This document shows, piece by piece, positions 1-64,000 of a stretch of DNA of 64,000 nt (positions within the stretch are counted from its first letter, which is position 1; each line of letters opens with the position of its first letter). This stretch comes from an uncultured virus (IMG/VR IMGVR_UViG_3300037067_017539) (lineage: Duplodnaviria; Heunggongvirae; Uroviricota; Caudoviricetes), in the IMG/VR virus record IMGVR_UViG_3300037067_017539, one strand, 5' to 3'. A program made the position numbers and the translations under genes. Below the pieces are notes generated by a model. That model was not told where the DNA came from and did not search any database. It saw only the letters and a program-made list of their open reading frames with translations.

Positions 1-8
1 CGATCTGA

Positions 9-560
9 GATACCACATATGGATTAGAAAATTGCAATTCAATTCGATTTGGTTATTATTATCCAAGTACTATTTACACATATTCATATTTTGATGATAT
101 AATAATTGATGACGCTGATTGGATTGGTTTGGGGCATGTTTTTGTTGGCGGCGCAATTACTGGGGCCGGTTCTTCTACTCAATGGACAAGTAGCACGGCC
201 GCAACAAATTATGCAAATGTTGACGAAATACCATATTCTGACACAGATTATAATTCAACAAATACCACAGATGCACTTGACCTTTACACATTGAATGATT
301 GCCTTAATGGGCTTGATGTTGCTTCAGTTTCCGGAGTATATTTGAATATTAGAACAAGTTATGAAGGGGGTCCAACTCCAACTGGAATTCAACCGGCGCT
401 TAAATCAGACGTCACAACTGGTTATGCAGCAACAATTTCACTATCCGCATCGTTTTTTAATCAACAAAAAATATTTGAAATAAATCCAAACACGGCGGCA
501 ACATTCACAACTTCTGATTTTACAAATGGAATTGAGGTCGGTGTTAAGGCGGTGGTTTAA
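9..560 (+). CDS. virion/tail-associated protein, 5' partial
   Basis: Frame of ORF 129..560 is open upstream to nt 9 (DTTYGLENCNSIRFG...YFDDIIIDDADWIGLGHV); Thr/Asp-rich beta-type composition; overlaps the next gene via TAATG. Confidence 0.5.
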   Translation, partial: DTTYGLENCNSIRFGYYYPSTIYTYSYFDDIIIDDADWIGLGHVFVGGAITGAGSSTQWTSSTAATNYANVDEIPYSDTDYNSTNTTDALDLYTLNDCLNGLDVASVSGVYLNIRTSYEGGPTPTGIQPALKSDVTTGYAATISLSASFFNQQKIFEINPNTAATFTTSDFTNGIEVGVKAVV

Positions 561-2032
561 TGACATGGACAAATGACTTTACCAGTGATCCAAATTGCGT
601 TGCATTATGGCGAATGGAATCTGGCGCTTTAACTACAGATTCCATCGGGACAAATACATTAACGAATGTTGGTGTTGCTGAAGCTACAGCGGCAGGAACA
701 TTTAAAGAAGGTGCTTGTGCAGCTGATTTTGAATCTGGCGAAAATGATTATATGTATTGTGCTGATGCCGATTTGGATGCCGGATTCCCATTAAAATCTG
801 GTGATACAACTAAGAAATTTTCTTGTGCATTTTGGATGAAACAAGAATCAAGTCATTCATCTCATTATATAGTTGCAAAATATGATACAAATTCCAAAAG
901 AAGTTTAGCTGTTGTATTAACAAGTGATAAAATAAATATTTATATTGGATATAATAGTGGGGAAAGTTTTGAAACATATGCATTTAATAAAACATTAGTT
1001 GATGGTAGGTGGTATCATGTTGGAATTGCTCATGACGGAATAAATAAAACCACATTGGCAAGTATTTATGATGAATATAATGACACTACTTATGAAGAAA
1101 CTTATAACGCCACAAATGAAACAAATATTTCTAATGCCGTATTTTCACTTGGTAATCGCGGGAATCTTGATTCCGATTATGATTTTGATGGAATTTTAGA
1201 TGAAGTCGTAATTTTTAAAGATTTAAAAACTACTAATGATTTTAATAAAATGGTATTGGATTATTATGGAGCAACGACAGGAGAAGTTAAAGTTTCAAGT
1301 ATTCTTCCAGAAGTTGAATATGTTCCACCCGATAAAGTTAAAGTTTCCAGTATTTCTATAGAGGTTGAATATAAAGTTCCCGGTGAGATTCCCATAAGCC
1401 TTGGTTTTGATGCCTATTTACAAAAAACGACGTTTTCTACCATCGGGCTTGATGCAAACTTAAAAAAAGCGCATTCTTCAAATTTCAAAATAGATGCTTT
1501 AACACTGGTTCTGCATGAAGTAACAATTAGTTTTGACGCACTCATAAAAGCTGAAAATATTGAAGTAACAACCGGCTTAGATGCCCATATAATGGGTATT
1601 GATAAAACCGCAACAAATTCCATAGATGCCAATTTGGCTTCCCCAAAAACCGCAACAAATTCCATTGATGCCAATTTGGCTTCCTTAAAAACCGCAACAA
1701 GCAACAATGTTGACGCTGTTCTGCAAAAGGCTTTTGAAGTTACAACTGGATTACATGCATATATTCTTGATCCATATTCAAGGATCAAGGCCTTAGATGC
1801 CTATTTACAAAAGCAAGATTTAACAACTGAAACCGGTATTGATGCATATATTCAGGCAATAAAAACAAATACAGTTGAATTAGACGCAAACCTTGTGTTT
1901 ACAACTGATTCATCAATAAGTTTAGATTCACACCTTAAAAAGGCCGAGAACTTCGTTGAATGTTCAATGGATGCTTTATTGCTTCCAGTTCCATCATCGA
2001 CAAACAGCGGAAATATGTTCTTAATTTTTTAA
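560..2032 (+). CDS. LamG/concanavalin-A-like domain virion (tail) protein with C-terminal DAxL repeats
   Basis: CVALWRME...FSCAFW...DGRWYHVGI...FDGILDEVVIF LamG pattern; then ~14-aa repeats containing (L/I/F)DA(Y/N/H)L. Confidence 0.7.
   Translation: MTWTNDFTSDPNCVALWRMESGALTTDSIGTNTLTNVGVAEATAAGTFKEGACAADFESGENDYMYCADADLDAGFPLKSGDTTKKFSCAFWMKQESSHSSHYIVAKYDTNSKRSLAVVLTSDKINIYIGYNSGESFETYAFNKTLVDGRWYHVGIAHDGINKTTLASIYDEYNDTTYEETYNATNETNISNAVFSLGNRGNLDSDYDFDGILDEVVIFKDLKTTNDFNKMVLDYYGATTGEVKVSSILPEVEYVPPDKVKVSSISIEVEYKVPGEIPISLGFDAYLQKTTFSTIGLDANLKKAHSSNFKIDALTLVLHEVTISFDALIKAENIEVTTGLDAHIMGIDKTATNSIDANLASPKTATNSIDANLASLKTATSNNVDAVLQKAFEVTTGLHAYILDPYSRIKALDAYLQKQDLTTETGIDAYIQAIKTNTVELDANLVFTTDSSISLDSHLKKAENFVECSMDALLLPVPSSTNSGNMFLIF
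1604..1700 (+). repeat. 42-bp tandem repeat (2.3 copies) encoding KTATNSIDANLAS(P/L)
   Basis: AAAACCGCAACAA starts at 1604, 1646 and 1688. Confidence 0.9.
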
Positions 2033-2048
2033 CCGAAAGGTAAAAAAT

Positions 2049-2528
2049 ATGACTTGCGAATTACAACCACAATATAAACTACAACAATGTCAAGAACACG
2101 CAACTGTGTTTGAATCACAAGTTAAAACAGAACAAATGGTTATCGGCTTACACGATGTTGTTATGGAAATTAAAAAAGACGTTTCATATTTAAAAAAAGA
2201 TTATTTTGACGGAAGATTGTTGATACAACAACTTTCCATAGATTTTAATTCAAGTCTGAAGCCAAGAATTGAAGTGTTGGAAAAGAAAACCGACCAATCA
2301 ATACTTTTTCATTCAAAAATAGATGAATTATCAAGTTCTATACAAGGAATAAAAGATTGCCTTGCCAAAGAAGAAATTAAAAAAAAAATAGGGCTTATGG
2401 GTTTCTTTTCAATGAGTTTTGAAAATGCAAAAAAGAACATGGGAACCGTAATTCTTGTTGCCCTGATGATTACAGCTTTAAAATGGGCGGGAAATTTATT
2501 TGACATGGCAAAGGAGATTGTAAAATGA
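2049..2528 (+). CDS. coiled-coil protein with C-terminal TM helix, possible holin-like lysis protein
   Basis: Heptad-rich body, hydrophobic TVILVALMITALKW; directly upstream of the cell wall hydrolase. Confidence 0.45.
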   Translation: MTCELQPQYKLQQCQEHATVFESQVKTEQMVIGLHDVVMEIKKDVSYLKKDYFDGRLLIQQLSIDFNSSLKPRIEVLEKKTDQSILFHSKIDELSSSIQGIKDCLAKEEIKKKIGLMGFFSMSFENAKKNMGTVILVALMITALKWAGNLFDMAKEIVK

Positions 2529-2965
2529 ACCCATTATTAAAAGATTTTTATCCACTGACAGATGAAAAAATATTGGCAATTTGCATATGGGGCGAAGCAA
2601 GAGGTGAACCATTTGAAGCCAAATTGGCAGTTGCATCAGTAATTAAAGAAAGAGTTCGGCGTGGTGGTTGGTATGGTAAAGGATACCATGGCGTTATTCT
2701 GAAGGATAAACAATTTTCTTGTTTCAATCCATTTGATCCAAATTTTATAAAAATGATAGACCTTGTATATAATTTTGATGAAGAAAATAATAAAGAAAAA
2801 AATAAAGTTGTATGGGAATGTTATAAAATTGCAAAAGGAATAATTACCGGGAATATTAAACCAAATGTTGTAGCTACAAATTATCTTTCAATTTATTGTG
2901 ATGTTTGCTGGGAAAATAAATTAAAAAAAGTTGCTACCATTGGCCGACATGATTTTTATATTTGA
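2525..2965 (+). CDS. SleB-like cell wall hydrolase (Hydrolase_2), probable endolysin
   Basis: LAICIWGEARGEP...AVASVI...QFSCFN...IGRHDFY. Confidence 0.85.
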   Translation: MNPLLKDFYPLTDEKILAICIWGEARGEPFEAKLAVASVIKERVRRGGWYGKGYHGVILKDKQFSCFNPFDPNFIKMIDLVYNFDEENNKEKNKVVWECYKIAKGIITGNIKPNVVATNYLSIYCDVCWENKLKKVATIGRHDFYI

Positions 2966-3439
2966 TTGAAAGGGCTTGAACATATGATGGAATTAAAAAG
3001 AAGTGATTGTATTTTTTGTGACAATAAAAATTTATTAAGTGTTGATATATTAGACCCTTTTTCCGGAACAGATTTAGGTTTATTTAATAGCAGAACGGTT
3101 TGGCAACTGAATAAACCAATGAGAGTTATTGTCAATAAAAAATACCTGTTCATTATTCCTGCAATGTTCCAAACAGATTTGGCAAGTGTGCCAAGAATAC
3201 CGATTGTGTACGCCTTATGGGGCGACAGGGCTCATAAAGAAGCTATATGGCATGATTACCTATACCGTACAAATTGCGGCTTAATTTTGGCGAGGGCTCA
3301 GTGTGACTATTTATTTAAATTAGCAATGATTGGCCGGGGTCAACCGTGGTATATTTATGAGCCGATGTATAGAGGAGTAAGATTGGGCGGCGGCAGTTCG
3401 TATCATCGATTCCCGGTTGATCATAAATATATTAAATAA
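2966..3439 (+). CDS. DUF1353 family protein
   Basis: IPAMFQTDLASVPR...AIWHDYLY...DYLF...MYRGVRLGG; ATG at 2984 is a possible start. Confidence 0.8.
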   Translation: MKGLEHMMELKRSDCIFCDNKNLLSVDILDPFSGTDLGLFNSRTVWQLNKPMRVIVNKKYLFIIPAMFQTDLASVPRIPIVYALWGDRAHKEAIWHDYLYRTNCGLILARAQCDYLFKLAMIGRGQPWYIYEPMYRGVRLGGGSSYHRFPVDHKYIK

Positions 3440-3454
3440 AAGGGGACAAATAAA

Positions 3455-4105
3455 ATGGCGTTAACAAGAGTTTTTAAAAATTCATATTTCCCCGGTAACA
3501 ATATCTTTGGAGATGATACTGATAATTTAACAATAAATGATGGCGTTGTTTCTTTAAATGGCGCTGCAAAACGTTCCTTAACTATTAGAGCTGGAATTGA
3601 TTATGTTGCACAGATAGCCCATGCTAAACCAACACAAGTTACTGTCGGTTTAGCGAAGGGGTATTCAATGCCAATTTATGCGGCTGATAATGAAGAACTT
3701 TTTTTTAGTAGCAAGGTTCCTTATCGTTGGGATTTAATCAGTAATATATCATTTAGAACTTTTGTTGCTATTTCTGCGGCAGAAGATGTTGGCGATAAAT
3801 TTAAGTTTCAATTCTCATGGGAAAATAATATTTACGGCGAGCCTATAAAAACAACGACTAAAGATGTTGAAATAGAACAAGCAGTATTAGTTGACCAAAA
3901 TGAACAATATGATATTTATTTGATGATATTTGATATTGATTATGATGCTTATGGAATTGGCAATGAAATTACAAGTTTGAATATTATAAATGGGCGGCTT
4001 CGGCGTATTGCGGCAGCTGAACCACAAATAACCGGGGAAGTAATTATTTTGGATTGGTATATGGTTTATAATGTTGATAAGATGTTTGGTATTTCAACCG
4101 TATAG
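3455..4105 (+). CDS. hypothetical virion-associated protein
   Basis: 216 aa, RBS AGGGG, beta-rich, in structural/lysis block. Confidence 0.5.
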   Translation: MALTRVFKNSYFPGNNIFGDDTDNLTINDGVVSLNGAAKRSLTIRAGIDYVAQIAHAKPTQVTVGLAKGYSMPIYAADNEELFFSSKVPYRWDLISNISFRTFVAISAAEDVGDKFKFQFSWENNIYGEPIKTTTKDVEIEQAVLVDQNEQYDIYLMIFDIDYDAYGIGNEITSLNIINGRLRRIAAAEPQITGEVIILDWYMVYNVDKMFGISTV

Positions 4106-4122
4106 CTGGAGGGTATATTAAA

Positions 4123-4446
4123 ATGAAAAAACTTTTAAGTGCGGCGGTGGCAACTGGTAATGGTTCAGCGATAAAATTGGAAAGTCCAAATGCTTTTCAT
4201 GGCGTTGAAATCGTTCTAAATGGAACAATTTCAACCTTGTCTTTTGATTTAAAGGGCAGTATCTCTGGAAATTTTTGGGGCAACCTTGCGTCTTATACGA
4301 TGTCCACAACGGAACTTTTGGCTGGTGGTGTGGTTTTTCATGTGGCGGATAAAATGGTTGAACACGTTATGCCACACGTTTCAGATTATGCCGGTGCTTC
4401 TGGCAGTTCGATTGATGTATATTATACGCCGTATCCGTCATTTTAA
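4123..4446 (+). CDS. hypothetical small virion-type protein
   Basis: 107 aa, RBS GGAGGG, last gene before terminator. Confidence 0.55.
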   Translation: MKKLLSAAVATGNGSAIKLESPNAFHGVEIVLNGTISTLSFDLKGSISGNFWGNLASYTMSTTELLAGGVVFHVADKMVEHVMPHVSDYAGASGSSIDVYYTPYPSF

Positions 4447-4473
4447 AATAATTTATTAAAACAATTTGTTCTT

Positions 4474-4506
4474 AAAGCCCATCTATTAAAGTAGATGGGC
4501 TTTTTT
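4474..4506 (+). terminator. intrinsic terminator closing the late module
   Basis: AAAGCCCATCTA-ttaaag-TAGATGGGCTTT then T tract. Confidence 0.85.
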
Positions 4507-4567
4507 ATTTTTAAAGTTTTTTAAAAAACTTCTTGCTATTCTTTTAAAAAACAAATATGTTGAACTT
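4505..4567 (+). promoter_or_regulatory. repeated promoter element, copy 1
   Basis: TTTTTAAAGTTTTTTAAAAA; TTGCTA(4533)-17 nt-TATGTT(4556). Confidence 0.7.
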
Positions 4568-4608
4568 GAGGTTAACAAAAATAAAACAAAAAAAAAGAGA
4601 TTAAGAAA

Positions 4609-4839
4609 ATGGCCAAAAAATATTGGATAAAAGAACGTTTAAATCCACAATTCAAAAAAGCGATTTATTCAACATATGGGGCGGCAACATTAACAAAAAA
4701 ACAGATTGAAAAAATGGAGAACCCTGTTTATGGCATAAATATTATGCATTCGTTTAAAACCAAAAAAGAATATTTGGCGAGGATAGAAGAATTAAAATCT
4801 GAAGGAGAAACGATTATGGTTAAGACGGGAACAATATAA
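4609..4839 (+). CDS. hypothetical protein
   Basis: 76 aa ORF directly after promoter copy 1. Confidence 0.6.
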   Translation: MAKKYWIKERLNPQFKKAIYSTYGAATLTKKQIEKMENPVYGINIMHSFKTKKEYLARIEELKSEGETIMVKTGTI

Positions 4840-4886
4840 AATAACAACTTTGGAATTGGCCAAATAAAAATGAAAGGAATTAAAAA

Positions 4887-5660
4887 ATGAATTTCCCGCA
4901 AGTTGCAGAGCGACCATTATTTTTAAGTCAAATCAACAAAATGAACAGTTTTGTTAATACGCACAAGGCCATAATGAACCCGGAAACAAACCATATTTAC
5001 GGCATTCTATCTAAACAATATGAACTTACAAAACATGAAGATTTGTTGAATACGGTTCGTGGTGCTATTGACAAGAACATTGAATACGGTAAAGCAACCG
5101 AACATATTAATTTTTTTGAAGATGGCGGAAAAATGCGGGCAACATTTATCTTTAAAGATGTTGAGGTTGAAATTGACCGTGGTGACAAAGTAAATCCACA
5201 AATTGAAGTTTTCAATTCGTATGATGGTGGCTGGGCAAGAAAAATTCTTTTCGGCGCTTTCCGGCTGGTATGTTCAAACGGGCTGGTAATTGGTGAAAAA
5301 CAACTTGAATATAAACAAAAACACCTTCAGGTATTTTCTGAAGAATCCGTTGGGCAGTTGCTTATAACTTCCATGGAAAAGTTTTCTGAACGAAAAAAAG
5401 TCTGGGAATCATGGGTTGACCGGGTAACAACACCGCAAGAATACGAAGAAGTTATGACGAACCTTAATTTATCCCAAAAAGATCAAGATGCCATAGGCCA
5501 GGAAGTGGAAATTAGTTCAAACATTATGATAGACGACTTGAGAACCAAAACCTTATCATATTGGATGTTTTTCAATATCCTTTGCCAGTATCTTACCCAC
5601 AGCATGAAAAGCCACTTAAAAAGGGTACAAATAGAAAACACAATGAGAAGAAACTTTTAA
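4887..5660 (+). CDS. DUF932 family protein
   Basis: GILSKQYEL..H; FNSYDGG...GAFRLVCSNG. Confidence 0.8.
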   Translation: MNFPQVAERPLFLSQINKMNSFVNTHKAIMNPETNHIYGILSKQYELTKHEDLLNTVRGAIDKNIEYGKATEHINFFEDGGKMRATFIFKDVEVEIDRGDKVNPQIEVFNSYDGGWARKILFGAFRLVCSNGLVIGEKQLEYKQKHLQVFSEESVGQLLITSMEKFSERKKVWESWVDRVTTPQEYEEVMTNLNLSQKDQDAIGQEVEISSNIMIDDLRTKTLSYWMFFNILCQYLTHSMKSHLKRVQIENTMRRNF

Positions 5661-5688
5661 TACTGGCGGAAACCATAAAGAATATTAA

Positions 5689-5757
5689 AAAGGCCTTTTT
5701 TAAAAAAATTTAAAAAAGGCCTTTACTTTTTTTTAAAAACAGATTAACATTAATTAT
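5689..5757 (+). promoter_or_regulatory. repeated promoter element, copy 2
   Basis: Perfect 16-bp arms AAAGGCCTTTTTTAAA/TTTAAAAAAGGCCTTT; TTTACT(5722)-17 nt-TAACAT(5745). Confidence 0.7.
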
Positions 5758-5795
5758 ACAGCAAAAAAAACAAATTATAAAAAAAGGAGACGCAA

Positions 5796-5921
5796 ATGAA
5801 AGCAACAGTAAAAATAATTGAATGGTCAATGATTGTAGTTTTACCGGTTGCGGTATGGATAGGGTTTGCAATTATGTTTTCTCAAAAAATTAACCCTATA
5901 ATTAATAATATTTTTAAATAA
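5796..5921 (+). CDS. small membrane protein (41 aa, not in ORF track)
   Basis: RBS AAGGAG; MKATVKIIEWSMIVVLPVAVWIGFAIMFSQ... Confidence 0.55.
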   Translation: MKATVKIIEWSMIVVLPVAVWIGFAIMFSQKINPIINNIFK

Positions 5922-5933
5922 AAGGTAAATAAA

Positions 5934-6122
5934 ATGGCAAAAATAGAAAAGGCGGTTCAAGGCACATATATCCCAAAAGAATTAAAGAAAATTCTTGATT
6001 TGGAATCTGACAGAAGAAATATTACATCGACCCGGTTGGCTTCAGAAATTCTCGAACGAGGAATAAAATCTTTAAAGAAAAGGGGTGTAAATGCAAATCA
6101 AGAGAAAACCGATCAAAATTAA
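5934..6122 (+). CDS. ribbon-helix-helix DNA-binding protein
   Basis: beta strand-YIPKELKKILDLESDRRNITSTRLASEILERGI pattern. Confidence 0.6.
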   Translation: MAKIEKAVQGTYIPKELKKILDLESDRRNITSTRLASEILERGIKSLKKRGVNANQEKTDQN

Positions 6123-6390
6123 ATCAACACAATTGATTTGCCGGTATTGTGTCAAGTTTGAAAATGCCCGACGATCATCTGACCCTGAAGAAAAAGGTGG
6201 GCGTTTTTGTAATGGAAATGTTGTTTTTGAAAAAACTGAAGCTTGTGAAGAATGGGAAGTTTGTAAATTCATTAAGTGTGATAATTTTAATTTTAGAATA
6301 CACATTGAAGCTTGTGCATCAAGATTCCAAAAAAGAACATCCGGTTGTACGAGATGTAAACAAGGCAAACAAATTGCAAAATTCATGTAG
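6091..6390 (+). CDS. Cys-rich hypothetical protein
   Basis: CRYC, CTRC and further Cys; RBS GGGGTG. Confidence 0.55.
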   Translation: MQIKRKPIKIKSTQLICRYCVKFENARRSSDPEEKGGRFCNGNVVFEKTEACEEWEVCKFIKCDNFNFRIHIEACASRFQKRTSGCTRCKQGKQIAKFM

Positions 6391-6401
6391 GGGGTGTTTC
6401 T

Positions 6402-6773
6402 ATGGCTGCAACACAATTTGATTGGATTACTGCTTTTTACGCTTCAAAAGAATCAGGTTACACAGATATTTCTGACCCAGTTATTTCAAACCAACTTTAT
6501 GAATCCAGTAATCCACTTGACGAACTGCTGAAAGCCGAAAAAGAACATTTATCCAATGAGCGTTATCTTTCCTTATCAGATGAAGCAAAAGAACTTGTTG
6601 ATATTATTATTTCTACTCCTGCTGAATTTTTGGAAGCATTTGGTTTTAAAACAGTCAGAAGTGCAAATCCTACCAGCATCGAAGCGGCATTACGCAAACG
6701 CTGGAAAGATTGGAAATATGCCCGACAGGTTGTTAGGGAAGTTAAAGAATATGTTAAGGAGGCAATCTGTTGA
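6402..6773 (+). CDS. hypothetical protein
   Basis: 123 aa, coupled to the helicase start. Confidence 0.6.
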   Translation: MAATQFDWITAFYASKESGYTDISDPVISNQLYESSNPLDELLKAEKEHLSNERYLSLSDEAKELVDIIISTPAEFLEAFGFKTVRSANPTSIEAALRKRWKDWKYARQVVREVKEYVKEAIC

Positions 6774-8170
6774 AAATAATTCAAAACGATCCAATTCATT
6801 GTTCAGTTGTTCCGCCAATAGAAATCAATAAAATCAAAAAAGTTTTTGAATATCCTTCAGAATATTGGATACAAGGCGCTTTTAAAAAACAACGAAAATG
6901 CACAACTTCATTAATGGCAAATCATCCACACAAAGGTTGGTTTTTGGCTGGTTCATTACCAGCTGTAAAAAAATATTGTGAAATAAATGCAATACCACTT
7001 GAAATAGAACAATATGTTCCGGAACCAATAAAAATGGTTCGGGCAGCATTGCCGGGTATAACTTTCCGTGAAGATCAAAAAAATGCTATTGATACAGTTA
7101 TAAAACAATCCCGTGGAATAATAAAGGCACCGACCGGCTCCGGTAAAACTGTAATGGCTGGTGGAATAATTTCAATGTATCCGGATTCTAAATCTATTGT
7201 GATTGTGCATACAAAAAGTTTATTTTTGCAAACGGTTGAAGAACTTAAAAAATGGTTTGGTAATACCGTTGGGGAAATTGGTTCTGGAGTATATGAACCA
7301 AATAAAATAACGGTATGCATGATTCAAACTGTAAATAAAATTTTGATTAATAAAAAATCTGATAAATATGATGAGTTTTTTGATTTGCTTGTAGATGTTG
7401 ACGTTGTAATAATTGATGAAGCTCACCATTTGGCAAAAGATCAAGGCCATTATGTGGAATTAATGCTTTCTTGCTTGGCACCAATCAGAATCGGCCTTAC
7501 AGCCACACCAAATCCGAAGAATAAAACAAAGGAACGTTTGGTAGGGGAAGGTCATTTGGGGCCTGTTATGGGTGAATTAACCGTTGAAAAAGGCATTGAA
7601 AGCGGTATACTGGCGCAACCAAGATTGAAGCTTATACCAGTTCCAAAAAATATAACTGTTAAAAGCAAAAAATATGCAGATATTTATCGAGACTGCATCG
7701 TTTTAAATAAAACCAGAAACCGGCTTATTGCAAAAGAAGCATCTGATACGATACGGGCAGGCAAATCTGTGTTAATAATGATTTCTGACATTGTAAATAA
7801 ACATGCAGAAACAATTCGAGATTTGATGATTGATTTGTATGACACAGATTCTCTTATTGTTACTGGGGCAACTGATAATGATTTGAGAGAACAAATTAAA
7901 TCAACATTGAAAACTAAAGATATTCTTTGCGTCATCGTTACCAGTGTTTGGAGGGAAGGAATCAATATTCCATCGTTGGATTGCATTATTAATGCGATTG
8001 GTGGCAAGAGTGATATTATGGTTCTTCAGGTTGCAGGAAGAGGGTTAAGAACGGCAGAAGGTAAAGAGGAAATTTTGATTGTTGATTTTTTAGACCCATA
8101 TCAGTTTCTTGCACAGCATAGTATAGAACGGCTCAGAATTTATAATGATATGGGTATTCTTAATAAATAA
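6770..8170 (+). CDS. superfamily 2 DExH helicase (UvsW/ResIII-like)
   Basis: APTGSGKT, IIDEAHH, GLTATP, EGINIP, QVAGRGLR. Confidence 0.9.
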   Translation: MKIIQNDPIHCSVVPPIEINKIKKVFEYPSEYWIQGAFKKQRKCTTSLMANHPHKGWFLAGSLPAVKKYCEINAIPLEIEQYVPEPIKMVRAALPGITFREDQKNAIDTVIKQSRGIIKAPTGSGKTVMAGGIISMYPDSKSIVIVHTKSLFLQTVEELKKWFGNTVGEIGSGVYEPNKITVCMIQTVNKILINKKSDKYDEFFDLLVDVDVVIIDEAHHLAKDQGHYVELMLSCLAPIRIGLTATPNPKNKTKERLVGEGHLGPVMGELTVEKGIESGILAQPRLKLIPVPKNITVKSKKYADIYRDCIVLNKTRNRLIAKEASDTIRAGKSVLIMISDIVNKHAETIRDLMIDLYDTDSLIVTGATDNDLREQIKSTLKTKDILCVIVTSVWREGINIPSLDCIINAIGGKSDIMVLQVAGRGLRTAEGKEEILIVDFLDPYQFLAQHSIERLRIYNDMGILNK

Positions 8171-8233
8171 TTTTTAAAGATTTTTAAAAATAGTCCTTGT
8201 TTTTTTTAAAAGTTATAGTATCATGAATTTAAA
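8171..8233 (+). promoter_or_regulatory. repeated promoter element, copy 3
   Basis: TTTTTAAAGATTTTTAAAAATAGTCCTTGTTT...TATCATGAATTTAAA. Confidence 0.7.
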
Positions 8234-8273
8234 GTGCGAAACAATTAACCATTAAACTGAAAGGAAAACAAAA

Positions 8274-8501
8274 ATGAATAATTCCAGAAGAAAAAAAATT
8301 AAAGAAATCATTTCTAAGCTGAAAGATCTTAATAACGAATTTGAAGAAATAGAGGAAGAAGAACAAGACTATCTTGATAATATTCCGGAAAATCTTCAAT
8401 CGAGCGATAGGTATGAAATTGCTGAAAATTCAGTACAGATTCTTGAAGATGCCGTTAATGGTATTGATGATATTATTTCCAGTTTTGACGATATATTGTA
8501 A
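8274..8501 (+). CDS. small acidic phage protein
   Basis: MNNSRRKKI...EEEQDYLDNIPENLQSSDRYE; RBS GAAAGGA. Confidence 0.7.
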   Translation: MNNSRRKKIKEIISKLKDLNNEFEEIEEEEQDYLDNIPENLQSSDRYEIAENSVQILEDAVNGIDDIISSFDDIL

Positions 8502-8710
8502 TCATAAAGCAGGTGCATTTAATTTAACAACAAATAGGAAAATTCTAATGGCTGAAAATGGAATGACTATTTATAATGGAAACGGTTATAAACCATCGTG
8601 GCCTTGTTTATGCATTAAGAAACCAAAAAAAACACCACAAAACAAAGTGGCAGATTTTAGCGGCCATTAATTACAACGAATTTATATAAGATCATTTTTT
8701 TGGAGGGAAA

Positions 8711-9421
8711 ATGGCTGATTTATCAAATATATCTGTGAATGGTATTTGTGTTGAAGAATGGCTTAATGAAACCGAAAATAAATTAAAGCATGTTGAAATA
8801 GAAAAAATACAGAAAATCGAAAGCAATAAACATTATCCTTATAAACCACCATTGCACAAGCAACAATCTAAATCCGGTCCTTTTAAACGTGCAACAAAGC
8901 TTACTGATCAACAAATTCGGAAGGAATATGGTATTATGAAAAAGCCATTTAATAATTTAAACGAGAATATTGTTTGGGTTATTGTTAACCATGGGCCAAT
9001 ATCTACAGAAGAAATTTTGACAAAACTGGGCCGTACAGACAGGAACAGCGTAAGTGCTGCAGTATCTTATGTTTGGTCTAAACTTGGTATTAATCAGGAT
9101 GTTTTATATAGAGAAAAAAAAGGCAGGGCTTATTTCTATAATGTTGCGATTCCTTATGCTGGCATTTCTGATGAAACAATCGTTGAAATGTATCGTGTCG
9201 ATAAACGTAAAAAGGTTATTATACCGGAATTTGAAACCAAAAAAGATGAATCCCCTGAACATTTTAATTGTCTTCGTGAACCTATTCCGTCAACAGAAAA
9301 TAATGATTTGGTACAAAAAATTGGAAAAATCATAGGGCAAACATTGGGTATTGAAATTAAAGTTTCCGGTAAGATTGAATTTGTTATTCGGGTTGAAAAT
9401 GGAATGGATAATGAGAAATAA
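8711..9421 (+). CDS. hypothetical protein with probable winged-HTH
   Basis: ISTEEIL...SVSAAVSYVW...LYREKKGRAYFY wing-like motif; RBS GGAGGG. Confidence 0.5.
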   Translation: MADLSNISVNGICVEEWLNETENKLKHVEIEKIQKIESNKHYPYKPPLHKQQSKSGPFKRATKLTDQQIRKEYGIMKKPFNNLNENIVWVIVNHGPISTEEILTKLGRTDRNSVSAAVSYVWSKLGINQDVLYREKKGRAYFYNVAIPYAGISDETIVEMYRVDKRKKVIIPEFETKKDESPEHFNCLREPIPSTENNDLVQKIGKIIGQTLGIEIKVSGKIEFVIRVENGMDNEK

Positions 9422-9442
9422 AAAAGAAAAGGAAAAATAAAA

Positions 9443-9673
9443 ATGAATGAACAATTAGTTAATTTTGCAAGGCAAGAATTAAAAAATGGATTAGCACAGT
9501 TACCATTAAGTAATAAAACAATGTTTAAGCGTATGTATTCGTATAAAAATCTTGATTTGGATATAAATGCAGTTGTAGACAATATTCCGGAAGAAAAACT
9601 TGATTTGGCTATACGACAAGTTAAACAAACTATCGACAAAAGGGCAGCAAATAAAATAAGAGAGGAAAGTTAA
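9443..9673 (+). CDS. hypothetical protein
   Basis: 76 aa, RBS AAAGGA. Confidence 0.6.
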   Translation: MNEQLVNFARQELKNGLAQLPLSNKTMFKRMYSYKNLDLDINAVVDNIPEEKLDLAIRQVKQTIDKRAANKIREES

Positions 9674-9792
9674 AATGGGCCACAGTAAAAGTTTCAAGTG
9701 AAAATCCAGACCTTTTTTAGAAGGCATTAAAAAAGGTCAATGTAAAGTCTGCAAAGGTTAAGATTTTGATCTTAAATTGAAAAGGTTAAACA

Positions 9793-10719
9793 ATGATTGA
9801 AAATGTTGATATAAACGCCCTTTTCCAGGAATACAATATTTCAGTTAAGGAAAAGGGCGAAAATGTCACCAGAGGGTGGGTGAACATTGAAGTTTGTCCA
9901 TTTTGTATGGATTCAAATTTTCATTGTGGTATAAATTTGGCGAGTGGCGGATTTCATTGTTGGGTATGTGGCGAAAAAGGCGGATTGTGGAAATTGTTAA
10001 GAGAAATGGAAGATTTTAAAGGGCAGCATATTTCCTCTATTATAGCCAAATTTGTTTTAGACCATGGCAATACACCAATAAATAATTATAATGCCACTAC
10101 AGACAAATTAGACGGTAAAAAACCAATAAAATTCAGTTGGCCAGAACATATTTTAGAAGATTTACCAAAACCACACAAGGATTATCTTTTATCTCGGCAT
10201 TTTGACCCTGATTTTTTAGCCAAAAAATATAACCTTAAAGCAGTATACAATATTGGAAAACATAAGTTTAGAATTATTGTGCCTGTAATAATCAACAAGA
10301 AAAAAGTTTCTTGGGTTGCTGCTTGGGTTTTACGAAAACAATTTTCTGATGTAACTCCATATTTAAATTGCACACCTGAAGAATCTGTCATACCGATAAA
10401 CCATTGCCTGTATAATTACGATTCGATAAAAGACGTTGCTGTTATTGTTGAAGGAATTACCGATGTTTGGCGATGTGGTGCTGGCTTTGTAGCATCATTT
10501 CGGAAGGGGCTTACATCAGAACAAATTAAATTATTGATGGAAAAGAAACTAAAGAAAGTATTTGTTTTTTATGATTCTGATGCAACAAAGGAATCATATA
10601 AGTTTGCCAATGAAATTTCAGGCCTGTTTCCATCTGTTGAAGTTTTGGAACTGCAAACTGGTGATCCGGGGGATTTGACCCAACAAGAAGTTTATGATCT
10701 TAGAAGAGATATTTTTTAA
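9793..10719 (+). CDS. DNA primase (Zn finger + TOPRIM)
   Basis: CPFC...H...CWVCG; IVEGITD; FYDSD; GDPGD. Confidence 0.85.
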   Translation: MIENVDINALFQEYNISVKEKGENVTRGWVNIEVCPFCMDSNFHCGINLASGGFHCWVCGEKGGLWKLLREMEDFKGQHISSIIAKFVLDHGNTPINNYNATTDKLDGKKPIKFSWPEHILEDLPKPHKDYLLSRHFDPDFLAKKYNLKAVYNIGKHKFRIIVPVIINKKKVSWVAAWVLRKQFSDVTPYLNCTPEESVIPINHCLYNYDSIKDVAVIVEGITDVWRCGAGFVASFRKGLTSEQIKLLMEKKLKKVFVFYDSDATKESYKFANEISGLFPSVEVLELQTGDPGDLTQQEVYDLRRDIF

Positions 10720-10756
10720 AAATAAAGCTTTTAAAAAGTAAAAAAGTAATGTATAT

Positions 10757-11060
10757 ATAAAACCGTAAGCTGTGAATTTTGGGATTCATGCCTTACGGTT
10801 TTATTTTATGACGCCAATATATTAAGCAAGATAGTTAAAAATTTATAATTTGTAATTTGTAATCAATAATTTTAAGCCGTCTCTAAATAAGAGGCAAGAA
10901 CCAGTCGAATTTTTATTTTCAACGATTTGGTCTTGTCCCCAAAACAAGTCCTTCGATTATAAATTATAAATTGCAGTGTAACTACTGCTTGTGATTGGCG
11001 TCACAATAATTCGTAAATCGACTGTCTTGTCTCTTATTTAGGGTCGGCTTTTTTATTTTT
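10757..11060 (+). ncRNA. candidate structured regulatory leader RNA upstream of the initiator genes
   Basis: 13-bp hairpin 10757-69/10792-804; long helices 10809-56/10956-11003 and 10874-908/11018-50 with G-U pairs; T tract after. Confidence 0.6.
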
Positions 11061-11074
11061 AATTGGAGGTTAAA

Positions 11075-11431
11075 ATGGAATTTTGGAATAAGAATGAAAA
11101 TGCAAAAGAATTGTTTAACGCTCTTTATACAAATAATGGTAAATTAATTGTCAACAGAAGATTTGTAAAAAGGGCAGGGCTTTGTGAAGCTGTAATTTTT
11201 ACTGAATTGATGCAACAAGAAATTGAAGCAGAAGAAACCGGTGAAATATATGATGAAGATTGGTTTTCTTGCAAACAGAAAAAAATAACCGATGATATTG
11301 GTTTATCAGTTGAAGAACAAAAACTGATTATTGAAAAAATGATTGAAATGAAAATGATTGAAATGAAAAAAAATTTTGAAGGTGATTTATTTTTTAAATT
11401 GAACTACGGTTTTTTTGAAGTTGGTGCGTAA
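11075..11431 (+). CDS. winged-HTH protein paralogous to the initiator N-terminus
   Basis: RBS GGAGGT; LIVNRR..WF..GLS..Q..LFFKLNY aligns with the next ORF. Confidence 0.65.
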   Translation: MEFWNKNENAKELFNALYTNNGKLIVNRRFVKRAGLCEAVIFTELMQQEIEAEETGEIYDEDWFSCKQKKITDDIGLSVEEQKLIIEKMIEMKMIEMKKNFEGDLFFKLNYGFFEVGA

Positions 11432-11452
11432 AAATATAATCGAGGTAACTTC

Positions 11453-12829
11453 ATGATAAATAAAGAAAAAGAACAAATGAGAGAAATTTTATCTAAAGAT
11501 GCAAGCTTAGTGATAAATAAAAAGTTGCTGCATCGGATTGGTATTAATGGGACAATTTTATTGTCAGACTTAATGTCAAAAGAAAAATATTTTGAAATTA
11601 AAGGCAGGTTAGAAAACGAATGGTTTTTTAATACTCATAAAAATATATGTAAAGACACAACCTTATCTGAATATCAACAAAATAAAGCTATAGATATTTT
11701 GATAAACATTGGTGTTATAGAAACAAGATATTGCAAACAAAGTCAAAGATTATTTTTCAAAATAAATTATTCGATTTTATTGAAAACTTATGATGATTCT
11801 ATAGCTTCACCCCCCAAGAAACTTAACCCCCCAAGAAACTTGGGTACCCCCCCAAGAAACTTAGGGCTTAATAATAATAATAAGAATAATAATAAAAGAA
11901 ATAATATTTCTCTTTCTAAAGAAAGAGAACGCCGAAGTATCGGCGCTGAACTTGCTGACAGAGTTTTGGTTGAGAATAAGGTTATTCATTCAACTGGCCT
12001 TAAAATAAAACGATTGAAACCTTATCTGTTCACAAAGAACCCTGATGTTGAAGAAATATTCACTTATTGGAACCAACTGGGTAAACCTTTACCAAAGCAT
12101 AAAATAAATACCAGTTCGAAAACCTTTACCAAAGCCTGTAAACAAATCGAAAAGATATTAAAAACTTATTCAAAGGAAACCATTACCGGCAGTATGCAAC
12201 TTTATTTTGATATGATTAATATGCCCGGCTTTAAATTAAGTCATAACGGTTCCGGTGTTATTGTCAACTTAAAAGATTTTTTATTGATTGGTGATAATTT
12301 ACGGCTTAGAATGTGTCAATATCACAAAGAACTTACTATAACCAGTTGGTTCCATGAATGCCGCAAGCTGGGTGCCGCTGGGCTTAAAGAAAAATATTCT
12401 AAAGTTATTATTGATGAAAATCCAAAAATAACGGAAGCATTGAAAAGAAAGTGGTCAAACGTTATTGAAAAGAGAAGTCAGTTTACAGCTGAAGAAGAAA
12501 ATATTTTTAGGAAAACGGCAAAAGCCTTATATAATTATTTTATCGACCTGAAAGATTTTAAACAGGATCATATTTACCAGAAGGAAAATCCGATAACATG
12601 CGTTTCGTTGGTTATTAAAACCATGGCTGCAAAAAATAAAAATGACGGAACAATTCCATTCTGGTTATCATCGGCAAGTTTTTTTGAAAACGATGTAACG
12701 GCTTATTTGAAAAAGATAGGTTATATTGAACATGGTTATGATAAGAGTATTGCTCGTAGAAAAATTCATGACCAACAAAACCATTCTGATTTACCTACTT
12801 TTGAAGAACTTGGTATAGATATTTTTTAA
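11453..12829 (+). CDS. replication initiator / replisome organiser
   Basis: N-terminal wHTH, internal iteron-coded linker, Asn-rich stretch; precedes DnaB-like helicase. Confidence 0.7.
   Translation: MINKEKEQMREILSKDASLVINKKLLHRIGINGTILLSDLMSKEKYFEIKGRLENEWFFNTHKNICKDTTLSEYQQNKAIDILINIGVIETRYCKQSQRLFFKINYSILLKTYDDSIASPPKKLNPPRNLGTPPRNLGLNNNNKNNNKRNNISLSKERERRSIGAELADRVLVENKVIHSTGLKIKRLKPYLFTKNPDVEEIFTYWNQLGKPLPKHKINTSSKTFTKACKQIEKILKTYSKETITGSMQLYFDMINMPGFKLSHNGSGVIVNLKDFLLIGDNLRLRMCQYHKELTITSWFHECRKLGAAGLKEKYSKVIIDENPKITEALKRKWSNVIEKRSQFTAEEENIFRKTAKALYNYFIDLKDFKQDHIYQKENPITCVSLVIKTMAAKNKNDGTIPFWLSSASFFENDVTAYLKKIGYIEHGYDKSIARRKIHDQQNHSDLPTFEELGIDIF
11809..11905. repeat. putative replication origin: three iterons plus AT-rich tract inside the initiator gene
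   Basis: AC(6-7)AAGAAACTT at 11809, 11826, 11846; followed by AAT-rich run. Confidence 0.7.
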
Positions 12830-12855
12830 TTTAATTATATCCATTGGGGCAATTT

Positions 12856-14385
12856 ATGATTATTAAAAGACGGCTTGTTTCTGCAGATATAGAAAGAAAA
12901 ATTCTGATTGGATTAATTTCCAGTGAAAATTTTTGTAAACAAATTCATAGAATGGCAAAAAAAGAATATTTTAAATCAACAGCTTCAAAAATTGTATTTG
13001 GTTGGGCTTCAGATTTTTATGATAGGTATAGAGAATGCCCCGGTGTTTGTATCCAAGATATTTACAATGTAGAAAAAACCAGATTGAAGGATGCAGATGC
13101 CGATATTGTTGGACAGTTCATGGATAATTTATCCAAAGAATATGAACAGGCAGTATCTAACGAAGAATACTTATTGGATCAAGCAAAAATATATTTCAGA
13201 GAACGTTCATTGACATTATTGTCGGAAGAAATTGCCGGTAATGTTGCAAAAGGCCGATTACAATTAGCGGAAGATGCTGTTTATGGATATGGCAAAGTTT
13301 CTCAGCAAATGACGAACTGGTTTAATCCGATGGAACCGGCAAACATAATGGAAATATTGGATGAAAATGATTCAGATAGATTATTTAAGTTTGATGGGCC
13401 GTTAGGTGATATGTGTGGTTGGTTGGAACGGGATTGGCTTATTGCAATAATGGCTCCGATGAAACGCGGGAAAAGTTGGTGGCTGCAAGAAATAGCGATT
13501 GCCGGGTTATTGTCTGGCGTTAAGGTTGCGTATTTTTCATTGGAGATGAATAAAAAGGCGGTATCCAAACGAATTTACAAAAGGCTTACTGCGTTGGCTT
13601 CAAATGCAGGGGAACATATTTTTCCGGTTTTTGATTGTTCAAGAAATCAAACAAATTTATGTAGAAAAAAACAAAGGGCTTGTTATATTGGAATAAAAGA
13701 GCCCGGTGAGGAACAACCTGAATTTTATAACGTGGTTGGATATAAACCGTGTACTTATTGTATGGAACACGAAGAAGAAAAAGAAAATTACATACAAGCT
13801 GTTTGGTATAAACAACTTTCGCAAGAAGAAGGAATGACGATAGAAGCGGTTACAAAAAAGATGAAAAATTTCCAATTGCAATTTGGTGACAATCTTCGGG
13901 TAATGGCTTATCCTGCTTTTTCTGCTTCATTTGATGATATGGAATCTGATTTGGATTCGCTTGATTTTCAGGAAGGATTTGTTCCCGGTTTGATTTGTGC
14001 GGATTATTTTGATATTTCAAATCCCGGCAGTGGAACAGATAATTATTCTGAACGTGGTACAGCTGATTATATATGGAAGCGTGGCAAGAATTTGGCTGCA
14101 AAGCGGCATGTTTTGGTTGCAACCGTTTTGCAAAGTAACCGTTCGTCGATTTCAAAGAAAAGTATAGAGCAAGAGGATGTTTCTGAAGATATTCGTAAGT
14201 TAGCTCATGTTGATTTATTATTGGGGTTAAATCAGACTAAGGAAGAGAAGGCCGAAGGCATTATGCGAATTGGCGTGGTTGCCCATCGGCATGAAGAATT
14301 TAAGTTTAACGGCGAAGTTATAGCGTTACAGAGTTTAAACATTGGTCAACCATGTTTATTTTCTGGTTGGGCAGCAAAAGAATAA
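12856..14385 (+). CDS. DnaB-like SF4 replicative helicase with Cys-rich insertion
   Basis: APMKRGKS, YFSLEM, ICADYFD, VLQSNR; TTG at 12844 is an alternative start. Confidence 0.85.
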   Translation: MIIKRRLVSADIERKILIGLISSENFCKQIHRMAKKEYFKSTASKIVFGWASDFYDRYRECPGVCIQDIYNVEKTRLKDADADIVGQFMDNLSKEYEQAVSNEEYLLDQAKIYFRERSLTLLSEEIAGNVAKGRLQLAEDAVYGYGKVSQQMTNWFNPMEPANIMEILDENDSDRLFKFDGPLGDMCGWLERDWLIAIMAPMKRGKSWWLQEIAIAGLLSGVKVAYFSLEMNKKAVSKRIYKRLTALASNAGEHIFPVFDCSRNQTNLCRKKQRACYIGIKEPGEEQPEFYNVVGYKPCTYCMEHEEEKENYIQAVWYKQLSQEEGMTIEAVTKKMKNFQLQFGDNLRVMAYPAFSASFDDMESDLDSLDFQEGFVPGLICADYFDISNPGSGTDNYSERGTADYIWKRGKNLAAKRHVLVATVLQSNRSSISKKSIEQEDVSEDIRKLAHVDLLLGLNQTKEEKAEGIMRIGVVAHRHEEFKFNGEVIALQSLNIGQPCLFSGWAAKE

Positions 14386-14448
14386 TTTTTTAAATATTTT
14401 AAAAAAAATCCTTTACATTTCAAATACGATGACATACTATGAATTTAA
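14386..14448 (+). promoter_or_regulatory. repeated promoter element, copy 4
   Basis: TTTTTAAATATTTTAAAAAAAATCC-TTTACA(14412)-17 nt-TACTAT(14435)-GAATTTAA. Confidence 0.7.
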
Positions 14449-14501
14449 GACCGGGAATCAACAACAACTAACCATAAATTAAAAAAAAAGGATTTACAAT
14501 C

Positions 14502-15194
14502 ATGGCGAAAACTATTGAACTTGAAAAAATCAAATTTAAAGAACTGGCAGCTGCAATCAAAGCAATTAACGATTCTGGTGTTATCGAAAACAAAATTATG
14601 ACCATCGGTAAAACCAAGGAAGACCTTGTTAAAACTTTTATCGACACTATTCAGTCTATTCCGGATGGCGAAGATGGCAGCTGGACAGGTCCTGAAGCGG
14701 CCGGCGAATATTATAATAAAATCGTTTCTGTTGATCCGCCGAAAAAAGCAACTGAAGATGCCGGAGAAACCTATGTCGAAGAGACGGGTGAAAAAGATGT
14801 GACTGAAGATTATGGTGAAACCGATGAAATTGACAGTAAAACATATGTAACTGAAGATAAGCCAAAAGCGACTTCTGAAAAAGCAGAAGATGCCATTAAA
14901 GAACGTGGTGGCGAAGTGATTCCCAAAGCTCCCAAAGCTCCCAAAGCTCCGAAGGAACCGAAACAACCGAAACAACCGAAGGAACAGAAATATACCAGAG
15001 CAAAATCCTGTGTTGATGCTTTTATTGCGAATGGATATAAACCCGAAGGTGTTCCGGAAGCGGCCGACTTGCTTTACACTGCAAAAACAGGTAAACCACT
15101 GGACAGCAAAAAATCAAAACGGTCTTTCCGGGTTGTTATGCAGGTAATCACCCATTCCAAAGAGATTGGGTTTGATTTCAACATGGTCAACTAA
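14502..15194 (+). CDS. hypothetical protein with acidic linker and PKx repeats
   Basis: PKAPKAPKAPKEPKQPKQPKE; own promoter and terminator. Confidence 0.7.
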   Translation: MAKTIELEKIKFKELAAAIKAINDSGVIENKIMTIGKTKEDLVKTFIDTIQSIPDGEDGSWTGPEAAGEYYNKIVSVDPPKKATEDAGETYVEETGEKDVTEDYGETDEIDSKTYVTEDKPKATSEKAEDAIKERGGEVIPKAPKAPKAPKEPKQPKQPKEQKYTRAKSCVDAFIANGYKPEGVPEAADLLYTAKTGKPLDSKKSKRSFRVVMQVITHSKEIGFDFNMVN

Positions 15195-15212
15195 TACCGC
15201 ATAAATGCGAAC

Positions 15213-15246
15213 AAAAAAGGCGAGTATAAAAATACTCGCCTTTTTT
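15213..15246. terminator. bidirectional intrinsic terminator
   Basis: AAAAAAGGCGAGTAT-aaaa-ATACTCGCCTTTTTT. Confidence 0.85.
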
Positions 15247-15343
15247 GACGAAAATTAAAAAAATCAAAGAATTAATATTTTTAGGTTATAATAAAAATAA
15301 GTGGGTTATTTAAGAACTTTTTAAAATTATAATGGAGGTAATA

Positions 15344-15601
15344 ATGGGTAGAAGTGATTATGATCGTATTGATGATAATAAAAAGGTTATTCGTAAGCAA
15401 AATACCCTTTTTGATTTTCCGATTGATCCAAAAGGGAAAACTGATTGTGGTGTTAGAAAGTTTTTGATTTTTTATTTCGATGATGAAGATGATTACGAAG
15501 TGGTTCTTTCAAAGTTTATGCGGGTAAATCCCCATGTAAAGGCTCATCCGGATATGGATTCCGTAAAGTTGGCTGAACTGGCAAGAAAAATGGAGGATTA
15601 A
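15344..15601 (+). CDS. small protein adjoining the radical SAM gene
   Basis: RBS GGAGGT; stop 1 nt before radical SAM start. Confidence 0.65.
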   Translation: MGRSDYDRIDDNKKVIRKQNTLFDFPIDPKGKTDCGVRKFLIFYFDDEDDYEVVLSKFMRVNPHVKAHPDMDSVKLAELARKMED

Positions 15602-15602
15602 T

Positions 15603-17078
15603 ATGCGGAAAGATATTCATTTTGTTTGTAAGGGTTGCCCCTCAAATATGGCCAATTTATGTGATAAGGGTGTTTGTTTGCCTTATGTTGATGATGCAAG
15701 GCGGGCCGAAATATTGGCGGAGCCGATGCCTTTGGATTATAATGGTATTCGTTTTACTTCAGATGCTATGGATTGCGCTTTTCCGATTGCGATAGATTCA
15801 CATTCTGGTTGTTCATATGGTTGTTTGTATTGTTTTGCAAATAACCTTATGCGGGCTCCAGATCGTAATCCGGATAAGGTTAAAAAGCTTTTTGAAAAAG
15901 GAACTTTGTATTCGGAATTTGATATTAAGATTCTGGAAAAGTTTTTGAATCGGGAATATAACAGTGATATAGCAAGGGCAATGTATCCGCTTTTGGATGC
16001 TGGTATGCCGGTGCAGCTTGGAGCCCTTGGTGATCCTCTTGATGAAATTGAAAAGGCTCGTGGTTGGTTGCTTAAGGCGATACCCATGTTTCAGGAACAT
16101 AAAATTCCGGTGCGGGTTGGTACAAAAGGTGCTTTGACAATGATGCTTCCGGAATATCGTGATTTGTTTCATAAAACGCCTGAACAATTTTGGTTTGCAT
16201 TTAGTATTATTTCTGCCGATGATGATTTGATAACGGCTGTTGATATTGCGGCTCCAAATGCAACCGAACGTTTTGCTGCAATGAAAGCTTATGCAGCTGA
16301 AGGACACCCTGTAAGTTTGCGTTTTCGGCCGTTTTTGCCGGGCTTAAGTGACCGTAACGATGGTATTGTAAGAATGATGGATAAGGCTGCGGAGTGTGGT
16401 GCTCAAGCTGTAAGTTTTGAATTTATTTTTTTGGAATCAGGCCTTACAAGTCGTCAAAAGGTTATGTATCATCATATGTTTAAAACACAAGGCAATCCAA
16501 ATTTTGGTAAAGAATGGAATGCAGCAAGCAAAAAAATAGAATCTTGCAGAAGGGGCAGTCGGGAAGAAAAGTTTGAAGTTATGGTGAAGGTTCGTGAACT
16601 TGCCCATGAAAGAGGAATTCGGTTTGCTTGTAGTGATCCTCATTTTAAAGAGTGGAATGATACTGGTTGTTGCTGCGGCGTAAGGCCTGATGACCCGATT
16701 TTTGGTAAGTGGAGTCGGCGACAGTTGACGAACGTTGTATATGAAATGAAAACTGATTTTGACAATGGCATTCGTCGGCAAGTTTCCTATGAAGATTGGG
16801 CTCCACAATGGGCTCATGATGTTTTGGCCGTGAAAATGTTTAATAATGGTGATTGGCACAACAAAAGGATTAAAAAAAATCAAACCTTCGGCGATACAAT
16901 GCGTAATAAGTGGAACAATCCGCCAAGACCAAGAAGTCCTCATATTTATTTTGCTGGCATAATGCGGCCAGTTGGTGTTGATGATAAAACCGATGACGTT
17001 GTTTACGAATATCGAGATTGGCAACCGGGGCAAGATAAAAAATTTATTGGGGAATGCCCGGAAAAGCCGGTAAAATAA
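15603..17078 (+). CDS. radical SAM protein (spore photoproduct lyase-like)
   Basis: GCSYGCLYCFA (CxxxCxxC), GALGDP, GTKG, RFRPFLPG, GCCCG. Confidence 0.85.
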   Translation: MRKDIHFVCKGCPSNMANLCDKGVCLPYVDDARRAEILAEPMPLDYNGIRFTSDAMDCAFPIAIDSHSGCSYGCLYCFANNLMRAPDRNPDKVKKLFEKGTLYSEFDIKILEKFLNREYNSDIARAMYPLLDAGMPVQLGALGDPLDEIEKARGWLLKAIPMFQEHKIPVRVGTKGALTMMLPEYRDLFHKTPEQFWFAFSIISADDDLITAVDIAAPNATERFAAMKAYAAEGHPVSLRFRPFLPGLSDRNDGIVRMMDKAAECGAQAVSFEFIFLESGLTSRQKVMYHHMFKTQGNPNFGKEWNAASKKIESCRRGSREEKFEVMVKVRELAHERGIRFACSDPHFKEWNDTGCCCGVRPDDPIFGKWSRRQLTNVVYEMKTDFDNGIRRQVSYEDWAPQWAHDVLAVKMFNNGDWHNKRIKKNQTFGDTMRNKWNNPPRPRSPHIYFAGIMRPVGVDDKTDDVVYEYRDWQPGQDKKFIGECPEKPVK

Positions 17079-17115
17079 AAAAGAAGTATATTTTAACCAC
17101 TGGAAAGGATAATAA

Positions 17116-18165
17116 ATGAAAAGATCATTATTGATTGAAGCATTGAAACAAGTTATGCCCGGCGTTGAAGAAAAGGCCGTTGTTTTTGACATTGCGAATG
17201 CTGTGATGTTTGATGGAAATTGGGTTAAAACGTTTAATGATGCAATTTCTGTTTCGTATCCGTTTGAAAGCAATATACAGTGCCTTGTAAAGGCGAAAGA
17301 ACTGTTTGATATTGTGAATAAAGGTGATTCTGAAGAAATAAGAATGGTCATGCTTGATGGTGGCAAGCTGCAAATTTCAGGTGGACGAACCACACTGAAA
17401 ATGACGACACTCGACAGTACCAAATTTATTTCTTTGGTGGATAACCTTTCGTTGTCAGATGCTGTATGGAATCCATTGCCGGAAGATTTTTGTACCGGAT
17501 TGCGTTTTTGCTGTTCATTTGCTGCAAATAATTCGGCTTATGCAGCTTTATGTGGTGTAAGTATTGCAACAGATGGTTTGGCAGCAAGTGATGGACGTAA
17601 AGCTGCAATTTACCATTTCCCGAAAGATTCGTTTGGCGTTGAAGAAGAATTTGTGTTGCCGGTAAAGGCTGCGTTGAATCTGGTAAAGGTTGCCGGGCTT
17701 AAGGAATATTCCATGGTGGGTGGTTGGGTACACTTCCGAAATGAAGTCGGGGTTTGTTTTAGTACGCGGCGTATTGATACAGAATTTCCTCGGGAACAGA
17801 TAGATGGGTATTTGAATTTTTCAGGGCTGGGCGTTAAGGAAGAATATCAGTTTCCAGCTGGGTTGGCAAAGTCAATTGAGCGGGCTTCTGTGCTTTCCTT
17901 TTCTGATGAAGTTGGTTCAGATTATGTTGAAATTTCTTTGGATAAAAAAGGGAACATGATTGTTTCCGGTGGTAAGGAGTTTGGTGAGATAAAGGAAAAG
18001 ATTGCAAAGGGCGAATGGAGTTTTCCTGATGGTGGCGTTATAAAAGTGAACCCGAAAGTTTTCGTTGATATGTTGCATTTGAACCAGAAGTTCTTTCTTA
18101 AGGACAACAAGTTCCTTTTGATGAAAACTGGTTCTTTGGATAGTGTTTTGGCGCTTGTTGCATAA
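17116..18165 (+). CDS. dnaN: DNA polymerase III beta sliding clamp-like protein
   Basis: 349 aa; AASDGRKAA, STRRIDTEFP, LAKSIERAS; adjacent to dnaE. Confidence 0.7.
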   Translation: MKRSLLIEALKQVMPGVEEKAVVFDIANAVMFDGNWVKTFNDAISVSYPFESNIQCLVKAKELFDIVNKGDSEEIRMVMLDGGKLQISGGRTTLKMTTLDSTKFISLVDNLSLSDAVWNPLPEDFCTGLRFCCSFAANNSAYAALCGVSIATDGLAASDGRKAAIYHFPKDSFGVEEEFVLPVKAALNLVKVAGLKEYSMVGGWVHFRNEVGVCFSTRRIDTEFPREQIDGYLNFSGLGVKEEYQFPAGLAKSIERASVLSFSDEVGSDYVEISLDKKGNMIVSGGKEFGEIKEKIAKGEWSFPDGGVIKVNPKVFVDMLHLNQKFFLKDNKFLLMKTGSLDSVLALVA

Positions 18166-18186
18166 TTCAGCGAAAGGTAAAATTTA

Positions 18187-21100
18187 ATGTTCTGTAATCT
18201 TCATGTCCACAATGAATACAGCCTTTTGGATGGTGTTGGCAAGGCGGAAGAATGGTGTAAACGGGCCAAAGAATTAGGGCAAACACACCTTGCACTTACG
18301 AATCATGGCAACATCGACGGCTTATTAAATTTTCAATCCGTTGCAAAAAAAATTGGTATCAAGCCGGTTTTGGGTTGTGAATTATATGTGGTTCCTGACA
18401 TTTCAGACAAGAAGAATAAAAGCCGGCAGCATTTAACGGTATTGATAAAAAATGATGCCGGCTTTCAGAATCTTTGCAAAATGTTAAGTACTGCAAATTT
18501 ACAAGGGTTTTATTATAAACCAAGAGTTGATTATTCTATTATTTTAAAAAATTGCGAAGGTCTTGTTTTTTTATCTGGTTGTGCTGCAAGTCCTATTTAT
18601 ACTCCACAAGGCGAAAAGTTTTTCTGGAAATTGCACAGAAAAATAAAAGATGATTTATATTTTGAAATAATGCCTCATCAGTTTTTGCGGCAGATTGATG
18701 TGAATCGCAAGGCAATGATAGCGGCTGAAGAACTTGGTGCAAAAGTTGTTGCAACAAATGATTGCCATTATGTTAATTTTGAAGATGCAGTGCTTCAAGA
18801 AGTTTTGTTGGCCGTACAAATGAAGGCCAAATGGAATGATAAAGATAGGTGGAAGTTTGAAACAACAGGGCTTTATCTTAGGTCTGCAGAAGAAATGTTA
18901 CATGCATTCCAAGAACAAAGTGTTATTCCAAAAGAATTTTTGCTTAAAGCTATTGATAATACAATGGAAGTTGCAATAAAATGTGAAGGTTTTGAAATTA
19001 CAAAGAAGGAAATTTTTTTGCCTCCGGTTGCTGGGGTGCCAACTGAAAAAGAAGGTTCTTACCTGCGGAAGTTATGTTTTGATGGATACAGAAAGATTTT
19101 TGGAACTGATGATTGGGATGAAAGGTATTTAGACCGTTTCAGAGAAGAATTTTTATTGATTAAAAATAAAAATTTTATACGATATTTTTTAATTGTTCAT
19201 GAATTGATTAATTGGTGTGCTGACAATGACATTATGACTGGGCCGGGGCGTGGAAGTGTCGGTGGTAGCTTAATTGCTTATTTGATTGGTATAACGAAAA
19301 GTGTTGATCCAATAAAATATGATTTGTTGTTTTCGAGATTTATTGATGAAAACAGGTTGGATTACCCTGATATTGATATTGACTTTGAAGACACGAAGCG
19401 GGCCTTGATACGCGGACACCTTGAAGAACTGTATGGCAAAAATAATATCGCTTCTGTATCAACCTTTTCTAAGATGAAGGGCAAGGGCGTTATCCGTGAT
19501 GTTTCTCGGGTTTTTGATGTACCATTGGATGAAGTAAATAAGTTTGCAAAGGTTATTGAAGACCCTACAGATAAAAAAGACACAGATTGCGTTTTAAGGG
19601 CTTTAAAAGAAACCCCTGAAGGTTTAGCTTTTAATGAAAAATATCCGAAGGTGGCCGACTTGGCTTGTCGCTTGGAGGGTCAAACAAGAGGATGCGGTCA
19701 ACATGCTGCGGCACTTATTGTTTCGGAAGAAGATTTAACACAAGGCACCAAATGTAATATTTCAACACGCTCAGGGCAGGAAGTTGTTAATTGGGATAAA
19801 GATGCTTGTGAATTTTTGGGCCTTATGAAATTGGATATTTTGGGGCTGGTTCAACTTTCCATTCTGAATGAAGCTCGGCGGTTGGTAAAACAGAATTACG
19901 GCAAAGAAATTGTTTTTGAAAAATTACAACCAACTGATAAAAAAATATTCAAGATGCTTTCCAATGGTGAAACGGTTGGAGTTTTTCAGTTTAATACATG
20001 GGCAACAACAAAACTTACAAAAAGAATAATTATTGATAATTTTAGTTTAATGAGTGACGTGGTTGCATTGGTGCGGCCGGGGCCAGCTGACAGCGGTATG
20101 ACGGAAGATTTTGTTGCTCGTAAACATGGAGCCAAATGGAAGAAAAAGCATCCGATATATGAAGATATTACAAAGTCAACATATGGAATTGTAATTTATC
20201 AGGAACAGGTAATGCAGGTTATTTCTAGGGTTGCCGGTTTAAGTTATTCAACATCCGATAAAATTAGGAAGATCATTTCTAAAAAGCGTGACAAAGCAAT
20301 GTTTGATGAATATAGAACGATGTTCGTTGAAGGTTGTAAGGAACAAAAAACGCTTAGTGAGATTGAAGCTAATAAGTTCTGGGAAGCATTGCAAAGTCAT
20401 TCCAAGTATTCTTTCAACAAGTCTCATTCTATCGAGTATGCATTAATAAGTTATTGGTGTGTTGATGGAACTACGAGGCTTTATGATTGGGATAATAAAA
20501 AATACATCTCTATTTCAAAAGCATTTAAAACAGGAATAAAAAATATTGCTTGTTATGATGAAAAAACAAAGAAAACTGTTTGCGGAAAAGTAAAAAAAAT
20601 AATTAGAACAACTGGGGCTAAAAATGTTGATTTGAAAATGGGTTACAAGGTTCGTATGAAATCTGGAAAAACAATTTGTTGTAGCAAGGATCATAAGTTT
20701 TTAACTTCAAATGGATATGTTGCTTTAAAAGATTTGAATTGTGGTGATTTGGTTGCTGTTGAAAAACGAATTAGTAATTCTTCGAAGCCGGGAGTTGGTG
20801 AAAAAATATCTTTTTCTTTGAAAAAACATTGGATGAACTTATCATCGGATGAAAGAAAAAAAAGATTGGGATTTTGTAGTGCTGGTGGAAAAGAAGCTGC
20901 AAGAATTGGAGTTATGAAAAAACGTTGGAAAACAATGTCTCCGGATGAAAGAGAACGGCGTTTATTGCCGTGGATTGAAGCGGCGGCAAAATCTGAAAAT
21001 GGATTTAAGTCAAGATTTGTTGGTAATGCTAAAGATGGACATATGGTATTTAGTAAAAATGAATATGTTTTAGACAATTGGTTGTTTGAAAATAATTTGA

Positions 21101-21840
21101 AGCATGAAACACAAGTTCAAATAAATGGTAAGTTTGCCGATTTTTATTGCAAAGGGGTTTATATTGAATTTGATGGTATGAATCGACCAGAAAAATATTT
21201 TGAAGATAAATTTGGTGAAGAACCGCTTGTTGTTATTACAAATATAAATCAGATTGAAAATAAATTGCACTTTCTTTTAGAAGAAGATTTTATGAGGAGT
21301 GGTGAAAAAATAATATTTGAACCAATAAAGAAAATTTCTAAATGGAAAAAAAGAGTGATGTATGATGTTGTTATGGAAAAAGAACCTCATAATTTTTTGG
21401 CGAATGGTATTGTTGTTCATAATTGTGCATATCTGAAATTGTATTATCCTGCTGAATTTATTTGTGCAAATTTAACATTTGGGGCAGAAGGCAAAAAGGT
21501 AGAATTGGTTGAAGAAGCTGAACGTTTGGGCTTGAATATTGTTTTCCCGAAAATTGGCATTTCAGATGCCTTTAAATGGGTCGTTAAAGATAAAGACCTG
21601 TTTGTACCTTTTATAGAAATAAAGGGCGTGGGCGACAAAACAGCCGAGAAGTTTGCGGCATACAGAACGCCAACAAAGAAGGGGTTCTTTACGTTGAGCC
21701 CGGTTCCAGTTTCTAATGATGAAGGTGCTGGTAAAATATTGGCAGAAATAGGTGCCTTTGGTGAAAAGCCAACTGGTAAGTTGTCAGATTATTTTTCTTT
21801 TTCTGTTGGCGATTCATCAGGAAAAAATAAATGTCGTTGA
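18187..21840 (+). CDS. dnaE: DNA polymerase III alpha subunit (family C), intein-containing
   Basis: PHP HVHNEYSLLDG, GPGRGS, PDIDIDF, GLMKLDILGL, FNKSHS, HhH IKGVG. Confidence 0.95.
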   Translation: MFCNLHVHNEYSLLDGVGKAEEWCKRAKELGQTHLALTNHGNIDGLLNFQSVAKKIGIKPVLGCELYVVPDISDKKNKSRQHLTVLIKNDAGFQNLCKMLSTANLQGFYYKPRVDYSIILKNCEGLVFLSGCAASPIYTPQGEKFFWKLHRKIKDDLYFEIMPHQFLRQIDVNRKAMIAAEELGAKVVATNDCHYVNFEDAVLQEVLLAVQMKAKWNDKDRWKFETTGLYLRSAEEMLHAFQEQSVIPKEFLLKAIDNTMEVAIKCEGFEITKKEIFLPPVAGVPTEKEGSYLRKLCFDGYRKIFGTDDWDERYLDRFREEFLLIKNKNFIRYFLIVHELINWCADNDIMTGPGRGSVGGSLIAYLIGITKSVDPIKYDLLFSRFIDENRLDYPDIDIDFEDTKRALIRGHLEELYGKNNIASVSTFSKMKGKGVIRDVSRVFDVPLDEVNKFAKVIEDPTDKKDTDCVLRALKETPEGLAFNEKYPKVADLACRLEGQTRGCGQHAAALIVSEEDLTQGTKCNISTRSGQEVVNWDKDACEFLGLMKLDILGLVQLSILNEARRLVKQNYGKEIVFEKLQPTDKKIFKMLSNGETVGVFQFNTWATTKLTKRIIIDNFSLMSDVVALVRPGPADSGMTEDFVARKHGAKWKKKHPIYEDITKSTYGIVIYQEQVMQVISRVAGLSYSTSDKIRKIISKKRDKAMFDEYRTMFVEGCKEQKTLSEIEANKFWEALQSHSKYSFNKSHSIEYALISYWCVDGTTRLYDWDNKKYISISKAFKTGIKNIACYDEKTKKTVCGKVKKIIRTTGAKNVDLKMGYKVRMKSGKTICCSKDHKFLTSNGYVALKDLNCGDLVAVEKRISNSSKPGVGEKISFSLKKHWMNLSSDERKKRLGFCSAGGKEAARIGVMKKRWKTMSPDERERRLLPWIEAAAKSENGFKSRFVGNAKDGHMVFSKNEYVLDNWLFENNLKHETQVQINGKFADFYCKGVYIEFDGMNRPEKYFEDKFGEEPLVVITNINQIENKLHFLLEEDFMRSGEKIIFEPIKKISKWKKRVMYDVVMEKEPHNFLANGIVVHNCAYLKLYYPAEFICANLTFGAEGKKVELVEEAERLGLNIVFPKIGISDAFKWVVKDKDLFVPFIEIKGVGDKTAEKFAAYRTPTKKGFFTLSPVPVSNDEGAGKILAEIGAFGEKPTGKLSDYFSFSVGDSSGKNKCR
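20458..21423 (+). mobile_element. intein in DnaE (322 aa) with PD-(D/E)xK-type endonuclease
   Basis: SYW|CVDGTTRL...CSKDHKFLT...FADFYCKGVYIEFDG...MYDV...HNFLANGIVVHN|CAYLK. Confidence 0.92.
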
Positions 21841-22360
21841 TATGCAGAAAGTTTCTCGGCTTGGCAAATCGTGAGTTATAATTATTTTAAGGTTGGTTGA
21901 GGAACGAAAAGCATTAAAAACAAAGGGGTTGTAAATGGAATATATTGTTTATAAAACATCTGCTTATGTTGACGATAATTTATTTTGTTTTTTTGATTAT
22001 TCTTTCATTTTATATTATTTTAATTTTGATAACAGTTTTATGTTTTTTGTCTTGATTGCCTTGCTTGCCATTTTTGCCCTCGTTTTTAGGCATACTTCCG
22101 GAAACGGTCTGCCAAGAATCAGGGATCAGACTGTTATTTATATTAACCTGTTTGCGAATTCAATAAATAAATATGTTTTATCCCGGCCGGTAGCCGGGTA
22201 TTTTAACCTTCTTCAAAAAATTAGGGATGGCCCCAATCAAAACATTAAATAACATAACCGGTCAATGCCAAAGAATAAGAGATGGGCCGGAAGCGTCCCT
22301 TATAAAAAATCAAATAAACAAGTTTATGATTGTTAAAATAAAAATAATTGTGGAGGAACA

Positions 22361-23272
22361 ATGGCAAAAGAAAGACAAGAATTACATCTTAAATACAGGC
22401 CAAAGAATTTTGATGAATATATTGGTAATCAAGTTATGATAAGTTCGTTGGTCGGGTCTTTGGAACGAACAAGAACTTTTTTGCTTACGGGGCCTCGGGG
22501 TTGTGGGAAAACAACGATATCTCGTTTAATAGCAAATGAAGTTGGTGCATCTGAAATGGATGTTATTGAAATTGATGCGGCAGACAATACCGGTATTGAT
22601 GGTGCAAGGGCAATAAAAGAATCTGCCCAATATTCACCGCTTGGCAACGGCAAGTTCAAGGTTTATATCATTGATGAGTGTCACAGGTTGACAGGTAATG
22701 CTTTTGATTCGCTTCTTAAAACATTGGAAAATCCTCCTCCGCATTGTTATTTTGTTCTTTGTACAACCGAGGAAAACAAGGTTCCAAAAACGATTAAAAG
22801 CCGGGCTAAATGTTATTCGGTAAAACCACTTGACGATAAAGGCATGAAATTTCTGATTCGGTGGGTCTGTCATGACGAAGGTATAACGTTGTCGCAGGCC
22901 GTAAAACAGGCCATTATGGAGTGTTGTGAAGGCGTACCGAGGGAAATTATCGTTGCGATAGATATGGTTCGGGATGTTGAAAATGAAGTCGATGCATTAT
23001 CGCTTATTTCTACATCTGTTAACCATATTGTTAAAGACCTTATTCAGGCTTTGCTTTATGGTAAAAAGTGGAAAGAAATTACTGTAATTTTGAAAGCACT
23101 TACAGATGAACCGGAAAAAGTTCGGTATGCGGTATTGGGATATATGAATGCGGTTTTGCTTGGTGGTAAACCGAATGACAGGGCAGCAATGATTATTGAA
23201 CAATTTTTGGAATCGTTTATGTATACTGGCAAGGCCGGGTTAACGTATGCTTGTTATATGGCGTCCAAATAA
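22361..23272 (+). CDS. dnaX: clamp loader AAA+ subunit (DnaX gamma/tau-like)
   Basis: KYRP, GPRGCGKTT, EIDAAD, IIDECH, LLKTLE, TIKSR. Confidence 0.85.
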   Translation: MAKERQELHLKYRPKNFDEYIGNQVMISSLVGSLERTRTFLLTGPRGCGKTTISRLIANEVGASEMDVIEIDAADNTGIDGARAIKESAQYSPLGNGKFKVYIIDECHRLTGNAFDSLLKTLENPPPHCYFVLCTTEENKVPKTIKSRAKCYSVKPLDDKGMKFLIRWVCHDEGITLSQAVKQAIMECCEGVPREIIVAIDMVRDVENEVDALSLISTSVNHIVKDLIQALLYGKKWKEITVILKALTDEPEKVRYAVLGYMNAVLLGGKPNDRAAMIIEQFLESFMYTGKAGLTYACYMASK

Positions 23273-23289
23273 TTGGAGACATTGTAAAA

Positions 23290-23697
23290 ATGAAATATAA
23301 ATTTGTATCTTTTATATTGATGTTTGCTATTTTGATTTTTTTTTCAGGGTGTGCATCAACTCAAATAGCAACTGGAATTGGAAAAAGTATTGGTTCTTCA
23401 TTTCAAAAGTCTGCGGAATCTGGTGAAATTTCTGCCGAAAAATCAATAAAGGCGTGGCCTTATGTGTCTGGTCAGATAAAAGGAATTTTTGCAGATGATT
23501 TTAAATTGAATATGCCAATTATTATTCAAAATATTATGGTCAATCTTGACGAATTAGCAAAAAATAATACTTTGACGGAAGAAGATAAGGGTAAAATAAT
23601 TGGATACTTTGTGAGGCTTGAAATTCTTATGGCAAATATTGTTTTAGATAAATATGGAGTTGGCCTTTATGATTTGGTTGTTAATTTTATAAAATAG
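23290..23697 (+). CDS. lipoprotein
   Basis: MKYKFVSFILMFAILIFFSG-C lipobox. Confidence 0.7.
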   Translation: MKYKFVSFILMFAILIFFSGCASTQIATGIGKSIGSSFQKSAESGEISAEKSIKAWPYVSGQIKGIFADDFKLNMPIIIQNIMVNLDELAKNNTLTEEDKGKIIGYFVRLEILMANIVLDKYGVGLYDLVVNFIK

Positions 23698-23711
23698 AAG
23701 GGGTTTGTAAG

Positions 23712-24224
23712 GTGACTGAATTAAATTATGAAGAAGATGTTGCGGTTGGTAAAAATCTTGATGATGAATGGATTCGTCAACCGGGCCTTTATGCTAATTG
23801 GTCAATAAAGTATGCCGAAGCATTGGCCAGAAAAGATCGTATTTGGCTGGATAAAAAAGTTTTGGTTGCCGAACAGTATAAAAAAGTAAAGTCTGATGTA
23901 GAAATGGCCGGCAAAAAGATTACAGATAAAGGCATTGAAGCCGAAATAAGGTCAACACCTGAATACAGAGAAGTTTCTGCCAAACTTATTGATGCCGAAG
24001 AAGAAGTTAATAAGCTTGATGCTGTTAAGTGGGCGATGGAACAGAAGAAAAAGTCACTTGAAAATTTATCTCGGGACGATTCGGTTGGTTATCACATGTC
24101 AAGTGGTTATTCTGATCCAACAAGCAATACAGACAGGGCCGTGGAGCGTAAAAATCAACAATCCATTGAACAGGATGTTGAAATTAGAAAAGGTCTTAAA
24201 ATCAACAGAAACAACCGGGGTTAG
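23712..24224 (+). CDS. UvsY-like recombination mediator
   Basis: LDDEWIRQPGLY...KITDKGIEAEI...PEY; upstream of SSB and RecA. Confidence 0.6.
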   Translation: MTELNYEEDVAVGKNLDDEWIRQPGLYANWSIKYAEALARKDRIWLDKKVLVAEQYKKVKSDVEMAGKKITDKGIEAEIRSTPEYREVSAKLIDAEEEVNKLDAVKWAMEQKKKSLENLSRDDSVGYHMSSGYSDPTSNTDRAVERKNQQSIEQDVEIRKGLKINRNNRG

Positions 24225-24232
24225 TGGTAATC

Positions 24233-24400
24233 ATGATTGACTTATTAAAAAACATATTTTACGTTCTTTCAGGGCTGGCTTTAATTTATATAGTTGGGCG
24301 GATATTTGTTTACGGTTTTTTCTTAAGTTATTTTCAAGCAAAATATAATTTGACAAAACGTGTTAAAAAAGAGGAGATTGACAATGGCAAGACCGAGTAG
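24233..24400 (+). CDS. small membrane protein (55 aa, not in ORF track)
   Basis: MIDLLKNIFYVLSGLALIYIVGRIFVYGFFLSY... Confidence 0.5.
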   Translation: MIDLLKNIFYVLSGLALIYIVGRIFVYGFFLSYFQAKYNLTKRVKKEEIDNGKTE

Positions 24401-25610
24401 AAGATCAATGAAAGAGGAATTGCAAAGCCGGCAAAATACAGAAAGTAATCAATACAGGAATACTTCCAGTTTGTTCAGGAAAGATTTGGAAGGCGTAAAG
24501 TTTTTCAAGTGTAAAGAGGGCTCGAACATTTTTGATATTATTCCATATGTTACTGGTGAAAATGATCCCATTTCCGGGCCGGGTAAATATGCATATGTGT
24601 TACGGGTTTTCGTTCATAAAAATGCTTCAGTTACCGGTGGAGATATTATTTGTCTTGAACAAACTTTTCCGAACAAAAAATGCAAGTGTCCGGTGTGTGC
24701 AGAATATCGTAAAAGAGCGGCGCAAGGTGCAATAAAAGAAGAATTGATGCCGTTGAAATATGCAGCTTGGCCAAGAACGCTGTATAATGTGTGGGATAAA
24801 AAAGACCCGAATGCCGGTGTACAGGTTTTTCATACTTCTGCATATTTATTCCAGCAATATTTGGATGTGATTTCTAAAAAAACGAATCTTCGTGGTGGCA
24901 GTATGATTGAAGCTTATATTCCATTTGCAGACCCCGACGACGGCCGGTCTATTGCTTTTGATCGGCAAGGCATGGACGAAAAGACAAAGTTTATTGGCGT
25001 ACGGTTTGAAGATCGGGACGAAATTATTCCGGATGAAATATTGGATGCGGCGAAGTGCCTTGATGACTTGATTGCAGTTCCGACAGAAGCAGAAGCCTAT
25101 GAACAGTTTTGGGGAACCCCAAAAGAAGGCGAAGAACGGGCTGTTAGACGTGAACCAGTTGATCCGGATAAGGTAGCAAGAAGACCCAAATACGAACCAA
25201 AAGAACCGGTTCCGGCAGCTGAAAAACCTGTAAGCGACAAAAAGGCAGCATTGCTTAAACAACTTGCAGAAATTGAAGAAGAATCAGTTGTTGATGATAT
25301 CCCGCCTGAAGTTGAAGAAACCGAAGAAGAACGGGAAGAACGTGAACTTGAAGAAAAGCTTGCTGCAATGAAAGCGGCTAAAGCGACCAAAGCGACCAAA
25401 GATATGAAGCCGGAAGAAGTAAAGTCTATTCCGAAAACAAATGCCAAACCGGAACCGAAACCGGAACCGGAGAAGACTGTTTCTTCTGGTGGAAAATGTC
25501 CCGGTGGCGGTACTTTTGGTGTGGATATTGATGAACTTAAAGAATGCGATAGTTGTCCGTTATGGAAAGATTGTGCAAGAGAACAAGATCGAATTGAGCG
25601 TGAAAGTTAA
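24384..25610 (+). CDS. single-stranded DNA-binding protein (gp32-like) with acidic tail and C-terminal Cys motif
   Basis: H..IICL...CPVC, DPDDGRSI.F; position before recA; RBS GAGGAG. Confidence 0.7.
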   Translation: MARPSRRSMKEELQSRQNTESNQYRNTSSLFRKDLEGVKFFKCKEGSNIFDIIPYVTGENDPISGPGKYAYVLRVFVHKNASVTGGDIICLEQTFPNKKCKCPVCAEYRKRAAQGAIKEELMPLKYAAWPRTLYNVWDKKDPNAGVQVFHTSAYLFQQYLDVISKKTNLRGGSMIEAYIPFADPDDGRSIAFDRQGMDEKTKFIGVRFEDRDEIIPDEILDAAKCLDDLIAVPTEAEAYEQFWGTPKEGEERAVRREPVDPDKVARRPKYEPKEPVPAAEKPVSDKKAALLKQLAEIEEESVVDDIPPEVEETEEEREERELEEKLAAMKAAKATKATKDMKPEEVKSIPKTNAKPEPKPEPEKTVSSGGKCPGGGTFGVDIDELKECDSCPLWKDCAREQDRIERES

Positions 25611-25646
25611 AACAATCTGAACGGCGATTTACATTAACATATTGAT

Positions 25647-25681
25647 AGTAAAGCCGGCAAATTATCGCCGGCTTTACTTTT
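25647..25681 (+). terminator. intrinsic terminator
   Basis: AGTAAAGCCGGC...GCCGGCTTTACTTTT. Confidence 0.75.
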
Positions 25682-25696
25682 AACCAAAGGAGCGTT

Positions 25697-26770
25697 ATGA
25701 AAATTGAAAGAGCGGCAGAACCAAAAGCAAAAGAACTTGTTTGCTTAAAAAATACCGAGCATTTATCGGTTGAATTTCTTAATAGTGGTTCAACAATGAT
25801 TAATTTAGCTGGTTCTAACAAGGGTTTGAGTGGTGGCTGGGCCAGAGGTAGAATTATCAATTTTGTTGGTGACGGCTCCAGCGGAAAAACGCTTATGGCT
25901 TTGGAACTGGCGGCATATGTTTTTTATAATATGCTTGGTAATAAAAGTCATAATTTTCCTGATGTAAAAAAAGTTCGAATTATTTATGATAATACGGAAG
26001 GGGTTATGGATTTCCCGATTGATCAAATGTATGGTCAAGATTTTGTTGATGGTGTTGAATGGATTAGTTCAAAAACAGTACAGGGATTTGGTCGGAATAT
26101 AGCAAGAGAAGTTGGTGGGAATAAGCCCGGTGAAATGTTGCTTTATATTGTTGATAGTCTTGATGCACTTGCTTCACAAGAAGGCCTTGATAGATTTGAA
26201 AAAGCTGCAAAAACCGATAAAGAAGAAGATGGAACATATGGTACAGAAAAAGCGGCGTATTTAAGTAAAAGTTTTTTCTGCAATATGTGTTCAATTATGG
26301 AAAAAAAAGATGTAACTGTTCTTATTATTTCTCAAATAAGGCAAAAAATCGGAGTCACTTTTGGTGAAAAATATAATAGGGCTGGCGGTAAAGCACTTGA
26401 TTTTTATACTCATCAAGTTTGTTGGTTTGCCGAGATTGAAAAAATCAAGAAAACGTTTCGTGGAGAAGATCGGGTGATTGGTGTAAGAACAATGGCAAAG
26501 TTCAAACGGAATAAAGTGTCTAAACCTTTTCGGGAAGCAACATTGTTGATATTGTTTGATTACGGTGTTGATGATATTGGTAGTAATTTAGCTTATCTTT
26601 ATGGGCCAAAAGTTCGTGAATTAAGCTGGGACGGTGAAAATTATAAACGTGCTGATTTGATAAAGAAAATTGAAGATGAAGGTTTGCAAAAAGAATTGGC
26701 AATGCGGACGGAAGAATATTGGTTGGAAATTGAAGAAGCCGTTAAGCCAAACCGTTTAAAAAGGTATTGA
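25697..26770 (+). CDS. recA: RecA/UvsX-like recombinase
   Basis: GDGSSGKT, IVDSLDAL, ISQIRQKIGVTFG, GGKALDFY. Confidence 0.9.
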   Translation: MKIERAAEPKAKELVCLKNTEHLSVEFLNSGSTMINLAGSNKGLSGGWARGRIINFVGDGSSGKTLMALELAAYVFYNMLGNKSHNFPDVKKVRIIYDNTEGVMDFPIDQMYGQDFVDGVEWISSKTVQGFGRNIAREVGGNKPGEMLLYIVDSLDALASQEGLDRFEKAAKTDKEEDGTYGTEKAAYLSKSFFCNMCSIMEKKDVTVLIISQIRQKIGVTFGEKYNRAGGKALDFYTHQVCWFAEIEKIKKTFRGEDRVIGVRTMAKFKRNKVSKPFREATLLILFDYGVDDIGSNLAYLYGPKVRELSWDGENYKRADLIKKIEDEGLQKELAMRTEEYWLEIEEAVKPNRLKRY

Positions 26771-26771
26771 T

Positions 26772-27647
26772 ATGAAAATAATAATGGATTGCCATTATGT
26801 GACTTATCGTGGCGCTTATGGCATGGAGAATTTGTCGTATGATGGACAGCAAACTCATATAATTTTTGATTTTATGCGGCAAGTTCTTAAACTGGCGTTG
26901 AAGTTCCAAACCGATCAATTTATTTTTTGTTTTGATTCTGCAAATTCTTACCGAGAACTTGTTTATCCTGCGTATAAAGACCACAGAAAAGACGATAAAA
27001 AAACACCTGAAGAAATAGCCATAATCAAGGAAATACGGCGACAGCGGTATGAACTGCGGGAAAACGTTCTTTCGTATGTGGGTTTTAGAAACATCGTTAT
27101 GCAAAGCGGCTATGAATCCGATGATATTATGGCGTTGATTGTAAAAAATAATCCAGATGAAGAATTTATTGTGGTTGCAAAGGATAAGGATTTATATCAG
27201 TTTTTAGAGGGCGATAGGGTAATGTTGTATGACTTTAAAAAGCTTTATACACAGGCCAATTTTGAAGATGAATACTTTGGTTTGAAGCCTGAACAATGGA
27301 GTCGTGTAAAGGCAATTGCCGGATGCCGGTCGGATAATGTTGCCGGAATTGAAAGGGTTGGTGATAAAACAGCGGTAAAATATTTACTTGGTATGTTGAA
27401 TAAGGGCAAGATTTTTGATAAAATCAATTCTGATGAAAGTAAAAAACTTATTGAAACAAATTTACCACTTGTTTCATTGCCGTATTCAAACGGTAGGAAA
27501 CAACTAAAGGTTGATTTGGTTGTGGACGAAATTGATCTTAATATGATGAAAAGTTGTTTTGGTCAATACGGTTTCCGGTATTTTTTACAGGAAGAACAAT
27601 GGGACAAATGGGAAACGGCATTCGTCAATGCAATTATTCCATTTTAA
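26772..27647 (+). CDS. 5'-3' exonuclease / flap endonuclease
   Basis: FCFD, YPAYK, GYESDD, DKDLYQ, GCRSDNVAGIERVGDKTA. Confidence 0.9.
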   Translation: MKIIMDCHYVTYRGAYGMENLSYDGQQTHIIFDFMRQVLKLALKFQTDQFIFCFDSANSYRELVYPAYKDHRKDDKKTPEEIAIIKEIRRQRYELRENVLSYVGFRNIVMQSGYESDDIMALIVKNNPDEEFIVVAKDKDLYQFLEGDRVMLYDFKKLYTQANFEDEYFGLKPEQWSRVKAIAGCRSDNVAGIERVGDKTAVKYLLGMLNKGKIFDKINSDESKKLIETNLPLVSLPYSNGRKQLKVDLVVDEIDLNMMKSCFGQYGFRYFLQEEQWDKWETAFVNAIIPF

Positions 27648-27660
27648 AAAGGGGTTTGAT

Positions 27661-28272
27661 ATGGCAAAGGGCGGTTCGTATGAAAATGAGATTGCCAAAC
27701 TGCTTTCTATTTGGTGGACAGATGGCGATAGAGAAGATGTTTTTGGTCGGTCAGATGCTTCCGGAGCAAGGTTTACAGTTAGACGGAAAGCCGGTAAAAA
27801 TACGGCAAATCAGGCCGGTGATTTAACATTTAATGATTCGGTTGGGGAACCGCTTATAGCGGCGTGGAGCATTGAATGTAAGACTGGGTATGCCACTAAA
27901 AATAATATAAAAGATAAGGCCGGCAAGGTAATTAAAAAAGTGGAAATTCGCTGGGACGTTTTGGATTTTTTGGATTCAACACAAATGGAACCAGTACTGC
28001 GGAAATTTTGGAACCAGTGCAAAAAAGATGCTGATTTATCTGGAAGGGAACCAGTTTTGATTTTTCGGCGTAATAGACGAAAAAGTTGTATTGCAATCCG
28101 GAATGATTATTTTTTTAATATAAAGTTGGGTGAATCACCTTGTCCGTTCGATAGAATTGATTTGACCCTGCAAGGTGGGGACAATCTTTCTATTTTCAAT
28201 TTAAATGATTTTCTTTTTTGGTCACGAAATCTGAAAAAAGTTTTAATAAATAATTTCTCCAATAAGCAATAA
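27661..28272 (+). CDS. Holliday junction resolvase-like PD-(D/E)xK nuclease
   Basis: MAKGGSYENEIAK, GDL, SIECK, FWNQC, PVLIFRRNR. Confidence 0.75.
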   Translation: MAKGGSYENEIAKLLSIWWTDGDREDVFGRSDASGARFTVRRKAGKNTANQAGDLTFNDSVGEPLIAAWSIECKTGYATKNNIKDKAGKVIKKVEIRWDVLDFLDSTQMEPVLRKFWNQCKKDADLSGREPVLIFRRNRRKSCIAIRNDYFFNIKLGESPCPFDRIDLTLQGGDNLSIFNLNDFLFWSRNLKKVLINNFSNKQ

Positions 28273-28307
28273 AACGGGTATAATTATTTCATGGAGGAAA
28301 TTAACTG

Positions 28308-29561
28308 ATGTTTAAAAAATTAACTGTAGAGAACTTTCAAAGCTGGGAGTATGCCGAATTAGAATTTTCACCCGGTGTGAATATTATTCATGGGCTGGGT
28401 ACTTCTGGTAAAACAGCATTGATCCAAAGGGCCACAAGGTTATTGATTGATAATAAACCTTTAGGCGGGAAGAATTTTTCTAATTTTGCTGGTAAAAAGG
28501 GTGATATTAAAATTGCCTTAACAACTGTTGAAGGGGATGAAATAGGTTTTACAAGAACGGTTCATGTTAATAAAAATGGTGAAAAGGTTGTTGATAAAAC
28601 GGAATACTCTTTGAATGACAACGAACCGTTTAGTGGTTGTAAGGATAAAGTGCCGGATCAAATTGTTGAAAAATTAAATTTATCTGAATTGTGTCGGCAA
28701 AAACAATTTGATGCCCCATTTTTAGTAATGGCGTCGCCGGGGGAAGTTGGCCGTATAATTAACCGGGTAACACGACTTGAACAGGTTGACGAATGGGTTG
28801 CTGATTTAAAGTCTGAAATTGGTTCCAATAATCGAAAAATAACGTTGCTTGAAGAAACCCGGGATGACATTAAAAACAAACTGCTTAAGTATGATGATGT
28901 TGATGAACTTGAAAACATTATTTTAGGGCTTGTTGAAACAGATAAGGAATATAATACGTTGACTGAAAATGTTGACGCATTGTTTAACGCTGTTATAAAA
29001 CTTGATGATATAGACGAACGGCTTGCTGAATTGGAACTTATGGTTAAGGCTGAACGGTATGTTTTAAGGGCAGAAAAGTTCAACAAAGAATTAATTTTGT
29101 TTGATGAATTTGAAGAGGTTGTTGAAAATGCCTGTATAATAGCAGATAGAGTGTTGCGGTTAAATTCCGTTTGTAATGCCCTTGAAAATATATTGGCTCC
29201 ATTACGGGTGGTCACAGATGAATTTAATGAATTTGCACTTAAAGAATCGTATTTGAATTTATATGTTGATAGTTCTGATAAGATATTGGTTTTGAAGGAA
29301 CTGCTTACATGTTTGGAAGGAACTTTTACTGGGCTTAATGATGCGGCAAAGCTTTGTAATGTTTTAAATGATGATAAGGTTACTTTGTTTGAATGCATAA
29401 CTGATGTCGAAAGTGACTCTGAATTTATTAACAAGGCAGAAGTTAAATTGGCAGACGTAAAGGCCGAATATTTACTGGCATTAAAAGAAGCCGGAAAATG
29501 CCCAGTTTGTTATCATAAGATGAATGCTGGTGATCTTAAACGGATTTTAGGGGAACTTTAA
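28308..29561 (+). CDS. SbcC/Rad50-like ATPase, N-terminal half
   Basis: LTVENFQS, GLGTSGKT, Q-loop, coiled coil, ends at CPVC hook. Confidence 0.85.
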   Translation: MFKKLTVENFQSWEYAELEFSPGVNIIHGLGTSGKTALIQRATRLLIDNKPLGGKNFSNFAGKKGDIKIALTTVEGDEIGFTRTVHVNKNGEKVVDKTEYSLNDNEPFSGCKDKVPDQIVEKLNLSELCRQKQFDAPFLVMASPGEVGRIINRVTRLEQVDEWVADLKSEIGSNNRKITLLEETRDDIKNKLLKYDDVDELENIILGLVETDKEYNTLTENVDALFNAVIKLDDIDERLAELELMVKAERYVLRAEKFNKELILFDEFEEVVENACIIADRVLRLNSVCNALENILAPLRVVTDEFNEFALKESYLNLYVDSSDKILVLKELLTCLEGTFTGLNDAAKLCNVLNDDKVTLFECITDVESDSEFINKAEVKLADVKAEYLLALKEAGKCPVCYHKMNAGDLKRILGEL

Positions 29562-29581
29562 GCGGAGTTTAGGAGTTTATT

Positions 29582-29746
29582 ATGGAATGTGAATTTTGTG
29601 GTTCTAAAAAGGCATTTAGAAGAAGGCAGAAAACAAAATATAATGATGATAAAAAAAATTTTGCTGTTCTTTGTGACGATTGTCAAAAACAGAATGATGA
29701 ATATTGGAAAGAACAATGGAAAGAATATTATTCTGAATGCCGATAA
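29582..29746 (+). CDS. small Zn-finger protein (54 aa, not in ORF track)
   Basis: RBS AGGAG; MECEFCGS...LCDDC. Confidence 0.6.
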   Translation: MECEFCGSKKAFRRRQKTKYNDDKKNFAVLCDDCQKQNDEYWKEQWKEYYSECR

Positions 29747-29758
29747 ATAGGAGGAACT

Positions 29759-30688
29759 GTGAAGTTTATTGAAGTTTCAGATTTGCATCTTGTTGTAAAA
29801 AATCCCAAAGCACGAAGGGATGATTTGGTTGTAAGTCAGTTCAACAAGCTTAATTTCATTCTTAAGTTTGCAAAAGATCATGATGCCAGTATTTTACAAG
29901 CTGGGGACTTTTTTAATTCGCCTCGCTCATGGATGTTATTGCCGGAAGTAATGGATGTTTTAAGGCGTTATTGTGTTGATATTTATTGTGTGTATGGTCA
30001 ACACGATACTTATATGTATTCAGAAGAAACGCGGTATAGAACGAACCTTGGAATTTTGGCAAAGGCAGGATTAGTGAAGATTCTTTGTGATATACCAGAA
30101 AGCTTTGATGATGGAGAAGTTTTGGTTTATGGAGCCCATTTTGGAAGCAGGTTGCCAATTATTGATAAAGTAAAAGGCGTTTATCAAATTGGTGTAATTC
30201 ATGCCCCTATTGCTGAGGCTGCAATTTATCCCGGCCAGAAATATTGGGACGCATCCCAATATTTGGCGAGAAATGACGGATACAACAATATTCTTTGTGC
30301 TGATATACATCGGAGCTTTAATTATTCCATTGCAGGTAGAACAATTTTAAATACAGGCCCAATAATCCGTAAGGAAGCCACAGAATATAATTTTCAACAC
30401 CTTCCGCATGTTTACCTTTTGGATACAAATATTAATGTTGCCACCAAGATTCTTGTTCCGGCAGAAGATGGTGAAGTGGTGCTTGATCGGTCGCATATTG
30501 ACAAGGCTGATGACATTACAGATATGATGGACTCCTTTGTGGATAGTATTGTTAACGATGGTACAGAAACAAATGGGGCGGTTTACGGCTGTTCTTTTGA
30601 ACAAAACCTTTTGGATTTTTATGAGCAACATGGGATTGAAGAATCTGTAAAAAGAAAAATTTCCTTAACTATGGAAAAAAGGGGGTAA
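29759..30688 (+). CDS. SbcD/Mre11-like metallophosphoesterase nuclease
   Basis: SDLH, AGDFF, GQHD, ADIH, NTG. Confidence 0.85.
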   Translation: MKFIEVSDLHLVVKNPKARRDDLVVSQFNKLNFILKFAKDHDASILQAGDFFNSPRSWMLLPEVMDVLRRYCVDIYCVYGQHDTYMYSEETRYRTNLGILAKAGLVKILCDIPESFDDGEVLVYGAHFGSRLPIIDKVKGVYQIGVIHAPIAEAAIYPGQKYWDASQYLARNDGYNNILCADIHRSFNYSIAGRTILNTGPIIRKEATEYNFQHLPHVYLLDTNINVATKILVPAEDGEVVLDRSHIDKADDITDMMDSFVDSIVNDGTETNGAVYGCSFEQNLLDFYEQHGIEESVKRKISLTMEKRG

Positions 30689-30696
30689 TATATATT

Positions 30697-30948
30697 ATGA
30701 ATGAAGTTGAAAATGTATTAAAAAAATTATCTGATAAAATTAATAGGGTCAAAACGGATATTGCTCGGCAGGAAGGCGCAAGGCAATCTGTGATGGAAAA
30801 TATCGAAAAGAATTTTGGTGTTAAAACGCTTGAAGAAGTAAAAGAATTGTTGGCAAAGAAACGGGTTGAATTGACTGGTAAAGAAAAAGAAAGGGATGAA
30901 TTACTTAAGCTTGCAAAAGAAAAATTGGAAAAGTTTGAAGAAGTCTAA
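30697..30948 (+). CDS. short coiled-coil protein
   Basis: 83 aa heptad pattern following SbcD. Confidence 0.65.
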   Translation: MNEVENVLKKLSDKINRVKTDIARQEGARQSVMENIEKNFGVKTLEEVKELLAKKRVELTGKEKERDELLKLAKEKLEKFEEV

Positions 30949-30988
30949 TTTGTATTGACAATTAATTTAAAATTAAACAGGAGAAAAC

Positions 30989-31279
30989 ATGGAATTAAAT
31001 TGTGGTGGTGGCGGTATGAATGTAAAATGTTGTGATGAGACAATAGAAAATCATGTTGGTCTTGCAAGGGCAATTGAACGCATTGATAGTGTTTCATTGA
31101 ATTTAGAAGGGCTTATTCATAAGATTGATCCTGAAATGATAGATCAAGCGGGTAGCCCAACAACTCAACAAACAGATTCAAGTTTACATGAAGTGTTGGC
31201 TTATGGATCAAGTCGTATTGATAGCAAGCTTGAGACGATTCATAAATTGATTCAGGATTTGAGAAAAGCTTTGTTTTAA
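30989..31279 (+). CDS. hypothetical protein
   Basis: RBS AGGAG; followed by hairpin 31288-31321. Confidence 0.6.
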   Translation: MELNCGGGGMNVKCCDETIENHVGLARAIERIDSVSLNLEGLIHKIDPEMIDQAGSPTTQQTDSSLHEVLAYGSSRIDSKLETIHKLIQDLRKALF

Positions 31280-31335
31280 CCTGTAAATTGCCGGGTGAAG
31301 CCCTTATGGTTCATCCGGCAAAATAATTTAAGGGG

Positions 31336-31701
31336 TTGCAAATGTTATTTCTTAATTTAAAGGAAGAAACTGAAAAAGACAAAAAACCACCATGTAATGG
31401 GCCGGTTTACAGGGCGTCGGTTAGAAGCTATATTGGGTCAGGTAAAAATGGTCAAAAGGATCGGCTTAATTTTCATGTTCAATTGAACCGACTTAAAAGG
31501 AAAAGTTGTCCGGGTTGTGAACAGTGTGGGTATATATATGATTATCTCAATGAAATAGTTGAAAACGATGAGATTGAAGGTGTTTGTGATGTAGAAGATA
31601 AAAAACTTTATCGGTTTGAATTTGTTGCGGATGGTTATGATTATGAAGGTGGTTATTGTGATGATTGGCATTTAAAGTTGGTTGAACTTAAGGAAGGGTA
31701 A
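31336..31701 (+). CDS. hypothetical protein (SCPGCEQC motif)
   Basis: 121 aa ORF with RBS. Confidence 0.6.
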   Translation: MQMLFLNLKEETEKDKKPPCNGPVYRASVRSYIGSGKNGQKDRLNFHVQLNRLKRKSCPGCEQCGYIYDYLNEIVENDEIEGVCDVEDKKLYRFEFVADGYDYEGGYCDDWHLKLVELKEG

Positions 31702-31705
31702 TGAT

Positions 31706-31891
31706 ATGGATGATTATAAAATAAAAATTGATAAGGCAATATTTGAAGCGAATCGTTTTATTGAACGGGCGGAAGTATGGAAAAGACGATTTGCTCAAGA
31801 AAAATATATTCGTCCAAGTAAAGAAAATGGTGCTTGTAAACGGGCAAGTTTAGATTTAAGTTGGGCTTTATCTGAATTGAGAAAGCCATAA
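31706..31891 (+). CDS. hypothetical protein
   Basis: KRASLDLSWALSELRK C-terminus; fills operon gap. Confidence 0.55.
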   Translation: MDDYKIKIDKAIFEANRFIERAEVWKRRFAQEKYIRPSKENGACKRASLDLSWALSELRKP

Positions 31892-31912
31892 TAATTTAAG
31901 GGGTGAATATAA

Positions 31913-32593
31913 ATGGGACAGGTTCAGGAAATACTTGACGATTTTAAGAAAATTAAAATAAATCGTGATATTTTAACAGAGCAACTTAAAAAGTTCAAGA
32001 AAGATATTCGGATATTAAAGTTGACCAATGAGGATGTTATAAAAGCCCGGTGGGTGATGGCGGAGGTTCAGTTACTTACGCAAAAACGGTTTAAAGATAA
32101 GTTTGAAAACCTGATTACCCTTGCAATCCAAAGCATATGGGACAGGCCGCTTCGGTTCTGTTTGGAGTTTGAACAAAAACGTAACCAAATGCAGTGCAAC
32201 ATTATTCTTAAGGAAACTGTTGATGGCGTTGAACGTGTTTATTCTGATTTGGAAAATGAAGTGGGTGGCAGTATGCTTGATGTTATTTCCTTTATGGCCA
32301 GAATAATTCTTTGGAGCCTTGAACGGCCAAGAAGCAGGAATGTAATTATCCTGGACGAGCCAATGAAAAACATGGGTGAACTTATTCTTTTTGGTGGGCA
32401 AATTATCAGGGAAATTTCTCATAAATTAAAATTTCAGTTGATCATCATAACCCATGATAAAGAATTGATTGATATTGCGGATAAAGCTTGGCAGGTAACT
32501 CATGACGGAAACAAATCGTATTTAAAGTTGGTTAAAGATTATGGAGAAATATATGGTGATATCGAAGAAACCAAAAAAGAAAACGTATGTTGA
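31913..32593 (+). CDS. SbcC/Rad50-like ATPase, C-terminal half
   Basis: Degenerate signature VGGSM, Walker B IILDEP, H-loop IITH. Confidence 0.85.
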   Translation: MGQVQEILDDFKKIKINRDILTEQLKKFKKDIRILKLTNEDVIKARWVMAEVQLLTQKRFKDKFENLITLAIQSIWDRPLRFCLEFEQKRNQMQCNIILKETVDGVERVYSDLENEVGGSMLDVISFMARIILWSLERPRSRNVIILDEPMKNMGELILFGGQIIREISHKLKFQLIIITHDKELIDIADKAWQVTHDGNKSYLKLVKDYGEIYGDIEETKKENVC

Positions 32594-32924
32594 AAGCCGG
32601 CTACCAAATCAAAATCCTTCAAAAAAAATGAATAAACTTTATTCATTGTATAATTGTTCGGTATGCGGTGAACCCAAAAAGCCAAATTGTTTTAATCGTC
32701 ATTTAAAAGGATATGAAGATGTTTGTATAAAGTGTCGGCGTAAACTTGGAATTGAATCGTTACCAGAAAAAAGAAAAATTGAACAAAAAAGAAAAAGAAA
32801 AAGAAAAATAAAAACGAAATGTATGCGGTGTGGGAAATTTTTTATGAGTGAGATATGGGGTGGTAAAAGTAGAAATAGGAATCGGATTTGTGAAAAATGT
32901 CATGGTGAAATTGTGTATATATAA
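32541..32924 (+). CDS. basic Zn-finger protein
   Basis: Four CxxC pairs; start uncertain. Confidence 0.5.
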   Translation: MEKYMVISKKPKKKTYVESRLPNQNPSKKMNKLYSLYNCSVCGEPKKPNCFNRHLKGYEDVCIKCRRKLGIESLPEKRKIEQKRKRKRKIKTKCMRCGKFFMSEIWGGKSRNRNRICEKCHGEIVYI

Positions 32925-32936
32925 ATAGGGGGTAAA

Positions 32937-33299
32937 TTGGATAAAAAACTTTTATTTTCAGTTCAGAAAAAAGATTTTATTATTCAGACGTTTAAGGCTG
33001 GTGGTGCCGGGGGCCAACATCAGAATAAGACGGATAGTGGGGTAAGAATCATCCATAAGGCTTCTGGTGCTGTTGGTGAATGTAGAAACGAACGGAGCCA
33101 ACACAGAAACAAGCGGCTTGCATTACAGCGGTTAACTGCAAGCGTTAAGTTTAAATTGTGGGTAAATGCAAAGGCATTTGAATTTATGGACGAAACCACT
33201 ATTGATCAAAGGGTAGATGCTGCAATGGTAGATAAAAACCTTAAGGTTGAAGGCAAAGACGATAATGGGAAATGGGAAATAATAACAGAAGAAGAATAA
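32937..33299 (+). CDS. GGQ peptidyl-tRNA hydrolase domain protein (RF-1 domain, ArfB-like)
   Basis: [22 protein letters not shown]...ERSQHRNK. Confidence 0.88.
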
Positions 33300-33328
33300 A
33301 ATATAGGCTTATGTTGCCAGTGTTTCTG

Positions 33329-33400
33329 AAGGATTATTTTTAAGATTTTTTAAAAATAATCCTTTTCTTTTTTAAAAAGATGATATATTATGAATTTAAA
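33329..33400 (+). promoter_or_regulatory. repeated promoter element, copy 5
   Basis: AAGGATTATTTTTAA...TTAAAAATAATCCTT; TTTTCT-17 nt-TATTAT(33386). Confidence 0.8.
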
Positions 33401-33438
33401 GGATGAGGGCAATTAACAAAAAAATGAAAGGGCCGACA

Positions 33439-33858
33439 ATGACATTATTTGAAATGGGCACTTGTTCACGATGCGGCGGAACCGGAAAATATAGTTGGAA
33501 CGCTAAACATGGAACTATGTGTTTTAAATGTCTCGGCAAAGGAAAAATTTACACAAAAAAGGGTCAGGCGGCCTTAGAATTTTATCAAAAAAGTTTGATG
33601 AAAAATATAGAAGATGTTGAAGTTGGAAATTTTATGTGGGAAAAAGGCGGTTGGCAAGAAATAACAAAAATCAGCAAAATAGAAGAAATTGATAATGGTT
33701 GGCATTTTGAATTTAAAAATTGCAGAGGTTTTAAAATTGGTTTTTCTGGTAGTCCGAAAATTAAAGTTGTGGTCAATGAAAACGAACGGAAAGAGCTTAT
33801 TAAAAAAGCGATTGAATACCAAAATTCTTTGACAAAAAAGGCTTGCCAAGAAAAATAA
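33439..33858 (+). CDS. protein with DnaJ-type CxxCxGxG Zn finger
   Basis: CSRCGGTG...CFKCLGKG. Confidence 0.7.
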   Translation: MTLFEMGTCSRCGGTGKYSWNAKHGTMCFKCLGKGKIYTKKGQAALEFYQKSLMKNIEDVEVGNFMWEKGGWQEITKISKIEEIDNGWHFEFKNCRGFKIGFSGSPKIKVVVNENERKELIKKAIEYQNSLTKKACQEK

Positions 33859-33887
33859 GAAAACCAAAAAATGAAGGGGATAATATA

Positions 33888-34124
33888 ATGGCAAAAAATT
33901 CAATGGAATGGCATGAAAATTGTTTAAAAAATTGGCTTGCTTATCGTGATAAAATAAAACAAGAAGTATATGATCGTTTGGCTGAACTTGAGGCTGAACT
34001 TGAAAGAAATGAAAAAGGATTGAAATTTTACCAGTTACAAGTTGAAACCGCAAAGGCTGAAGGTAAAGACGGTTTTGATGAAGGAAAATTTCTCGTTAAG
34101 CGAAATAAAAAGGGGGAGAAATAA
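33888..34124 (+). CDS. hypothetical coiled-coil protein
   Basis: RBS AAGGGG. Confidence 0.6.
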   Translation: MAKNSMEWHENCLKNWLAYRDKIKQEVYDRLAELEAELERNEKGLKFYQLQVETAKAEGKDGFDEGKFLVKRNKKGEK

Positions 34125-34330
34125 TGGAAGTGTATTTTGCCAATGAACATAACAATCCGCCAAAACCATTCAATCTGCATTATAACCCGTTGGCTGTTAA
34201 ATGGTCTGAAGCTGCAAGTAAGGCAGTGGCAAAGATGGAACCATTTGTAAGCCGGGCAGAAAGAAGGCTGGCATGGGTTAAAGCTTACGAACAGGCCAAA
34301 GAAAGGAGTTTGATAAATGAAACAGCATAA
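34124..34330 (+). CDS. hypothetical protein
   Basis: Coupled TAATG start. Confidence 0.55.
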   Translation: MEVYFANEHNNPPKPFNLHYNPLAVKWSEAASKAVAKMEPFVSRAERRLAWVKAYEQAKERSLINETA

Positions 34331-34697
34331 AGTTGAAGAAAAGGTATTAACTGAAATTATTAAACATTTGGTTGTTGCTTTCGGTTGTTTAGTGGTTGCG
34401 TGGATTACGTTTGATCATCTTGATGCCTTGGTTATTTTGAATCCGGAATATTTGTTGCCGGCAAGAGAAATTAAAGTGGCGGTGTTTTTGTTGCTTATAG
34501 CTGCAATGACATTCAGTATTTATAAATTTAATTCAAAAGTTCCGATATGGCCATATGAAGAAATTGCATCCGTAAATGATAAAAAATGGCCGGCAGTACG
34601 ATTCAGTCCAAGATGTTATGGGTGTAAAGCACAGAAAGAAAACGGTATTGAATATTGTTTACGGTGTTCAGGGTTTAATGCGGAAGACCATTATTAA
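34317..34697 (+). CDS. membrane protein with 2 TM segments and C-terminal CxxC pairs
   Basis: Hydrophobic segments; CYGC, CLRC. Confidence 0.6.
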   Translation: MKQHKVEEKVLTEIIKHLVVAFGCLVVAWITFDHLDALVILNPEYLLPAREIKVAVFLLLIAAMTFSIYKFNSKVPIWPYEEIASVNDKKWPAVRFSPRCYGCKAQKENGIEYCLRCSGFNAEDHY

Positions 34698-34800
34698 AAT
34701 TAAACGGTGCAATTTGCCCACTATGGCGTTTAAAGTGGTGGGTATAGGTATTGGTAAGGGTAACACCATATAAGATAAATAAAGGGGGTATTAAAAGCTG

Positions 34801-35130
34801 ATGAATTTAACAATACATGCAACTGAATATGAAGAAGGAACCGTAAGGGTTGATTTAATTAAGGCCTTAACAAAAGGTCAATTACCTTCTGTTTATTGTG
34901 ATGTTGAACCGAACGTGTATTTAAGTGGTAATTCTTGGAATCAATTGGTTTTGGCTTCAAAGAAAGATGAAGATGGCAATCCGATTATAGGAAATAATGA
35001 TAAATTGGTTGTCGGCATGGCTTACACCAAAGAATATTTTTATGAACAGATTGAATACTGCAAAAGGGCGGTTGAGCGGTTGGATATCATTAATAATGGC
35101 AAACAAAACAAAATTATGATTGAATTATAA
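34801..35130 (+). CDS. paralogue family member 1 (LPxxYxxxEPNV family)
   Basis: LPSVYCDVEPNVY...KEYFYEQIEYCK. Confidence 0.7.
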   Translation: MNLTIHATEYEEGTVRVDLIKALTKGQLPSVYCDVEPNVYLSGNSWNQLVLASKKDEDGNPIIGNNDKLVVGMAYTKEYFYEQIEYCKRAVERLDIINNGKQNKIMIEL

Positions 35131-35141
35131 AGGCGGATTCA

Positions 35142-35366
35142 ATGGAAACCAAAATGGCAATTGCATTGTGTGGAACGGGGCCGATTGTGGGTGCAAATGG
35201 TAAGCCTTCCGTAAGAAATCGAAAAGGTTGGAAGGCTTACGCAAAAAGGGAAGCGGAAAAGAAAAGTAAACGAGAACACTTTGTTTGGACTGGGTTCTGT
35301 GCATGGATACCACAAAGAGGTTGCTACAGAATAAGTTTTGCTGGTGACAAAAGAAAGGGGAATTAA
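35142..35366 (+). CDS. small basic protein
   Basis: 74 aa between paralogues 1 and 2. Confidence 0.5.
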   Translation: METKMAIALCGTGPIVGANGKPSVRNRKGWKAYAKREAEKKSKREHFVWTGFCAWIPQRGCYRISFAGDKRKGN

Positions 35367-35370
35367 TCCG

Positions 35371-35712
35371 ATGAAAATAAAAATTAATGCTTCAGAACTG
35401 AAAAACGGTAGAATAAAGGTTAAAAGTATTGAAGCAACAATAAACGAACCGTTGCCGGAAAAATATGAAGTTGAAGAACCCAATGTGTATGTTGATAACA
35501 ATAATCAGGAAATATATCTTGGCTTAAGTGGTGACGGCTGTAACATGCTTAAGGCCGGGCTCAGTTACACCAAAGAATATTTCAACGAACAGATTGCATA
35601 TTGTAACGAATCAATGGATCGGCTGAAGAAAATCAGGGCTATGTTGAAAGAAGAAGAAATTGAAAAGGCGGAAATGCTTAAAGAAATTCGGAGTTTTACA
35701 ATTGAAATGTAA
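35371..35712 (+). CDS. paralogue family member 2
   Basis: LPEKYEVEEPNVY...KEYFNEQIAYCN. Confidence 0.7.
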   Translation: MKIKINASELKNGRIKVKSIEATINEPLPEKYEVEEPNVYVDNNNQEIYLGLSGDGCNMLKAGLSYTKEYFNEQIAYCNESMDRLKKIRAMLKEEEIEKAEMLKEIRSFTIEM

Positions 35713-35721
35713 AGGAGGTTT

Positions 35722-36087
35722 TTGATGAAATTAAAAATTGAAGGCATAGAGCTTGAAAATGGTGACATAGAAATAATCAGGATTAAAGGGTTGGCATATG
35801 AACGGTTGCCTAAAGAATACAGCTATAAAGAACCGAATGTGCAAGTATCTAATTCTTCTCCGGTGAAAATGTATCTTGAAGAGGTTTCTGATGATGGTTG
35901 TAGAGCTTCAGAAACGCTGACTATCGGTGAAGTTGTTTCAAAGGCCTATTTTGATAAACAAGTTGAATACTGCAAAAAGGCAGCTGCCCGGTTAAAGGCA
36001 ATTAATAAAATGATACGAGATTCAGGTAAAATCAAAAAAGAATCAACACAGGAGCAGACCGGCCGTAGATTTATCATTGAATTTTAA
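35722..36087 (+). CDS. paralogue family member 3
   Basis: LPKEYSYKEPNVQ...KAYFDKQVEYCK. Confidence 0.7.
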   Translation: MMKLKIEGIELENGDIEIIRIKGLAYERLPKEYSYKEPNVQVSNSSPVKMYLEEVSDDGCRASETLTIGEVVSKAYFDKQVEYCKKAAARLKAINKMIRDSGKIKKESTQEQTGRRFIIEF

Positions 36088-36194
36088 CAAAACATTACCA
36101 AAAAGACGATAAAATTTTACCAAAAAGATAAATAAAACCATGAAAAATTAGAAATATCTGTTAAAAATGTTCAAAATGAATTAAAAATGCGATT

Positions 36195-36899
36195 ATGAAA
36201 ATAAATCGCATACAACCAGACGAAACAAATATTGTTGAGGGCGTACCAAAGAAGCCAAGAAAAAAGACCGGTAGAAAACCCGGTGGCGTAAATGGTGCAA
36301 AACAAAAACGAAGTAAAAACAGAAGATACTTCAAGGTAAAACCATTTGTTGAACAATATCTGGTCGATCATAATGCAGTTAAAGCGTGGCAAAGGGCGTT
36401 TGGGCCGGGTGAATACAGTGCTGATGCCCATAACGCTCAACAAGCTTTAGCAAGGCCAGATGTTCAACAAATGATTCACGAACGGCAACAAGAAATTTTA
36501 GAAAAGTCAAGGGTTAATGTAACACAGGAACAAGTTATTCAAGAATTAATGGCAATAGCATTCAGCAATATTAAGGATATTATTAAATGGGAACCCAATG
36601 GCGGCATAACATACAAAGGTTCGGATGCTTTAACACGTCAACAGGCTGGAGCAATCAGTGAGATTAACCAAACTATTAGGCCAGATGGCGGTGGGTCATT
36701 GAAGTTTAAATTCTATAATAAGATGGACGCCCTCGTCATGATAGGTAAGTATCTTGGTTTATTTTTTGATGATGATAATAGTAAGAAAAAAGACCCGGTT
36801 GAAGAAGCAAAAAAGATCAAAAATGCATTAATGGAAATGGATGATAAAATGCAAACAAAAGAACAGGCGATAAAGGCCATAGGTAAGAAACCTTTATAA
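36195..36899 (+). CDS. terS: terminase small subunit
   Basis: FVEQYLVDHNAVKA...VTQEQVIQELMAIAFSNIKD...KFYNKMDAL..IGKYLGLF. Confidence 0.85.
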   Translation: MKINRIQPDETNIVEGVPKKPRKKTGRKPGGVNGAKQKRSKNRRYFKVKPFVEQYLVDHNAVKAWQRAFGPGEYSADAHNAQQALARPDVQQMIHERQQEILEKSRVNVTQEQVIQELMAIAFSNIKDIIKWEPNGGITYKGSDALTRQQAGAISEINQTIRPDGGGSLKFKFYNKMDALVMIGKYLGLFFDDDNSKKKDPVEEAKKIKNALMEMDDKMQTKEQAIKAIGKKPL

Positions 36900-36905
36900 A
36901 AAAGG

Positions 36906-37118
36906 ATGATAACAATGGCAGATATGTTCAGAAGGCAATTAGATAGGCGTGTAAGTTGGGGCGGTGTTCATTCTGAAGATTGTAATCCTTATCATGGAAA
37001 AAATAAACCATTGTTAAATAGGCTTGCAAGGAGAATTGTTAATCATATTGACGATTTTGAACATGAAGGCTATAACGATTATTTTATAAAGGATAATAGC
37101 AATGAAACAAGACCTTGA
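36906..37118 (+). CDS. hypothetical protein
   Basis: 70 aa in dense + strand array. Confidence 0.5.
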   Translation: MITMADMFRRQLDRRVSWGGVHSEDCNPYHGKNKPLLNRLARRIVNHIDDFEHEGYNDYFIKDNSNETRP

Positions 37119-37314
37119 AAAAGCAATATGTGATGCGCTCGGTCTAAAGCATGTAATAAGCCTTGATTTACATCTGGAGCATAACAAGCCAATAACCGTT
37201 GAAGCCTTCATGTATGTAGAGTTAGAAGGCATTAAACAACTGGTTCCGGTAATTAAGAAGTTTAAACTGGTTCCGGTTGAATTTGATAAAAAACAAATTG
37301 AAGATAATAATTAA
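37102..37314 (+). CDS. hypothetical protein
   Basis: 70 aa with RBS AAGGA. Confidence 0.55.
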   Translation: MKQDLEKAICDALGLKHVISLDLHLEHNKPITVEAFMYVELEGIKQLVPVIKKFKLVPVEFDKKQIEDNN

Positions 37315-37317
37315 GAA

Positions 37318-37701
37318 TTGGGAAGGAAACTCATTATAATGAAAATGGCATACACAGCAATAGACCCCCAAACCAGTGAATGTTATGGCATATGCCTTGC
37401 CGACCCTTGTTATATAAAGGAAGCTTGTAAAGAGGTTATAAGGTGGCAAAAGCAAGGGGCTATTATAAGGCTTTTGCCATTTGATGAAGCTAATGATTTG
37501 TTTGATGGTAAAAAGAAGTGCGTGACAGTACAGGAAGGTAAAGAGATTCTATCAAAGTTACTGGGCTGCAAAAGGGTTGAGGAAACACGGGAAGCAAAGG
37601 TTAAGGTTGCACAACAAAAAAGCTTTCAACAATTATCACAGGATTTCAGACAGGCCGTATTTAATTTAAAAAAAGCGTGTTTAAATAAACAATCTTATTA
37701 A
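37318..37701 (+). CDS. hypothetical protein
   Basis: 127 aa; start uncertain. Confidence 0.5.
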   Translation: MGRKLIIMKMAYTAIDPQTSECYGICLADPCYIKEACKEVIRWQKQGAIIRLLPFDEANDLFDGKKKCVTVQEGKEILSKLLGCKRVEETREAKVKVAQQKSFQQLSQDFRQAVFNLKKACLNKQSY

Positions 37702-37746
37702 TATAAGGCAAAACTATTATGAAGAATATGTTGATTGTAAATCTTC

Positions 37747-38178
37747 ATGATAAATAAAAAAAGAATAAAAATCCCAACTCCCCGTACTGGGAATTTCCCC
37801 CAGCAAAAAAAATACAAAAAGTACTGGAAACTAATCATGATAAAACCAATCTTGACAGAAAAAACAAAAGACAGATTATACGGTTATCTTATTAAGCTTG
37901 ATGATATGATGGGTGATGGGTTGCATCATGAACCAGATGGCAAATGGATTAAAAAAGAATACAAGGATGTAATGAAAGCGCTTGGTATAGGGCCACAGCT
38001 ACAAAGAAAAGATAACACACAGGTAATAAATAAATTTATGGTTGGCCGGATTGCTGCGGTACAATGTTTAAAATGCAAGGGTAAATTAAAGCAGACTCGG
38101 AGCGGTTCAACCATTGGTAAATGTGTTGATTGTGGCGCAAGATATCGTCTTATGAAGATAAAGTCAAAAGGGGGTTGA
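37747..38178 (+). CDS. Zn-ribbon hypothetical protein
   Basis: CLKC...CVDC; true start probably internal. Confidence 0.6.
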   Translation: MINKKRIKIPTPRTGNFPQQKKYKKYWKLIMIKPILTEKTKDRLYGYLIKLDDMMGDGLHHEPDGKWIKKEYKDVMKALGIGPQLQRKDNTQVINKFMVGRIAAVQCLKCKGKLKQTRSGSTIGKCVDCGARYRLMKIKSKGG

Positions 38179-38492
38179 TGATGAGTAAACTCAAAAAGAT
38201 TGAGATAATTATTTGTGAAGATTGTTTAACTGGTAAAGGTGGAGAATGTCATACGCCCGGTTGTGCATTATTTTTGAACCGATGTCCTGATATACCGATC
38301 ATGCCGGAGCTTTATAAAGTTATTAAAGAATTCTCTGATGATGAAAGAATACTTTTTACGGATGAAAATGCAGAACCCAGTATAGAAGAGGTAAATGGTG
38401 TGGTTCAAAGTGGCTTTCGGCTGGGTTCAACCGTTAAGTTTAGTGGGCCAAAGCCAAAGCGGGTAAGGAAAAAGTATCCAGTATTGAAATAG
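38178..38492 (+). CDS. Cys-rich hypothetical protein
   Basis: CEDC..GECHTPGCAL. Confidence 0.6.
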   Translation: MMSKLKKIEIIICEDCLTGKGGECHTPGCALFLNRCPDIPIMPELYKVIKEFSDDERILFTDENAEPSIEEVNGVVQSGFRLGSTVKFSGPKPKRVRKKYPVLK

Positions 38493-38558
38493 CCTTATCC
38501 ATTTCAAAGGTATGAAATAAACGGTTGGGAAACTGGAAATAACCGAAGGAGTAATGTG

Positions 38559-38726
38559 ATGACAATATTGCAATATATAGACCCGGTAATATTGACAAAT
38601 GCTTTATTTTTTTCGTTTGGGTTTGCGTTGGGTGCGGTAATTGCGTTCAATATTAATAATAAGAAATTGAAGGAGGAAAACAGGAAACTTTCAATAAAGT
38701 TGTGGTTATGTAGGAGGATGAGATAA
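38559..38726 (+). CDS. small membrane protein (55 aa, not in ORF track)
   Basis: RBS AAGGAG; ALFFSFGFALGAVIAF. Confidence 0.5.
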   Translation: MTILQYIDPVILTNALFFSFGFALGAVIAFNINNKKLKEENRKLSIKLWLCRRMR

Positions 38727-38727
38727 A

Positions 38728-39048
38728 ATGGCGTTTGTAAGCCCTGAAGCGGTTGCACAGGAGATATGTGATCGTATTCTGAAGGATGTCGGTTGTAAAT
38801 TTGGTGAATATTGTTGTCAAGGTTTAAGTAAATATAAAACAGATTTTACAAAGATGATAAGTAACCTTGTTGGGTATGACAGGCAAAATGTAATTGAAGT
38901 TTTATCAGAATCAATAAGAATGCTTGAACAGTTGAAGAATTATGCAGTTACAAGTCTTGATGAATCGTCTATATTGGTGATAGACACACAGCTTATCACG
39001 ATGCAAATGGCGCTTGAACTTGTAAGGCTTGCTTATCGTGGAACTTGA
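38728..39048 (+). CDS. hypothetical protein
   Basis: RBS AGGAGG. Confidence 0.6.
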   Translation: MAFVSPEAVAQEICDRILKDVGCKFGEYCCQGLSKYKTDFTKMISNLVGYDRQNVIEVLSESIRMLEQLKNYAVTSLDESSILVIDTQLITMQMALELVRLAYRGT

Positions 39049-39058
39049 ATTTACCATG

Positions 39059-39103
39059 AATGCCGGTAACGGAGTTATTCTCTGTTGCCGGCATTATTTT
39101 TTT
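39059..39103 (+). terminator. intrinsic terminator abutting promoter copy 6
   Basis: AATGCCGGTAACGGAG...CTCTGTTGCCGGCATT then T tract. Confidence 0.8.
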
Positions 39104-39153
39104 AAAAATAATCCTTTTCTTTTTTAAAAAACTGGTCTATCATTAATATAAAA
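39094..39153 (+). promoter_or_regulatory. repeated promoter element, copy 6
   Basis: TTTAAAAATAATCCTTTTCTTTTTTAAAAAACTG; TATCAT(39138) at 17 nt spacing. Confidence 0.8.
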
Positions 39154-39195
39154 GACAAGAAAGGAAATATTTATTACATATTAAAAGGTGTTGCA

Positions 39196-39333
39196 ATGAA
39201 ATTAAGATGGTTTGTTGAAGTTGATGAAGACGGAAGAAAAACCGAACCGGAATTGCAATATTGGAGTGATTTTTATATGTGTTGGCAAACCATTGAAACC
39301 ATTGAAGAAAAAAGAGAAGAACACGACTTTTAA
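39196..39333 (+). CDS. small hypothetical protein (45 aa, not in ORF track)
   Basis: RBS AAGGTG; MKLRWFVEV...LQYW. Confidence 0.55.
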   Translation: MKLRWFVEVDEDGRKTEPELQYWSDFYMCWQTIETIEEKREEHDF

Positions 39334-39351
39334 TAAAAAGGATAAAATAAA

Positions 39352-39717
39352 ATGATGAGATGTATTATTTGTAGAAAACCAATGCCTGATTATGTTCCTG
39401 AATATATGCCTTTTGATGATGATGAAGGAAATGAGTGTTTAGAAAAAAAATACATTGACGAAGAACCTATAAACCCTTGTGTGTGTTCCGATGAATGTAA
39501 GGCTGCTTTACTTGCAATGGATAATGTTTGTTTAAGTTATGACGAACGAAGGCGCAAGGCCGGCATTAAACTTTACCATGTTGAAAGCCCTTTGGGGTTC
39601 CATAAATATGAATCTTGTGGTAGATATGGTTGCAAAGGAATCATCAAGCAAAGCAGTAAAGAACCTTTTGAATGTTTTTGCCCGGTTTGTGGTTGGAAAG
39701 AAATCAACGAACGATAG
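39352..39717 (+). CDS. Cys-rich hypothetical protein
   Basis: CIIC, CVCSDEC, CFCPVCGW. Confidence 0.6.
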   Translation: MMRCIICRKPMPDYVPEYMPFDDDEGNECLEKKYIDEEPINPCVCSDECKAALLAMDNVCLSYDERRRKAGIKLYHVESPLGFHKYESCGRYGCKGIIKQSSKEPFECFCPVCGWKEINER

Positions 39718-39791
39718 AACATAGTATTATATCAAGAACAAGATGCTTATTATTATTGACGGAAAAGTACAATAAAACGTATTGGTAGCAA

Positions 39792-39831
39792 CTTTCGATA
39801 AATCCTATTTTACGATAGGATTTATCGAAAG
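39792..39831. repeat. perfect 17-bp inverted repeat
   Basis: CTTTCGATAAATCCTAT-tttacg-ATAGGATTTATCGAAAG. Confidence 0.9.
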
Positions 39832-39977
39832 AATGTATAACACAAAATTCTGATGGAATTTATATATAGTAAAATAGACCATAAGATAAAAACCGGGGTA
39901 TAATATTCTTAGAATATAAAAACCTATCGGCTTAATTTTAAATCCTAAGCCACCAAAAAGAAAAGGGGTGTGATTGT

Positions 39978-40223
39978 ATGGCCAAACAAACAACATTGTA
40001 TTATGCTGCAGATAAGGACGGAGAGAAATTTTTGTTTGAAAGACGACCGTGGAAAAATGAAAAGGCCGGCGAATGGTTGAATTATGGTAGTGTAAAAAAT
40101 ATGCCTGTTCGTGTTTCAAATAGTGTTGAGAGGTTATTGCCTGAAGTTTCATGGTTTGATGATGAGGCGTTGGCCTTAACCATAACAATTCCGGAAAATA
40201 AGAAAGTGGGTATAAAGTTATGA
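39978..40223 (+). CDS. hypothetical protein, paralogue of next ORF
   Basis: YAADKDG..FLF..RP...PEVSWFDDE. Confidence 0.65.
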   Translation: MAKQTTLYYAADKDGEKFLFERRPWKNEKAGEWLNYGSVKNMPVRVSNSVERLLPEVSWFDDEALALTITIPENKKVGIKL

Positions 40224-40492
40224 AGAATTGTTTTGATGATGCGGAAGGTAATTGCAATAAAAGACAATGCCCGTTGAATATAAAATTTTATGCAATGGAT
40301 TGGGATGGTAGTTGTTTTATTTTTAATAAAAAGCCAATAAAGAATCTTTCATTTAAAAAATGGATTCCTGGAAATACTAAAGAGAATTTTTATGAACATA
40401 TTCCTTATAAACTTCAGAAGTATTTTCCGCCTGTAAGTTGGGAGGACGACGAACCGATTGAAATAAGAATTATTCAGGTTGATAAAAAATAA
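40220..40492 (+). CDS. hypothetical protein, paralogue of previous ORF
   Basis: YAMDWDG..FIF..KP...PPVSWEDDE. Confidence 0.65.
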   Translation: MKNCFDDAEGNCNKRQCPLNIKFYAMDWDGSCFIFNKKPIKNLSFKKWIPGNTKENFYEHIPYKLQKYFPPVSWEDDEPIEIRIIQVDKK

Positions 40493-40501
40493 AAGGAGGT
40501 A

Positions 40502-40708
40502 ATGATGGCAGAACAAAATATGGAAAATCAAGGTAACAAATGGAGTCCGCGTGAAGACAGACAATTATTGAAACAGTTGGATAAAATAATTGGTAATGTG
40601 GCGGCAAAACATAAAAGGGGCAAAAAGGCAATCATTGTTCGTATTGATTATTTATATCAAAAGAGGGTAAATTATGACCGAGAACTTAAAAAATTACAGT
40701 CCGATTAA
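40502..40708 (+). CDS. small Myb/HTH-like protein
   Basis: GNKWSPREDRQL...VAAKHKRG..AI..R. Confidence 0.55.
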   Translation: MMAEQNMENQGNKWSPREDRQLLKQLDKIIGNVAAKHKRGKKAIIVRIDYLYQKRVNYDRELKKLQSD

Positions 40709-41057
40709 TGTTGAAAGTTCATGTGAAATTCTTAATCAAACTTTTGCTTTTGGTGATCGTGTTTGGTTTGTATCTCGGCTTATTGAAAAAACAAAAGATT
40801 TGCCTGTTTTTGATATGCCGATGCAGTGTTTGAACATTTATGGTTTACAACCGGATATCAATACGATGTTAAACTTCGTGGCTCATATGCATCAAGTTTA
40901 TGAAGCGGATTTAAGCTATCCGATTATCCTTGATGAAGACGGGTATGTGATGGACGGTCGACACCGGATAGCAAAGGCCTTATTTCTTGGATTGAAAACT
41001 ATAAAGGCAGTAAGGTTTGAACGAACGCCTTTACCGGATAAATATATTGAATCTTAG
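40674..41057 (+). CDS. ParB/Srx-like domain protein
   Basis: ADLSYPIILDEDGYVMDGRHRIAKA. Confidence 0.7.
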   Translation: MTENLKNYSPINVESSCEILNQTFAFGDRVWFVSRLIEKTKDLPVFDMPMQCLNIYGLQPDINTMLNFVAHMHQVYEADLSYPIILDEDGYVMDGRHRIAKALFLGLKTIKAVRFERTPLPDKYIES

Positions 41058-41400
41058 AACCAGGATACTTCAGAACGGCATAAGATGTCAACCGTGGAAG
41101 CAGTGGAAAGGTGAAATTAGTATTTTGCCTATATCCGCTCAGACTATGTTCCGTAATGATGGTATGGAAATTGATATATTGGAAATGCAATTAAAGTCAG
41201 AGGGTTTTCTGCTGACTGGGGAATCCCTTTATGATGTTTTAATGGCTGGTGATTTTAAACGGGTTGCAGTTGGCATAGAAGAATTCGATGGTAATTATGG
41301 GTCTTATCCTGATGATTGGACTGAAGAAGATTTTCTATACAACGAACAAAAGCGGGGTATAATAAAGCATGAGGATAAAATGTGCTGCGATAAAACTTGA
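41017..41400 (+). CDS. hypothetical protein
   Basis: 127 aa; start uncertain. Confidence 0.5.
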   Translation: MNERLYRINILNLRTRILQNGIRCQPWKQWKGEISILPISAQTMFRNDGMEIDILEMQLKSEGFLLTGESLYDVLMAGDFKRVAVGIEEFDGNYGSYPDDWTEEDFLYNEQKRGIIKHEDKMCCDKT

Positions 41401-41635
41401 CGGAACAATATATTTAGGCAAAAGCCATTTTGAGATTGTTAAAATACTTGTTAAGCTTGGCTTGTGTGAGCGGTATCCTGGAGGGGTGAACCAAGGCTTC
41501 GTAACAGAGAATGGGGCTTATGTTGGGCGTAAGGTGGCCTTACAAATTGCGATAATGTCCGGGCAGGTTGTAGAAGGCAAAACAATCAACAAAAGAAAAT
41601 TATTCAGTGAAGACTTAAGGAGAAATGATGTCTGA
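41369..41635 (+). CDS. hypothetical phage protein
   Basis: IKCAAI...QGFVTENG.YV.R..A..IA..SGQ...LFSEDL. Confidence 0.65.
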   Translation: MRIKCAAIKLDGTIYLGKSHFEIVKILVKLGLCERYPGGVNQGFVTENGAYVGRKVALQIAIMSGQVVEGKTINKRKLFSEDLRRNDV

Positions 41636-41894
41636 TAAAACCTATGTGAATAGAAAATGGTTAAATGGGGATAAATCGGCTTCAACCGGGTCTATTGTAG
41701 CTTTTTATGGAGAAACCAGTTATGGAGAAACGATAGAAGATGCGGTTTTTTTAGAAATTTCTGATTGCCATTGCAAAGTACATCTTCATAAATTAAAAAT
41801 TGATACGATATCTGATTTCATAAATAAATTAAAAATTGTAGCAAAAGTTATTAATGATTTTATTTTGTTTTTAGAAAAGATTGGTGATGAATAA
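41625..41894 (+). CDS. hypothetical protein flanked by 29-bp direct repeats
   Basis: RKWLN...ISDCHCKVHLH. Confidence 0.6.
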   Translation: MMSDKTYVNRKWLNGDKSASTGSIVAFYGETSYGETIEDAVFLEISDCHCKVHLHKLKIDTISDFINKLKIVAKVINDFILFLEKIGDE

Positions 41895-42001
41895 TGACAG
41901 AAATAAAAAGAGATGACACCTGAAGAAAAAAAAGAAACGTTAAATACATATAACAAGTTGAATTGAAGAAAATTATTCAGTGAAGATTTAAGGAAGGCGG
42001 T

Positions 42002-42250
42002 ATGATGATAAGAAGATATTGTGACGCTTGTATGAAAGAAATACTACCGGAAGGTACAATGGGTCAAACATTTTCCTACCTTTGTCATATTGATGATGTC
42101 TTGGATGGTAAGGATTGTTATATAGACCATGATGGAAATTCTATCAGTTGCCGGGCAGAAACAAAAGAATTATGTATTTATTGTTATAACCGGGCAATGA
42201 TTGAAGCAGTTAAAAAATTCAGAGAATTGAAAGAAAATAATGTCAATTAA
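42002..42250 (+). CDS. Zn-finger hypothetical protein
   Basis: YCDAC...ELCIYC. Confidence 0.6.
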   Translation: MMIRRYCDACMKEILPEGTMGQTFSYLCHIDDVLDGKDCYIDHDGNSISCRAETKELCIYCYNRAMIEAVKKFRELKENNVN

Positions 42251-42428
42251 TTATAAATCTTGGTACCCTATCGGAACAAAAGCTTATGCGTCTGGTGGCG
42301 GTTATTGGGAAAAAACTGAGCGTGGTTGGAAGTGGTGTACGGGAGCAACATTCCCGACACCGGGTGGTGATTGCATAGAAATTGTCGAACCGGAAGAAAA
42401 AGGGGGCCATAATGAATCTTACAGGTAA
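42240..42428 (+). CDS. hypothetical protein
   Basis: GGGYW.KTERGWKWCTG.TFPTPG. Confidence 0.55.
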   Translation: MSINYKSWYPIGTKAYASGGGYWEKTERGWKWCTGATFPTPGGDCIEIVEPEEKGGHNESYR

Positions 42429-42603
42429 TGAAATGTCATTGCTAATGGTTTTAATATTTTCAATTGTTTTGGCGTTGATATTGTTTCTTCAAAATCTTCG
42501 ATTTACATTTATGATATCGTATTATGAAACCAAACTGAAAAACAGGGGTGTTAATATTCAAAAGGTTGAACACATGCCATTTTGGAAGCTTTGGTTGAAT
42601 TAA
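42412..42603 (+). CDS. small membrane protein
   Basis: LLMVLIFSIVLALILFL. Confidence 0.55.
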   Translation: MNLTGNEMSLLMVLIFSIVLALILFLQNLRFTFMISYYETKLKNRGVNIQKVEHMPFWKLWLN

Positions 42604-42616
42604 TAAAAGGGGTGAT

Positions 42617-42820
42617 ATGATGAAAGTAGGTGATAAGGTAACTTTTGAAGGGTGTGACGCAAGACAAAAATTTTTTGGTAATCATACCGGATCAACCGAT
42701 AAACTTGTTGTTGGCGAACAATACGAAGTGAGTTTTGTTGAAGTGCATTCATGGCATACAAAGGTTTTTCTAAAAGGATTCAAAGGCAGTTTTAACAGCG
42801 TATGTTTTAAGGAAGGATAA
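42617..42820 (+). CDS. small SH3-like hypothetical protein
   Basis: KVGDKV...VEVHSWHTKV.L...FNSVCF. Confidence 0.6.
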   Translation: MMKVGDKVTFEGCDARQKFFGNHTGSTDKLVVGEQYEVSFVEVHSWHTKVFLKGFKGSFNSVCFKEG

Positions 42821-42822
42821 AA

Positions 42823-43314
42823 ATGATATTGCCTGATAAATTTATTGAAGACAGGATTATCAATCTGGATATGGTTACACCTTACAATGAAGCACAATTA
42901 TCTCCGGCAAGCTATGATATTGCGCTTGGTGGCGCTTACAGAATGCCTGTAAGTAATAATAATTGGTCAGAAGAAATAAAATTCAATAATATGAGAATGT
43001 TGCCGGGTCGGTTTTATTTGTTCCATAGCTTAGAAACTATAAAGCTACCGGATGACATTGCTGCAATGCTTTTTATGAAATCAACATATTGCCGAAAAGG
43101 GGTTGAACATTTACATGCATGCTGGATTGACCCCGGATTTTACGGGCAGGTGACTTTTGAATTTACGAACTGTTGGCCGGAACCGGTGCGGCTTGAAGCC
43201 GGTGAAATTGTAGCTCAACTGGCATTTTGTATGGTTGCGGCTACTTGCAATAGAACATACAAAACAGGTCACCATTATCAAGGGCAAATGGGGCCAACAA
43301 AACCATGGAAGTAA
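42823..43314 (+). CDS. dcd: dCTP deaminase (trimeric dUTPase superfamily)
   Basis: PASYDI.L, KSTYCRKG, IDPGFYGQVTFE, AQL.F, YQGQ. Confidence 0.9.
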   Translation: MILPDKFIEDRIINLDMVTPYNEAQLSPASYDIALGGAYRMPVSNNNWSEEIKFNNMRMLPGRFYLFHSLETIKLPDDIAAMLFMKSTYCRKGVEHLHACWIDPGFYGQVTFEFTNCWPEPVRLEAGEIVAQLAFCMVAATCNRTYKTGHHYQGQMGPTKPWK

Positions 43315-43319
43315 CCAGT

Positions 43320-43473
43320 TGGGGCAGGCCTAAGAAATTTTAGGGGTTAAGGCAATTGGTATCAGACGTGAATAGTCCAGTAACGTGAAAAGGGGTTGTG
43401 TTTATGCCCTGAAAATTGGTAGATACTAAGTCCTGAAGGAAACTCCAATTGGTTCAATCCTTCACTTGCCCTA
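43320..43473 (+). ncRNA. candidate structured ncRNA
   Basis: Closing stem TGGGGCAGG/CTTGCCCTA, several internal hairpins, GGTTCAATCC near 3' end; ORF-free gap. Confidence 0.45.
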
Positions 43474-43494
43474 TCAACAAAAAAAGGAATCGTA

Positions 43495-43764
43495 ATGAAA
43501 AAGTGTCTTGTATGTAAAGAAGATATTACCGATAAGTGTTGTTGTTTTACTAAGCAAGGGCCATTGTGTGTTGATTGTGTAAATACCCTTATTGATGTTT
43601 ATAAAATTTCTGAAGCTGAAGAAGGGAATTCGTTTTATACGATTGATCTTAAAGGCGTTGTTGATATGTTTGAATGTTGTGATTATGATGACGGTTATAA
43701 AATCATTAAAAAAGAAATGACAGCGGTTGAATATTATAATTTGCCTGAATTTGAAGGTTTTTAA
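43495..43764 (+). CDS. Zn-finger hypothetical protein
   Basis: CLVC...CVDC; C-terminal LPEFEGF. Confidence 0.6.
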   Translation: MKKCLVCKEDITDKCCCFTKQGPLCVDCVNTLIDVYKISEAEEGNSFYTIDLKGVVDMFECCDYDDGYKIIKKEMTAVEYYNLPEFEGF

Positions 43765-43766
43765 AT

Positions 43767-44408
43767 ATGTTTATAACACTGGAAGGCATAGAAGGTTCTG
43801 GTAAGACGACACAGGCTAAACATATCGTTGATTATTTTAAATCAATAGGTGAGTATTGTGTTTTGACCCGTGAGCCCGGAGGAACCACTATAGGGAAACA
43901 AATCCGTTCAATCGTATTGAATCCGGCAAGTGGCAATATGTATTCAACAACTGAATTGTTATTATATTTGGCAGATAGGGTTCAACATATAAATGAATTA
44001 ATAAAACCAGCACTGGCAGAAGGCAAAGTGGTTATTTGTGACAGATATGCAGATGCCACCATGGCATATCAGGGGTTTGCAAGGGGGCTTGATATTAATT
44101 TAATTGAGCAACTTCATAAACTGGTAATCAATAAAATTACACCAGACATGACGTTGCTTTTTGATATGCGGCCAGAAGACGGTTTGGCTCGGGCATGGAA
44201 GCAAATAAATAATGGATCAAGAACGCAAGATGAAACCCGTTTTGAAAAAGAAAAGTTATTGTTTCATCAGAATGTAAGGGCTGGTTATTTGAGCATTGCC
44301 GCTCGTGATAAAAAACGGTTTGTAATTATTGATGCAGCAAAAACCGAAGATGAAGTTAAGCGTGAAATTATAAATGCAATTATAAAACACAGGGAATCCA
44401 ATGGGTAA
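43767..44408 (+). CDS. tmk: thymidylate kinase
   Basis: FITLEGIEGSGKTTQ, TREPGGT, CDRY..AT.AYQG. Confidence 0.95.
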   Translation: MFITLEGIEGSGKTTQAKHIVDYFKSIGEYCVLTREPGGTTIGKQIRSIVLNPASGNMYSTTELLLYLADRVQHINELIKPALAEGKVVICDRYADATMAYQGFARGLDINLIEQLHKLVINKITPDMTLLFDMRPEDGLARAWKQINNGSRTQDETRFEKEKLLFHQNVRAGYLSIAARDKKRFVIIDAAKTEDEVKREIINAIIKHRESNG

Positions 44409-45777
44409 TTTTATTTCACCAGAAACACCGGGCCATTTAACATCGCGATGGACAGATTTGAAATATCATGCGAAGCAATACGCATTGTGGAACTCAAAAA
44501 AGCGTTTCCATGTTAACCCTGCGGGTCGGCGTTCTGGCAAAACAGAACTTGCTAAGCGCAAGGTGATTAAACGGGCTATGATAGGAACTTCGTTTGATGA
44601 TCCAAGGTTTTTTGCTGGGGCTCCAACACGGGAACAGGCAAAGCGCATTTATTGGGATGATTTAAAACGGATGACGCCGAAGTGGGCAATGGCAAAGCCG
44701 CCCAATGAATCCGAGCTTACCATTTATTTAATCAACGGGGCGATTATTTGCGTGTTGGGTATGGATAAGCCTGAACGTATTGAAGGAACTCCATGGGATG
44801 GTGGCATTCTTGATGAATTTGGTAATATGAAGGCCGATGCATGGGGAGCACATATAAGGCCGGCGCTATCCGATAGAAATGGCTGGTGTGATCTTATAGG
44901 CGTCCCTGAAGGCCGGAATCATTATTATGACGTTGCGAAGTTGGCGCAAGCGGAAATGATGGATCCTGAAGGTGAATGGGCTTATTACCATTGGGTAAGT
45001 GCTGATATTTTACCGGCGAATGAAATTACTGCGGCCAAAAAAGACCTTGATGAATTAACCTATTTGCAAGAATATGAAGCCAGTTTTGTTAACTTTACCG
45101 GGCAAACTTATTATCCGTATAACGACAACCTTCACCTTGCTCGGATTGCATATAATCCGAATCAACCACTGATCTTCTGTTTTGATTTTAACGTGGAACC
45201 GGGAGTGGCGGCTGTAATCCAAGAAAAAGGCGTTAAGGACTTTACAACTGGTGCTGTAATGTTGGGCGAATCAGTAACCGGCATTATTGGTGAAGTTTAT
45301 ATTCCAAGGAATAGTAATACACTGCTTGTTTGCAATAAGCTTGTAACCGACTGGGGCGACCATAAAGGAACAATAAAGATATATGGTGATGCCACTGGTG
45401 GAGCAAGAGGAACGGCCAAAATTGGCGGCTCTGATTGGGATTTAATCAAAAAGCGATTAGGCGCTCATTTTGGTGACGATAGAATAGAATATAATATACC
45501 TACTGAAAATCCTGCAGAACGGGATAGGGTTAATGCTGTAAATTCAAGATTGCTTACAATGGATAAAAAGGTACGGTTGATGATTGATCCGATAAAGGCC
45601 CCAAATGTTGTAAAAGATTTTGAAGGCGTGCAATGTGTTAAAGGTGGCAGTGGAGAAATCGATAAAAAGATAAGTCCAAAGCTTACCCATATTTCTGATG
45701 CTATTGGATATTATATACACAAGGAATTTCCGGTTAGAATTATTCAAGGTGGCATGATATCTGTCAAGGGTACATGA
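44401..45777 (+). CDS. terL: terminase large subunit
   Basis: AGRRSGKT, GILDEF, QEYEASF, FDFNVEP, HISDAIGY. Confidence 0.92.
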   Translation: MGNFISPETPGHLTSRWTDLKYHAKQYALWNSKKRFHVNPAGRRSGKTELAKRKVIKRAMIGTSFDDPRFFAGAPTREQAKRIYWDDLKRMTPKWAMAKPPNESELTIYLINGAIICVLGMDKPERIEGTPWDGGILDEFGNMKADAWGAHIRPALSDRNGWCDLIGVPEGRNHYYDVAKLAQAEMMDPEGEWAYYHWVSADILPANEITAAKKDLDELTYLQEYEASFVNFTGQTYYPYNDNLHLARIAYNPNQPLIFCFDFNVEPGVAAVIQEKGVKDFTTGAVMLGESVTGIIGEVYIPRNSNTLLVCNKLVTDWGDHKGTIKIYGDATGGARGTAKIGGSDWDLIKKRLGAHFGDDRIEYNIPTENPAERDRVNAVNSRLLTMDKKVRLMIDPIKAPNVVKDFEGVQCVKGGSGEIDKKISPKLTHISDAIGYYIHKEFPVRIIQGGMISVKGT

Positions 45778-45835
45778 TTTATTTTTATTGAATATTAATT
45801 TCTTTGGTATAATATAGGTAGAAAGGAATTAAATA

Positions 45836-46012
45836 ATGATTAAGGCGACACCCGTTCAAATGAGAAAAAGTCTTGAAATGGTGGAGGGCTTAAAACAAGC
45901 CGGCATTCGTTTTGTTCCAATCCCTGTCTTAAATGACACTGATTTTAAAATTAACGTTGCCATTTTAAAAGCCAAATTAAATAAAATTGAAAGGGAAGCA
46001 AATGACACCTGA
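45836..46012 (+). CDS. DUF1382-like small protein (58 aa, not in ORF track)
   Basis: ATPVQMRKSLE....KQAGIRFVPIPV; RBS AAAGGA. Confidence 0.6.
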   Translation: MIKATPVQMRKSLEMVEGLKQAGIRFVPIPVLNDTDFKINVAILKAKLNKIEREANDT

Positions 46013-46301
46013 CGAACAGTTGGAATTATGGGTGCAAGGTAAATCGGTTCACAACGATGAACTGGAAGAATGTTGCCCTGATTTTTCTTGCTGCGGTGGA
46101 GACCTTGCCGATGAAGATGTAAGAAAGCGGTTTGCCAAGGCTTACCATGACCATGATGAAGGCACCGTGATGAATATGCTTATGATGTTTCTTGGTGCTA
46201 TGTTGAAGAAGCAAGGCAGTGATGAAAAAGTTTATGTTGCCGGTGACGAACCTTCCATGGAACAAATGAGATTGGACGTTTCTGGCATAAAGGTGAATTA
46301 A
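46002..46301 (+). CDS. hypothetical protein
   Basis: WVQG.SVHN...ECCPDFSCC. Confidence 0.6.
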   Translation: MTPDEQLELWVQGKSVHNDELEECCPDFSCCGGDLADEDVRKRFAKAYHDHDEGTVMNMLMMFLGAMLKKQGSDEKVYVAGDEPSMEQMRLDVSGIKVN

Positions 46302-46528
46302 TGAAATATTTAGACGTTATTAAAGATGCCAATTCACAGGAAGAATTACAAAAAGAAATAATGGCGAACCCACTGGCAGACGAGATGATTATTAGTGCAA
46401 GGAGGTTGCTTAATGCGTCGTTGGATATTATCAATGCTGGTCGTACAAAAAAAGGTAAACCTATTTTCTTAAGAATTGCCATGGTTGTTAAGGTTGATCA
46501 ACCAGAAAATTACAGACAAATAAATTGA
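46301..46528 (+). CDS. hypothetical protein
   Basis: Coupled TAATG start. Confidence 0.55.
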   Translation: MKYLDVIKDANSQEELQKEIMANPLADEMIISARRLLNASLDIINAGRTKKGKPIFLRIAMVVKVDQPENYRQIN

Positions 46529-46539
46529 AGGGATAAAAC

Positions 46540-47280
46540 ATGCGGCATATTTTAATTGGATACGGCGAAGTTGGCAAGGCAGTTTATGAAGTGTTGAAAG
46601 ACACCTATGAAATTGAAATACATGACCAGAAAATGAATTTTTTCGTGGATGAATTTACAACCGATACAACCGATGTTTTGATGATTGCCATTCCATACAC
46701 GGATTTGTTTGAAGAAAGAGTTTCCCAGTACCAAAGAATCTTTCATGCAAAGCATACCCTTATTTTTTCAAGTGTGCCTGTTGGTACTTCAACAAAGCTT
46801 GGTGCTACTCATTCACCGATAGAGGGCGACCACTCGGATATGGCAAGCTATATAAATAAACACAAACGCTGGGTTGGTGGCACAGACGCAAGGATAATTG
46901 AATTTTTGTATGATGCTGGTTTTGATTTGGTAATGGTTGCTCGGCCGGAAACAACCGAATTTCTCAAACTGCGGTCAACAACTTATTATGGGTTGTGCAT
47001 TGAGTTTGCCCGGTATTCCAAAGCGGTTTGTGATGAAATTGGTATGGAATATGATATCGTTAAAGAATATGATCAGGATTATAACGCTTTGAATAATGAT
47101 ATGGGCCTTGCCGACTTGAACCGGTATGTGCTTGATCCACCAGAAGGGCCTATTGGTGGACATTGCGTATTGCCGAACATAAAGCTTTTACAGAAACAGA
47201 AGCCGGAATGCGGGTTGCTTAATTATATTGAAAAAGTCAACAACCTCCTTGCTCTTACCGATTCATTTAAAAAACAATAA
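46540..47280 (+). CDS. UDP-glucose/GDP-mannose dehydrogenase family protein (short form)
   Basis: IGYGEVG, SSVPVGT, TEFLKL, GPIGGHC catalytic Cys; no C-terminal domain. Confidence 0.8.
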   Translation: MRHILIGYGEVGKAVYEVLKDTYEIEIHDQKMNFFVDEFTTDTTDVLMIAIPYTDLFEERVSQYQRIFHAKHTLIFSSVPVGTSTKLGATHSPIEGDHSDMASYINKHKRWVGGTDARIIEFLYDAGFDLVMVARPETTEFLKLRSTTYYGLCIEFARYSKAVCDEIGMEYDIVKEYDQDYNALNNDMGLADLNRYVLDPPEGPIGGHCVLPNIKLLQKQKPECGLLNYIEKVNNLLALTDSFKKQ

Positions 47281-47290
47281 AGGCGATGAA

Positions 47291-48604
47291 ATGAATTTTA
47301 CAAAAGCAAAAAATAAGAACGATAAGATTTATTTGTTTGCAACTCGGCACTTGTCAAAGTGGGCTTCAAAGATTGTACTTGCTATGATTGGGTTTTGGGA
47401 TTACCGGATGGATGATAAAATTTGTTATTGGATTGTTCGGCATATACCAAATAAAATTATCGGGTGGTGTGTGATTGAAGTGTGGGCAAAAACAACCAGT
47501 GGTAAATATAGCAATACCATTATATCAGAACTTACAACAACAAATATGATGAAGCGTTGGGTTGAGATGACCGGCGGAATACCAAAAAAAGGATTAACAA
47601 TGAAAATTGCAATTATTAGTGACTTCAATATTGCTGGGCAACCGACAGCACTTATGCGGGCAATAAATAAATATACGAATCATGAAGCCCGATGCATTAT
47701 CGCCCACAACGACCACTTCCAATACGACGAGGACATTGTGCTGGACAAAGGGGAAAAGTCGCTTGTGGAGGCGACTGAGTGGGTAAAACAATGTGATTTC
47801 TTCCATTTCGGCAGGGGAATATTTAGCTGGCATGGTATGGACTGGAACGAATTAAATTTATTGACCAAAGAAAATTGCATTATAAAGTATTATGGTTCTG
47901 AATTGCGAAATAATGCTGAACGGATTCTCGACTTCCATTGCCGCACTGGAATTGCCGCAATAACCGGAACTGATTGGAGTATTACCGGGCTGTTGCCAAT
48001 CGGGTTTTATCATCTTGGTTCATATTTTACAAAATTTGGTGATATGGAAGTTGAGAATTTACCAATGCTTTTAAGCAAAGATGACAATACATTTAAAAAT
48101 CGGGTTTGTGCTGGTTCGGCCGGCAGTCCGATGAAAGGGTATGATTACCTCGCTCATATGATAAAAGAATTGCAAGTTGATGAATGCAGATCAATTGATT
48201 TGGATGTAATTGCCGGACTTGACAATGCAGCTTGCCTTGAAAGAAAACGACATAGCAACATTACGTTCACAAGTCTTCATGGGGCGTGGGGTATAAGCGG
48301 TGTGGAAAGCATGTTTATGGGCCATATTGTTTTGTCTTGTATGGACTCATGGATTATGAGTCTTTACCCGGATACGCCAACAATTGTTATAAATAAAAAA
48401 AATCTGAAAGATAAGCTTCGGGAAATTTGTATGATGCACGATGATGATTTTTATGAATTGCAAACAGTGACCCGTGATTTTGCAGTTCGTAACTTCAGCA
48501 CAAAAACAATCCTGAAGAGGTATCTGTATTTATTTGATTTAGTGATGAACCGAGCAAAGTATTTGAAGGGGTATTGCAATCCGACTGAAATTTATGATTT
48601 CTGA
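47291..48604 (+). CDS. glycosyltransferase (GT-B-like); likely start 47600, in frame with upstream ORF from 47291
   Basis: MKIAIISDFNIAG, FHFG, SPMKG, GAWGISGVESMFMG resembles GT4 donor-binding motif. Confidence 0.65.
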   Translation: MNFTKAKNKNDKIYLFATRHLSKWASKIVLAMIGFWDYRMDDKICYWIVRHIPNKIIGWCVIEVWAKTTSGKYSNTIISELTTTNMMKRWVEMTGGIPKKGLTMKIAIISDFNIAGQPTALMRAINKYTNHEARCIIAHNDHFQYDEDIVLDKGEKSLVEATEWVKQCDFFHFGRGIFSWHGMDWNELNLLTKENCIIKYYGSELRNNAERILDFHCRTGIAAITGTDWSITGLLPIGFYHLGSYFTKFGDMEVENLPMLLSKDDNTFKNRVCAGSAGSPMKGYDYLAHMIKELQVDECRSIDLDVIAGLDNAACLERKRHSNITFTSLHGAWGISGVESMFMGHIVLSCMDSWIMSLYPDTPTIVINKKNLKDKLREICMMHDDDFYELQTVTRDFAVRNFSTKTILKRYLYLFDLVMNRAKYLKGYCNPTEIYDF

Positions 48605-48629
48605 TTTTGTGTAAATAACCATTGTACGG

Positions 48630-48705
48630 TCAAAGGATTATTTTTAAAGTTTTTTAAAAATAATCCTTTTCTTTTTTAAAAAACTGATATATGATGAATT
48701 TAAAA
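48630..48705 (+). promoter_or_regulatory. repeated promoter element, copy 7 (identical to copy 8)
   Basis: 17-bp arms AAAGGATTATTTTTAAA/TTTAAAAATAATCCTTT; TTTTCT-17 nt-TATGAT(48690). Confidence 0.85.
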
Positions 48706-48707
48706 GG

Positions 48708-48739
<32 letters not shown>

Positions 48740-48765
48740 TTAACCATTAAATAAAGGAACCGACA

Positions 48766-49209
48766 ATGAAAAAAGAACCAATTATTGACGCAACCGTAAA
48801 CATCTGGCACAAGGACAAAGTTAACATTTATGGCGACTGTAAAATTGGCAAAAATGTTAATATTGGAGCTTTTGTTGAGATTGGGCCGGGTGTTGAGATT
48901 GGCCATGATACTTCAATTGCTGCATTTTGTTTTATTCCAAGTGGGGTTAAGATCGGCCATAATTGCTTTATTGGCCCGAGAGTTACTTTCACAAATGATA
49001 AATATCCACCAAGTGGAGAAGAAAATTGGCTGAAAACAGCGGTGCTTAATAAAGCGTCCATTGGAGCGGGTTCAACAATTTTACCCGGTGTTATTATTGG
49101 ATATGACGCAAAGGTTGGAGCCGGTTCCGTTGTAACAAAAAATGTGCCTGCTGGGGCGACGGTTTGTGGGAATCCTGCAAAAATTATTAATAAGAGGAAT
49201 GAAAAATGA
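48766..49209 (+). CDS. hexapeptide-repeat sugar N-acyltransferase
   Basis: [37 protein letters not shown]. Confidence 0.9.
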
Positions 49210-50306
49210 TCCCATTAAGTAAACCATATTTTGATTCATACGAATTGAATGAACTGGCTGGTGTTTTGGATTCTGGTTGGGTTGCCAAAGGGCCAAAGGC
49301 GGCGGAGTTTGAACGTGGAATAGGCAGATTCCTTATTAGAGATTATTCTAATGTGATTGCTGTTAATAATTGCACTGCGGCTTTACATTTATCTTTGATG
49401 GCGTTTGGCATTGGGCCGGGTGATGAAGTGTTGGTGCCTGATTTTACATTCCCGGCGACCGCATTGGCTGTAATGTATGTTGGGGCGACACCTGTTTTTG
49501 TTGACATTAATCAGTTGACATATAATATAGATATGGATGACGCGGCTTATAAAGTTACTGAAAAAACCAAGGCAATAATTCCGGTTCATACGTTTGGACA
49601 GTGTGCCGATATGGATCGGGTATTAAGTCTTGCATCTCGACAAAATCTTTTGGTTATTGAGGATGCGGCTTGTGCCTTCGGTTCAAAATATTCCGGTCAA
49701 CATGCCGGCACATTTGGGCATGCAGGGTGTTTTTCATTTCATGCAAGAAAAGGCCTTACAACTGGCGAAGGTGGCGCTGTTGTTGTAAAGGGTAAAATTG
49801 CTTCAAAAAAAATCAGGTTGATGAGCCAGTTTGGAATTGAAGGAGCTTTTGAAAGAAGCAATAAAGAAATAATAATTCCGAAAGTTGAAATGGTCGGGTA
49901 TAATTATAAAATGAGTGATATTGTTGCGGCTGTTGGTGTGGCGCAGTTAAAAAAAATTGATAGAATGATTGAAGGTCGAAGGGAGTGGGCAAACCGACTT
50001 GACCGGTTTGTTGAAAAATCCCTTGAGCTTAAGGTTCCACACAGAGACGCAAGGTGTTACCATACATTTCAATCATATGTCGCACTGGCAAAGGATAACG
50101 AAACGAGAGATAAATTGATTGTTGGGTTGAAAACAAGGCGAAATCCCATTCAGGCTTCTGTTGGAACTTATTCTTTGCAGGAACAACCGGTATTTAAACA
50201 ATTCAATAAAAATGATTGCCCTGTATCAAGGGACATTGCTCATCGGGCTATTGCACTGCCGATGTATTACGGCATTATGAAAAACCATAGAAAGGGAATA
50301 AAATGA
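49206..50306 (+). CDS. DegT/DnrJ/EryC1/StrS PLP sugar aminotransferase
   Basis: [35 protein letters not shown]. Confidence 0.93.
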
Positions 50307-50437
50307 AAATTTTCGATACGATTATGATAATTTTGATTTTGGGTTTAATTTTTTATATTGGTTTTTGTATTGGTTTGAATACTCAATCTTTAGGCCATAT
50401 TCTTTACGAATCCAATACCGGCATTTTATGTTGCTGA
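50303..50437 (+). CDS. small membrane protein (44 aa, not in ORF track)
   Basis: ATGA overlap; IMIILILGLIFYIGFCIGL. Confidence 0.45.
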   Translation: MKIFDTIMIILILGLIFYIGFCIGLNTQSLGHILYESNTGILCC

Positions 50438-50455
50438 ACCACAGAAAGGGACAAG

Positions 50456-51145
50456 ATGAAACTTATTAAACCATCTGTTGAACTTCTTTATTTTAATGAC
50501 GATGCATTGAAGCTGATTGAAATTGCCGGCCGAACTTGTTACAAAAGTGAAGATAAAATTATAGAAACGTCTTCAGAAAAATTTGTATTGCAGCGACTTA
50601 AAACCGGGCATGAATCGGTAATTGAACATTCTATGGCAACTGTACGTTTTATCTGTGATCGTGGTGTAAGCCATGAACTGGTTCGGCATCGTCTTGCATC
50701 TTACAGTCAAGAATCAACCCGGTACTGTGATTATGAAGGTGGGAATGTTGTTTTCATCATTCCGAAGATTGTTGTCGGTTGCTTTCCGACTGTTGGGGGT
50801 GATGATATATGGGATGAGACTCGGGTCATTAAGCTTTCCGGGGTGTTGGGTTTTCGTCATCCTGCGGTAATATGGGCCGATATCATGTTGTATGCAGAAG
50901 CAAGGTATAAAAGGCTCCGGGATGCGGGTTGGTCGCCACAATGGGCAAGAAGTGTTCTGACAAACAGCCTTAAAACCGAAGTCGTCATGACGGCAAACTT
51001 CCGCGAATGGCGGCACTTTTTTAAGCTTCGAACTTCTGCGGCGGCTCACCCACAGATGAGAGAAGTTGCTATTCCGCTGTTGAAAGAAATGCAAAGCAGA
51101 ATCCCGGTTATGTTTGATGACATTTCCCCGGAAGAAAAAAAATAA
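50456..51145 (+). CDS. thyX: FAD-dependent thymidylate synthase
   Basis: GHESVIEH, SHELVRHRLASYSQESTRY, NFREWRHF. Confidence 0.95.
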   Translation: MKLIKPSVELLYFNDDALKLIEIAGRTCYKSEDKIIETSSEKFVLQRLKTGHESVIEHSMATVRFICDRGVSHELVRHRLASYSQESTRYCDYEGGNVVFIIPKIVVGCFPTVGGDDIWDETRVIKLSGVLGFRHPAVIWADIMLYAEARYKRLRDAGWSPQWARSVLTNSLKTEVVMTANFREWRHFFKLRTSAAAHPQMREVAIPLLKEMQSRIPVMFDDISPEEKK

Positions 51146-51181
51146 CAATTAACTGAAAAATACGGTATACTTTAATTAAGC

Positions 51182-51212
51182 AGGGTGACGGATAAACAAT
51201 GTCCGTCACCCT
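51182..51212. other. GC-rich hairpin downstream of a GGTATACT -10-like site
   Basis: AGGGTGACGGATA-aacaa-TGTCCGTCACCCT. Confidence 0.7.
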
Positions 51213-51242
51213 TTAACCATTTAATAAATTACCGGGGGTAAC

Positions 51243-51560
51243 ATGGAACTGAAAAATATTGTAACCAACAACAAGCAGAATAAAAATGTCGCAATTAATT
51301 ACCAGCAAAAAGAAACCGAAGCATCATTGACCGGGTATTTGTATTTTTCAAAAAAGCAATACAGAAAACACCGCGATGAAGGCCGGGATCGGATGTTCGC
51401 AAAGCTTACCGATGGCGGAATGATTGAATATACCGAATTGATAAGTCTTGAAGCCATTCGTGATGATCGTTTTGTAAGGCCGATGGAAGAAGACGCCTTG
51501 TTTATTGGGCAAGGCTCTTTTTATTATTTTGCTGATGAAAAAGGGCGGGAATATAAATAA
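51243..51560 (+). CDS. hypothetical protein
   Basis: 105 aa, RBS GGGGG, coupled to next gene. Confidence 0.55.
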   Translation: MELKNIVTNNKQNKNVAINYQQKETEASLTGYLYFSKKQYRKHRDEGRDRMFAKLTDGGMIEYTELISLEAIRDDRFVRPMEEDALFIGQGSFYYFADEKGREYK

Positions 51561-52504
51561 TGAAAAACAAACGGATAATGGTGCTTGGTGGGGCTGGGTT
51601 TATTGGTAGTCATTTATCAAACAGGCTGCAAAGCGAAGTGACTGAAGTTTGTGTTGTTGATAATTTGTTCCTTGGTAACATTAAAAATTTGAATGATGGT
51701 ATAGAATTTTGTATGATTGATGCAAGCGACTATGTTCATTTAAGTCAAGAAATTATGTTATTCAGACCGGAAATAATTATTAATCTTGCTGTGTTGCCGT
51801 TAATCCATTCGTTGGAAATGCCGTCACATAATTTTACGGTAAACACAAAAATTGTCCAGAATCTATTGGAACTTTTACGACTGGGTGTATATAAACGACT
51901 TATACATTTTTCAAGTTCTGAAGTTTATGGTTCCGCTGAATATGCTCCAATGGATGAAAAACATCCATTATCAGCATCCACACCTTATGCGGCAAGTAAA
52001 GCGGCCGGTGACGTGCTGGCGCTCTCGTATGCCAAGACTTTTGGAAGTAACATTGCAATCATTAGGCCGTTTAATAATTATGGGCCTAAGCAAAATGGCG
52101 GCTCTTATGCTGGGATTATTCCATTAACCATTAACCGAATCCTTGATGGCGAAGAACCGGTAATTGAAGGCACTGGCAAACAAACGCGGGATTATATTTT
52201 TGTTGAAGATACCGTTGAGGCCGTATTGAAGCTTATTGAAAAAGAAGATATCCGTGGTGAAGTTTTTAACGTTGCAAGCGGGCATGATATTTCTGTTGAA
52301 TGGCTTGTAAAAGAAATTTGCCAGCTTATGAATTATTCGGGTAAAATAAAGTATCTACCGGAAAGAATGGGCGATGTTAAACGGCATATTGCAAACACAT
52401 TAAAGGCAAAGGACGTGCTTGGCTTCCATCATAAAATCGGGATGGAAACGGGCTTGAACAAAACGATTGATTGGTATTGTTATTTAAAGGGCGGAAGGGC
52501 GTGA
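51560..52504 (+). CDS. NAD-dependent epimerase/dehydratase (extended SDR)
   Basis: LGGAGFIG, SSSEVYG, PYAASK, RPFNNYGP, TRDYIFVED. Confidence 0.93.
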   Translation: MKNKRIMVLGGAGFIGSHLSNRLQSEVTEVCVVDNLFLGNIKNLNDGIEFCMIDASDYVHLSQEIMLFRPEIIINLAVLPLIHSLEMPSHNFTVNTKIVQNLLELLRLGVYKRLIHFSSSEVYGSAEYAPMDEKHPLSASTPYAASKAAGDVLALSYAKTFGSNIAIIRPFNNYGPKQNGGSYAGIIPLTINRILDGEEPVIEGTGKQTRDYIFVEDTVEAVLKLIEKEDIRGEVFNVASGHDISVEWLVKEICQLMNYSGKIKYLPERMGDVKRHIANTLKAKDVLGFHHKIGMETGLNKTIDWYCYLKGGRA

Positions 52505-52507
52505 AGC

Positions 52508-53569
52508 ATGATAGAAATTATCATTGCAAACACAGAAAAAGATTTTTTTGATTGGGATGAATATGTTAAAACAAAAGAATATGCCGGGTTCAATGCGAGT
52601 ACCGGCTTTTTGCGTTTTCTGAATGAGGTGTTTACAAAGGGCGTAACGCCTTATTATATCATCGCCCGTGAAAACAAACAAATTGTCGGGGTTTTACCGT
52701 CAATGTTGATCAAAGGTAAATATGGGCCGGTATTAAATTCCATGCCGTGGTTTGGGTCTAACCCCGGTGTTATTGCCGATAATTTTGAAGTGGAAGCACA
52801 ACTGATAGAATCATTTATGAATATTGCAAGATGGACAGAATGCTTAAGCGCAACCATCATTTCAAGGCCGTTTCAGAATATAATTATATATCAGGCTTTT
52901 GATTGGACGCATTTTGCCGTAAGAATTGGTTCCATTACAGAACTACCTGAATATGTTGACGATGAACAATTTTATGCAGACCTTATGAAAAAGTTGCATA
53001 TTAAAACTCGGAATCAGTTGCGTAAATCAATTAATGGGTGTGAAGCCGTTGCAAACGATTCCATTTTAATGTCTTCATTTAATTTTCTTTCCAAAACCCA
53101 CAGAGAAAACATGGAAGCCATTGGCGCTCCTGTAAAATGTCGTGAATTTTGGGCTCTATATGAAAAGTTCACGTTTAATGTTGATTACGATTTGCTGGTA
53201 GCTTATGAACGGGAAGATTATGATAAATCTGCCGCACTGCTGACGAAGTATTTTAATAAAACAGTTGACTATATGACCCCAGCAATCTTGAAAGAAAAGC
53301 GGAGTTTGAATCCACTCCATACCCTGATTTATCATGCCATGAAAGAGGCTGCAAAACGTGGTTTTAAATATTGGAATTGGGGCGGAACAATGCCGACCGG
53401 TATGGAAGGCGTAATGCGGTTCAAAAAACGTTTTGGTTCTGATCAAGGTGAATATATTTATTTTACCAAGATGTTCAGGGCAATGCCGGCAGAAGCTACA
53501 AAAGAAACCTTGCTGGCTGAATACCCTTATTTTTATGTATTTCCATTCGACGAATTGGAGACAAAATAA
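52508..53569 (+). CDS. GNAT/FemAB-like acyltransferase
   Basis: LNSMPWFG, KTRNQLRK, AAKRGFKYWNWGGT, GVMRFKKRFG. Confidence 0.8.
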   Translation: MIEIIIANTEKDFFDWDEYVKTKEYAGFNASTGFLRFLNEVFTKGVTPYYIIARENKQIVGVLPSMLIKGKYGPVLNSMPWFGSNPGVIADNFEVEAQLIESFMNIARWTECLSATIISRPFQNIIIYQAFDWTHFAVRIGSITELPEYVDDEQFYADLMKKLHIKTRNQLRKSINGCEAVANDSILMSSFNFLSKTHRENMEAIGAPVKCREFWALYEKFTFNVDYDLLVAYEREDYDKSAALLTKYFNKTVDYMTPAILKEKRSLNPLHTLIYHAMKEAAKRGFKYWNWGGTMPTGMEGVMRFKKRFGSDQGEYIYFTKMFRAMPAEATKETLLAEYPYFYVFPFDELETK

Positions 53570-54519
53570 TGAAAGTGCTTATTACAGGTGGTGGTGGCTT
53601 TATTGGTCGGTATCTTACGGCAAAAATGAACGAGTTGGGCTGGGAAGTTTGTTCAATTGGTCATAATGGCAATAAAAAAACATCAGATGTTAATGGAGGG
53701 AAACATAGCGACTGGCAAGATTTTGAGGGGAATCCACTGGTTGCAGACCAAAGGATTAAAAAGATTGATGCTGTTGTTCACCTTGCCGCAAAACTGATGA
53801 TAAACAATCACACGCCGGAAGAATATTTTGGCGTGAATGCAATCGGAACTTTTAATGTGCTGGAGTATTGCCGGGTAAACAAGATTCCAAAAATTGTTTA
53901 TGCTATGACCCATTCCGATATGAATAATGTGCATAAACCTATTTATGAAGGCCGACCGGCAAACTTCAAAACAAATTCTTTTGAGAACAATTCCATCCCG
54001 TTTATTGCTTCAAAAATAGCCGGCGCAAACATGGTCGAAGCCTATACAAATTCAGGTGCAATAAATGGGGTTATATTGCGGCTTGCAAATATTCGTGGTG
54101 TTGGTTCTTCCGATACAAAATATAATTCGCCATTTCACCAGTTTATAAAAAAGGCTCGGGCTGGCGAACCGATTGAAATATGGGGCAATCCGCCAACAAC
54201 CACAAGAGATTTGATTTACATCAAAGACGTTGTGGATGCAATAATTAAATCCATATCCATTGAAGGGGCTGTTGGAACTTTTAATATTGGTTCGGGTCAA
54301 AGCTTGACGGTAAAAGAAGAAGTATTGGCAATAAAGAAAGTTTTCTGTCAACCGGATAATTTGTCAAAAATTATTTATCGTTCTGATATCCCTGAACTTA
54401 GAAAACAAAGTAGCTTGTTCAATATAAACCGGGCAAGAATTCTTTTAAATTGGAAACCAAAGTTTACATATGTTCAAGCACTTGAAGACATGAAAAAAAT
54501 AATGGAAAAGACTGATTGA
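53569..54519 (+). CDS. atypical NAD-dependent epimerase/dehydratase (FxxxK instead of YxxxK)
   Basis: TGGGGFIG, VVHLAA, PFIASK, LRLANI.G, RDLIYIKD. Confidence 0.85.
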   Translation: MKVLITGGGGFIGRYLTAKMNELGWEVCSIGHNGNKKTSDVNGGKHSDWQDFEGNPLVADQRIKKIDAVVHLAAKLMINNHTPEEYFGVNAIGTFNVLEYCRVNKIPKIVYAMTHSDMNNVHKPIYEGRPANFKTNSFENNSIPFIASKIAGANMVEAYTNSGAINGVILRLANIRGVGSSDTKYNSPFHQFIKKARAGEPIEIWGNPPTTTRDLIYIKDVVDAIIKSISIEGAVGTFNIGSGQSLTVKEEVLAIKKVFCQPDNLSKIIYRSDIPELRKQSSLFNINRARILLNWKPKFTYVQALEDMKKIMEKTD

Positions 54520-54545
54520 TAAAATATTATTAATTAATTATGCAA

Positions 54546-54621
54546 TCAAAGGATTATTTTTAAAGTTTTTTAAAAATAATCCTTTTCTTTTTTAAAAAAC
54601 TGATATATGATGAATTTAAAA
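54546..54621 (+). promoter_or_regulatory. repeated promoter element, copy 8 (identical to copy 7)
   Basis: 76/76 nt identical to 48630-48705; followed by RBS with G7 run. Confidence 0.85.
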
Positions 54622-54638
54622 AAAGGAGGGGGGGTAAA

Positions 54639-55304
54639 ATGATTAACGAATTTGTTTTAACCTTTGATGTAGATTGGGCTCCAGATTATATGATTGAACA
54701 TACAGTTCGGCTTCTTCGATCATATAATGTTAAAAGCACTTGGTTTTTAACACATGAATCAAAAGCAATAAACAATCTGTTGCATAATGATTTGATTGAA
54801 GTTGGCATTCATCCGAACTTCCTTCCGGGCAGTACACAGGGCGAATCAATAACTGAAGTGATGGATAATTTAGTTAAGGCTTTTCCAATGGCAAAAGTGG
54901 TTCGTACTCATTCAATGTTTTATTCATCAGAAATAGCAAGATTATTTTGTGCCTATAATCTTGAACGTGATTCTTCAATATTTCTGGATGGTATGCCGGG
55001 TATACAGCCTTATACGACCCGTTACACTGATTGGAAAAGTATTGTAAGGTTACCTTATTGCTGGGCTGACGATGGTGAATTACGTTGCCGACCAAAGTGG
55101 ATAATACCACAGTATGAAGGAATGAAGATTCTTGATTTTCATCCGGTACATATTTTTTTGAATACTGCAAAAAAACAGGATTATTTAGATTATAAAGCCA
55201 CATGTACAATGAACCTTGGTAACCGACATTTAACAGGTTCCGAAGATTATTTAAAGCGAATAATTGCTTATCAAGAAAACTTCAAATTTTTATCTGAATT
55301 ATAA
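54639..55304 (+). CDS. polysaccharide deacetylase-like protein (WbmS-like)
   Basis: LTFDVDWAPD, STWFLTH, EVGIHPNF, VRTHS, DFHPVH. Confidence 0.75.
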   Translation: MINEFVLTFDVDWAPDYMIEHTVRLLRSYNVKSTWFLTHESKAINNLLHNDLIEVGIHPNFLPGSTQGESITEVMDNLVKAFPMAKVVRTHSMFYSSEIARLFCAYNLERDSSIFLDGMPGIQPYTTRYTDWKSIVRLPYCWADDGELRCRPKWIIPQYEGMKILDFHPVHIFLNTAKKQDYLDYKATCTMNLGNRHLTGSEDYLKRIIAYQENFKFLSEL

Positions 55305-55315
55305 GGAGCATAAAA

Positions 55316-56296
55316 ATGACAAGGGAAATGCTTCGGAAATTTAAAACGACTCGACAACTGGTTAAAAAATATAACCTTGATTTAACGGGCCTGAATGTTT
55401 TTACTGAAGCTGCAACCGGCAATTATTTTTTTACGGCCGTGGCGGCGGCGTTGGCCGGAGCAAAAAATGTTTTTGCTTACAATTCAGAAGCTATTAATAT
55501 TATGGTGGAGTTTTGTGGGTTTTTTAAAATGTTTCAATATGATTTCCCTGAATTAAATTCAATTAAATTTGTGACTGATAAAAATAAAATAGCAGAAGCC
55601 GATATTATTACAAATTCAGGATATGTTCGGCCTATAACCAGTAAAGATGTTGAGTCGATGAAAAAGACGGCTGTTATTGCTTTGATGATGCAAACTGATC
55701 AAGTTCGTAACTCTGATATTAATTTGGTAGAATGCTTTTTAAGCGGTATTAAGTGTGTCCCAGTTGATGAATATGAAATTGGCATTGCCCATTCCATGAA
55801 TTTTAAATTGATGAAAGCTCTGTTTTCAGCTGGGTTGTCTGTATGGGGCGATAAATATCTTTTTTGTGGTGGTGGAGATTTAACTTATAATATTTTGGAT
55901 TTTTTTAATAAAAATGGTATACAGGTAGATAAGATTAATGGTTCTTGGCTTTGCGATACAAACAAATTATGTTATGATGCAATCGTTATCCATGATTATT
56001 ATACCAATACGTTATGGGTGGGTGAAGAAAAGGATCATCCAGTAATTTCTGTTGAAAGAATATTGACACAAAATCCATTATTGAAAATAATTAACATTTC
56101 TGGCAATGCGGATATAATATCTTTAGTTTCTGCTGATATAGATGTGTTTCCTTTGCAAGAAGCTGTTTACGGCAAAACGACGATAAGCGGTGATTATTTA
56201 TCACATAAGGTCACCATAGAATTAAATGTCGCGGCTTTAAAAGCTGCTGAAAAAGAATCAAGAAGGAGATTAAATAATGATGGAATTGCGTCCTGA
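55316..56296 (+). CDS. Rossmann-like putative oxidoreductase of glycan loci
   Basis: VFTEAATG..FTAVAAALAGA, ADIITNSGYVRPI. Confidence 0.5.
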   Translation: MTREMLRKFKTTRQLVKKYNLDLTGLNVFTEAATGNYFFTAVAAALAGAKNVFAYNSEAINIMVEFCGFFKMFQYDFPELNSIKFVTDKNKIAEADIITNSGYVRPITSKDVESMKKTAVIALMMQTDQVRNSDINLVECFLSGIKCVPVDEYEIGIAHSMNFKLMKALFSAGLSVWGDKYLFCGGGDLTYNILDFFNKNGIQVDKINGSWLCDTNKLCYDAIVIHDYYTNTLWVGEEKDHPVISVERILTQNPLLKIINISGNADIISLVSADIDVFPLQEAVYGKTTISGDYLSHKVTIELNVAALKAAEKESRRRLNNDGIAS

Positions 56297-57692
56297 TACA
56301 AAAAGTATCCATTATGAAAGGATGATAAAAGAGTGGATAAAAATTTCCGTGATAATGGCCGGTGACCCTGCCATTAAAGAGGCTGGTCAAATTTATCTGC
56401 CGAAATTAACTGGTCAAACCCCAGCTCAATATAAAGCGTATAAAAACAGAGGGGTATTTTTTAATGCGTTTGACAGAACGGTTGTTGGATTTTCCGGTGC
56501 CATTGTTAAGAAAAATCCTATCTTTGAAGTTTCCCCAAGAATTAAAGAAATGTTGCCTCATATTACAGTAAACAACGAATCCATTGAAGAAGTGACAGAA
56601 ATAATAGGCAAGAATTTATTGTCATATGGGTATTATGGAATCCTTGTGGATATGCCTGTTGTAAGGGAAGGCGACATACAAACAGACGAACCATACTTTG
56701 CGTTGTATACCTGTGATGCAATACTTAATCCGCTTGTACAGCGTGAAGGTTCAGAGAATAAATTGATAAGGCTTACCCTTGCAGAAACGGTTGAAAGACA
56801 AAACCCTAAAAATAAATATGAAATTTTTACGCAGGATGTTATCCGTGAATTGGCAATAGAAGACGGTATTTTGGTTGTGCGGCTTTATGAAAAAAAAGAA
56901 ATTGCAAAAGATAAATATGAATGGGTACAGATTGGTGATGATATGTACCCAGCTGTACGGGGTAAAAAACTTAATTACATTCCGTTCGTTTTCTTTGGCG
57001 CTGTTACAAATGATCCGACCCCGAAGAAACTGCCATTGGAGACCCTCGCGAACCTTAATATAAAACACTGGCAAGTTACCGTTGATTATTATCATGCTAT
57101 TCATTATTGCTGTATGCCTACTCCATGGGCGGCCGGTTTCCCGAAGTCAAGTGAATTGTATGTTGGTGGTGAAAAAGCATGGGTCTCAGAAAATCCGGAT
57201 GCAAAATGTGGTTATTTAGAGTTGGTCGGCAAAAGCCTTGAATATGTGCAAAATGCCATGGATAGGCTAGAAAATCAAATGGCTGTTGCTGGCGCAAAAA
57301 TTCTTGAGGCGAGAAAAAATGCTGCTGAAACTGCGGAAACTGTTCGGTTGCATTTTTCTGGAGATTCGGCAAGCTTGTCCTCTATAGTTTCAAGCATTGA
57401 AGCGGGACTTATAAAGGCCTTTGAATTTATGAGTCTTTGGATCGGTGAAAAACCAAAATGCGTTGTGAAACTTAATCGCGAATTTGTTTCAGATAAGCTT
57501 TCTTCACAGGATATTATTGCTTTGTTACAAGCTTGGCAAGGTGGCGGCATTAGTTTGAATACATTCTTGATGAATATGAAAAATGGTGAAATTTTAGGGC
57601 AAGATCAAACTATTGAAGACGAAAAATTAAGAATTGAAGCCGAAGGATCGAAACCGGGTAAATCAAATAATATTTTTGGTTTGGAAGGATAA
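56277..57692 (+). CDS. portal protein (DUF4055-type)
   Basis: YLPKL..Q...Y..Y..R..FFN, GILVDMP, IPFVF.G, LANLNIKHWQ, AETAE. Confidence 0.85.
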   Translation: MMELRPDTKSIHYERMIKEWIKISVIMAGDPAIKEAGQIYLPKLTGQTPAQYKAYKNRGVFFNAFDRTVVGFSGAIVKKNPIFEVSPRIKEMLPHITVNNESIEEVTEIIGKNLLSYGYYGILVDMPVVREGDIQTDEPYFALYTCDAILNPLVQREGSENKLIRLTLAETVERQNPKNKYEIFTQDVIRELAIEDGILVVRLYEKKEIAKDKYEWVQIGDDMYPAVRGKKLNYIPFVFFGAVTNDPTPKKLPLETLANLNIKHWQVTVDYYHAIHYCCMPTPWAAGFPKSSELYVGGEKAWVSENPDAKCGYLELVGKSLEYVQNAMDRLENQMAVAGAKILEARKNAAETAETVRLHFSGDSASLSSIVSSIEAGLIKAFEFMSLWIGEKPKCVVKLNREFVSDKLSSQDIIALLQAWQGGGISLNTFLMNMKNGEILGQDQTIEDEKLRIEAEGSKPGKSNNIFGLEG

Positions 57693-57697
57693 ATTAT

Positions 57698-60600
57698 ATG
57701 GGTGTCCATGATATTCCCAAGAAAATCCATAATGATGCCATTAAAGATCAAATTTATTTTGAACAGTATTCAAACGGGGTGAGTAAGTCCGTTCAGAATT
57801 TGCTGGAAATTGCTCAGGCAGAAATCGCCGGTGCCATTGCAAAGAATGACCCGACCGCTCCAACAATGACGAAGTGGAAGGAGGCAAGGCTTGAAAAATT
57901 AAATGAAGATATTTCTGATATATTAGATGTTACATATAACGAAGCGGAAAAGATCACCAACAAAGCTTTGCTTTCAGTTGGGCTTGTTCAGGCAGATAAT
58001 GTTGTGAATAAATTTAATAGCGCAATTGGTGTTGATATATTTACCGTTACCCTTACCAAAGATAATGTTCAATCTATTGTAGAAAATTCAATGATACAAG
58101 GCAAGGTAATTGGTGATTGGTGGGCAACTGCAAAAGAAGCTTCGAAAGCGAAAATATCCGCAAGTTTGGCGGCTGGCACACAGGCAATCCAAATCGGGAT
58201 GGTTCAAGGCGAATCCATTGGACAACTTGTAAGACGGATTACAGGCACTAAAACCACACCGGGCATAATGAATGTGTCCAAAAGAGAAGCCACTGCCCTC
58301 GTAAGGACGAGCGTCATGCAGGTGGCTGGCAATACCCGAGCCGAAGTGTTTAAAGCCAATGCAGACGTTTTAGCTGGCATTACGTTCATCGCAACGTTGG
58401 ACGGTCGTACAACTCCAATTTGTAGGGCGATAGATGGCGCTTCATACGATATGGACATGAAGCCGATTGGCGGGAAGGCAATCCCTTTTCCGGGGAATCC
58501 GCCTTTGCACTGGCAATGTTTTGTTGATTACAAACAACCAATTTATACTTCGAAAGGTTGGGTTCCAATTGGTAAAATTAAAGTTGGTGATTTAGTTCTT
58601 ACTCATAAAGGAAGATTTAAAAAGGTTACAGAATTAATTTTTACACCAAAACAATCTCCAGAAATTGTTAAAATAAAATTAAAAAATAATTTTAATAAGA
58701 TAACGTCTGTTACTTCAGAACATCCATTTATGGTTAATGGGAAATGGGTTTGTGCTGGAGAAATAAAAAATGGTGATAAAGTTGCTTTTTTATCTCATAA
58801 ATGTGCGAATAAAAATTGTTCAAATATGATTCCGTATTTCAATAAATATTGTTGCGTTTCATGTTCGAGTTTATCTCAAGAGTTTACAGAAGAAAGAAAA
58901 ACTAAAATTTCATTTTCTCAAAAAGGAAAAAAGAAAAATTTAAAAAGCGTTGAAAAAATGATTGCAAAAAGATGGACAAAAGAAAAAAAAGAAAAGCAAG
59001 CTGAATTGTCAAGAAAGCAAATATTACAAGAGTATGAATTTGGGTTAAGAAATAAAAATACGATTGCATTAAAAGCAAATGATAAAACAAGAGAATTGAT
59101 AAAACAAGGCAAACATGTTTTTCAAGACCCAATTATTTGTTGTCGTGCAGTAGAAAATTCTCACAAATCTTTAATATGGAAAAACGCTGTTGTTGATCAT
59201 ATGAAAAATAGAAACCCATCTTTTAATCCTAAGGCCAAAAAGAAAAGATTGGATTCGTTTTTAAGATTTATGAAAAAACATCCTGAAAAACGGATAAATT
59301 CTATAGTTGCGCAAAAAGAATTTGTAAGCAGTTTAGAAATTAAAATGATAGGAATATTGAATGAATTAGAAATCAATTTTATTCATCAATATCCAATTGG
59401 AAAATACAGGGTTGATTTTGCTATTCCTGATTTAAAAATAGTCATAGAAGCGGATGGCGATTATTGGCACCAAAATAAAGAAAAGGATCGTGTAAGGCAA
59501 ATTAAAATTGAACAGATGGGTTGGCAAGTTATTCGATTTAACGAAAATCAAATAACCAAAAATCCGAATGAAATTTATTTTGAACTAAATAGAATATTTG
59601 CGAATCATGAAGGTGATTATGAATTTGCAGATTTTGAAGTGATTGTTGAAAATGTCGGTGTAAGTAAAAGAGCCAAAAAACTTTATAATTTTAGTGTTGA
59701 AGATGACGAAAGTTATATCGCAAGTGGATTTGTTGTTCATAATTGCAGAACAACACTTGCGCCAAAAACCAAAACCTTTGAAGATTTGGCCGGGCCAAAT
59801 TCAAAGCTGAATAAAAAACAGCTTAAAGAGTTGGATAATATGCCTGTTGGAGTTCGTTCGAGTTTGGGTGGGCCGGTTCCAGCCGATATGAATTATAACG
59901 ATTGGTTGTTGACTCAACCAATAGACGTTCAAAAAAACATTCTTGGGCCGGGTCGCTGGAAATTATGGACAGAAAATAAACTGGACATGATTGACCTTGT
60001 AAACAACAATGGGAAGCAACTAACGCTTATTGAACTGCAAGCGGCGCTTGGAGATATAGCTGCGAAGAACATTGTTTACCTTGAAAATGAATTGAAGACC
60101 ATTGCTGTAAATAGTGTGGATTTAAATGAATTTATTGCAAATATTGGAACATTGACGCCTCAAAAAATTGTTTCCTTTGGGGAAATAATAGCCGATGAAG
60201 GCGGTATTCACGAATATTATGCAAAAGTTCAAAAGACTGTTGCTGTTCAAAGAGCATGGCGTGCAGAACAAAAACTTGTAAAGAATCTTGCAGATCCTGA
60301 AGCCATTGTGACATTTAAGCCGGGTAAAACCCTGCCGGCTGATTTATATTCGCCTGTAAAAGGTGCCGAACAAACGCTCAAACAAGGCGATAAATACGTT
60401 TACGGCGAACTTGAAATAAAAATAAATCCGGCTTTAGAAACCCCATTTGAACCGGTTCCGGGATATAAACAATCCGCCGGCATGATACTTATCGACAAGA
60501 AGACCGGCAAGATTTATCTTAATTCACCGAAGAATCAATTCGGCGGTTATAAAAACAGTTTCCCCAAGGGAACCATTGAAACCGGGTTGAATTCACAAGA

Positions 60601-63600
60601 AGTAGCCATAAAGGAAGTTTTTGAAGAGACTGGACTGCAGGGCCGGCCACTTTATTTATTGGGTGACTATAAAAAAACCACTTCTATTTCTCGGTATTAT
60701 GTTGGGGTTAAAACTGGCGGAACACCCGCAATGATGGGTTGGGAATCTGAAGCGGTGCAGCTTTGTCCGCTTAATAAACTGGACGACCTGTTGAATGTTG
60801 GTATTGATAAGAAAATTGCACAGGATTTTATTGTGCAGTATGAAAAGGCCCTTAAGCTGGGCAATGGCAATATTGAAAACGGCTTTAAAATATTGACGGA
60901 AGAAATTACCAATAAACAAATTTACTTGCAAGAAATGAAAAAGGCCGGCACATTTGGCGTTAAAGCCGACAAGTTTGTTCAGAATGTTTTTAAAGATATC
61001 CCGGATGTAACATGGGTTGAAAAAACTAAAGTTTTAAAGGAAAAGTTAGATGATTTATCTATGGGTTTAAAATTAGAAATCGGAAATTGGAAACATATTC
61101 CTAATTCTGTTTTTCAAGAAGTTGCAAAAGACTATAAATTAACAAACAATGTGTTTGATGATTATGATAAAATTAAAGGGCTTGTTGACAAAAAGTCTGT
61201 TGAATATAATAATCAATTTCTTAACCTGCTCAGCGACAAACCAAAGTTCGGCAGCGTTGAAATAAATACAGAGGTCATTACAGAACTTAAAAAAATAACG
61301 CCGGGCTGGGATACCTTAGATCCAAAAGTTAAAATGACATTATTCAAAAGTAAACAAGAATTTATTGAAGAATTGCAATGGGCTGATTTTAAAGCGGCGA
61401 TTGTTCCGGACACTATTGAAGAAGCGGCCATGCAAGGCGTTAAGGATGCTAACTTTAGACTTGGTACATCATATAAAGAAAAAATTGATTTCTTCAATAA
61501 ACAAGTTGCTATAGTTAAACAAGAATCAATTAAAAATTATACAGAATATTTAGACCTTGTTGATTCTGATCCATTGGAATATAAAATTTATTCTGAAATG
61601 CAAAAGAAAGAAGGTTGGAGTAATTTAACTTCTTTTGATAAATTAAAAATTGTTTATGCTGAAGCCGAAACCGGTGAAATAAAAATTGCTGTTAAACAGC
61701 TTGAAGACCTGATTAACGCAGATGCAGGAACAAAAATTTATGATGCCATTGTTGATAAAACGCCAACTTTCAAATCATTGCCGATAAAAGAACAGATAGC
61801 ATTATTTCAAAAAGAAATGAAAGCACAGGCTGCAACCATTACGGTTAAAGGCAAGGGTATTCTTGATTTGACGGAACAAGAACTTGATACGTTGTCTTAT
61901 TTGGATTCTTCAATTTCTGGAACAACAAACATACCCTTTTCTGTTTGGAACCAGACAATAAAAAGTGCGAGTGTAACTGTTTTTAATTCTCTTGAAGATT
62001 CATTAAAACAAACATACCTAAAAAAATGGCATAATCTTGACGCTATAATTCCAGATGAATTATTATCTATTGAAAATAAAAAACTTATTAAACAGGCAAA
62101 TGATATTGAATTGGTTGCTGGGGTTGGTACAAAAGAAATATCACAATTAACCAAAATTCAATTTTCTGAAAACTTCGATATGTGGGATAATATCCAAAAA
62201 GGTATTGATCCAACAGAACTACAAATTAAAATCTTTCAGCTTTTAAAATCAGATGTTCAACAAGCACAAATAAAATCTTTTAATAAAAATTCTGTAACTC
62301 CACTTTCAGAAGCTGTTGAAGCAAAATTAAAAGGCGTTAAGGCGTTTGGTTTTTCTGATGAATACGAAAGTTTGATGGGCGTTAAATTATTTAAACAGGT
62401 TGACGCCATTGAAGAAAGTGTTTTTGATGGATACAAAGATTTGCCTGTAGATAAAAAAGTCGAACATTTGAAAAAGGTTTTAGGACATGAAATTGAAGGC
62501 AAAACTCGAGAATTGTTTATAAATTATCAAACAGCCAATGATAATATTACCGCTGAAATACTTAAGGTTGGTACGGGAATAGGGCCTTACGAGGTTGGCA
62601 TTTGGGAAAATACAGATTCAACAATTAAAGCAATGTTAGTTAAAAAATGGCTAAAGCAAGGCGTTGCCGCTGAACAAATGGTGGCGCTTGCTGGCGATAA
62701 AAAATTAGAGAAGATTGTTACTGAAAAATTAAAACCTGCTTTGCCGGGTAAACATGTAGTTGCAAGTATTAAAACTGTCGATTGGAAAAGCATTAATGAT
62801 TTTGACGACTTGCTTGATTTGGCAAATAAAGAAGGTTGGATTGATAATATCGGCGAAGAAACCGCTGATTTTGCGAAAGAATTTTTTTTGAATATGAATA
62901 CAGATGCAATTTTGAAGTTTAATAAAGAATTTGATGCCAGTGAAGAAATTTTATTGCCATTTATAAAAAGTAAGGTGGCAACGTATAAATTCAGCCTTCT
63001 TAAGCCTGATGAAACAATTCAGTTTATGATGAATCCAAATTATATTCCAGACTCAAAGATTGTTAAAATAGCAAACAAAACATTTAATCTTGCCGACCCT
63101 GAACAATTGAAACAATTTACATCGGCTCAAAAAAATGGGCTTAACAAATACGCAAAAAGCATTGCAGAAGGTAAAGCTCCGACAAAAATGCAAAATGCTT
63201 TTTTTGAAAATCTTGATGAAGCTGGTAAAGTTGACGTTAAAAAAAAGATTGATAAGTATAAAATTAAATTTGGCATTGCCGACGATATGGACGTTGTTCC
63301 TTCCGCTCCGCCACCACTGGCAAACGTGCCGAAACTTAATTTTGATGATATGGTAAAATACAAGGCGCAAGAAGGAAGCAATACCGGGGGATATTATTAT
63401 AACGTCAATAATCCGGCTGAAAAATATTACATCAAGACTCCCGGGAACCCTGAAATTGCAAAGAATGAGATGCTTGCCAGTAAGCTTTATGAAGCTGCCG
63501 GAACTGAAGTGCCCAACCTTCAGTTTATAGATGTAAATGGCGAACAATCTATAGCATCACATATTATTGACGGTGTTGAAAAAGCAAAGACGGCACTTAT

Positions 63601-64000
63601 TAACGGTGAAATACGGGCCGGCGTGTATGATGATTACGTTGTGGATGCTTGGCTTGCAAATTGGGACGTTGTGGGGCTCGGGTACGACAACCTTATGGTT
63701 AAGAACGGTATAAAGGGTGTTCGTATAGACGTTGGCGGTTCGTTAAGGTTCAGAGCGCAAGGCCTCGCCAAAGGTGATAAGTTTGGTAACAGCGTCTTTG
63801 AATTATCATCATTTAGGGATGCAGCCACAAACAGGCAATCGGAATCGGTATTTAAGTTCATCACAAAGGCAGAATTGGACGCCGGGGCAAGAAAGGTTCT
63901 TGCTGTGCCTGATAGCAAGATTCGTGAACTTGTTGAAGAATTTGGGCCGATTGATATTGCAGAAAGAAAGAAACTCGTTGATACTTTAATTGAAAGAAAG
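57698..64000 (+). CDS. giant MuF (SPP1 gp7-like) minor head protein fused to intein, Nudix and kinase-like domains; 3' partial
   Basis: ATG 6 nt after portal stop; FIATLDGRTTPICRAIDG...PPLHWQ|intein|CRTT; Nudix and kinase motifs all in the same frame; absent from the track, consistent with no stop before the window end (>=2101 codons). Confidence 0.88.
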   Translation, partial: MGVHDIPKKIHNDAIKDQIYFEQYSNGVSKSVQNLLEIAQAEIAGAIAKNDPTAPTMTKWKEARLEKLNEDISDILDVTYNEAEKITNKALLSVGLVQADNVVNKFNSAIGVDIFTVTLTKDNVQSIVENSMIQGKVIGDWWATAKEASKAKISASLAAGTQAIQIGMVQGESIGQLVRRITGTKTTPGIMNVSKREATALVRTSVMQVAGNTRAEVFKANADVLAGITFIATLDGRTTPICRAIDGASYDMDMKPIGGKAIPFPGNPPLHWQCFVDYKQPIYTSKGWVPIGKIKVGDLVLTHKGRFKKVTELIFTPKQSPEIVKIKLKNNFNKITSVTSEHPFMVNGKWVCAGEIKNGDKVAFLSHKCANKNCSNMIPYFNKYCCVSCSSLSQEFTEERKTKISFSQKGKKKNLKSVEKMIAKRWTKEKKEKQAELSRKQILQEYEFGLRNKNTIALKANDKTRELIKQGKHVFQDPIICCRAVENSHKSLIWKNAVVDHMKNRNPSFNPKAKKKRLDSFLRFMKKHPEKRINSIVAQKEFVSSLEIKMIGILNELEINFIHQYPIGKYRVDFAIPDLKIVIEADGDYWHQNKEKDRVRQIKIEQMGWQVIRFNENQITKNPNEIYFELNRIFANHEGDYEFADFEVIVENVGVSKRAKKLYNFSVEDDESYIASGFVVHNCRTTLAPKTKTFEDLAGPNSKLNKKQLKELDNMPVGVRSSLGGPVPADMNYNDWLLTQPIDVQKNILGPGRWKLWTENKLDMIDLVNNNGKQLTLIELQAALGDIAAKNIVYLENELKTIAVNSVDLNEFIANIGTLTPQKIVSFGEIIADEGGIHEYYAKVQKTVAVQRAWRAEQKLVKNLADPEAIVTFKPGKTLPADLYSPVKGAEQTLKQGDKYVYGELEIKINPALETPFEPVPGYKQSAGMILIDKKTGKIYLNSPKNQFGGYKNSFPKGTIETGLNSQEVAIKEVFEETGLQGRPLYLLGDYKKTTSISRYYVGVKTGGTPAMMGWESEAVQLCPLNKLDDLLNVGIDKKIAQDFIVQYEKALKLGNGNIENGFKILTEEITNKQIYLQEMKKAGTFGVKADKFVQNVFKDIPDVTWVEKTKVLKEKLDDLSMGLKLEIGNWKHIPNSVFQEVAKDYKLTNNVFDDYDKIKGLVDKKSVEYNNQFLNLLSDKPKFGSVEINTEVITELKKITPGWDTLDPKVKMTLFKSKQEFIEELQWADFKAAIVPDTIEEAAMQGVKDANFRLGTSYKEKIDFFNKQVAIVKQESIKNYTEYLDLVDSDPLEYKIYSEMQKKEGWSNLTSFDKLKIVYAEAETGEIKIAVKQLEDLINADAGTKIYDAIVDKTPTFKSLPIKEQIALFQKEMKAQAATITVKGKGILDLTEQELDTLSYLDSSISGTTNIPFSVWNQTIKSASVTVFNSLEDSLKQTYLKKWHNLDAIIPDELLSIENKKLIKQANDIELVAGVGTKEISQLTKIQFSENFDMWDNIQKGIDPTELQIKIFQLLKSDVQQAQIKSFNKNSVTPLSEAVEAKLKGVKAFGFSDEYESLMGVKLFKQVDAIEESVFDGYKDLPVDKKVEHLKKVLGHEIEGKTRELFINYQTANDNITAEILKVGTGIGPYEVGIWENTDSTIKAMLVKKWLKQGVAAEQMVALAGDKKLEKIVTEKLKPALPGKHVVASIKTVDWKSINDFDDLLDLANKEGWIDNIGEETADFAKEFFLNMNTDAILKFNKEFDASEEILLPFIKSKVATYKFSLLKPDETIQFMMNPNYIPDSKIVKIANKTFNLADPEQLKQFTSAQKNGLNKYAKSIAEGKAPTKMQNAFFENLDEAGKVDVKKKIDKYKIKFGIADDMDVVPSAPPPLANVPKLNFDDMVKYKAQEGSNTGGYYYNVNNPAEKYYIKTPGNPEIAKNEMLASKLYEAAGTEVPNLQFIDVNGEQSIASHIIDGVEKAKTALINGEIRAGVYDDYVVDAWLANWDVVGLGYDNLMVKNGIKGVRIDVGGSLRFRAQGLAKGDKFGNSVFELSSFRDAATNRQSESVFKFITKAELDAGARKVLAVPDSKIRELVEEFGPIDIAERKKLVDTLIERK
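58517..59743 (+). mobile_element. intein in MuF domain (409 aa) with DUF559/Vsr-like endonuclease
   Basis: HWQ|CFVDYKQPIYTSKGW...VTSEHPF...QYPIGKYRVDFAI..IVIEADGDYWH...LYNFSVEDDESYIASGFVVHN|CRT. Confidence 0.92.

Follow-up and report, generated by a model that had tools for sequence, protein, structure and literature searches.

A structurally conserved leader upstream of a phage replication initiator, a candidate bistable attenuator with two interleaved long-range helices

What is the function of a 355-nt spacer that lies between the primase gene of a large phage and a 118-aa ORF preceding its replication initiator gene, and that can fold into two interleaved long helices? The question matters since the replication initiator sets the timing and frequency of phage origin firing, and little is known about how it is dosed in large virulent phages. 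The window (the whole stretch of 64,000 nt analysed here) is phage DNA with a G+C content of ~35%, a positive GC skew and all its genes on the + strand. The genes of the replication region that frame the spacer are the following:

6770-8170, + strand: SF2 helicase gene, part of a full replication set
9793-10719, + strand: DNA primase gene, upstream neighbour of the leader (phrog_47, E 2.8e-31)
11065-11077, + strand: GGAGG (11065-11069) and ATG (11075), start of the 118-aa ORF
11075-11431, + strand: ORF of 118 aa without family, first gene 3' of the leader
11453-12829, + strand: O-like replication initiator gene (phrog_428, E 6.3e-10; phrog_9773, E 3.6e-8)
12844-14385: DnaB-like helicase gene, after the initiator

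Genes for a DNA polymerase, clamp, clamp loader, recombinase, terminase and portal are found farther downstream. The CHC2 zinc finger (PF01807) of the primase scored just under the cutoff. Our preferred reading, to which we assign a probability of about one half, is that the spacer is the + strand RNA leader of the initiator/helicase unit and works as a bistable attenuator with two mutually exclusive folds.

Relatives of this region are scarce. A distant blastn search with positions 9800-12900 against a phage GenBank collection gave zero matches, of 164 genomes from the family of the nearest genome, searched at the DNA level, a single one (G001) contained the region, the others showing chance-level short matches, and a large protein search yielded only 9 relatives of the initiator. 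Near-identical DNA occurs on a 24-kb contig filed under an Eubacteriales metagenome-assembled genome and in landfill and groundwater metagenomes; no RNA run turned up among the public sequencing runs listed for this stretch. The segment 10600-11800, which covers the 3' end of the primase gene, the leader, the small ORF and the N-terminal third of the initiator, is ~100% identical to that of one relative (L002/L034), the flanks being only 88-90% identical to the same relative. In a distant lineage (L086, positions 10-1810), a transposase gene (phrog_506, E 9.5e-120) stands upstream of the leader in the place of the primase gene, so the leader appears to travel with the initiator and not with the primase; an ORF of 138 aa resembling HNH/homing endonucleases is inserted there between leader and initiator. 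In L045 (4310-4430), the primase frame ends ~110 nt short of the end found in its relatives, which may reflect a frameshift or an assembly error.

The structural elements of the spacer follow each other in the order A-B-A'-B', preceded by a hairpin and followed by a T tract:

10757-10804, + strand: hairpin 1, with apex TTTTGGG (10777-10783), then TTTTATTTT (repeat finder)
10803-10866, + strand: helix A, 5' arm, with core TGACGCCAAT (10809-10818), then an AT-rich arm; pairs with A'
10874-10912, + strand: helix B, 5' arm (repeat finder; duplex of the two B arms -48.9 kcal/mol, z -10.2)
10929-10951, + strand: small hairpin with a loop complementary to the hairpin-1 apex (minimum-energy fold)
10953-11010, + strand: helix A, 3' arm (A'), ending 4 nt before B'
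11015-11050, + strand: helix B, 3' arm (B') (repeat finder)
11049-11060, + strand: T tract right after B', a putative terminator tail; present behind the long helix in 13 of 13 loci

The main block of helix B (10874-10899/11025-11050) comprises 26 nt that are 88% complementary, and it is extended by 10902-10911/11015-11024. We thus recovered the long helix, T tract and ribosome-binding site that a first-pass annotation, made from the letters alone, had described here. The predicted RNA fold of the + strand reaches -99.1 kcal/mol (z -8.05; none of 100 shuffles was as good) and that of the - strand -80.8 kcal/mol (z -6.07). A standard terminator scan, with a loop limit of 8 nt, listed neither hairpin 1 nor B:B', whose loop is far larger. 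In fact, B:B' is exceptional in this genome, since the window's other small-loop terminator-like hairpins have loops of 4-8 nt. The T-rich tail after B' (TTTTTATTTTTAA, 11050-11062) is nearly repeated after the 5' arm of helix B (TTTTTATTTTCAA, 10910-10922). A second long-range AT-rich helix, with a borderline score of 34, is found at 15310-15467, where arms of 24 nt separated by 110 nt run into a T tract and overlap the start of an 89-aa ORF located before a radical-SAM gene.

We gathered related loci via initiator alignments and primase alignments, which yielded a set of 13 loci from 12 lineages (10 primase-anchored loci plus the window, L033, L036 and L086); L035, L038, L044 and L082 are one contig, and the results for L049 and L050 were identical. 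Minimum-energy folds of whole spacers, computed with T tracts ignored, repeatedly had as their main feature one long-range helix ending at the T tract. A score for this arrangement, a long helix with a T tract at its end, was at least 35 in 9 of 38 primase-anchored loci, and L043 reached 28 owing to a bulge; the primases of these 10 loci are 33-60% identical to that of the window. Among 670 control windows of 650 nt from the same loci, taken on both strands, none attained 35 and 9 attained 28. None of the more distant primase relatives (L051-L079) scored at least 35, and L084 and L085 had no such helix.

Across the 13 loci, helix B is a near-continuous duplex of 24-37 bp that encloses 47-125 nt, with duplex energies of -37 to -49 kcal/mol (z -9 to -15) and a G+C-rich stem base lying between an A tract and a U tract. 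In 9 of 11 loci, 5-46 nt separate the T tract from the start codon downstream of it; the distance is 106 nt in L054 and 154 nt in L036. The arms themselves have diverged strongly: the 5' arm shows a mean pairwise identity of 0.44 across lineages, and 3.5 pair types occur per position in the first 17 pairs. A MAFFT alignment of 11 elements disagreed with the structure and gave 0 predicted pairs in RNAalifold; therefore, we relied on helix-anchored counts and on the MAFFT alignment of a subfamily of five sequences. In this subfamily 87.7% of the cells pair, versus 24-52% when the partner is slid, and 14 of 40 pairs have changed on both sides, a number reached in none of 500 shuffles. The covariation that the first-pass annotation had advised looking for in homologous spacers 5' of the initiator is thus strong, both in these two-sided changes and in the number of pair types. 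An alignment of 11 loci from the 5' arm of B to the T tract retained only 7 invariant columns, with 44% mean identity and an internal part devoid of conserved blocks. The leader is conserved as structure and not as sequence, and the persistence of the same RNA architecture while nearly every nucleotide changes, in about a dozen lineages, points to a working structure.

We considered and discarded a riboswitch, as the internal region of the 11-locus alignment contained no conserved ligand-binding core. Searching Rfam 15 with positions 10000-12000 at E values up to 10 gave 6 matches, all with E of at least 1 and far under gathering; at gathering score, the ten related loci (73,393 bases) gave a single match, which is located outside the spacer. 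The leader thus has no Rfam family at gathering score, either in the window or in the ten related loci, and the resemblance to the P1 C4/P4 CI immunity RNAs evoked at first was not found. The single match in the related loci is to the type II hammerhead ribozyme (61.6 bits; gathering score 37), in L054 at 1246-1311, ~3 kb upstream of the leader.

A helix of this length invites a simpler explanation, namely that it is an insulating terminator combined with an RNase III processing site, placed between the primase and initiator transcripts and setting the ends and stability of the mRNAs. In T7 early mRNA, RNase III substrates are found at intergenic sites. The long near-continuous duplex of B:B' is more than termination requires and exceeds the 12-22 nt arms of the window's other small-loop terminator-like hairpins. 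However, processing does not need the U tract that follows the helix in every locus, and it leaves A:A' unexplained, which makes this explanation quite unlikely.

The mismatches of helix B indicate which strand folds. For each locus we compared the 5' arm with its 3' counterpart, reverse-complemented, in an alignment that scores G.T and A.C alike. Ten loci (L033 being omitted as a near-duplicate) gave 272 Watson-Crick pairs, 20 G.T, 0 A.C and 8 other mismatches; L047 and L086 added 4 G.T and 0 A.C, bringing the total to 24:0. Approximately 15 of the 20 G.T are independent, since 3 lie in the extension formed by the A and U tracts and 2 are common to L043 and L046. The positive GC skew could favour G.T somewhat, but hardly 24 to 0. 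The deviations already noted in the first pass as G-U-compatible on the + strand are therefore real. Since a double-stranded palindrome or cruciform would show no bias, it is the + strand that appears to fold, most simply as RNA, although in principle it might be single-stranded DNA.

This last possibility would turn the spacer into a DNA element, either a folded single-strand signal on the + strand (a priming or primosome site) or a part of the origin. Its location between the primase and initiator genes suits such a role: Streptococcus thermophilus phages have their origin downstream of the primase gene, in non-coding DNA rich in repeats. G.T is moreover the most tolerated mismatch in DNA hairpins, so that the observed bias fits single-stranded + DNA as well, and the nearly identical 10600-11800 segment between less similar flanks resembles an origin-plus-specificity module. 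Nevertheless, a single-stranded signal needs neither a T tract nor a fixed place before the ribosome site, a double-stranded cruciform is at odds with the strand bias, and the spacer (10720-11074) has no iterons, only AT-rich repeats of 7-8 nt. We consequently regard a DNA element as very improbable. The iteron-like repeats and an AT-rich run occur instead inside the initiator gene:

11805-11906, no strand assigned: candidate origin within the initiator gene, a 17-nt unit present 3.2 times, then an AT-rich (TAA)n run

In 5 of 11 loci (the window, L033, L045, L049 and L036), the initiator gene carries tandem repeats of 17-24 nt, differing in sequence, at a relative position of 0.26-0.29. These iteron-like tandem repeats suggest that the origin lies inside the initiator gene, in a lambda-like layout, and not in the spacer; a lambda-type origin in the spacer itself was discarded because tandem iterons of 15-25 nt are absent there. 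The iteron unit of L033 is unlike that of the window though the initiators are 90% identical. Together with the sharing of 10600-11800 described above, this difference looks like the exchange of an origin/specificity module. We also rejected the idea that the initiator binds its iteron sequence in the leader, as the iterons of the window and L033 differ and their leader cores are nearly the same.

Returning to the attenuator reading, its second component is helix A:A'. The repeat finder delimited two blocks in the window (10806-10818/10994-11006 and 10840-10856/10956-10972), and the local alignment of the whole A region with A' was better than that of all 200 shuffles, with a duplex energy of -46.6 kcal/mol (z -4.4). 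The first-pass description of helix A was thus accurate as to the blocks present in the sequence, and all the helices described at that stage exceed chance. A' can alternatively form two local hairpins (10973-10988 and ~10990-11005). When the window transcript is cut before B', A is predicted to pair with A' through 44 pairs.

A comparable complementarity between a segment upstream of B and the segment just 5' of B' recurs across lineages, kept as architecture, with A' adjoining B' in most loci. The pairing of the last 24 nt before B' with the upstream region was beaten by 0-3 of 300 shuffles in 9 of the 13 loci and by 6-9 of 300 in L054 and L047, but it was at chance in L048 and L036, so that 11 of 13 loci support it. 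Over the whole region, A:A' is as strong as B:B' in the window, L043, L045 and L046, with duplex energies of -47 to -60 kcal/mol and a complementarity that extends over 35-60 nt with bulges; this whole-region test failed in L042, L047, L048 and L086. Other segment pairings were mostly at chance in the duplex test against shuffles. In predicted folds, transcripts cut before B' contain A:A' in 11 of 11 loci (10-51 pairs) and additionally in L047 (12 pairs) and L086 (14 pairs), and in the full-length RNA B:B' is favoured over A:A' by 11-35 kcal/mol.

The strand bias of A:A' is weak (20 G.T vs 11 A.C), which leaves room for another reading. A and A' would be duplicate operators bound by a protein on double-stranded DNA, the first close to the transcription start and the second ~150 bp downstream, perhaps with DNA looping, and B:B' alone would be RNA, a plain terminator. 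Coordinated change of two binding sites would mimic covariation; A and A' are both palindromic in L043 and L046; and L035 and L042 carry a third copy, identical to the A' core, upstream of a -10-like hexamer. However, A is not palindromic in most lineages, the long complementarity measured in the window, L043, L045 and L046 goes far beyond the length of an operator, and an operator would not need to adjoin B', as A' does in most loci. Such operators therefore seem a highly improbable explanation of A and A'.

The variation within the window's own lineage bears on which part of the leader is most constrained. Between L033 and the window, positions 10700-11100 contain 44 differing columns. The A arm accounts for 13 of them and A' for only 1, an imbalance that counts against A:A' pairing; B has 2, B' none, and the loops of the internal part 3; the B-to-B' core differs at 6 columns in 181 nt. 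Several of these changes respect pairing. In B, the two changes exchange U.G and C-G at adjacent pairs; in a local hairpin, a G.U becomes an A-U through 10978 G>A; 10852 and 10859 G>A likewise convert G.U into A-U; and 10808 A>G makes helix A three pairs longer. The core 10684-11054 is represented in two metagenomes by one invariant contig, with two variants of both flanks (13 differences in 114 nt; 20 differences and 6 gaps in 176 nt), and in a third run (X5) 10975 A>G replaces an A-U with a G.U.

A conserved core of this kind might also belong to a stand-alone structured small RNA of ~180-300 nt acting in trans on replication or on a host factor, with B:B' as its closing stem and own terminator and the initiator made by leak-through only. 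In many stable small RNAs the 5' and 3' ends likewise pair as a long stem, with a U tract behind it, and it is indeed the B-to-B' core that is best conserved in L033, compared with the A arm, and invariant in two metagenomes. Yet the internal sequence is not conserved among the 11 aligned loci, the conserved competing helix A:A' just 5' of B' finds no explanation, and the start codon is so near in 9 of 11 loci that transcription of the initiator crosses the terminator anyway. On balance, we consider a small RNA acting in trans unlikely.

Upstream of the two helices lies hairpin 1, whose arms (10757-10777/10784-10804) measure 21 nt and are 86% complementary, the perfect 13-bp stem reported in the first pass being their outer part. 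Its score of 34.5 is the highest among the window's terminator-like hairpins with loops of 4-8 nt (the others score 24-34), and no counterpart was found in the spacers of other lineages, so that it is specific to the window's own lineage; for these reasons we interpret it as probably the ordinary terminator of the primase gene, possibly bidirectional. Three near-identical terminator-like hairpins (arm AAAGGATTATTTTTAAA, loop of 4) occur elsewhere in the window, at 33328-33365, 48632-48669 and 54548-54585, after different genes. The small hairpin at 10929-10951, also noticed initially, is present in the minimum-energy fold; its loop is CCCCAAA(A), and 10938-10944 are the complement of the hairpin-1 apex at 10777-10783. 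This loop-loop complementarity, to which the first-pass annotation had drawn attention, holds in the sequence, and its support is one co-change: in L033 both loops are shorter together (TTTTGGG to TTTGGG and CCCCAAAA to CCCAAA). Hairpin 1 is, however, not conserved beyond its lineage. In several lineages A and A' are each placed in a hairpin loop and, given also the complementary loops of the window, kissing between loops may start or gate A:A' pairing.

Candidate sites for transcription of the leader in either direction are as follows:

10728-10757, + strand: speculative promoter-like CTTTTA-N18-TATATA after the primase stop; a like layout at the same offset in L035, L042, L043, L045 and L046
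10869-10897, - strand: candidate antisense promoter TTGCCT-17-TAAAAT; window and L033 only

The first has a poor -35 match, is the only conserved promoter candidate and cannot be taken as established because the pattern has 1 match in the window versus 0.73 expected by chance; the same count led us to discard CTTTTA-N18-TATAWW as a recurrent phage promoter. ATATCTTTTA was found once per related locus. Several lineages have a -10-like hexamer 2-7 nt before the A core, so A could be the 5'-terminal segment of the transcript. The short distance from T tract to start codon leaves little room for a promoter downstream of the terminator in 9 of 11 loci, and a promoter inside the B-B' loop, allowing escape from the terminator, was rejected since a consensus match exists in only 1 of 11 loci (L043). 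The antisense candidate, detected by a consensus scan that is weak evidence either way, occurs in 2 of 11 loci, other - strand sites being located elsewhere; an RNA initiated there would run leftwards across A and end at hairpin 1. Leader-peptide control was discarded as well: the only ORF, of 5 codons at 10808, has no ribosome site, and nothing comparable was seen in the related spacers inspected.

How might such a leader work? In the attenuator reading, B:B', a long-range stem of ~35 bp closing ~100 nt, would be an intrinsic terminator; the stem ends, at a U tract, 14 nt before the ribosome site. Given the position of the T tract in 9 of 11 loci, transcription of the initiator must cross this terminator-like structure. 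A:A' would be complete before B' is transcribed, leaving B inside the loop closed by A:A', and would thereby act as an antiterminator without having nucleotides in common with the terminator. Because B would be enclosed in that loop, B:B', which makes three turns, could not wind until A:A' opens; from the geometry, we infer that winding would require the RNA 3' end, held by the polymerase, to be threaded through the loop. That the antiterminator blocks the terminator by topology, and not by competing for the same nucleotides, is a doubtful proposal at this stage. The terminator would never act if A:A' always formed first, so a separate trigger is needed. Occupation of A or A', or their retention in local hairpins, would free B:B', and transcription would end short of the initiator; the candidate triggers are an antisense RNA, a protein that binds RNA and kissing between the complementary hairpin loops. 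Against an antiterminator, B' alone can fold a hairpin of 6-7 bp beside the T tract in L035 and L045 (-7.8 and -7.5 kcal/mol); A:A' would be no obstacle to it. The initial idea of an RNA attenuator of the replication genes has gained in that the loci keep the interleaved order A-B-A'-B' together with the T tract and a ribosome site close by; transcription and termination themselves belong to the proposed mechanism.

In a bolder extension, terminated leaders, in which both A and A' are present, could bind nascent leaders in trans via the complementary hairpin loops. If so, termination would increase as genome copies accumulate, providing sense-to-sense dosage control without an antisense gene. 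If the attenuator is confirmed, the design of RNA switches would gain a principle, synthetic biology a compact bistable component, and Rfam a family that it lacks at present.

We did not find this element described in the literature, although a catalogue of 10,006 viral candidate RNAs, searched in part, may list the motif (PMC10690425), nor did we find in the attenuator literature a terminator spanning ~100 nt interleaved with a non-overlapping competitor. The leader shares with ordinary intrinsic (Rho-independent) terminators a G+C-rich stem base that an A tract precedes and a U tract follows, but its stem is far longer and closes a structured insert. Long-range pairing of the 5' end is a known class of RNA switch, exemplified by the fold-back of hok mRNA. 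If A is 5'-terminal, it would similarly pair over a long range, in competition with a final fold of greater stability; unlike hok, no toxin gene is involved and the output would be termination instead of translation.

The closest functional parallels are the antisense-driven attenuators of plasmid rep genes, pT181 repC and pIP501 repR, in which an inverted repeat and a poly-T stretch lie just 5' of the initiator start, the pT181 pre-emptor pairing with the terminator's own 5' arm, as far as the available part of the source describes them (PMC5703833). With them the phage leader would share its length, a default fold that prevents the terminator and the control of a replication initiator, in addition to the inverted repeat and T tract at a similarly short distance from the start (in 9 of 11 loci) and, in the window and L033 but not elsewhere, an antisense promoter-like site in mid-leader. 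It departs from what that part of the source reports for pT181 in that the pairing of the upstream region with either arm of B is at chance in most of the 13 loci (z around -3 in the window, L033 and L036 only), A' lies beside B' and not inside it, and the terminator stem spans 47-125 nt in place of a short loop. The replicon is also different, a large phage with an O-like initiator and not a plasmid. The second parallel is cATTpLS20, of the pLS20 conjugation operon, a zipper-type system in which, according to the portion of its description available to us, the antiterminator is nested and overlaps the 5' stem as well as the loop of the terminator (PMC13401043). Like the phage leader in the proposed reading, it belongs to a Firmicutes mobile element and has a long leader, a long imperfect stem, an antiterminator that forms by default during transcription and two conformations similar in energy. 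The phage leaders differ from the zipper type in that their upstream complementarity involves the segment before B' and not B' itself; compared with cATTpLS20 as so described, their helices are interleaved in the order A-B-A'-B' with no nucleotides in common, and the putative terminator is itself the long-range helix.
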